A DNA stretch of 64,000 bases, from NCBI RefSeq assembly GCF_009914755.1, contig NC_060946.1, one strand, 5' to 3'. A model generated the notes under the pieces. That model was not told the origin of the DNA. It did no database searches and saw only the letters and a list, made by a program, of their open reading frames with translations. Position numbers and translations under genes: made by a program. Origin of the DNA: the human T2T-CHM13v2.0 reference genome, Homo sapiens. This document shows positions 1 through 64,000 of the stretch, one piece after another (the stretch's first letter is position 1; every line of letters starts with the position of its first letter).

Positions 1-1080
1 TCTCTCAGAGCTGGAAGAAATCACTTGATCCCTCCTTTTACAAAAGAACAATCCAAGGTTTAGAGAAGCTCGAAAGCTCTTTTAAAAATCATCTAATCTT
101 TTTTTTTCCTGAGACACTCCTTTTGGTAAAATTTGGTAAGCTAGTGAGGAAGAAAACCCTTTGGGTTACAGGGAGAGTATCTAGAGGCATGTTAATCCTT
201 ACTGTTAGTCTTTTTGATAGTCACTTCATTAAAATGTGATCTTTTTCTCTTGGCTTTTCCCCAGCAGCTGCTGCCCTGCCCTTCTGCTTTCTGCTTTGTC
301 CCAGAACAAGTGGGATTTATACACCTGACCCGCCAGTTCCCAAGGGGCCCAGGGGTTACCATACTTGTTTTATGCTGCACTGAATTGGCTGAGTTTTGTT
401 CCTGGTTCTCGTTGTCTGGTGGAACGTGAGAAGCTTCAAAGATTTTTTTAAATGAAAGGATAGGATGTTGATTTAAGCTAGGCATTAGAGTCTCATGAGC
501 TCTCAGTGCTTGAGGATTTCTCACCATTTTGAAGCCTAAAAAGGACTCATTTGCAGAAACCAAGCTCTTAGACCAAATTTAAGGTGAACATTGTGGGGAC
601 TGCATTGGCTCTGAGCTGGGATACCAGGCCAACCCTTCCACTGAATAGCTGTGTGTTCTTGAGCAAGTCTCAACTTGTCTGAGGCTGCATAGGGTATTAA
701 AAATATGACTGGCATGGTAGTCTCTGAGCATGGGTTTGAATCCCTCCTGGACCATCTTTCAGTAGCTTTGTGGTGGTTAGGCAAGTCTATTTTCCTTCTT
801 TTTTTTTTGGCGCCTGCCCCAGTGGATTCACATTTGTTTGAGGGCCACATTGCTAATTAAGTTGGGAGAGAGAAGCATTCATAAAGTGAATGTAAAGTGA
901 ATGTATTTTATACCAAGATTGAAAAGGTCTTAAAGGTGAGAACCCCTATAATGAGACATTTGTTGCAGTGCTCACCTTACGTTGCACAGTTGCACTTATT
1001 AAAAGCAACAAATTCCAATAATAACTGAAAACACAGTTTTCTGTTTATTAAACACCTAATAAGGGTCCTTTATTGTTTGA

Positions 1081-1435
<355 letters not shown>

Positions 1436-2163
1436 TCTTTTCTGGACTCTTAACAATCAGTAGCCACTGTTGATAAGTCTGCAAATATGAGAGGTAAACA
1501 CTATAGAGGGAGAGAATGAACAGCCTGGTACAATGAGATATTTTCTTAAGAAAGAACTTCCCAGGCTGACTGGACTTTGGATTGATCCTCCACTAGGCTT
1601 CACAGAAATCCCTAAGACTTTGCATTACAGTATTACATTTCTTTTACATTTCCTAGAATAAAGGTGGTAAGAGAATAGATCAATGAATTTTTAAGACTGT
1701 AAGAGAGCTAAAGAAGTCAAGAGTGTTCTCTTGAAGAGGGTCTGGGCATAGGAGGCTGTGTGCTTTGGGTGAATATCTTTGCTCAGGTACTTCCTAACAG
1801 AAAAGCAGTGTGAATGCATAACAGGTAAACTGAGGCCAGGTTTATCCACATGAGACTACTCATAGGTAATCTGGGAGCCGGAACAGTTATTCCAGTGGAA
1901 TCATCTGTGCTGACCTTTGGAACTTATCTTTGGAAATTGCTTTTATAGCTGGCAGTTGGATCCAAATTTTCAGTTGGGTTCACCACACAAAGGAATGTCT
2001 GTTTTGCACCAGGCCCAAGGTTAGGCCCTGGAGATAAGAACATAATAAAGATACAGTTCTTACACCTTAGTTCTCTGAATGGGGTGTGGGGGAGGAGAGT
2101 GGAGAGAGAGGGACTGAAGGAGAGAGAAACATATGCAGTGAACTGTAATTAAATAACAAATTA

Positions 2164-2574
<411 letters not shown>

Positions 2575-3034
2575 TTATACATAGAGAATAACTGGAGGTG
2601 TGAATGTCAGGATGCAAGTACATGAATAAAAGTGGCAGGAATAGAAAATAGGTCAAAATGTAACTAGAGCATTCTTTTGTAAGGAATGGTGAGAGAGAAG
2701 GGTCCTTTGGGACCACATTGTAAGGACCATTTGCTCTTTCAGTAACTGTTTATTGAAGGATTGTAGCAGACCAGGGGCCAGACATGGTTTGCTAGCCCTT
2801 TGGAGGTAGCAAAAGCCAACTTTAATGATGTGTGAGAAGTTTTTGTTCCTGCCCCAGGGCCTTTGCACATGTCCCCCCTCTCCAGTGTTAGCCTTCCTTC
2901 CCCCCTTTTTTGCCCCGTTAATTTGTATTCATCCTTTAGAGCTCAGCTTGGAAATTACTTCCTCAAGGAATACTTTGGCCGCCCGCCCTTTTCCTAGTTA
3001 TGAACTTGATATCTTCGTACCACTTGCCCCAATT

Positions 3035-4202
<1,168 letters not shown>

Positions 4203-4324
4203 GACAACTTTTTCATACATGTGGCTGTGAAGGGGAGAAACAAGGATGGTAGCTAGAGGAGAAAAGGATCCAGTGGTTTGGTTTTTTTTAAAATTAGATT
4301 TTAAAACTAAATTAGATTTTAAAA

Positions 4325-4419
4325 CTTAACGAGTTTGCATGTCATCCTTGCGCAGGGGCCATGCTAACCTTCTGTGTCTCAGTCCAATTTTAATGTATGT
4401 GCTGCTGAAGCGAGAGTAC
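4325..4419 (-). pseudogene. U6 snRNA pseudogene, 3'-truncated
   Basis: Reverse complement reads ...ctcgcttcagcagcacatacattaaaattggactgagacacagaaggttagcatggcccctgcgcaaggatgacatgcaaactcgttaag, a diverged U6 with the ACAGAGA box mutated. Confidence 0.93.
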
Positions 4420-5989
4420 CAGAGGTTTTTTTGATGGCAGTGACTTGAACTTATTTAAAAGATAAGGAGGAGCCAGTGAGGGAGAGGGGTGCTGTAAAGA
4501 TAACTAAAAGTGCACTTCTTCTAAGAAGTAAGATGGAATGGGATCCAGAACAGGGGTGTCATACCGAGTAGCCCAGCCTTTGTTCCGTGGACACTGGGGA
4601 GTCTAACCCAGAGCTGAGATAGCTTGCAGTGTGGATGAGCCAGCTGAGTACAGCAGATAGGGAAAAGAAGCCAAAAATCTGAAGTAGGGCTGGGGTGAAG
4701 GACAGGGAAGGGCTAGAGAGACATTTGGAAAGTGAAACCAGGTGGATATGAGAGGAGAGAGTAGAGGGTCTTGATTTCGGGTCTTTCATGCTTAACCCAA
4801 AGCAGGTACTAAAGTATGTGTTGATTGAATGTCTTTGGGTTTCTCAAGACTGGAGAAAGCAGGGCAAGCTCTGGAGGGTATGGCAATAACAAGTTATCTT
4901 GAATATCCTCATGGTGGAAAGTCCTGATCCTGTTTGAATTTTGGAAATAGAAATCATTCAGAGCCAAGAGATTGAATTGTTGAGTAAGTGGGTGGTCAGG
5001 TTACAGACTTAATTTTGGGTTAAAAAGTAAAAACAAGAAACAAGGTGTGGCTCTAAAATAATGAGATGTGCTGGGGGTGGGGCATGGCAGCTCATAAACT
5101 GACCCTGAAAGCTCTTACATGTAAGAGTTCCAAAAATATTTCCAAAACTTGGAAGATTCATTTGGATGTTTGTGTTCATTAAAATCTCTCACTAATTCAT
5201 TGTCTTGTCCACTGTCCGTAACCCAACCTGGGATTGGTTTGAGTGAGTCTCTCAGACTTTCTGCCTTGGAGTTTGTGAGAGAGATGGCATACTCTGTGAC
5301 CACTGTCACCCTAAAACCAAAAAGGCCCCTCTTGACAAGGAGTCTGAGGATTTTAGACCCAGGAAGAATGAGTGATGGGCATATATATATCCTATTACTG
5401 AGGCATGAGAAGAGTGGAATGGGTGGGTTGAGGTGGTGTTTTAAGGCCTCTTGCCAGCTTGTTTAACTCTTCTCTGGGGAACGAGGGGGACAACTGTGTA
5501 CATTGGCTGCTCCAGAATGATGTTGAGCAATCTTGAAGTGCCAGGAGCTGTGCTTTGTCTATTCATGGCCCCTGTGCCTGTGAAACAGGGTTCGGTGACT
5601 GTCACTGTGCCTGTGGCAGTCTGTAGTTACCCAGAGAGAACAAAGCTGCATACACAGAGCGCACAAGGGAGTCTTGTAACAACCTTGTCCTGCTTTCTAG
5701 GGCTGAGTCAGGTACCACAGCTTGATCTCAGCTGTCCTCTTTATTTCAAGAAGTTGACATCTGAGCCATACCAGGAGTATTGTATTTTGTTTGAGGCCTC
5801 TCTTTTTGGAGGAACATGGACCGACTCTGTGCTTTTGTCTATGCTGGTCTCTGAGCTCACACAACCCTTCACCCTCCTTTCTCAGCCAGTGATAGGTAAG
5901 TCTTCCCTATCTTGCAAGGCTCAGCTCAAGTGTCAGCTTCCTCTACAAAGACTTTCCTGGTTCCCCTCATTGGAGTGAACAAGAGTTGA

Positions 5990-6226
5990 CATGGTAGAAT
6001 GGAAAGAGCAGAAGCTTTAGAATGAGCCAGACCTGAGTATGAATGCTAGATCCACCACTTAGCTAGTCAACCCTGCCCCCTGCCTCAAGTTTTAATTTTC
6101 CTATCCATTAAGTGAATATAATAATACCTGTGTCACAGGATTATTTTGAGAATTAAATGAGATTAGGTCTATGAAAGCACCTAGCAGAGTTCTTGGCATA
6201 TAGGAGGCATTCATTAAATATTTGTT
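5990..6226 (+). mobile_element. MIR (representative; similar relics at about 8900-9070, 12870-13070, 15080-15320, 26840-27050, 29590-29790, 34720-34900, 35620-35860, 45320-45530)
   Basis: MIR-like core and tail: ataatacct...acaggattattttgagaattaaatgaga...aaagcacctagcaga...ggcatatagg. Confidence 0.75.
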
Positions 6227-6416
6227 CTTCCCCTTTTATACCCATTACTTTTCTTTTTCTGAACTAAAATAATACTTGGTTCTATCTCTGAAATAACATC
6301 CAAGTGAAAAATCAACAACATGAAAGAGCAGTTCTTTTCCAGTGGATTTGCTTCTTAAGGAGCAGAGATTATGTAATCTAACAGCCTCCAACATACAAAG
6401 AGCTTTGTATCTAGAA

Positions 6417-6758
6417 CAGGGGTCCCCAGCCCCTGGACCGCCAACTGGTACGGGTCTGTAGCCTGTTAGGAACCAGGCTGCACAGCAGGAGGTGAGCGGC
6501 GGGCCAGTGAGCATTGCTGCCTGAGCTCTGCCTCCTGTCAGATCAGTGGTGGCATTAGATTCTCATAGGAGTGTGAACCCTATTGTGAACTGCACATGCA
6601 AGGGATCTGGGTTGCATGCTCCTTATGAGAATCTCACTAATGGCTGATGATCTGAGTTGGAACAGTTTGATACCAAAACCATCCCCCCGCCCCCCAACCC
6701 CCAGCCTAGGGTCCGTGGAAAAATTGGCCCCTGGTGCCAAAAAGGTTGAGGACTGCTG
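6417..6758. mobile_element. MER1B-like hAT-Charlie non-autonomous DNA transposon
   Basis: CAGGGGTCCCCA...TGAGGACTGCTG terminal inverted repeats; 8-bp TSD ATCTAGAA / ATCTAGAG; internal inverted arms agattctcataggag / ctccttatgagaatct; about 340 bp. Confidence 0.88.
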
Positions 6759-7285
6759 ATCTAGAGGACCAATTTATTCAATGTTGGTTGAGTAAATGAG
6801 CTCTTGGATTAGGTGATGGAAAAATCTGAAAAAACAGGGCTTTTGAGGAATAGGAAAAGGCAGTAACATGTTTAACCCAGAGAGAAGTTTCTGGCTGTTG
6901 GCTGGGAATAGTCATAGGAAGGGCTGACACTGAAAAGAAGGAGATTGTGTTCGTTTCTTCTTCTCAGAGCTATAAGCAAAGGCTGAAAGTTCTAGAAAAA
7001 GGCAAGTTTTGTTTCAGTAGAAAAAAGGATAATCAGAACCATTTTTAGAAAATGGAATGAGACTACTTTTGAGGCCATGAGTTCCTTGTCCCTGGAGAGA
7101 TGAGCAGAGGTTGGACAAGTGCTTACCAGAGATCTTGTGGAGGCAGAAACTGTGCATCTAGCAGAGCATTGGCCTAACCCTTTCAAATGAGATGCTGTTA
7201 ACTCAGTCTTATTCTACATGGTAGGAATCCTGTCCCTTTGCCTCCTGCTACTTTGGGCCTCTCAACCTCTTGGTTTTGTGTGCAG

Positions 7286-7385
7286 GTGAAGATGTCTGGA
7301 GGTGTCCAGGCTGTGGGGACCACATTGCTCCAAGCCAGATATGGTACAGGACTGTCAACGAAACCTGGCACGGCTCTTGCTTCCG
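7286..7385 (+). CDS. LIMK2: LIMK2 exon 2 (LIMK2a-specific), first zinc finger of LIM1
   Basis: tgcag acceptor and GTAGGT donor; 100 nt translating (G)EDVWRCPGCGDHIAPSQIWYRTVNETWHGSCF(R), a CxxC...HxxC LIM motif. Confidence 0.97.
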
Positions 7386-7745
7386 GTAGGTGGGCCTATC
7401 CTCCCATCTTTACCAGTGTACTATGGGCCAAGCACTATTTCATGTTCTGATGGAAAACACAGAAACAAGCTTCTGAGTTGAGAATTTCAATCTTAGGGTG
7501 GGGAAAGGAATGTACCAAGGAAGAGCTCATGACCAAACCTCAAGTGTGGCCCCCCTGAACCCAGGTTAAATTGGAAGAGCCATAAATGGGCCAGCTGGAG
7601 GCAGGGTGGGGGGATGAGAGGAGCCCTTTCCAGGGTTGTCCCATATCCCTCACTTTATGGGTGAGGAAACTGAGGCCCAGGAAGAGTGACTTTCCTGTGG
7701 CTGCACTACAGATTATGCAGGTACTTCAAGAGTTGTTTGTATTCT

Positions 7746-8883
<1,138 letters not shown>

Positions 8884-9962
8884 ATAGCTACATTATTTTT
8901 GTAGGCAGCTCAGTTTCTTAAAAATTATACAGACTTCAAATCAGATTTGTTCCTGCTGTCTGAGGCTCAGTTTCTTCATCTGGAAAATGGATGGTAATAA
9001 TCTTGTTGAGATTGAATGAAATAATATATGCAGTGTATCCAGTACATGGTAGACACCCAGTGAATGGTTATTCCTTCCTCCCATCGGATTGGAATTCTCA
9101 AGGGTGGGAACTTGTCTTTATATTCTTCACAACGTAAAATAGTTGAAATTTGTTGGTGGAAAGAAGAGCAGTCCACTCCAGAGGCTGGATGGGCATGCCT
9201 GGCCCCCAAGGTCTGAAGTGGTAGGGCTGTGCCTATATCCTGAGAATGAGATAGACTAGGCAGGCACCTTGTGCTGTAGATTCCAGCTCCTGCACATAGC
9301 TCTTGTTGTAAAACATCCCTGTGCTTATACCAAGTAATTGAGTTGACCTTTAAACACTTGCCTCTTCCCTGGGAACCATATAGGGGATTGGCCTGGAGAC
9401 GTCTGGCCTCTGGAAGAGTTGGAAAGCAGCCATCATTATTATCCTTTCCTTTCAGCTATAACTCAGAGCTCTCAAGTCTTTTCTGTGGATCTTATTGCCT
9501 TGGTTCTTGCCCCTTTTACTCCCAGGGAAGTTGATTCTGTCTTTTCTGTTCCATTTAGTATGACAGGAGCAGAGAATGTCAGAGCTGTAAGGGACCTTAT
9601 AGTTAAAGCCTTTGGCTGGTCCTTTCATTTTATAGCTGGGACTAATAAGTAACGTCAAAACCCAATGAGTTCACAGATTGGGTCTCGCCTTGGCATGTAA
9701 CCCATATGTTCATATTCTTGCTGTTTTCCTATGTGTATGAATATTTTCTATCCAAAATAAGCAGGACAGGGTAGAGCAAGTTAATCTTTGGAATTTCTGG
9801 ATTCTCTTAGAGCTAAAAAACTTCAGAACTAGAAGAAACCACCCACTATATGGTATAACCCATTCATATCACAGATGAGGCCTGAAACCAAAAAGACTTG
9901 CTCAGGCCATGGATGACAAGAGCTGGCCCTAGCACTGAACTCTTGGGTCATTTGTAGGTCTA

Positions 9963-10945
<983 letters not shown>

Positions 10946-12044
10946 CCCTTAATAATCAGTAACTGTCACTTTATATTATGTTGTGAGTGTGTGTCTATAT
11001 ACACCTATATGTATACATTTCTCTTATTACACATTCATTGGTGATCTGATGTGGAGCCCCAGGGATTAAGGGCAACTTTGAACTACCCTGACACAATCAA
11101 GCCAAATATCATTCCCGTGGAGGAAGTAGAGTATCTAGGTTCTGTCTCCTAGTTGCAGCTTTACCTTGAGGACAGAGACTCTAATCCAGCTGTGCTGAAG
11201 GAGCACATCTCCTGACTTCTGAGCTTTCCCCTGGTAAATTCAAACTGGATGTCACGGCGCCCTCAGATAGAGCCTGGTAATTTGCCCTGGGGAGAGTGAC
11301 TGTCTTTTGGATCTAATTTGACTTTTGCCCCAGTTGGAGGAAAATCTTCAGGGCTAGGAAGGATTGTATTTGTCTGACCCCAGAGATAACCTGGGTTTTG
11401 AGGAACATGGGGCATCAACCTGAATGGTCTTGTAAGATCTCTCCCACGCCAGCTTGCCAGTGTTTCTCTGATGAATTTAGAGTACCTGAGTAGTGCAGGC
11501 CTGCTGGGAGGAGGACTCTCCCTCTGTGCTACTCAGAGAAATTCATTCTTCAAGGCCCCCTTCCAGCCTTGCTCTTACCCAGCTGGGCTACAGTTACAAT
11601 AAAGGAAATGACTTTTCTTCTCCCCTTCCCCCAGTACCTTTGTTTTCCTAGTCACAGGGTGGGGCTGGATATTGAATGGAGAAATTGCTGGGGTCCATCC
11701 TAAACTCCTCCCCTCATCTCTCCCTTACATTACCCCATTCTTCTGTCTGCAGCCACATCCATAATCCTGCCTCTGTTAGCCTTCCGACAGACCCTCAGGT
11801 GCCCAGGACAACAGGAAGCTACTTAAAGCTGGAACCTCAGACTGTGCAATGGAGGCCAGTGACAAAACTGAAAGTAGCTCTGTCAGTAATTGTGCTGGTG
11901 CGATTAGGCAGCTGGCCAGAATCTTTTGGATCTCCTGGACATATGGCTGACTAGTCCTCCCAAGCCTTCCCAACAGGCCTCTTTTTTTTCCTTTTTTTCT
12001 TTTCTTTTTTTTCTTTCTTTCTTTCTTTCTTTTTTTTTTTTTTT

Positions 12045-12143
12045 AGGCTAGTGAAGTGAAATTGTGGGAGTGGAAAAGGAACAAAGAAATCGGTAACTGG
12101 TAGTGATCAATTACTTGTAAACACTATTGTACTTGGACCAGCC
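12045..12143 (-). pseudogene. Y3 RNA (RNY3) retropseudogene
   Basis: Reverse complement ggctggtccaagtacaatagtgtttacaagtaattgatcactaccagttaccgatttctttgttccttttccactccc...actagcct matches hY3; A-rich tail (T-tract 11981-12044); degenerate TSD caacaggcct / cagtaggcct. Confidence 0.92.
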
Positions 12144-13727
12144 CAGTAGGCCTTTTTTAAAACTCTGAGTTACCTCTCTTTCCTTTCCTTGAGCAGTGCC
12201 ATTAATTCTGTATCTGGGGCAATCCTTTCTGATGTTCTCTGGACCTGGCTCTCTCTCCTTAGGAGAGGCCAGGAGAGTAGCCAGAGAGCATGTCATTTGT
12301 AGCTGAGGTTAAAGTGTGGAGCTATCAATGGTGACCTGGCCTCTTGGCATGTTAGCAAGCCAGAGGACCTTGACAACTTTTTTGATGATTGTCCGTTCAC
12401 CCTGATCAAAGGTGTTTGGCTTAGGAGGAGGGAAGAAAAGCTACCCCTATTAGTCTTGATGGCCCCAGCGTGGGTCTCTATTGCTTGACCTGGTTCCTAG
12501 CAGCATTATCAGAAGGAAAATCCACCGCTCTTAAGGCTCCTGGGAACTTTCAGGACTTCCTTTCTCAGGATTGCAAACATAAGACTATTTGAGCTTTCAC
12601 TTTTGAAAAGCGGTTACTAATACCTATACTCTGGGAAAGGGCTAATGCAGATAGAAGACTGTGGTCACTGCATCAGGCAACAGACCATTTCCGCTAAATT
12701 TAGTGACTCCAGGAAGGCCAGTGAAGAAATAACACACGTAGCAACCAGAGACTGTGTTGTAATATGTTGGCTGACAGCAGGGTACTTTCTGTGATGCTGA
12801 AAGCCACATTCATTTTCTCTCCCCTCATCCCCATCTAAGCAAGCCTGGTAGAATCATAATTACAGTAATAGGTACCACTTATTGAGTACTCTGTGCCAGA
12901 CACCCTCCTGAGCATACGACATGCATAGCACATTTAATCCTTACAATGACTTAATAAAATGTAGTACTAGTCTTACCTACTTCGAGAATAGGGAAATGGA
13001 GGTTACTTGTTTAAAGTCACAGAGCTAATAGGTAGCATAGCTGAGATTTGAACTCAGGCATTCTTACTCCTTGCCTGCAAGAGTCTCTTGGCATTCTTGA
13101 ATGCAAGCATATTTCTTAACCTCACTGAGGCTCAGTTTCCTCTTATATAATATGGGGTAAAGAGCCCTCACCCTGCCTGCCACACACTGGTAGTGTCAGA
13201 TAACATTGAAGGGTGTTAGTTTAAAGGCTTCATGGACTCTATAATGTCAACAAAAGTGCTGTTAACTTTCTTCTGGGTCTCAGGCTCCTGATGTAGAGTC
13301 AGTGGAGCAACCCTGCCATCTGCTGTTATGCTGTTGATGTTGCTGCCACACTTACTAACCTAAACCTTTGATTCTGGCTGTGGCCTTCTCCAGAAGGTGT
13401 TTACTCATTTGTCCAGTTTATCTTTTAGGAAACAGCCAGCCCGTAGATCATTAAGGCTGGCTATTGGACAGGGGGCTGGGGCCTGCCTGACAGAGGAAGG
13501 AAGGGCAGACATCTGGTTCTTCCTCTGCCCCTACAAGAGACTCCAGCCTGACCACAGAGTGGTACTCCTAGGATGTAGCAGCAGCATATGAGCTTGAATG
13601 TGCCTTAATCCTGCTCTTTACTTTGAGAAGAGAGAACTAAGGACCCACAGATGTTTCACAGCTTCTATAGGAGGCAGAGGTAGAAAAATGGAGAGAGATG
13701 AGGCCAGAGATAGATAACTGATATTAA

Positions 13728-14868
<1,141 letters not shown>

Positions 14869-15329
14869 CTGGTCTCTTAACTGGTTCCCTAAGACAGCTG
14901 GAAATAGAGAATGTCATGGAGCATTCCTAACCATGGGCTCCAGCCTGGCTTTCATTCTGTTTCTCCCCTGAAACAACATTCCTTTAGTAATATTCCGAAT
15001 AACAGCTTCATCAGTCTGTCTACCGACCACTCTTCAGGCTTCATCTTATATGACCTCCCAAACTGCACTAAGGGTTGTATTAGAGAAAAGTGGATAAAGT
15101 TCGGAGTCAGGCTGCTTGAGCTTAAATGCCAGCTTCACTTACCAGCCACCTGACCATGAGTCAGCTGCTTAACCATTCTTTGCCACAGTTTCCTTGTCTA
15201 TGAAAAGGGAAATGGCTCCCACCTCAAAAAGTTGTTAACATTAAATTCAATCATGTATTCAAAGTCCTGAGCAGAATGTCTGGCCATGACTGGGACTTAA
15301 CAGATGTTAGCATTTATTATTAGTATCTG

Positions 15330-17180
<1,851 letters not shown>

Positions 17181-17599
17181 TGCTAGAGGTGGCCAAGAGA
17201 TATGATGTAAGTCAGGCTTTTCCCTGCCCTTCCCCTTCCCCTTCCCCACATCCTTCCTATAGCAGCCACCGTGGCTGCAGTTACTGTAAATGGCAAGACG
17301 GAATCAGTTCCGGACATTGGGTTGTTTTAGAAAATTGCCTGCAAGTGTCAGGGTGATAAGTTAAAGCTTTGTCTTTTGCCCTCAGAGGAGCTATCCCATA
17401 GTGAGTAGAAGCCAGAGAAGCTGACCCCAGGAGTCCTTCTTTCCAGCAGCAGGTCTTGAGCTGCACTTCTCTGTAGCTACAATCCAGGCAGGAACAAGCC
17501 CTAGGTACCTCCGGAGAGGAGGGCAAGAGAGGAAGAATGAGTTCAGCTACTCTAGCCACCAAACTGATTATGAATTGCCCTGAAATCTGAAAAATTTCA

Positions 17600-20212
<2,613 letters not shown>

Positions 20213-22394
20213 TCACCAGAATAGGGTCCTTTGTGGCAACCTGGGCTAGTTTGGCTGACTCACCACTGCCAGGATGAAATTTCTTTCAGTGGCTACTCAT
20301 TTCCCTTTATTTTAAGTCCATGCTCACAGAGCAACCTTCTGATGCCTAATTCAGCTTCCTGGGATACTTAATAACAGGAAGGGTCTGGAAGTAGTACCTG
20401 TATAGGGGATATGAGTGTTCTGATTTTAATAGTCAATTCATAAGTGTACAGAGGGTTTGATAAATGGTTAGGTCAGAACCATCACAGAATGTCTACACCT
20501 CTTTGGACATTAGGAAGGTCAAAAACCTGAAAGGCCAAAAGCTAGGCCTAGATTAGGGTCATTCACCAAGAAAACATCAGCCTTGAAGAGTTCTCTGGGT
20601 GGTCCACCAGTCAACCTTCCTTTGATCACACCTCCTTCCTCGTTGCTTCTTTAAGCATTGACCTGTAATGGGTATGGAATTTTTTGCTCACCTAACTCCT
20701 TCCTTTTACAGAGGAAGAAGTTGAAGCCCAGAGAGATTTAATGGCTTGCCTAAGATCACACGCAGATTTTCTGTTAACCAGGGTGATTTTTCAGGTGTTC
20801 CCTGCCAGACGAGGGCTTTTTTCCTTGAATTGCCTAGAGATTTCTTGAGATATCCGAAGCATTTTTCCCAGTGCAGCCTGGAGAAGGATGTCCCTGTCAA
20901 CACAGCATTTGTTACTCAATGTTAGACATTCAATTTTCTAATTAGTATCATGGAGCAACAGTGGATGATTATCTATAAGGGGTTGCAATTCCATGCTTAT
21001 GTGCTTACAGCCCATATAGACAAATATCAGCTGTTAAAATGACAAGGCAGTAGAGATGTGGCCCCAGGACAAAGGCATACTCTGCTGTTAGTGAACACTA
21101 GTTGGCCAGCAAATTTCACATGGGCATATACACGGCCAACTGTAGACTTTAGGCATTTATACCCATTCAGAGAGCCAAACTGGCAACTAAAGATCAGCAT
21201 TCTCTTTGGCATTTCAGCTTTGCGTTCTGTTAAAAATCACTGCTTGCTTAAATACCTCTGATAGCTCTTCACTGCCTGTAGGCAACTCTTTAGCCTAGCA
21301 GACTTGGTCTTTAGTGCTCTGCCCCTACTCTCTTCCACCATTCTGGCCTCCTGTCTAATTGCTGCCCATATGTGCCATGCACTAGAGCTTACAGACCTGC
21401 TCAGCGTTATATGAGCATACCATACTCTTTATGCCTCAGTGCATTTGCACATGTTGTTCCTTCAGGCCAGAATGCCTGTTACTGCCTGGCAATCAGCCTA
21501 TTAGAGTCTGCCAATACCATCCCATCTTCTGTGGAGGAGCCCCCCGCCAAATCCACCCATACCTCTCCCCACCAATCAGAGACTTCTTCTCTCTTTGTTA
21601 TTCTCTTCGTTATTCTCTTCATACCTCAGTTATATCCATTTCAGTATTTGTTTACACATCTAGCATCACTCTTAGAGTGTGAAATTCTCCAAGTGTGGAG
21701 CCGTATCTAGTTTGTCTTTGTATCCCAGAGCTTAGCAAAGTGCCTAGAATGTAGTGGGTGCTCAGAGTGTTTGCTGGGTGAATGATGTATTTGTTGAACG
21801 ACTCTTTGGACACTTGAATAAAGTCCATCCAGTATGCACCATTACCATCTCTTCGCTCTACAATATTCTTTTAGGCAAGAGCTTATCTTTTGAGGTGATA
21901 AGATAAGCTCAAACTTATGTAGACTAAGACCTCAGTCTGTAAATGTCATCCCTAAGTCTTAAACCATCAAAACCAGGGCCTCAAGGAATGGCATGCCTTC
22001 TGCAACTGTAGCAACCTGCTGTGCTTATTTTGCCGTGTTTTTCATTTTTCCCCCAAAAGCTAGAGTCCCTTCTCCCATGGGCAGTGCTGGAAGTGTGCTA
22101 ACAAATTCTTTCTCCATACTGCTTACGATTACAAAAAAAACCCTCAGCATCTCATGCCAGACTTGAGTTAAGGTTGTTTTCTTTTGTGTGTCAGCTGTAT
22201 TCTGGTCATGACTTCCTGATGATGCCCTATAGAGATTTTGCTGAGATCAGAGGGTGCTCCACTGCCATCAGTAGCACTGACTCTTGCAGAAGCACCGTTT
22301 CTGAAGTTGGCTAATGTCATCCCTCACGTTTGTTTGTTTGAAATTTGTTTTAGTTCCAGAGATAGCACTTTCATGGAATGACGCTATCTTCTAG

Positions 22395-22694
<300 letters not shown>

Positions 22695-23039
22695 TAGAAT
22701 CACCTTTTTATACCATAACGTGAGCACCACTGCCGCGTCACCAAGGAAAGAGAGAGGCAGCTACTGTGGGGTTACAAATGGGTAAGAGTGGCACCAGGAA
22801 GGTGAAAGTCTCTACTTAGCCAAGGCTTAACAAAATGTCAATCACCAAACATTTATTTATTAAGCTACGTTCAGGATAAGAAGATGAACAAGCTATCTGT
22901 ACATTCATTTTCTCGTTTGTAACAAGGTAATGATAGTGATCTATCCTGCCTGCCTCTGAGGGTTATTGTGAGAATAAAATGAAATCAAGTGGAAAAGCAC
23001 TTAGGAAAAAGAAAAGCATTGGTTTTCAATTGTTAGTGT

Positions 23040-23175
23040 GGATCAGAAACACTGGGGCTTGTTTAAAATGCAGATTCTTAGCCCCAGTCTCAGCGATTCT
23101 GATTCTGTATATCTGAAGTGGGACTCAGGAATCTTGATTTTCAACAAGCTGACCAGAGGGTCCAATGCTGCTATT
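23040..23175. mobile_element. MER5A-like hAT relic
   Basis: cttgtttaaaatgcagattct...gattctgattctgta...caggaatcttgattttcaacaagc pattern. Confidence 0.65.
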
Positions 23176-24894
23176 CCTTTAGTTACACTTTCAGAAATAT
23201 TACTGTAAATCAAATGGCAAGAATAAAATAGTTATTTGAGGCAGTTTTAGTATGTTGGACCTGGAGTCCAAAGACTTGGGTCAAACTCCAGCTTTGTCAG
23301 TTCCTAGACCTGTGACCTTAAACAGCAACCTTCTCTGTGAACCTTAGTTCCCTCAGGAACGGCTCTGGTCACCTCCTGCTGTACTCCATTGATGACTCAC
23401 CACATAAGGCTCCCTGGGAGTCCCCCAAACCTTTGCTCTCTTAACTCCTTTTACAGCCTCCTACATCTCCTGCAGGTGCTGTCTTCTCCTCCTTTTTCCA
23501 GGCCCTGCTCTGACACAGCATTCATTCTCCTCTGGGAAGGGTTCCTTCAATGTGTCTCCAAGCACATCACACCCAGGAAGGACCCTGTGGCCATATCTGT
23601 CTATCACCAGATCAAACTACGTGAAGGCAGGCACTAGGTACTGTCAGTGCCCAGCATAGGCCTGGCCCATACCAGGTGTCCACAGATGCCTAGTAAAGAA
23701 ACCTATGATTCAGGACCCCCATGATGAGCAACTATAGCACTAGAACAGTGATAATAACTAATGTTTATAATGCATCTTCAGTTTACAGAGGGCTTTTGTA
23801 CTCATCATCTAGTTTAGTTCCTGCAACAACCTCTTGAGGAATATAGCACAAGCAGGACAAGGGAAGCCCAGAGATGTTAAATAATTTATCCAAGTTTATG
23901 CTGCTGGGAAGGGCAGCACTGAAATTAAAAGAAAAGTTTTCTGAGCTCAAATCCCATGCCCTTTCCTCAATGTGAGCTCTAGCAAGGTATTCAGGAATCC
24001 TGCCTCTACAGTTCAGAGCCTCAAATTGCTGGGTATGTTGAGTTCTTGTATCTGATTTTTCTAGATTTCCTGCCCACATTCTTACTGTCTGGATATCAGG
24101 AAAGAGTTTATCAAATGCCTGTGGAAATCCAAGATAAGGTCTCATGATGAGTAACCCAGTGAAAACATGAAGTCAAGTCTAACTAGTCACTACTATTTCA
24201 CTACTGCTGACTCCTGATGATCAGCTCCTTTTCTAAGTGCTTACTGTCCACTTATTCCATCATCTGCCTAGAATTTATGTGAAGGAATCAAAGCAAAAGG
24301 ATCATAAGGCTTCCTTTTTCCAGTATGTTTTTCCTCCTTTTTGAAAACTGGGCCAGTTAGCTATCTCCATTTTTATTTCATGAATACATCCCCAGCGCCT
24401 GGTATATAGTAGATATGGAACATTACACTTTGGAAATATTGCACCCATTCTCCAGTTTCTCCAAAGTTACTAACAATGGTTCCATCACTGTGCCAACATA
24501 TTTTCTTTTTTCAATATATTGGGAAATAATTCTCCCAGTCTGAAAATCTGAACACATTTCATGTGACTTGGTATCCTCATATGTCTTGGGCTTCCAATTC
24601 TCCATTCCTAGTTTCAAGTTCATGAACTGTAAAACAAAGGATTAGACTAAATCTCTAAAGTTCTATCCAGATGCCAAATTCTTTTCTCTTTCCATGATAC
24701 CTAAGATAGATGCCAAATATTGTCTTTTACCTGGTGTTTGTGAACATGACATCACATTACAGGAGTAGCAGATACTAAACTCTCACTCTGTAAAACACTG
24801 ACTGAGTTCCATGAGCCAGATACTGAAGTGAGCTTGTTCACATATGTTCTCATTTAATGCTCATAACCCTGTGAAGCTGGGAATTGCTGGGACA

Positions 24895-25207
<313 letters not shown>

Positions 25208-27218
25208 TAGAAGGATGACTGCTGCTATAATGTAGAAAGTGATTTGGAAGAGGGGAGGAGTGGGGCACGAAAGATGGTTAGTAGATGGGGGTGGTAATGC
25301 TTACCTTTCAGTATTTGGAGGCTTCGGAGTCCTCAAAAATTCTCTTCCTTGATTGGAGTCCTCCCAGCCAATAGAGGGCTTCACACAAACAGTTTCTTGG
25401 GTTTTGAATTGTTTGACCAGAGCTTTCTTCCGACAAAAGGTTGGGGTGATTCATTCACTTACCACACCTTGCCTGAACATTCACTTGGGGCTGCCTGTTA
25501 TGAAGGCTATTGTTCTCCAGCCTGTCACAGACGCTTTGAAGACCTGTGCCTCAGCTGGTTCTAAGGAGTCAGTTTGTTCAGCTCCGTGCCAGGTTTCCAA
25601 CTTATGAAATGTGCTGGAGATTAACACCTCTCCTGCCATTTTATCCCTACTATAATTGCCAGTCAAAGGATTCCTGCAGTTGCCTCTGGCAGCCATAACT
25701 GATGAATGTTCTGCCAGCTGCTCTGAGGACCTAGAAGAGCAGTTTTCTATCCAGGACCAGTTTCCAAGGGTGGGAGGGTGAAATATATCCTCCAGTGTGA
25801 CATTTCATCTCCCAGTGATGGGTGGCTTGGGCCCTTTGAAGTTGGCTCTGAGGAACCACACACTTGGGTCTGAGCAGCCAGCAGCTTATCACATCTGGTG
25901 ATCAATCCTTCAAAGGTTCCTCCTGAAGTCTGAATTTTTGGAGGTCAAATGGATTCCACCTGGGAGGGGCTTCTGCTTCAACTCAGGACATGGGGAGAAG
26001 GCTGTTCCTCTTCCAGGGGGAGGCAGTTTTCATGGCATTGAGATGTCCTCTCACTTATTCCCCACCCACCCACCAAGTCCTTTGTAAGAGGAGTAGGGGG
26101 AGAGGAGAGCGCCTGCAGCCTCCTGCTCACATTCCTAGACACCGACTCACTGAGCCCGTCGCCGCTGGAACAGCAGAGCTGTGTGAAATGTCAAGAGGAG
26201 TTATGCTCATAGGCTCCCTGGCCTCAGTCTCTTTGTGGCTTGCATATTCTTCCATTAGTACTGTGTTCATCACATGGAAATCAGAGGGTACAATTAAAAG
26301 ATAATTTGCTAGTCCCAGACTTAATTTGGGGCCCCCTTCTTGCCTGATTGAATTACAGGGGAACATAATAGATTTTTGGTGAGAAATAGTTGTCTGTGTG
26401 GCTGGGAGAAAGATTGCTCCCAGCTCTCCAGCTGGGCAGCCCTTTCAGTATCCCGTATGTTATTTCCCCACTTCCAGCCCACCTCACCTCCTCTGTGGCC
26501 CTTGTGTGTCCCCTCGGCTAGGATCCTGACCTCCTGCTCAAGAGTTTAAACTCAACTTGAGACCCAAGGAAAATAGAGAGCCCTCTGCAACCTCATAGGG
26601 GTGAAAAATGTTGATGCTGGGAGCTATTTAGAGACCTAACCAAGGCCCAGACAGAGAGAGTGACTTGCTAAAGGCCACATAGCTAGCCCACAGTAGTTGT
26701 AACAATAGTCTTAATGATATTAATGGCTAACATTTATCAACCTTTAATGTGTCCCAGACTTTGTGCCAAGGGCTTACATGCAGTGCATTGTCGCATTCAA
26801 ACCCAGACAGTCTGGCTCTGGGCCCAGGCTGAGCTTTGGTATAGCATGGTAGAACGTTGTCTATAATGTCTAGTCTGGGTTCAAATCCTGGCTTCACTTC
26901 TCACATTTACAGCTGAGTGACCTCAGGCAAGTGATTTAACCTCCCTGTACCTCAGTTGCTTTATCTGTAAAGAGAAAAATCACAGCACTGTGGAATAGTG
27001 GGGGTTAAAATTCATTCATACAAGTAGTGCTGCAAGCAATGTTTAATACAGGGTGAGCACCTGTTCAGTGCTTCCTTCTTCTGGCTGCCTCTGGGGCTAG
27101 AGTGTGGTGTCTTCGTGGTATAGATAGATAGATATGGCTGAGCTCTGCACAAACACCAAGAGCTGTTCTTCACTATTAGAGGTAGTAAACAGAGTGGTTG
27201 AGCTCTGTGGTTCTAGAA

Positions 27219-28770
<1,552 letters not shown>

Positions 28771-30239
28771 CACCCTCACCACTTATCAGCTATTTGTCTT
28801 GAGAATAGTGACATAACCCCTCAGAACCTATTTCCTAATCTGTTAAATGAGGCTGATGACGTTTCCTCCTTTTACTGGCAATTTAAACATGATGGATAAT
28901 AAATGCTAAGCACTTAACACAGGGCCTAGAAGATATTAACTGCTCAATAAATGGTAGCTTCTTAACAGTATTCAAACCCATGTGCTCTTATCACATGCAT
29001 TGTTGTCCCTGTGTCCAGTTGGTGGAATGGGAAAAGGCTCCCTTGTAACCCCATCTACCATCTTTATCAGACTTTCCTGCCATGGTTCACAGTAAGAGAT
29101 AGAAGCTGCACGGTGACTTCTGGCTCTTTACAATGGTGAGCGGTGTGTGCCTGGTAAGGGAGAGCTGATGTCACTGCCCCAAATCCAGTAGTGAGATCTG
29201 AGTGTTCTGGTTTCCTCCAGCAGCCTTGCTTTTTCCTTTACAATCCTGCAGGCAGGGAGACAAGGGCTTTCTACATGGTAGGCTCTGGTTTGGTCATCGT
29301 CACAACTGGGGGCTGTTCAGGTGGGCTCCCATTCCAGATACCTAGGCTTATCAATCCCTTTTGGCACCCCAGGCCTTTTTCTCCCTCATGCCCCATTTTT
29401 CAGTTTGAAAAGCATGGTTATCACAGGACAAGTAGAAGAAGCTCCACTGTCCACTGAGGCCAATGGATGGTGTTCTGCATGTGAACACTCAGTGAATAGT
29501 GAGTGAATGAGAGTAACCTGGGCTCCATCCTATTTGCAGAGAGCTTTGGAAAAGATTTTTCTCCTTAAAGAGCCAGAATGAAGCCTGGTAGTGGGAGAGC
29601 TCCAGCTCTAGAGTCACATGAGCCTACATTTAAATTCCAGCCCTGCCACTGACTCCCTTTTTGACCTTGAGTGAGTTACCTAATCTCTCTGTACCTCACT
29701 TTTCTTGTCTGTAGAGTGGGAATAATTCCTGTCTCAGAGAAATAAAAGAGTGCATATAGTGTTTGCCACATGGAGACACATCAGGTGTAGGTTAATACTC
29801 TGGGCCTTGTTTCCTTATTTGCAACACAGCCCTGCCCTGGAGTGGAAGTGGCACCTCCCATTGGTCAGCTCTTGAGGCTGTCCCCAGGACAGGCAGAGGG
29901 AGGGAATGAATGGGAGCCCTAGTGCCAGGACAGAACAGATGGCAGCTCAGAGCTAGGATGGCTCTCTGGACCTGTCTCTCCTACCAGAGGTCCCCCCGTC
30001 TGGTGTGGCTCTTCCTGGACCTGGCATCCTCTGCTTTTTTTTTTTTTCCACCTCCAAGCAGAATTACTGTCCTGTAGGCAGCTCCTCTGCTTGAGGACAT
30101 CTGGGGCCAGATATGTTCACACTCTATCCTGCCTTGCCCTTCCCTGAGCTCAGGATGGACGCTCAATTGGTCCCAGTTATTGTCTGCAGCGCCTGCCTGC
30201 AGCCTCGATCCAGCCCAGCTCCACCCCTTGCCTGCAAGG

Positions 30240-30702
30240 TCTGTTTCCTAACAGCTGCTCCAACCACACACCTCGGTTCTGCGGGAGCCCCTCCTCTTCC
30301 TCCCTCCCTCCCTCATTCAGGGGTGGGACTGAAGAAGAAGGCTAACTTGACAGCAGCGCTTCTTTCTTAGCTAGTCACCGGCCCCTGCTCAAGAATGCCA
30401 GTGTGTGTGTAGCCTCCACAGAGAGGTCGTTTTCTCGGAGTCCAGAGGGGCCGCCTGAGCTTCTGAGAACTAGGGAGGAGCCATCCCAGCCATGAGCCCC
30501 TGTGGGAATCTGCTGGGGGCCAAGTGGCCTGGAGTCCTCAGGCTCCCGCAGCTGCTCCGGAGGGAGAGGTGAGCTCAGGGCAGCCTGCCTGCAGCCAGAG
30601 GTGCCGGGAGCCCCGGGCCTGTCATGGTGGCCATCTACAGCCGGCCTGAGGCAGTCACAGACGGATTTGCAGCTGAGCCTGTCTATCTGGTGTGGGAAGA
30701 AG
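30240..30702 (+). promoter_or_regulatory. LIMK2: Internal promoter and 5' UTR region of LIMK2b / LIMK2-1 (TSS not determinable)
   Basis: Repeat-free, GC-richer stretch with more CpGs than the surrounding intron, directly upstream of the 2b ATG; LIMK2b is known to use an alternative first exon. Confidence 0.55.
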
Positions 30703-30755
30703 ATGGGGAGTTACTTGTCAGTCCCGGCTTACTTCACCTCCAGAGACCTGTTTCG
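30703..30755 (+). CDS. LIMK2: LIMK2 alternative first exon 1b, coding part (LIMK2b and LIMK2-1)
   Basis: aagATGG start; MGSYLSVPAYFTSRDLF(R); GTGAGT donor in phase 2, matching exon 3. Confidence 0.95.
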
Positions 30756-33700
30756 GTGAGTTGGTCTCCGAGTTCCCCTCTCCATCTCTCCTGGCCCCTG
30801 GTCCTGAGAGGAGGGTGGTCTCCCTAAATCTCCTTCTCACTTAGTCCTTTACCATCGGTTCTGCCGGGCAGAAGCCAGCGGAGGTTATACCCAAGGAGAA
30901 TCGGCCTTGTGAGGTACCCCCATTATGTCCTGGAAGTGGTGAGGGGAGGGATATACCCAGAAGAAACTTCTTAGGGAGCTCCAGCTCCCCTTCTATCCCA
31001 GACAAACCTGAAGGAGCCTCCAAAAGATGCCACTGACCTGCCCATTGTAGATGTTACTGCTTCCGGGGGGAATAGCCCAAATAGAGTGCTGTTTCCAGCT
31101 CTCACATGTCTTACCTGCGGGCCATGCTGCCTGCCCAGGAATTTGTCCCAACAAGCAGGATGGGCAGGTTTTGCCAAACTGTGGAAACTGGCAAGTCCTG
31201 GGTGTGGGTAGCCTGGTACACAGTAGGCACCTTATAAACGTTTGTTCTCTTAATGGCAGGCACATTTGCCTCTGGCCTTGAAGGGCTTCTGAGCTCCCAG
31301 GTGAATGTAGTTGCTGGGGAAAGACCTGGGCGAGTGCTTCTAAGACTGGAGCAATGGGCTTTAGAGTGTTCCTGAGCTGCTGGGCCAGCCCCCACACCTC
31401 CTCAGTCCCTAGGCCTAAGTACCTCCACGAGCCTCTCTCTGTGGGGCTTCTCAGAGGGAGATGTGGAAACTCTACCTCTAACCTGGCTTTCTTTGCTCAT
31501 TGCCCCACTCCACCTCCCATAGAAACTCCCCAGGGGGTTTCTGGCCCTCTGGGTCCCTTCTGAATGGAGCCATTCCAGGCTAGGGTGGGGTTTGTTTTCA
31601 TTCTTTGGGAGCAGCCTGTTGTTCCAAAAAGGCTGCCTCCCCCTCACCAGTGGTCCTGGTCGACTTTTCCCTTCTGGCTTCTCTAAGCTAGGTCCAGTGC
31701 CCAGATCTTGCTGCCGGGATACTAGTCAGGTGGCCAGGCCCTGGGCAGAAAAGCAGTGTACCATGTGGTTTTGTGGAATGACCGGACCCTGGTAGATTGC
31801 TGGGAAGTGTCTGGACAGGGGGAAGGGGGAAGGGAACTGGTCCTCAATGCTGACTCTACCAAGCGCCCTGCTAGACACTTTATCCTTTAATCTCTCAACA
31901 GCCTAAAGAGATTATATATCCCCATTTTACAGATGAGGCAACCAGTTTCAACAGAGTTAACATATGGAGCCTCACTGGGCAGCTTTTTCTGTCTTCCTGA
32001 CTTTCTCTCATCCTTCAGGGGGCTGCAGGTTTGTTTTCTTCTCCTAGTGGAGAGGAAATTCTCAGGTTTGTTTTCCTCTCCTAGCAGAGAGTAAAAAAAG
32101 GGATAGTTTGCCTGACTTGTTGAAGGTGTGGCTGAGATTGTTTTCTAAAGAGCCAATGGAAATTGATCTTGAGTTTAGGAGAAAGCTTTTACATGTGGAA
32201 TTAAGATGCCAAGTGTTGAAGTAGCCACATTTCAGGTCCTCATTAATTTCTCTTAATCCTGGGAAGGCAGCTTAGGAGAAGGGTTGTTCCTTTAGGAGCC
32301 AGGAACTATACCCCTTTTACCCTTGGAGAGGCAGGGAAGCCAGGGAGGACACAACTTCTCAGGAAGAGGAGAAGCTAGAGCAGATAGTGAACTCTCAACC
32401 TGAACCTTTAAGGGCCAGACCACTAATGCCACCCAAGTCCACCTGCCGTTTGTCTTGTTCTGTCCCAGGCTTTCTGGAGAACCTGATCTTCTTGCCCCTA
32501 CCCCCAAGCTCCGTTTGCCCAGCTAGAGTCTGGGGGGTACTGACTGACTTTCGTAGACATTCTTCCCTTCCCCAAATAAGAGGCCACATTCCTGAAGTCA
32601 CTTCTGAAGAGATAGCTGCCACACAGGGCTCTTTCCCCCCAGGGAGGGACCACCCAGACCCTCTGCTCTCCCAGGTATCCGTTACCACATCACTACCTGG
32701 TCAGAAAGCTGTTTCTGCCATTAGCCCCTCCCTCTTTTATTATAGGATATCCTCAAGGGCTCCTCTTTGGGCCTCAGTTTCATCCTTGGCAGAAAGTAGA
32801 AGCTAGACTTCTTGGGCTCCTGAACAGGGTCCTTGCTGGATTCTGTGAAACAAATTAAGTTCTTGACCCTAGGCCTCTGGGGGAGTACAAAGTCTATGGG
32901 AGTTCTGGGGCTGTGGTTGCAAGGAAAGTGACGCAACCAGATTCCATGGGGACATGATCAGGCGTGACATGTGAGGGAGGAAGAGGGAGCAAGGGAATGA
33001 AGAATACAACTTCTGTGTCCCATACACCCCTGCCTGACAGGCCATACATACTCAGCAGAGAATGCACTGTCTTTCCTACCACACTAGCGTGAGGAGTGAG
33101 CTGCAATTACCACTGTGCTTCCAAGTAAGAAAATACCTCAAATTGGAATTTACAAAAGAGGTAAATTAGGGAGTGGCTTTTGTCGGACATCTTTAAAGCA
33201 TTTTTCTTTTTATAGAATTTCACTTAATGTCCAATACTGATTTAATGAGCTTGGGTTTACACATTATCTCTTGAAGAAAACAAATGAACCTTTGTGTTCC
33301 AAAGCAATCCATGTTTAAAGGGAAAAAATTATGCATAACTCTGCCCAGCTTCACAGTAACCTTTGGCAGGTGCCTTAGGTCCTCTGGGACTCTTTTCCTT
33401 ATCTGAAAAATGAAGGACTTGGATCAGGTGAATGGTTCCCAGCTCTGCAACTTATGTGGCTCCTCAGAGGCACACAAGCTCTTTTCCATTATTTGCCAAA
33501 TAATGGAGGCCCTGTCTTTAACTGCAGTACAACTACACAAAATACTTGAAACTACAGTCTTCCTGGTTTTTGGTTGGAACTGAATCAGTGCACTCTAGCA
33601 ACACTTATTTCTTGCTGTTCGTAGGCTTCATTATGTGTTTGGTTAATTTTTTAAAACAACAATAACATATTCCATAATAATTACAGCTTAATTGGCAGAC

Positions 33701-34206
33701 TGTTTCAGTCTATAGGATCTGCAGGAAGGAGGAGTAATAAAGGGATTTTTGACTGAGCTCTTATGGAACAGAGTCTCTCTAGGCCCCTGTCATATCTGCC
33801 CTTCTGGGCCCTGGGGAAAAGTTGGCATCCCCAGTTGTGGTGCTCTCCAGGTGCCCTCAGGCTGTGGTGGAGGGAGCTTCCCATTCTCTCCTTCAGCCCA
33901 CTCAATTCAGAGGCTAGGGGCTGAAAGAAGCTTCTCTACAACTGGCTGTTCACTGGGAGGTTAAGGGATGACCATCCAGCCAGGCCTTCCTCAGGACATG
34001 GGAGGGCTTATGCTTTAACATGTGTAAATCCACTGCAATAATGACTGGTTCTTTTACCCCATAAGGTTGAGAATTTACCTGTAAACATTTTTGTCTGAAG
34101 AATTTGGATGTAAGTGAGGGCTGGGCCTCTATCTTATCTCACTTGGCTTCTCTCAGCACAGCACCTTGCCTGCTTGTTCTTACACATCCTAGATGCACAG
34201 TAACTA

Positions 34207-34546
<340 letters not shown>

Positions 34547-36661
34547 GTTGATTTCTATTTGGATAGATAAATAATTCATTTTAGGACCTTTCTTTTTCAC
34601 TTACAGAAATCTGTTTCATTCTGGGCTGAGAAGCAGGTCCATATTGCTAGGCATAGGAGAAAAAGGGGTCTGTCTGCATTTGCCCTTGGTGGTCTCAAAT
34701 TGGGGAGGGAAAGAAATGAACACTTACTGGCTACCTTCTGTGAGCCAGGCATCATGCAAGACATCTGTACATAATTTAATTCTCATAACCCCATAAGATA
34801 TTATTAGCAATGTACAAGTGAGGAAACTGAGGCTCAGAGTCATGAAGTAACTGGCCTTGGGTGACACAGATGGTAAATGGCAGAGAAGGAATATGGATCC
34901 AGGTCTTGAAAGAGAAAATCTCAACTGATTATCTTTTTTAAAAAACTCATATGTTCTCTGCTGACTCAAAAGGTCTCTGTGTGGATCTGGGTTGACCCAC
35001 TGAACTGACCATCAGGGTTCCATGCACTTTGTATCTGCCCAAGCCCTCAGAACCCCTCAGTAATGTTTTGGAAGATGAGTTTTGGAGGTTGTCCTTAGGC
35101 ATAGCCTCAGCGTATGTAGGCCTCTAGGTGATCTCCCCTAACCTGAGGATTTCAGCTCAATTCACTCTGGCTCCTCAGGACAGTGGGATGACTGGTTCAG
35201 ACCTCAGCTTTACCACCTCCCAGCTGGGTACTCTTCTACCTACAGCCAGGGCAGATTTTGACTTTCACTTGAAACTTCCAAAAATTGAAAGGTAGAAAAA
35301 CAGCCTTGGCTTTGGGAAGAACGTATGATGTCCATGGCCTCTAAGCATCTGAGGTGGGACATGTTCGAGTAGCACCTTACAGTTCCAAAGTGTGTTCTGG
35401 GTTCTTTGTTTAAAAGAACAGAGACTGCTGGGGAATTGAACACTGTGAAGTATATGAAGGAGGAGAATTGTGCTATTTAACATTCAGTACTTGGGCTAAA
35501 GGAGAAGCATCACGAAGTGTTAACACTCAAAGGGTCTTGAGCTGTCAGGGCTCCAGCTTCCTTATTTTCACAGGTGAGAATCCTGAGGCTCAGCTGTTGA
35601 GATGTGCTGTCTCACTCCGGTGACATAGTACAGTGGATGTGGCTTTGCAGCCAAGCACACATAGCTTCACATTCCAGCTCCATCAATTATGTATTGGGCA
35701 GCTTTGCAGAATGATTTGACTTTAACTCTGCTTTTCAGTCTTCTGTAAAACAGGGATAATCCTGCTACCGTAGGGTTGTCAGGATTAGAGATAATATAAA
35801 TAAGGTACCTCATATAGGACCTGGATTATGGCTGGCATTCAATAAATAGTAGCTGTTAATTGATAGCTAAGCTAGAACTCTGAAGTCTACCATGGCAACT
35901 TCTTAAGTGGTCTGAGAACCCAGTTGTGTTCTGTGGCAAAACACAGCTTAGGGATCCATACCCAGCCCTCCTGTCAGCTGTTCACCTTCCAGTTCTTCAG
36001 AGACATGTGTGGCAGTGACTTTGGCCACATAGCTGGCTGTGCCCTTTAAAGGCATTCCTTGACACAGATATGTGGACTGGTGACGTTGCTCTCCAGCCAG
36101 GTGTTCTTCCCAGCAGGCTGGCCTGGCTGTCTCCTGCATGCCTGTACTTGTTTGTCTCCCTGCTCCCTCTCCTGGGCCTGGCCAGAGCTACTTGCAGCAA
36201 ACAAAAGCAGGATATTGGCAATGGAAAGGAGGGTGTGTTCTGGTGCTCCCATGCCCTGCGGCGCACATACCATTGCAAGGGCGTAACAGAGCCCAGGCCT
36301 GCATTTGGGTGCAAATAAGTCTGCACACAGAAGAAAAGAAGGACCTGGTGACCAGGAGCCATGGAACCCTTGTGCTCCCCTACCTGGGCTACTGGTTCTT
36401 GCCACTCCTACCATTTTCAGTTTGGAAATATTTGTTAAGGCTTTGCTCTTCCAGGTCCTTTGCTTGGTGCTGAGTCTACCAAGAGTAAGTGGGATGCTGT
36501 TTTTGTCCTCAGGGAGCTAACAGTCTAGTGAAGAAGAAAGATGGTTGCCCAGGAACTTCTAAGTCAGAAGGCAGGAGGCAAGAAGGAAGCCCCTGCTCCT
36601 ACTGCCAGCCCTCTGTTGGGCACCCCATAGTTCTTCAGAACCACATTTAATCCTCACTGCA

Positions 36662-37010
<349 letters not shown>

Positions 37011-37961
37011 TCACAAATGAGAAGTGAAGGGGCTAGCCCAAGATCACTTAGGTGGTAAATGGTGGTGCTAAGATTAGAACCTCAGATCATCTAGGGAAAA
37101 ACACAGATATGCACAGAGTTAAGGGGACCCAGGGTATTGTTTGTCCTCTTGTTTCACAGGTGGGGAAACAACCCAGAGAGGGAAAGGGGCTTGTCCAAGG
37201 CAATTTAGCACCCAAGAACTTGAACCCATATCTCTCTCCTCCTCATTTAGAGCTCATCCCACATGTATCTTATATTGAGAGGAGTGTGAGCCACATACCA
37301 AGAACAGTCTTCCCCTCTGCCTCCAACCTCACTGTGCAGTTTTGAGACACTTCACAGCCATACTCTTCATGCCATACCCAGCCCTTAAGACCCTGAAGTT
37401 CCCCTTCCATAAGACAAGTAGGAAAAGCTATAGGGTAAAAATAGCCATCAGTGTTTGTTGAGCACCCAGGAGGAATTGGGCACTCCAGAAAGATAAAGGG
37501 ATTCTCAGGGACTTGCTTCTCTAGACTTCCCTAGCTCAGCTGCTTCAACTCATTCCTGCCCCTCTTCTCTACCTCCCGCAGTGCTCAGAAGTAGTAGAAC
37601 TCACTGTGGCCTCTCACCTTGCATTGTTGAGTTTTATTTAGACTTTCTCTTCCTCAACTCTTCATAAGCTCATGAAAGGTGAAGTAGGGTGCCCTGTGTA
37701 TTTATCTTTTATATCTGCAGTGCTTAGCAAGTTATAATAATGCACTTGCCTGGCAAAAGGCTTTCTCTCATACATTAGCTTATTTCCTCTTCACATTGGC
37801 TCTTTGTAGTAATAGGATGCTATTAGTTATTTTCAATGAGAGAAAGCTACTAAGAGAAGTTGTCCAGCTAGTGACAGTAAGTGGCTGATAAAGTGAGCTG
37901 CCATTACATTGTCATCATCTTTAATAGAAGTTAACACATACTGAGTTTCTACTATATTGGG

Positions 37962-39840
<1,879 letters not shown>

Positions 39841-40269
39841 GCTTTTGTTCATTGAAGTATCTGTCAAGACCAGAGATCCTTAACTGGTGCCATAAATAGG
39901 TTTCAGAGAATCCTTTATATATACACCCTGTCCCCCACCTAAATTATATACACATCTTCTTTATATATTCATTTTTCTAGGGGAGGCTTCTTGGCTTTTA
40001 TCAAATTCTCAGAGGGCCCCAAGACCCAAAGAGGTTATGAAACACTAGTCTGTCCACTGAGGCAGGCAACACAGAGCTGGTTTCTGGGGCCTTGTTCAGT
40101 CTGAACCAGCTTCCCTTGGGGAGATAGCACAAGGCTGTAACTTTGCCCCATCTTGGCTTTGGATCAAAGAGGACTGTCCATTTTGTTGTCATACCTAGGA
40201 ACCAGGGACAGCTTATGTGGCCTGGTTCCAGGGATCCAGGAGAATTTCAGTTCTTGTCTTGCCTTTCAG

Positions 40270-40405
40270 GTGTTCAGAATGCCAGGATTCCCTCACCAAC
40301 TGGTACTATGAGAAGGATGGGAAGCTCTACTGCCCCAAGGACTACTGGGGGAAGTTTGGGGAGTTCTGTCATGGGTGCTCCCTGCTGATGACAGGGCCTT
40401 TTATG
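40270..40405 (+). CDS. LIMK2: LIMK2 exon 3 (LIM1/LIM2)
   Basis: tttcag acceptor, GTGAGT donor; [45 protein letters not shown]. Confidence 0.98.
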
Positions 40406-41099
40406 GTGAGTGAATCCCTTCATATCTGCCCCTCTTGGTCTTCAGAGTCCATTGACAGTGCTTCCAGTTCCCTGTGGCCTGTTAATCTTTTAGTCTTTCC
40501 ATCAGCCAGGGCATCTCCCTTTATTTATTCATTCATTCAACTAGCAGGTATCAATTGAGCACCTACTAAGTGAAAGGTAAGATCCTTCCCTCAAAGACTT
40601 AATAGTTGAACGTTGGGAGTGGGAGGAGAGGCAGGCAGAGAGGAGACACAATATAGTTGGATAAGGACCTCCAAGGAGAGTGTTACAGGCTGAGAGGAGG
40701 ATATACTTAGGTTGTCTTTAGGGAATCAGAAAAGGAGACTCTGGAATAGGCTGGCAGAGAGAGGGGCTACCTCCTATACCTGCTCTGGACAAACGACTTT
40801 AAGCATAGTGACAGATTTGCCAACCCTGTATTGGAAGAACTGATCTTTTTTAGTGGGGATGATTACTTCTGGGGATTTCTTCTCATAACTGAGACCAAAA
40901 CAGTTTTGTGCAGTCTCAGAAATGACAGGAGGTACCAATCTGACACTTCCTTTGGAAGCTCTAGGGCAGAGAGTGAAAGAGTGGATTTTGACGGGGGCCT
41001 TGCTTGGAGGTCATTCACCCACCCCTGTCCTCACTCCAGCAACAGTGATAACTCACTTCCTTCCTCCCTTTGTACACCCTTCTCCCCACCTGCTCACAG

Positions 41100-41209
41100 G
41101 TGGCTGGGGAGTTCAAGTACCACCCAGAGTGCTTTGCCTGTATGAGCTGCAAGGTGATCATTGAGGATGGGGATGCATATGCACTGGTGCAGCATGCCAC
41201 CCTCTACTG
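41100..41209 (+). CDS. LIMK2: LIMK2 exon 4 (LIM2)
   Basis: cacag acceptor, GTAAGA donor; [36 protein letters not shown](C). Confidence 0.98.
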
Positions 41210-41867
41210 GTAAGATAGTGGTCCTTTGTCTATCCTCTCCCATATAAGAGTGGCTGGCGGGGAGGGACAGTGGCAGGGTGAGTTGGGCAGAAGGAGTGTT
41301 AGGGTAGTCAGAGCATTGGATTCTTACCACAGCAGTGCTCTTAACCAGCTCTTTAACTTGTAAGCAGAATGATTTACACATGTCTCTACCCTTTTTCCTT
41401 ACCAACCTTGAAAATGTCTTCACTCTGCCCTGCAATCCTCCCAGTGGGAGGCACTCTTCAAGGACGATCCCAGAACATTAAAGTCAAAGACCCCTTAGAG
41501 CTCACCCTGTCCAACCACCTTGGTTGATAAAAGAAGTCAGCCTGGGGCCCATGGAATAGAATAGTACAAGGGCAAGGTTCTCATTGTGAGTCAAAGGTAG
41601 AGTGAAGAGAACCCAGACCATCTCACCCCAACCCAGGCCAGTGTTTTTCCAAATATACCACTTGCTGCAGATCTAGCTCAGCACCCCCAGTCCCAGCCCA
41701 CCCTGAGAACCCAGGCTCCTCATTCTGAGCAGCCAGCTAGAATCATGACAAAGAGGGTGGTAGTGAGACTATGGGTACTGTTGCTTAAAGCCACATGGTG
41801 CAGTGGTTGCTGGGGGGCTTCTGTGTGGGACTCTAGCATCTTATTCCCCCCTGTGCCCTCTCCCCAG

Positions 41868-42056
41868 TGGGAAGTGCCACAATGAGGTGGTGCTGGCACC
41901 CATGTTTGAGAGACTCTCCACAGAGTCTGTTCAGGAGCAGCTGCCCTACTCTGTCACGCTCATCTCCATGCCGGCCACCACTGAAGGCAGGCGGGGCTTC
42001 TCCGTGTCCGTGGAGAGTGCCTGCTCCAACTACGCCACCACTGTGCAAGTGAAAGA
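41868..42056 (+). CDS. LIMK2: LIMK2 exon 5 (end of LIM2, start of PDZ)
   Basis: ccccag acceptor, GTAAGT donor; GKCHNEVVLAPMFERLSTESVQEQLPYSVTLISMPATTEGRRGFSVSVESACSNYATTVQVK(E). Confidence 0.98.
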
Positions 42057-43011
42057 GTAAGTATTTTGAGAACCCTTCAGCAGGGGTTCTTGAGCAGAGT
42101 CTGTAAATGGGCCTCAGAGGGCTTAGACCTCCAAAGTCTCATGCAGAACTCCCTTTATTCTCATCTCATATCTTTCTCCTGGACCCCACTATGCTGTAAC
42201 CGTACCTGGGCCTTGGCACTTACTGTTCTCTCTGCCCAGGCTACTTCCTACCCGATACTTAAGGCAAGAATCACTCACCTTTCAGGTGTCAGGTTTCAGG
42301 TCATGTTTGCTCTTTGAAATCATCTGGCTTGATTATGTGTATTAGTTGTTTATCTTCTATCCCCTCCACTAGAATGTAAATTCCAGAAGAAACTTGCTGT
42401 CTTATTCAGTGCTGCATGCCCAGGGCTTGGAAGAGTACCTGGCATATAGTAGGAGTTGATTGATTATTATTTTGTCAGTCGAGAGAATGAATGGAGAAAA
42501 TGTGGTCCATGGCCCAAAAGAAGTTAAGACCCTATCCTAGATTCAGGCCAGAGACCAGATGGAGAAAGAGTCTGTGTCTATCTAATACCAGTAATGTCGT
42601 ACCTCTGGCCGCTTACCATGTAAATATTGATTGTGTATCTACCATGTGTTGGACACTAGGCTAGTGCTTGCACAGCAGGTGAAAGATACTAGAGTTTGGG
42701 AAGTCAGGAGGAGCTAAGGTCTGTTCTACAACCTTATTAGATGAAGAGGAGAGGGAATTGTGTTCAGGGCAGAGGGAGAAGCATTTCTCCAAAAGTAGGA
42801 GTCTTAATCATGTCTGATGTAGGTTGAGTGTGGCCAGAAAAGGGGCTGTTAAGTATAGAGGGCCTGGATTATGAAAATCCAGCAGATCCATTGAGAGTTT
42901 AAGCAGCAAGGTGTTGTGACCAAGTTAACATTTTAGAAGGATCACTGGTATGGAGGTTGGATTGGAGAGGGGAAAGCCTAAAGGTATAGAGACTAGTTAG
43001 GAAGCTATTGT

Positions 43012-43820
<809 letters not shown>

Positions 43821-44112
43821 CTACAATGATGGAAAGAAGGCAGAGTTCTTAGAGATGGGAGTAGGAGAGATGAGGGAACTCCAGATTGGGAAGATGATGT
43901 TCAAGTTTCTGGCTTAGGCCACAGGGTGAGTGGCAATTCCCTTCACTGAGATGGGGCATCCTGGAAAAGGTGTTGCCTTTCTGTGTGGGTATCCTGGGCC
44001 CCTTAGGGGCCACTGGTGGCCTGGGACCTGGTAAACCTTCCCTGCACAAGCAGAATTGGTCAAGCAGGTTTTTAGGACATCTTTACCCTGCCTCAACTCT
44101 TGTCTGGCCCAG

Positions 44113-44218
44113 GGTCAACCGGATGCACATCAGTCCCAACAATCGAAACGCCATCCACCCTGGGGACCGCATCCTGGAGATCAATGGGACCCCCGTCCGC
44201 ACACTTCGAGTGGAGGAG
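44113..44218 (+). CDS. LIMK2: LIMK2 exon 6 (PDZ)
   Basis: cccag acceptor, GTAGAG donor; VNRMHISPNNRNAIHPGDRILEINGTPVRTLRVEE with the PDZ GDxILEING motif. Confidence 0.98.
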
Positions 44219-44573
44219 GTAGAGTGTGTGTCTAATCTGTCTTGTGAGGGTGGGACATGGAACAGATCCTCTGGGAAATCAGGCTGTAGCCTTTACCTTT
44301 TCCTACCCCCAGCCCATCTCTTTGTCTTAGCATTGAGCCTGTGACCACTGGTGACCTATTTCAGCGTAACAGGTTCCCAGGGTAGCAGGGATGGTTGATG
44401 GACGGGAGAGCTGACAGGATGCCAGGCAGAGGGCACTGTGAGGCCACTGGCAGCTAAAGGCCACCATTAGACAAGTTGAGCACTGGCCACACTGTGCCTG
44501 AGTCATCTGGGTTGGCCATGGGTGGCCTGGGATGGGGCAGCCTGTGGGAGCTTTATACTGCTCTTGGCCACAG

Positions 44574-44770
44574 GTGGAGGATGCAATTAGCCAGACGAGC
44601 CAGACACTTCAGCTGTTGATTGAACATGACCCCGTCTCCCAACGCCTGGACCAGCTGCGGCTGGAGGCCCGGCTCGCTCCTCACATGCAGAATGCCGGAC
44701 ACCCCCACGCCCTCAGCACCCTGGACACCAAGGAGAATCTGGAGGGGACACTGAGGAGACGTTCCCTAAG
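44574..44770 (+). CDS. LIMK2: LIMK2 exon 7 (end of PDZ, linker)
   Basis: cacag acceptor, GTGCCA donor; VEDAISQTSQTLQLLIEHDPVSQRLDQLRLEARLAPHMQNAGHPHALSTLDTKENLEGTLRRRSL(R). Confidence 0.97.
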
Positions 44771-45536
44771 GTGCCACCTCCCACCCTGGCTCTGTTCTGT
44801 CCTATGTCTGTCTCTCGGATGAAGCTGAGCTGGCTTTCAGAAGCCTGCAGAGTTAGGAAAGGAACCAGCTGGCCAGGGACAGACTATGAGGATTGTGCTG
44901 ACCCAGCTGCCCCTGTGGGGATCACAGTTTACAGCCAGAGCCTGTGCGGACCCAGCTGTCTGCCAGGTTTCCTTAGAAACCTGAGAGTCAGTCTCTGTCC
45001 ACTGAACTCCTAAGCTGGACAGGAGGCAGTGATGCTAAACCCTGAAGGGCAACATGGCCTATGGAGAAAGCATGGAGCTCAGAGCCTGGAGTACGGGCAC
45101 AGATAGGATTGAATAAATTGTGTAGAAAGACTTTGAAAACAATAAAGCAAAAGATGAATGAACGTTTTTTTTAGACTTGAGGGACCAACAACCCCCAAAC
45201 CCCAGATTCTGCCAGGTCCATGGGGAAGGAGAAGTTGCCTTGAGTGGAAGCCCCAAGTAGGGAGACTTACAGAAAAGAAGTCAAGAGCACTGGCTCCCAG
45301 GCAGAAATACTGATACCCTACTGGGGCTTCAGGCTGAGCTCCTCCCTTCACAAATCACTTCATCTCTCTGAGCCTGTTTCTGCATCTGTGACATAAGATG
45401 GTAAGATAAAGGTGGCTGTCTCACCAATTATGTAAGGATTAAATGTGGAAAAGGACATAAAGTTGTATAGTGCTGCCATAGGGACAGTGTTCAGTAAACG
45501 TGACACATTCTTAGTATCACTAAGAATCAGGTTCTT

Positions 45537-45980
45537 GGCCAGGCACCGTGGCTCATGCCTGTAATCCCAACACTCTGGGAGGCCTAGGTCGGAGGATGGC
45601 TTGAACACAGGAGTTTGAGACCAGCCTGAGCAACATAGTGAGACACTGTCTCTACAAAAAAAAAATAATAATAATAATTGTTTTTAATTAGATGGGCAGG
45701 GCACTGTGGCTCACACCTGTAATCCCAGCACTTTGGGAGGCCAAGGCCGGAGGATTGCTTGAGGCCAGGAGTTCAGGAGCAGCCTGGGCCACATTCCTGT
45801 CTCTACAAAGAATAAAAAAGTTAACTGGGCATGGTGGCACATGCCTGTAATCCCAGCTACTCAAGAGGCTGAGGAGGAGGATTGCCTGAGCCCAGGAGTT
45901 CAAGACTGCAGTGAGCCTTGATCACACCACTGTACTACAGCTTGGGCAACAGAGTGAGACCTTGTCTCCAAAAAAAAAAG
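45537..45980 (+). mobile_element. FLAM/left monomer plus AluJ-like element
   Basis: Alu consensus. Confidence 0.87.
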
Positions 45981-46619
45981 TTTGTTTTTTTTTATCCACT
46001 CTCCTCACCAAACAAACTGAGTAAGTTAGAGCCCTCTCAGCTGGCATGTGTTGGAAACAGTGCCCTCTCATTAAAGTGCTGCCCTCACTCCCATTGCCTC
46101 TTGGCCTTGGTCAGTATGATGAAATTAGTGGGAGGCAGGGCAACAGAGGGCAGGGAAGAGCTAGAAATCCATGGCCTGGAAAAGGGAAGATTTGGGAGTG
46201 GCCAGGTATCTGTAGAGCCACCATGCAGAGGAGGGGGGCAGCTAGCCTTGTGTGCTCTGGTGGGCATGGTCAGCAGGAGGCAGAGCAAAAGGACAAGGGT
46301 AAGTAAACCTGTAGGTCGGGACAAGCCAAGAGCCATCCAGCGTCAGTCCTCTCTGGGTAGCCCAAGTAAAGCAGGAGCATACCCCAGAGAGAAAGTTCGC
46401 AGGGCTGTTCACCTGCAGTGCTGTGGACTTCAACCTTCTTGTTCCTTCTTCAGTAAGTGAAAATAACAGTCATTGACCATGACTATTATCGACCGCTTTT
46501 GAAAATGTAAACATAGTGACTTTATTGCTGTAAAAATCATACGTGTTTATCATCTTAAAATTCAGGAAACATGGACAGGTACAAAGATGTGCAAAATATC
46601 ATCCAAAATCCCATTTGCT

Positions 46620-47529
<910 letters not shown>

Positions 47530-47925
47530 TCCCATTTGCTCATTTTTTGGATACTAGTATAACTATCACTCTAAACCAGTTAGTACTTAAATCAAGCAGA
47601 TATGGGAGATGGTGAATTACCATCTACAGTGTTGTCATATATGTCACATACTGAGCATTATCAGCTAGTAGAATCTAGTTAATTGTTCTATGTGTGATGT
47701 ATGCAGAGTTCCCATTTTGAATGTGTTTTTACTATGCTTAAATAAATGACTGATGTCAGCAACCCCAAAATGATACATCTGATGTAAGAGCCCCTGTTCC
47801 CCAATAATAACATCTAAACTATAGACATTGGAATGAACAGGTGCCCCTAAGTTTCCTCCCTCCAGGGTTTCTTGGCCGGTCTCTGAGGACTACACATCCC
47901 TACTCCCGTCTTTCCTCATCTTCAG

Positions 47926-48112
47926 GCGCAGTAACAGTATCTCCAAGTCCCCTGGCCCCAGCTCCCCAAAGGAGCCCCTGCTGTTCAGCCGTGACATCAG
48001 CCGCTCAGAATCCCTTCGTTGTTCCAGCAGCTATTCACAGCAGATCTTCCGGCCCTGTGACCTAATCCATGGGGAGGTCCTGGGGAAGGGCTTCTTTGGG
48101 CAGGCTATCAAG
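47926..48112 (+). CDS. LIMK2: LIMK2 exon 8 (Ser/Pro-rich region and kinase Gly-loop)
   Basis: ttcag acceptor, GTGAGC donor; RSNSISKSPGPSSPKEPLLFSRDISRSESLRCSSSYSQQIFRPCDLIHGEVLGKGFFGQAIK. Confidence 0.98.
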
Positions 48113-48963
48113 GTGAGCGCAGGCAACAATTGCTTTGCTCTTCTGCCCCCAGTCCCTCTGTCACTGTCTTTCGGGGATTTCTCATCACTTGGCCCCACCC
48201 CACACCATGCAGGATGCCAGGCCTCCTTCCTGGCTTTGGGTGTTGGTGTGAGAGGTATCCTTCACCCCCACCCAGGCCACCTAAGGTCAATGTTGCTGTT
48301 ACAGTGAGCTTGTGGACCTGGAGATCCAGGTTGGGTTGAGCTGTGCCTGTGGCCCTCCTGCCTCCAGTCAGTGGGTGTTTGTTAGGTGCCTGCAGACCTC
48401 AGTACCGGGCATGCTACAAGGAGCACACAGGGGAATGGCTCCTGCCTCCCTGGTGAACAGTCTCAGGGACTAACCTCTCTCTTTCTCTCCTCCTCCTCCT
48501 CTTCTGCTGAGAACTGGGAGGGGGGGTCAGGTAAGACGTGTGTCTCAGCTTGGGGGCAGCAGGGCTGGAGAGCTCACCCCCGATCCACCCAGCTCCCTGG
48601 TGCATGTCTTTGGCACTGACCTTCCTGCCCCCAGACTTCTGTTCACTCAGGAGACTCACTTCTATGCCAAATGACCAGAGCCCCTGCTTGGCTTGGCAGC
48701 ATCCCCTCCTGCCTTCTTCCCCACTTCCCTTTTCTGGGTTCTTGCCTGTCCTCTGTGCATGCCCAGCTCTCCAGGAAAGAGGGTTTGCTTCCGTGTGAGT
48801 CCCATGTTGCTCCACGCTGCATCTTCCACACATGAACTCTGTCATTCTGACCCGGCTCAGTGTGCCCTCCAAGGGATGGGATGGCCAGCTGCATAGATTT
48901 TCTCAAACAGTTCTCCAGAACTTCCTCTGGTCTCAGCACCATTAACAGTCACCCTCCCTGTAG

Positions 48964-49113
<150 letters not shown>

Positions 49114-49722
49114 TAATGGCTTCAAGAGAAAATACAGTTTGGAATTACTGTCTTAAAGACTAAGCAGAAAAGAGCCCTAGAGGAATATCCCACTCCCTCT
49201 AAATTACAGCGTAATTATTTGTTCAATGAACACTTACTAAAAGCAACACAAACAGGGTACAAGGGATGCAGTAACAAAAGATACAGGGTTCAGAAGAGCT
49301 CTCAGGTTATGAGGATGATGGACATGAAAACACTCCAATTTAGTACAACTCAATGTTATAATCCTCACCTGAACGCCCTGCTAAGGGAGCCTGGAGGGGA
49401 GCTCCCTGAGCACTCACACTCCTTGGGCATTTACAGTTTTCACTACCCCTCCCAAGTTACTTCATGGAGTAACTTAAGTTGGGGACACCTGTGGTCTGGG
49501 TATTGCCCTCCAAGCCACTTGGCCACTCCCACCCCAGTTCTCCCAATGCAGTTCCAAGGGTAAGGCCTATGAAGCCATCTCCATCTATATGGTGGTGGTC
49601 TTCCCTCATCCTGATCTTAGTGCCCTGTCATATCACAAGATAGGAGGTAGGAGATACAGGTGGTAACACTTGTCAAGCTGATTCCTTGGAGGGAAGAGGT
49701 AAGGAAGACAGTGAGAAGTTAA

Positions 49723-50025
<303 letters not shown>

Positions 50026-50102
50026 TAGGGAGGCTTCACTGGGAGACCACATTGACCCATGGGGCCTGGACCACGAGTGGGACAGGGCTCAACAGCCTCT
50101 GA

Positions 50103-50255
<153 letters not shown>

Positions 50256-50981
50256 TAGAGACCCCTTCCTATGCAACTTGTGTGGGCTGGGTCAGCAGCT
50301 ATTCATTGAGTTTGTCTGTGTCACTGAAACTGACCCCAGCCAACTGTTCTCAGTTCACAGCCCTGTTTTCAAAGAATTACACATCTCTAAAGGCAAACAG
50401 GGCACGGACAAGGCAAACTGGAGAGGCAAACTGTAGCCTGAGATGGCCTGGGCTTGCCATCACAGGTATTCAGGTGCTGAGGGCCCTTAGACCAACTAGA
50501 GCACCTCACTGCCTAGGAAATCAATGAAGGGGAAATGAGTTCTAGCGGAGCCCTGAAGGATCAGAATTGGATAAAGTTCTTATTGGCAGAGAGGCACCAG
50601 GATTGAAGTGACAGGAGCAAAGACCTGGGAGGAAAGAGGAGAAAATCATCTATTTCACCTGGAAACAAATGATTCCAAGCATAGAAATAATAACAGCTGA
50701 CAAGTACTGAGTGCCCTCTATATGCTAGGCACTGGGCTGAGGGATTAACATGCATGTGCATGTTTATTCCTCATGACAACCTTGGTTTCCAGATAAGCTG
50801 GACTGGAAAGGGACAGAGCTGGGATCCTGGGCTAATCAGTCTGGTCGCCAAGCCTGAGACTTTAGCCACTGCCCTTCACATGGGGGTCCATGAAAATAGT
50901 AGTAGTCTGGAACAGTTTGGGGGTACATCAAGGTCGCTGTGTTTTAAGCTATGGAGTCTGGACTATAGGAGACAAATGTAA

Positions 50982-51784
<803 letters not shown>

Positions 51785-53092
51785 TTAGTACATTGGGGTG
51801 GAATGCGGAGGGTCCAGGGAATGGAGCCCTGCATAGGGGGCTAATGAAACATTTCAGATTTCTGAATTAAGGTAGTGGCTGTGGGGACAGGAGCCTGGGA
51901 GGCAGGGTGGAGTCAGAATGGAGAGACTGGTTGGCAATGAGGGAACAGGAGGAGGAGGAGGAGGAGTTACGAGTGGCTTGAGGTGTCACTTACCAGACAT
52001 TTGGGGGATGGGGGATAGCCGTGATTGTTGAGCAACTGGTTTGGGAAGAGCTAGCATTGATCCCTGCTGTTCTGTGCTAGCAGAACCTATCAGCATCTTC
52101 TGGGCAGGAAACTGGCTCCATGAGACTGGCTTAGGGAGAGGCTGCTAGTCACCTAATCTGCAGAGAAGGGGCAGCTGGAGCTGTGGGACAGAAGAGGCAT
52201 CCATGTAGCTGGTGGGGGTGTCTCAGCTTGTGAAGAGGAGATGGCTTTGAGCAGGGCTGACACTGAAAAGGCTGGAAGAAAAAAACAGACACACAAGAGT
52301 CTCAGGATCAGGTAGCATAGGAAAGTTGTGGACAGTCTTTGAGGAGCACTCCCTCAGGCAGGCAGGCAGGCAGGTCATGAGCTATAGCGATTCAGGAAGA
52401 GCTCCCTGGGTGTGTGAGCAGCTCCAGGAGCCTAAGGGATGAAAGTAGTATTGCAGGGGGCTGGAGAGCAAGGAGTGGCTCCTTCTACATTTGCAAGGGA
52501 AGGAGAAAGGAAGTTGCTCCTGAGAGTGGTAAGAGTCAGTGGTGGAGGCCTGGAGAGGAGACATAACAAACAAATTTGTTGACAAACATTTTGGTAGGAA
52601 GGGGGAGAGCTTAAAGTTTAGACAGTGGGGAAGGTGGAGTCTTAGAGGAGGTGAATGTCTGAAAGACAGAGCTAGCTGGAGCAAGAAGTCACTTCTCTGT
52701 TGCAGGCAGGAAGGATCCAAAGTGGCTCAAGCCAGAGATTGGGAGAGTGGGGAGGAGGGAGCAGCCTGGATCTAAGTAAAATGGGTAGAGGTGGAGGGGG
52801 TGCTGCAACGGCCAGGGTTTTCTGAAGTTGGGGACATTAGGAGAGAGCTGTGAGGGCTTTGGCCAGCCACTGTGCTAGTGATTGGTGAACCAAAGGATGG
52901 GCAGGAGATGGCAGCAGGGAAGCAGAGGAAGTCCAGGCTTCCTGTTGGTATTGGGACAAGGGAGAGGCCATAGGAGGCCCTGGCCCTGTTGTCCAGGTTG
53001 GGTTCTGAAGCTGGGTGGGCATGGCCTGGTAGGAGAGCATCTATGGCGCCCAATTCCAGATTCAGGGTCTAGTTGATTTGCTGGCCCTGTAG

Positions 53093-53290
<198 letters not shown>

Positions 53291-53829
53291 TAGGAGCTCC
53301 TATCTTTCCCTTCCTGCTTCTTCCAATGCCCTTCTCTGTCCTCTGGGAGCTCCGAGACACACACAGACATAATTTCACCTTCTCTCATTAGCAACCTTTG
53401 AAATAATTTGATTAGAAGGGACTTCAGAAGTTTGTTGACTATATGTAGAAAACCCTGTCATTTTACCTGCTTTTGCCCCATAGTAGTCTTGTAAAACAGT
53501 TCATTGCTGACCCCATTTTACAGTGGTGGCACCTGAAGCCTCAGCCTGAGGCCACCGAGCTAGTAAATTTACAGGGACCAGTTTGAGACCAGCATTCCTC
53601 CCACTGCCCCTCAGCTGTGGTGGTTACAATGTTGTTTGTCTTACTGACTTGCTATCTGGCTTCCTGGGTGTCTACCGGCTGGCCCTGGCTCTGCCCTCTA
53701 GACCCACACCACGCAATCTTCATTCCTTTCCCACATGACTGCCCTGTAGCTATTCAAAGAGCTTGTCTCCCCCAAGTCTCCCCATCTACTGCCTCCACCT
53801 TGCCTTTTTCTGTCTTATCCTGGTTCTAG

Positions 53830-54693
<864 letters not shown>

Positions 54694-55432
54694 TGAAGCC
54701 CTGGAGGGGACACCCGCAGAGGGAGGACAGATGCTGCCCTTGCATCAGAGCCCTGGGAATTCCAGGGGAGGCCTGTGAAGCGTAGGACCGGATACCCAGA
54801 GCTGAGGATATTTTTCCCTTGCCAGGTGGGGCCTCACGATTTAGCTCCTGAGCTCAGGGGGCTGGGAACTGATCAGTGTCCCATCATGGGGGATAAGGTG
54901 AGTTCTGACTGTGGCATTTGTGCCTCAGGGATCGCTAAGAGCTCAGGCTATTGTCCCAGCTTTAGCCTTCTCTCTCCATGGTGAGAACTGAAGTGTGGTG
55001 CCCTCTGGTGGATAATGCTCAAACCAACCAGAGATGCTGGTTGGGATTCTTGAAATCAGGGTTGTGAGGCCTCAGAAATGGTCTGAATACAATCCATTTT
55101 GGAGTCTGAGGCCCAGAGAAGTTCAGTGAATTGCCTAGGAGCATACAGCTGCCTAATGGCAGAGGCTAGATGAACCCTAGTCTGGTTCTTTTCCACTTTA
55201 ACGTGCAGTTTCATCCTAGGCAGTGTTATGTTATAAGGGCTCTCCAAGGCAGTTCACCTACGGCTGAGGAAGGACTATTTTCAGGTGGTGTCTGCGCAGG
55301 ACAGCCTGTGGGGTGTCCCTACAGAACCTGTTCTAGCCCTAGTTCTTAGCTGTGGCTTAGATTGACCCTAGACCCAGTGCAGAGCAGGTAAGGGATGTAA
55401 ACTTAACAGTGTGCTCTCCTGTGTTCCCCAAG

Positions 55433-55488
55433 GAAAGAGCTATGATGAGACGGTGGATATCTTCTCCTTTGGGATCGTTCTCTGTGAG
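55433..55488 (+). CDS. LIMK2: LIMK2 exon 14 (kinase subdomain IX)
   Basis: cccaag acceptor, GTGAGC donor; (G)KSYDETVDIFSFGIVLCE. Confidence 0.97.
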
Positions 55489-55607
55489 GTGAGCTCTGGC
55501 ACCAAGGCCATGCCCGAGGCAGCAGGCCTAGCAGCTCTGCCTTCCCTCGGAACTGGGGCATCTCCTCCTAGGGATGACTAGCTTGACTAAAATCAACATG
55601 GGTGTAG

Positions 55608-56682
<1,075 letters not shown>

Positions 56683-57098
56683 TGAAGGAAGATTTGTTTT
56701 AAAAAATTGTTTTCTTTAATATTAATTGAACACCTCTGTTCAGAGCACTGGGCTGGTGCCAGAGGGTTTCAGACATGAATCAGATCCAGCACCTCATAGA
56801 GCCTTAACTCTGGCACACACACACAGCCACAAGGAGACACAGACAAGGCAGGGTAGGATGAGTGGAAGCTAGGAGCAGATGCTGATTTGGAACACTTGGC
56901 TTCTGCAGTGAAGCCCCTTCTTAGTCCTCTTCAGTAACCCAGCTCTCAGTGGATACAGGTCTGGATTAGTAAGATTTGGAGAGATGATTGGGGATTGGGG
57001 AGAGCTCTCTAACCTATTTTACCACCTCCTCTTCTGCCATTCTTCCTGTCCACATCCCAGCATCCCTTTCCCTTGCCAAGTATCTGTGGCCTCTGTAG

Positions 57099-57515
<417 letters not shown>

Positions 57516-57934
57516 TAAAAGAAAGTTTAAAAGAAGGAAATTCACCCAAACCATTTGAATACAGTAAGTGTATTCATCTTTCGATATTCCCCTGTCCATA
57601 TCTACACATATACTTTTTTTTATAGTAAATAGTTCTGTATTTTGCCCTGCATTTCCCTTGTGTTTACTATCCAGTCTTCCTGTTTATCATTTTTGTCGAC
57701 AACATGAAATTCTATTGAGAGACTGTCTGAACATATTGTAATGTAGATGTTCAGGTTTTTCCAGTTTCTCTTTACAATAGGTATTTAACTACAGTGAGCA
57801 GTTTTATGCATTTAGCTAATTTCTCCTTTGAGGAAGTATTTTCAAAATTACCTTTATTCTTCTCAGGTAATAATTTCATTATTACCAAAGTTACCCTAGG
57901 TCTTTTCAAGTGTGTGGTTAAAAAACTAGAATCT

Positions 57935-58220
57935 GGCTGGGCGCGATGGCTCACACCTGTAATCCCAGCACTTTGGGAGGCTGAGGCTGGTGGATCACCT
58001 GAGGTCTGGAGTTCGAGACCAGCCTGGCCAACATGGTGAAACCCCATCTCTACTAAAAATACAAAACTTAGCCAGGCATGGTGGCAGGTGCCTGTAACCC
58101 CAGCTACTTGGGAGGCTGAGGCAGGAGAATTGCTTGAACCCAGGGGCGGAGGTTGCAGTGAGCCGATATCACGCCATTGCACTCCAGCCTCGGCAACAAG
58201 AGTGAAACTCTGTCTCAAAA
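57935..58220 (+). mobile_element. Alu (AluS) with very short tail
   Basis: Alu consensus. Confidence 0.9.
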
Positions 58221-58424
58221 ATGGGGTTCTTTTCCTGCCATCAAAAATCATGTTTCTTTTAAAAACAAGTTCAAACATTACCAAAGTTTATAGCACAGGA
58301 AATACGTCTTCTGTAATCTCCCTTAACCAATATATCCCTCAACATTCTCCTCACCCCCAACTCCACCCTCCCAGGATAACCAGTTGGGACATAATCTTTA
58401 TTTAAAAATGGTTTCCGGATAGAG

Positions 58425-58835
58425 AAAGCGCTTCGGCGGCGGCGGCAGCCCCGGCGGCGGCCGCAGGGGACAAAGGGCGGGCGGATCGGCGGGGAGGGGG
58501 CGGGGCGCGACCAGGCCAGGCCCGGGGGCTCCGCATGCTGCAGCTGCCCCCGGGCGCCCCCGCCGCCGCCCTCGCCGCGGAGCCGGCGAGCTAACCTGAG
58601 CCAGCCGGCGGGCGTCACGGAGGCGGCGGCACAAGGAGGGGCCCCACGCGCGCACGTGGCCCCGGAGGCCGCCATGGCGGACAGCGGCACCGCGGGGGGC
58701 GCGGCGTTGGCGGCCCCGGCCCCGGCCCCCAGGCCAGGCAGTGGCGGCCCAGGACCACGCATCTACTTTCAGAGCCCCCCCCGGGGCCGCAGGAGAGGGC
58801 CCGGGCTGCGCGGATGATGAGGGCCCAGTGAGGCG
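58425..58835. promoter_or_regulatory. Intragenic CpG island imported with the retrocopy
   Basis: Abrupt switch to very GC- and CpG-dense sequence (CGG repeats, GGGCGG boxes) inside AT-rich flanks. Confidence 0.85.
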
Positions 58836-59124
58836 CCAAGGGAAGGTCACCATCAAGTATGACCCCAAGGAGCTACGGAAGCACCTCAACCTAGAGGAGT
58901 GGATCCTGGAGCAGCTCACGCGCCTCTACGACTGCCAGGAAGAGGAGATCTCAGAACTAGAGATTGACGTGGATGAGCTCCTGGACATGGAGAGTGACGA
59001 TGCCTGGGCTTCCAGGGTCAAGGAGCTGCTGGTTGACTGTTACAAACCCACAGAGGCCTTCATCTCTGGCCTGCTGGACAAGATCCGGGCCATGCAGAAG
59101 CTGAGCACACCCCAGAAGAAGTGA
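58773..59124 (+). CDS. LIMK2: Alternative last coding exon of LIMK2-1: PP1-inhibitor domain taken from the PPP1R14B retrocopy
   Basis: tctactttcag acceptor, phase-compatible with exon 15; APPGAAGEGPGCADDEGPVRRQGKVTIKYDPKELRKHLNLEEW...STPQKK*; exon 1b + exons 3-15 + this exon = 2061 nt = 686 aa + stop, the recalled LIMK2-1 length. Confidence 0.93.
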
Positions 59125-59364
59125 GGGTCCCCGACCCAGGCGAACGGTGGCTCCCATAGGACAATCGCTACCCCCCGACCTCGTAGCAACAGCAATACCG
59201 GGGGACCCTGCGGCCAGGCCTGGTTCCATGAGCAGGGCTCCTCGTGCCCCTGGCCCAGGGGTCTCTTCCCCTGCCCCCTCAGTTTTCCACTTTTGGATTT
59301 TTTTATTGTTATTAAACTGATGGGACTTTGTGTTTTTATATTGACTCTGCGGCACGGGCCCTTT

Positions 59365-59370
59365 AATAAA
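59365..59370 (+). terminator. Poly(A) signal of the retrocopy / LIMK2-1 last exon
   Basis: AATAAA 30 nt before the genomic A16 tail. Confidence 0.8.
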
Positions 59371-60259
59371 GCGAGGTAGGGTACGCCTTTGGTGCAGCTC
59401 AAAAAAAAAAAAAAAATGATTTCCAGCGGTCCACATTAGAGTTGAAATTTTCTGGTGGGAGAATCTATACCTTGTTCCTTTATAGGCCAAGGACCGCAGT
59501 CCTTCAGTAACACCAGTGTAAAAGCTTGAGGAGAAATTGTGAAGCTACACAGTATTTGTTTTCTAATACCTCTTGTCATTCTAAATATCTTTAATTTATT
59601 AAAAAATATATATATACAGTATTGAATGCCTACTGTGTGCTAGGTACAGTTCTAAACACTTGGGTTACAGCAGCGAACAAAATAAAGGTGCTTACCCTCA
59701 TAGAACATAGATTCTAGCATGGTATCTACTGTATCATACAGTAGATACAATAAGTAAACTATATTGAATATTAGAATGTGGCAGATGCTATGGAAAAAGA
59801 GTCAAGACAAGTAAAGACGATTGTTCAGGGTACCAGTTGCAATTTTAAATATGGTCGTCAGAGCAGGCCTCACTGAGGTGACATGACATTTAAGCATAAA
59901 CATGGAGGAGGAGGAGTAAGCCTGAGCTGTCTTAGGCTTCCGGGGCAGCCAAGCCATTTCCGTGGCACTAGGAGCCTGGTGTTTCCGATTCCACCTTTGA
60001 TAACTGCATTTTCTCTAAGATATGGGAGGGAAGTTTTTCTCCTATTGTTTTTAAGTATTAACTCCAGCTAGTCCAGCCTTGTTATAGTGTTACCTAATCT
60101 TTATAGCAAATATATGAGGTACCGGTAACATTATGCCCATTTCTCACAGAGGCACTACTAGGTGAAGGAGTTTGCCTGACGTTATACAACCAGGAAGTAG
60201 CTGAGCCTAGATCCCTTCCACCCACCCCATGGCCCTGCTCATGTTCCACCTGCCTCTAA

Positions 60260-60424
<165 letters not shown>

Positions 60425-61687
60425 CCCTGGCCCAGCCCCCTGCAGGGGGGTGTTCTACAGCCAGCATTGCCCCTCTGTGCCCCATTCCTGCTGTGAGCAG
60501 GGCCGTCCGGGCTTCCTGTGGATTGGCGGAATGTTTAGAAGCAGAACAAGCCATTCCTATTACCTCCCCAGGAGGCAAGTGGGCGCAGCACCAGGGAAAT
60601 GTATCTCCACAGGTTCTGGGGCCTAGTTACTGTCTGTAAATCCAATACTTGCCTGAAAGCTGTGAAGAAGAAAAAAACCCCTGGCCTTTGGGCCAGGAGG
60701 AATCTGTTACTCGAATCCACCCAGGAACTCCCTGGCAGTGGATTGTGGGAGGCTCTTGCTTACACTAATCAGCGTGACCTGGACCTGCTGGGCAGGATCC
60801 CAGGGTGAACCTGCCTGTGAACTCTGAAGTCACTAGTCCAGCTGGGTGCAGGAGGACTTCAAGTGTGTGGACGAAAGAAAGACTGATGGCTCAAAGGGTG
60901 TGAAAAAGTCAGTGATGCTCCCCCTTTCTACTCCAGATCCTGTCCTTCCTGGAGCAAGGTTGAGGGAGTAGGTTTTGAAGAGTCCCTTAATATGTGGTGG
61001 AACAGGCCAGGAGTTAGAGAAAGGGCTGGCTTCTGTTTACCTGCTCACTGGCTCTAGCCAGCCCAGGGACCACATCAATGTGAGAGGAAGCCTCCACCTC
61101 ATGTTTTCAAACTTAATACTGGAGACTGGCTGAGAACTTACGGACAACATCCTTTCTGTCTGAAACAAACAGTCACAAGCACAGGAAGAGGCTGGGGGAC
61201 TAGAAAGAGGCCCTGCCCTCTAGAAAGCTCAGATCTTGGCTTCTGTTACTCATACTCGGGTGGGCTCCTTAGTCAGATGCCTAAAACATTTTGCCTAAAG
61301 CTCGATGGGTTCTGGAGGACAGTGTGGCTTGTCACAGGCCTAGAGTCTGAGGGAGGGGAGTGGGAGTCTCAGCAATCTCTTGGTCTTGGCTTCATGGCAA
61401 CCACTGCTCACCCTTCAACATGCCTGGTTTAGGCAGCAGCTTGGGCTGGGAAGAGGTGGTGGCAGAGTCTCAAAGCTGAGATGCTGAGAGAGATAGCTCC
61501 CTGAGCTGGGCCATCTGACTTCTACCTCCCATGTTTGCTCTCCCAACTCATTAGCTCCTGGGCAGCATCCTCCTGAGCCACATGTGCAGGTACTGGAAAA
61601 CCTCCATCTTGGCTCCCAGAGCTCTAGGAACTCTTCATCACAACTAGATTTGCCTCTTCTAAGTGTCTATGAGCTTGCACCATATTT

Positions 61688-61693
61688 AATAAA
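61688..61693 (+). terminator. Proximal poly(A) signal candidate
   Basis: AATAAA followed by GU-rich downstream sequence (gtgtggtggttgtattgg, about 61724). Confidence 0.55.
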
Positions 61694-62033
61694 TTGGGAA
61701 TGGGTTTGGGGTATTAATGCAATGTGTGGTGGTTGTATTGGAGCAGGGGGAATTGATAAAGGAGAGTGGTTGCTGTTAATATTATCTTATCTATTGGGTG
61801 GTATGTGAAATATTGTACATAGACCTGATGAGTTGTGGGACCAGATGTCATCTCTGGTCAGAGTTTACTTGCTATATAGACTGTACTTATGTGTGAAGTT
61901 TGCAAGCTTGCTTTAGGGCTGAGCCCTGGACTCCCAGCAGCAGCACAGTTCAGCATTGTGTGGCTGGTTGTTTCCTGGCTGTCCCCAGCAAGTGTAGGAG
62001 TGGTGGGCCTGAACTGGGCCATTGATCAGACTA

Positions 62034-62039
62034 AATAAA
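62034..62039 (+). terminator. Distal poly(A) signal
   Basis: AATAAA at the end of the UTR-like region. Confidence 0.7.
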
Positions 62040-63128
62040 TTAAGCAGTTAACATAACTGGCAATATGGAGAGTGAAAACATGATTGGCTCAGGGACATAA
62101 ATGTAGAGGGTCTGCTAGCCACCTTCTGGCCTAGCCCACACAAACTCCCCATAGCAGAGAGTTTTCATGCACCCAAGTCTAAAACCCTCAAGCAGACACC
62201 CATCTGCTCTAGAGAATATGTACATCCCACCTGAGGCAGCCCCTTCCTTGCAGCAGGTGTGACTGACTATGACCTTTTCCTGGCCTGGCTCTCACATGCC
62301 AGCTGAGTCATTCCTTAGGAGCCCTACCCTTTCATCCTCTCTATATGAATACTTCCATAGCCTGGGTATCCTGGCTTGCTTTCCTCAGTGCTGGGTGCCA
62401 CCTTTGCAATGGGAAGAAATGAATGCAAGTCACCCCACCCCTTGTGTTTCCTTACAAGTGCTTGAGAGGAGAAGACCAGTTTCTTCTTGCTTCTGCATGT
62501 GGGGGATGTCGTAGAAGAGTGACCATTGGGAAGGACAATGCTATCTGGTTAGTGGGGCCTTGGGCACAATATAAATCTGTAAACCCAAAGGTGTTTTCTC
62601 CCAGGCACTCTCAAAGCTTGAAGAATCCAACTTAAGGACAGAATATGGTTCCCGAAAAAAACTGATGATCTGGAGTACGCATTGCTGGCAGAACCACAGA
62701 GCAATGGCTGGGCATGGGCAGAGGTCATCTGGGTGTTCCTGAGGCTGATAACCTGTGGCTGAAATCCCTTGCTAAAAGTCCAGGAGACACTCCTGTTGGT
62801 ATCTTTTCTTCTGGAGTCATAGTAGTCACCTTGCAGGGAACTTCCTCAGCCCAGGGCTGCTGCAGGCAGCCCAGTGACCCTTCCTCCTCTGCAGTTATTC
62901 CCCCTTTGGCTGCTGCAGCACCACCCCCGTCACCCACCACCCAACCCCTGCCGCACTCCAGCCTTTAACAAGGGCTGTCTAGATATTCGTTTTAACTACC
63001 TCCACCTTGGAAACAATTGCTGAAGGGGAGAGGATTTGCAATGACCAACCACCTTGTTGGGACGCCTGCACACCTGTCTTTCCTGCTTCAACCTGAAAGA
63101 TTCCTGATGATGATAATCTGGACACAGA

Positions 63129-63443
<315 letters not shown>

Positions 63444-63571
63444 TCACTTTCCAGTAACAGGGCGAGGATGAATGAAGAAAAGGCCCAGAGCTTGCCACAT
63501 AGGTGTTGACAAGGTAACCCAAAGCTTCTCAACTTACACGGAGGGTTCCTGTTACCCCTCAAAAACTTGGC

Positions 63572-64000
63572 AATGTGGAGTCTTTTTTTTTTTTAATTAA
63601 GTCAAATGCAGAGCAATTTCCCACACTATATGCAGGTGTCAGAATGAGGTATATAAAACATGTATATAGAGAAATGCCTTTATAGAAAAGTAGAAACCAG
63701 TAATATTCTCTTCTCCAGCATCACTAACACCAAGAGACCACCTGAGGTCTAGGTCCCCAAAGCAGATGGCTCCATAGAAAGCCCCACTAACCCCTGTCTC
63801 CACATTGGGCAGTGGAAGGGTTCTGGAAAGGAAGCTCTATGGCTAGGAGCTGCCAAGGCCTCTTGAGTGTGACATCACAGGTTAGAGGCCCTGCTGAGCT
63901 GCTAGCACAGTGCAGTGGAGAAATGTTGCGCTCCGTCAGGAAGCTGGGCTCTTGCCATGCCAGTAGCTTGCTTACGACCTTGGGCAAGTCACTTTTTCCT
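63572..64000 (-). other. PIK3IP1: Probable 3' UTR end of the convergent neighbouring gene
   Basis: Minus-strand ATTAAA (tttaat 63592-63597) in unique sequence; gene identity comes from recalled gene order (about 1.5 kb downstream of LIMK2), and no coding exon lies in the window. Confidence 0.55.

What the first reader, a model, noticed from the sequence alone, without database searches (positions are those of the whole stretch)
58761..58817. One extra C both inactivates the PPP1R14B retrocopy and creates the LIMK2-1 fusion: the C8 tract is a three-state frame switch
Seen: the tract at 58775-58782 has 8 C. From the retrocopy ATG (58674) the frame reads MADSGTAGGAALAAPAPAPRPGSGGPGPRIYFQSPP, then shifts to RGRRRGPGLRG* (47 aa). 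The parent, recalled as ...YFQSPPGAAGEG..., needs 7 C. From the phase-2 exon 15 donor, 8 C is exactly what gives AG|A GCC CCC CCC GGG GCC in frame with the inhibitor domain. Derived: C7 restores a standalone 149-aa PHI-1-like ORF and truncates LIMK2-1 (APPGPQERARAARMMRAQ*). C8 gives the 686-aa fusion. C9 gives p.Gly574ArgfsTer12, a change I recall being reported in LIMK2 (unverified). Inference: a single slippage in a mutable homopolymer was the birth event of the chimera and should still toggle in populations and in mismatch-repair-deficient tumours.
Basis: partly seen in the sequence, partly recalled or inferred. Interest (0 to 1): 0.85.

Follow-up and report, generated by a model that had tools for sequence, protein, structure and literature searches.

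The report
LIMK2-1 retrocopy exon, C8 frame tract
A run of eight C's, one more than in the parent gene PPP1R14B, puts a retrocopied phosphatase-inhibitor domain in frame with the kinase LIMK2 to make the already known LIMK2-1 protein, and a nine-C version that breaks it is already reported in people.

Summary
Window 58775-58782 is C8. The parent PPP1R14B on chr11 has C7. The retrocopy's own ATG frame stops after 47 aa. The phase-2 donor of LIMK2 exon 15, joined to the annotated acceptor at 58771-72, reads the PP1-inhibitor domain in frame only with C8, giving 686 aa. The C9 allele is published as c.1711_1712insC, p.Gly574ArgfsTer12.

The tract is slippage-prone. It differs from the parent in 5 of 5 human PPP1R14B retrocopies and in length in 4 of 5. 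A younger, independent chr4 copy also has C8.

Three things are not shown:
- When the extra C arose. No primate DNA was reachable.
- That C8 was the only route to a fusion. 8 of 16 open AG sites, including one 2 nt downstream, would be in frame with C7.
- Instability in mismatch-repair-deficient tumours. No paper was found.

The domain shows no clear purifying selection (pN/pS 0.72). LIMK2-1, its PP1-inhibitor domain and its great-ape restriction are published. The frame explanation is a neat, possibly unpublished detail of a known object.

The parts
57132..57289 (+). LIMK2 exon 15. Its donor (CAG|gttggt) is shared by all isoforms and leaves 2 bases of a codon (phase 2).
   Evidence: Sequence; CDS arithmetic, 1709 nt before the last exon.
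58404..58416 (+). Left target-site duplication of the retrocopy (13 nt).
   Evidence: family D6: 58404-58416 and 59412-59424 match at 12 of 13 positions.
58418..59399 (+). PPP1R14BP1, a full-length processed copy of PPP1R14B mRNA. It lies in the sense orientation in LIMK2 intron 15.
   Evidence: It matches the four parental exons contiguously. 39 of 968 aligned sites differ from the parental mRNA.
58674..58817 (+). The retrocopy's own ATG frame: 47 codons plus a stop. It is cut short by the extra C.
   Evidence: Translation. 47 aa with no Pfam family.
58711..58716 (+). In-frame 6-bp duplication specific to this copy, upstream of the fusion exon.
58771..58774 (+). Tandem AGAG. The annotated acceptor AG is 58771-72 (exon starts at 58773). 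A second AG at 58773-74 would be in frame only with C7. The motif is inherited unchanged from the parental coding sequence.
   Evidence: (parent has the same TACTTTCAGAG).
58775..58782 (+). The C8 homopolymer. The parent has C7.
58773..59621 (+). LIMK2-1 alternative terminal exon. The CDS is 58773-59124. It runs past the retrocopy's poly(A) tail to a downstream ATTAAA.
   Evidence: RefSeq rows read. ATTAAA at 59598.
58828..59115 (+). PP1 inhibitor domain (Pfam PF05361). It includes the Thr596 codon at 58849-58851.
   Evidence: E = 3.9e-25, residues 19-114 of the peptide that starts at 58774. CPI-17 structure 1j2m, E = 6.4e-18. Thr596 is named.
59401..59416 (+). Poly(A) tail of the retrocopy. 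The retrocopy's own AATAAA is at 59365-70.
59412..59424 (+). Right target-site duplication.
   Evidence: family D6.

Best explanation
Shown. A full-length PPP1R14B mRNA was retrocopied, L1-style, into LIMK2 intron 15 in the sense orientation. The copy has a poly(A) tail and a 13-nt target-site duplication. The phase-2 donor of LIMK2 exon 15 can splice to a CAG|AG that was already part of the PPP1R14B coding sequence, 3 nt before a C homopolymer. The transcript ends at a poly(A) signal just beyond the copy.

The parent has C7 and this copy has C8. The extra base has two effects. It is the only lesion that breaks the copy's own ORF, leaving 47 aa. It also places the 113 downstream parental codons, which hold the PP1-inhibitor domain with Thr596, in the LIMK2 frame. 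The result is the 686-aa LIMK2-1.

Plus or minus one C gives LIMK2 proteins that end 11-18 residues after Arg570 and lack the inhibitor domain. Because the stop falls in the last exon, these transcripts should escape nonsense-mediated decay (inference).

Inferred. The extra C most likely arose by replication slippage in the germ line after insertion. That would have turned a truncating alternative last exon into a kinase-inhibitor fusion. The tract keeps slipping, and the C9 allele is in human populations.
For: Retrocopy anatomy.

Tract and frames: C8 against parental C7. Frames and lengths. The acceptor motif is identical in the parent.

Domain: intact and recognised. PP1 inhibition depends on Thr596, with IC50 about 28-47 nM (abstract and passages of PMC12347249).

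Mutability: the C7G4 block differs from the parent in 5 of 5 retrocopies and in length in 4 of 5 (chr22 +1, chr4 +1, chr2 -1, chr6 +3).

Independence of the chr4 C8:
- 4 sites where the parent and chr4 share a derived state against chr22, chr2 and chr7 show chr4 is younger.
- chr4 shares none of the chr22-specific substitutions.
- The overlapping 5'UTR deletions differ, 15 bp against 21 bp.

C9 allele: 5 of 863 exome cases, 1 of 1,604 controls, and 151 in 27,173 ExAC individuals.

Chimpanzee: the predicted protein P0057 shares 6 of the 8 replacements specific to this copy, so the copy predates the human-chimpanzee split.
Against: Timing is untested. No primate DNA could be read.

The insertion age from 11 non-CpG lineage-specific substitutions in 774 sites (1.4%) fits a great-ape origin by insertion alone.

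Other AGs would give an in-frame fusion with C7. This holds for 8 of the 16 AGs that are open up to the tract, including the adjacent AG 58773-74.

The domain shows no clear purifying selection. Nd is 8.5 and Sd is 3.5 over 113 codons, pN/pS 0.72. That is more replacements than in the non-exonised chr2 copy (3) or chr4 copy (1).

The chimpanzee model P0057 reads across the tract in a way that needs one more base than human, with an A in it. This may be a gene-builder artefact.
Confidence: 0.7

Rival explanations
1. The copy was born with C8, by reverse-transcriptase slippage or from an 8-C template. The fusion frame then existed from the day of insertion, and the birth event was the retroposition itself, not a later slip.
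For: 2 of 5 copies carry exactly +1 C. The estimated insertion age (non-CpG 1.4%, range 0.6-2.3%) matches the great-ape restriction stated in the title of Tastet 2019 (title only), so no later event is needed.
Against: Germ-line slippage over millions of years is expected to be far more frequent than a slip in one reverse-transcription event. This rests on general knowledge and was not computed here. The chr2 and chr6 copies show other length changes at the same block, which fits ongoing DNA slippage.
Confidence: 0.25
2. A fusion already existed with C7 through the adjacent AG (58773-74), reading Ser-Pro-Pro-Gly. The extra C then only moved the in-frame acceptor 2 nt upstream.
For: The tandem AGAG exists, and with C7 the downstream AG is in frame. 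The orangutan model P0001 joins foreign sequence to this same CAG|AGC site in a parent-type sequence, so the site is splice-competent elsewhere.
Against: The first AG after the branch point is normally chosen, and an AG 2 nt downstream is seldom used (general knowledge). There is no transcript evidence here.
Confidence: 0.08
3. The frame match is incidental. LIMK2-1 is a tolerated by-product isoform whose PP1i part drifts neutrally.
For: pN/pS is 0.72 with 8.5 replacements, including loss of the conserved Arg after Tyr-Asp (Pro601). The C9 truncating allele is about as common in ExAC (151 of 27,173) as in colorectal cancer cases (5 of 863). A later review found no enrichment against gnomAD.
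Against: There is no stop and no indel in 339 coding bases, whereas the 982-base copy has 6 indels. Published biochemistry shows phosphorylation-dependent PP1 inhibition. The counts are too small to exclude constraint.
Confidence: 0.2
4. The eighth C is a homopolymer error of the assembly.
For: Homopolymers are error-prone in long-read assemblies (general knowledge).
Against: The curated RefSeq CDS fits the window exactly at 2061 nt. The published variant name c.1711_1712insC, p.Gly574ArgfsTer12, presupposes a C8 reference.
Confidence: 0.02

Closest known systems
LIMK2-1 (NM_001031801 / NP_001026971), the published LIMK2 isoform with a C-terminal PP1 inhibitory domain
   Same: It is this object: same exon, same 686 aa, same Thr596. 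The title of Tastet 2019 calls it Hominidae-specific (title only).
   Different: None of the papers I could read says the domain is a PPP1R14B retrocopy or mentions the C tract. PMC12347249 has 0 hits for retro, pseudogene, hominidae or frameshift. The PHI-1 review PMC11939891 has 0 hits for LIMK2, pseudogene or retro. The full texts of Vallee 2018 and Tastet 2019 were not available.
PPP1R14B / PHI-1 and the CPI-17 family (Pfam PF05361)
   Same: The last exon is 92% identical to PHI-1. It matches PF05361 and the CPI-17 structures. It keeps the Thr and Tyr of the inhibitory motif.
   Different: It has 8 replacements against the parent. One is Arg to Pro right after Tyr-Asp, which the authors link to no detectable MYPT1 binding. 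It also lacks the first 33 parental residues and is tethered to a kinase.
Chimeric genes made by a retrocopy landing in a host gene's intron, such as owl-monkey TRIM5-CypA and hominoid PIPSL (both recalled, not checked here)
   Same: A processed copy in the sense orientation is captured by host splicing and donates a whole domain.
   Different: Here the acceptor lies inside the donor's coding sequence. The frame match depends on a +1 in a homopolymer, which at the same time kills the copy's own ORF.
Coding mononucleotide repeats that are targets in microsatellite-unstable tumours, such as the C8/G8 tracts of MSH6, BAX and IGF2R (recalled)
   Same: A C8 run in a coding last exon, with a documented germ-line +1 allele.
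   Different: I found no report of somatic instability at this tract. Supplementary tables of the landscape papers were closed.

Membership tests
L1-mediated processed retrocopy | Intronless copy of a spliced parental mRNA | tested here: met
   The four chr11 exons match the copy contiguously, and GT-AG introns are present only in the parent.
L1-mediated processed retrocopy | 3' poly(A) tail and flanking target-site duplication | tested here: met
   A16 at 59401-59416. The 13-nt duplication matches at 12 of 13 positions.
Exonised retrocopy / chimeric host-retrocopy transcript | Host donor spliced to an acceptor inside the copy, with the reading frame continuous into the copy's domain | tested here: met
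   The RefSeq transcript is 2061 nt and in frame. The splice itself is taken from the annotation and from published cDNA use. It was not re-derived from reads.
CPI-17 / PHI-1 PP1 inhibitor family (PF05361) | Profile match above the curated cut-off | tested here: met
   89 bits against a cut-off of 22.4, E = 3.9e-25.
CPI-17 / PHI-1 PP1 inhibitor family (PF05361) | Inhibitory Thr followed by the Tyr-Asp-Arg motif | tested here: inconclusive
   Thr596, Tyr599 and Asp600 are present. The Arg is replaced by Pro601.
CPI-17 / PHI-1 PP1 inhibitor family (PF05361) | Phosphorylation-dependent inhibition of PP1 | not testable with these tools
   Published for LIMK2-1: IC50 about 28-47 nM, and the T596A mutant is not recognised by the phospho-specific antibody (PMC12347249, abstract and passages).
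Unstable coding mononucleotide repeat | Uninterrupted run of 8 or more in coding sequence | tested here: met
   C8 at 58775-58782.
Unstable coding mononucleotide repeat | Length variants observed in the germ line or over evolution | tested here: met
   The C9 allele is in Table 1 of PMC4917884. 4 of 5 paralogous copies changed length at the block.
Unstable coding mononucleotide repeat | Recurrent somatic indels in mismatch-repair-deficient tumours | not testable with these tools
   There was no tumour data. 3 papers hold LIMK2 + microsatellite instability + frameshift; I opened one, which lists LIMK2 only in a sequencing panel, and the titles and abstract starts of the other two point to other subjects. 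Supplements were closed.

The most novel reading that the evidence does not exclude
The tract has toggled between states among great apes as well as between parent and copy. The retrocopy sat in the intron as C7 with its own intact ORF. A +1 slip in the great-ape stem created the kinase-inhibitor fusion. At least one lineage has since moved on: the chimpanzee model P0057 reads as if the tract region had one more base plus a compensating 20-nt loss, which would re-open a stand-alone ORF. On this reading the presence of LIMK2-1 protein is lineage-variable and set by one homopolymer, and the human C9 allele is the current instance.
Probability: 0.15. Interest if true: 0.65.

Novelty: already known. 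Interest (0 to 1): 0.33.

Why it matters
There are two practical points.

1. Variant interpretation. All 3 'disruptive LIMK2 mutations' that made LIMK2 a candidate colorectal cancer gene lie in the retrocopy-derived exon (c.1710-2061). They are c.1711_1712insC, c.1742dupG and c.2049_2050insA. They touch only the LIMK2-1 isoform and not LIMK2a or LIMK2b.
   - The main variant is the C9 length allele of this homopolymer.
   - Its tabulated ExAC count (151 of 27,173, 0.56%) equals the case frequency (5 of 863, 0.58%).
   - The signal therefore rests on a low control count (1 of 1,604).
   - LIMK2 has nevertheless entered a diagnostic panel.

2. Gene birth. This is a clean worked example. A cryptic acceptor inside a donor's coding sequence plus a single homopolymer slip turn a dead retrocopy into a functional domain of a host kinase.

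Tried and rejected
Ape and monkey state of the tract.
- No tool reaches primate DNA.
- The protein word search with the last-exon peptide (116 aa) can only see proteins of 64-203 aa, so full-length LIMK2-1 orthologues (about 686 aa) were out of reach. 222 hits passed and the best 120 were listed. 104 candidates of untold source had been left out beforehand.
- I aligned 16 of the listed primate and human entries. Only the chimpanzee model P0057 is of the chr22 type.
- No stop-free reference of 392 aa or more exists; the frame is open for only 172 codons.

Decoding the chimpanzee tract from P0057. This was inconclusive. The model has odd skips and cannot be told apart from a gene-builder artefact.

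Idea that the chr22 and chr4 copies share a source, because both lack part of the 5'UTR and both have C8. Rejected, for three reasons:
- the deletions are 15 bp against 21 bp;
- no substitution is shared;
- chr4 is younger.

Idea that Pan models P0016 and P0027 are orthologues of the human chr4 copy. Rejected, because the residues differ.

Selection test on the PP1i part. Inconclusive. Pairwise pN/pS is 0.72, and on the chr22 lineage there are about 8 replacements against 2 silent changes.

Script error. One search printed swapped labels for the C7 and C9 classes of alternative acceptors. One search is the corrected table, and only one search is used for that point.

Literature.
- Tastet 2019 is not held, so I saw only its title in reference lists. 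Vallee 2018 was seen only as a citation.
- Searches that found nothing on the retrocopy origin: PPP1R14BP1 (2 irrelevant papers); LIMK2 + PPP1R14B + retrocop (0); LIMK2 + retrogene (3 held, 2 listed, neither title on this subject, not opened); LIMK2 + PPP1R14B + pseudogene (0).
- The C7 allele name was searched with LIMK2 and gave 0 papers.
The supplementary data of PMC4917884 and the tables of the MSI landscape papers listed may hold counts for this tract.

Full report
What is there.

The run at 58775-58782 is exactly eight C's. It is the only C or G run of 8 or more in the 64-kb window. It is also the longest homopolymer in any LIMK2 coding exon; the other seven runs of 5 or more are 5-6 long.

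It sits 3 nt inside the alternative terminal exon of LIMK2 transcript NM_001031801.2 (exon 58773-59621, CDS to 59124). That CDS sums to 2061 nt, or 686 aa. 1709 nt come before this exon, so the exon 15 donor leaves two bases of a codon.

The exon lies within PPP1R14BP1 (58418-59399). The four exons of PPP1R14B on chr11 match this copy contiguously. It ends in an A16 tail. It is flanked by a 13-nt target-site duplication, 58404-16 and 59412-24, matching at 12 of 13 positions. It is therefore a full-length processed retrocopy, in the sense orientation, in LIMK2 intron 15.

- From ATG 58674 the frame runs 47 codons and stops at 58815-17.
- The frame that begins at 58783 is the parental one.
- The parent has seven C's and encodes 147 aa.
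- With the annotated acceptor AG 58771-72, only the eight-C state puts 58783 at a codon start.
- ATG-to-tract is 109 nt and post-tract is 339 nt, so one C fewer gives 36 + 113 = 149 codons.
- One C more makes residue 574 an Arg, and the frame from 58785 ends after 11 residues. That is p.Gly574ArgfsTer12.

All the derived statements are correct. Besides the extra C, the only coding indel against the parent is an in-frame 6-bp duplication at 58711-16. The extra C is therefore the sole lesion breaking the copy's own ORF.

The acceptor.

The motif TACTTTCAGAG is identical in the parent. The splice site is thus a cryptic one, carried in by the donor's coding sequence.

It is a tandem AGAG. The second AG (58773-74) would be in frame with seven C's.

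Of the 25 AGs between 58418 and 58774, 16 have an open frame up to the tract. Of those, 4 are in frame with C8, 8 with C7 and 4 with C9. AG 58731-32 has 13 of 18 pyrimidines upstream, against 12 of 18 for the annotated site. So C8 is required for the acceptor that is used, but it is not the only conceivable route to a fusion.

Mutability and history.

Aligned to the spliced parental mRNA, the five human retrocopies differ from it as follows:

| Copy | Differing sites | Per cent |
|---|---|---|
| chr22 | 39 of 968 | 4.0% |
| chr4 | 15 of 879 | 1.7% |
| chr2 | 36 of 880 | 4.1% |
| chr7 | 68 of 922 | 7.4% |
| chr6 | 109 of 847 | 12.9% |

The C7G4 block differs from the parent in 5 of 5 copies and in length in 4 of 5. 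chr22 and chr4 are +1 and both are C8. chr2 is net -1. chr6 is net +3. chr7 has two C-to-T changes only.

The chr4 C8 is independent, for three reasons:
- At four sites the parent and chr4 share a state against chr22, chr2 and chr7, so chr4 is younger.
- chr4 shares none of the chr22-specific substitutions.
- The overlapping 5'UTR deletions of the two copies are of different length, 15 and 21 bp.

Under a strict count, chr22 has 22 lineage-specific substitutions in 932 comparable sites. 11 of them fall in 774 non-CpG sites, or 1.4% (rough 95% range 0.6-2.3%). Against recalled primate divergences, that fits an insertion around the great-ape ancestor, with wide error.

The chimpanzee predicted protein P0057 shares 6 of the 8 replacements specific to this copy. 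One lies in a gap of the model. One is not shared: Arg where human has Trp, at the codon of 59005. The copy therefore predates the human-chimpanzee split.

Function and constraint.

The last-exon peptide matches Pfam PF05361 (E = 3.9e-25) and the CPI-17 structures (1j2m, E = 6.4e-18).

PMC12347249 (abstract, introduction and passages read) reports three things:
- LIMK2-1 binds PP1c.
- It is phosphorylated at Thr596.
- It then inhibits PP1c and myosin phosphatase with IC50 about 28-47 nM.

My numbering from the window gives the same Thr596, at 58849-51.

Sequence evolution shows no clear constraint. Parent against chr22 over the 113 codons gives Nd 8.5 and Sd 3.5, pN/pS 0.72. The non-exonised chr2 and chr4 copies have 3 and 1 replacements.

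The only hint of constraint is that the 339 coding bases have no stop and no indel, whereas the whole 982-base copy has 6 indels.

Population and disease.

Table 1 of PMC4917884 lists three LIMK2 variants:
- c.1711_1712insC, p.Gly574ArgfsTer12, in 5 of 863 exome cases, 1 of 1,604 controls and 151 in 27,173 ExAC individuals.
- c.1742dupG.
- c.2049_2050insA.

All three map inside the retrocopy exon, at window 58774/75, 58805 and 59112/13. The case frequency (0.58%) equals the ExAC figure (0.56%). PMC7355797 reports no enrichment against gnomAD.

So the nine-C allele exists at low frequency. Whether it recurs or is one old allele is unknown.

I found no paper naming the seven-C allele. I found none reporting somatic instability of the tract. 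Supplements were closed.

Prior knowledge.

LIMK2-1 and its PP1 inhibitory domain are described in papers I could read. Its restriction to great apes I saw only in the title of Tastet 2019 in reference lists. RefSeq annotates the pseudogene over the exon.

In the library I could search, no paper links LIMK2 with a PPP1R14B retrocopy or mentions the C tract. I could not read Tastet 2019 or Vallee 2018, so they may say it.

Verdict.

The mechanistic reading is right for the human reference: one extra C kills the copy's ORF and puts the domain in the host frame. The evolutionary claim that a later slip was the birth event is plausible but untested. The tumour claim is also untested.

The object is already known. 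The frame explanation and its consequence for interpreting LIMK2 'loss-of-function' variants are useful but incremental.

Noticed in passing
L002 (G000 chr4:142434288-142435167, PPP1R14BP3): A younger retrocopy (1.7% from the parent) carries the same +1 C (C8). Otherwise it has an ATG, no gaps in the 147 parental codon columns, no stop after the tract and only 2 replacements. Its ORF seems to be disabled by the same slip alone.
   Followed up: partly
window 58774-59113 (LIMK2-1 last exon): All 3 disruptive LIMK2 variants behind the colorectal cancer candidate-gene claim of PMC4917884 lie in the retrocopy exon and affect only LIMK2-1. The C9 allele is as frequent in ExAC (151 of 27,173) as in cases (5 of 863).
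   Followed up: yes
window 58771-58774: The acceptor is a tandem AGAG. The downstream AG would be in frame with seven C's and out of frame with eight.
   Followed up: partly
protein P0057 (chimpanzee UniRef model), against window 58674-59121: The model switches frame twice before the domain. It needs a 20-nt skip between two CCCAGG and one more base than human at the tract, with a His codon. It also lacks 17 residues of the domain. This may be an artefact or a real chimpanzee difference.
   Followed up: partly
protein P0001 (orangutan UniRef model): Foreign N-terminal sequence is joined to a parent-type PPP1R14B sequence exactly at the same CAG|AGC site, in the ATG frame. This suggests the cryptic acceptor is used elsewhere too.
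   Followed up: no
window 58864-58866 (Pro601) and 59005 (Trp): The Arg of the conserved Tyr-Asp-Arg motif is Pro in LIMK2-1. Arg to Trp at 59005 is a CpG transition that is absent from the chimpanzee model and paralleled in the chr7 copy.
   Followed up: partly
window 58577 (5'UTR part of the copy); L002: Overlapping but different deletions, 15 bp in chr22 and 21 bp in chr4, fall in the same GC-rich repeat of the parental 5'UTR. This is a second recurrent slippage spot.
   Followed up: yes
parental mRNA positions 99, 245, 397 (chr11): At three sites the present human parent differs from all retrocopies that cover the site, so these are changes on the parental lineage. One of them is a silent Gly codon change next to Cys582.
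   Followed up: no
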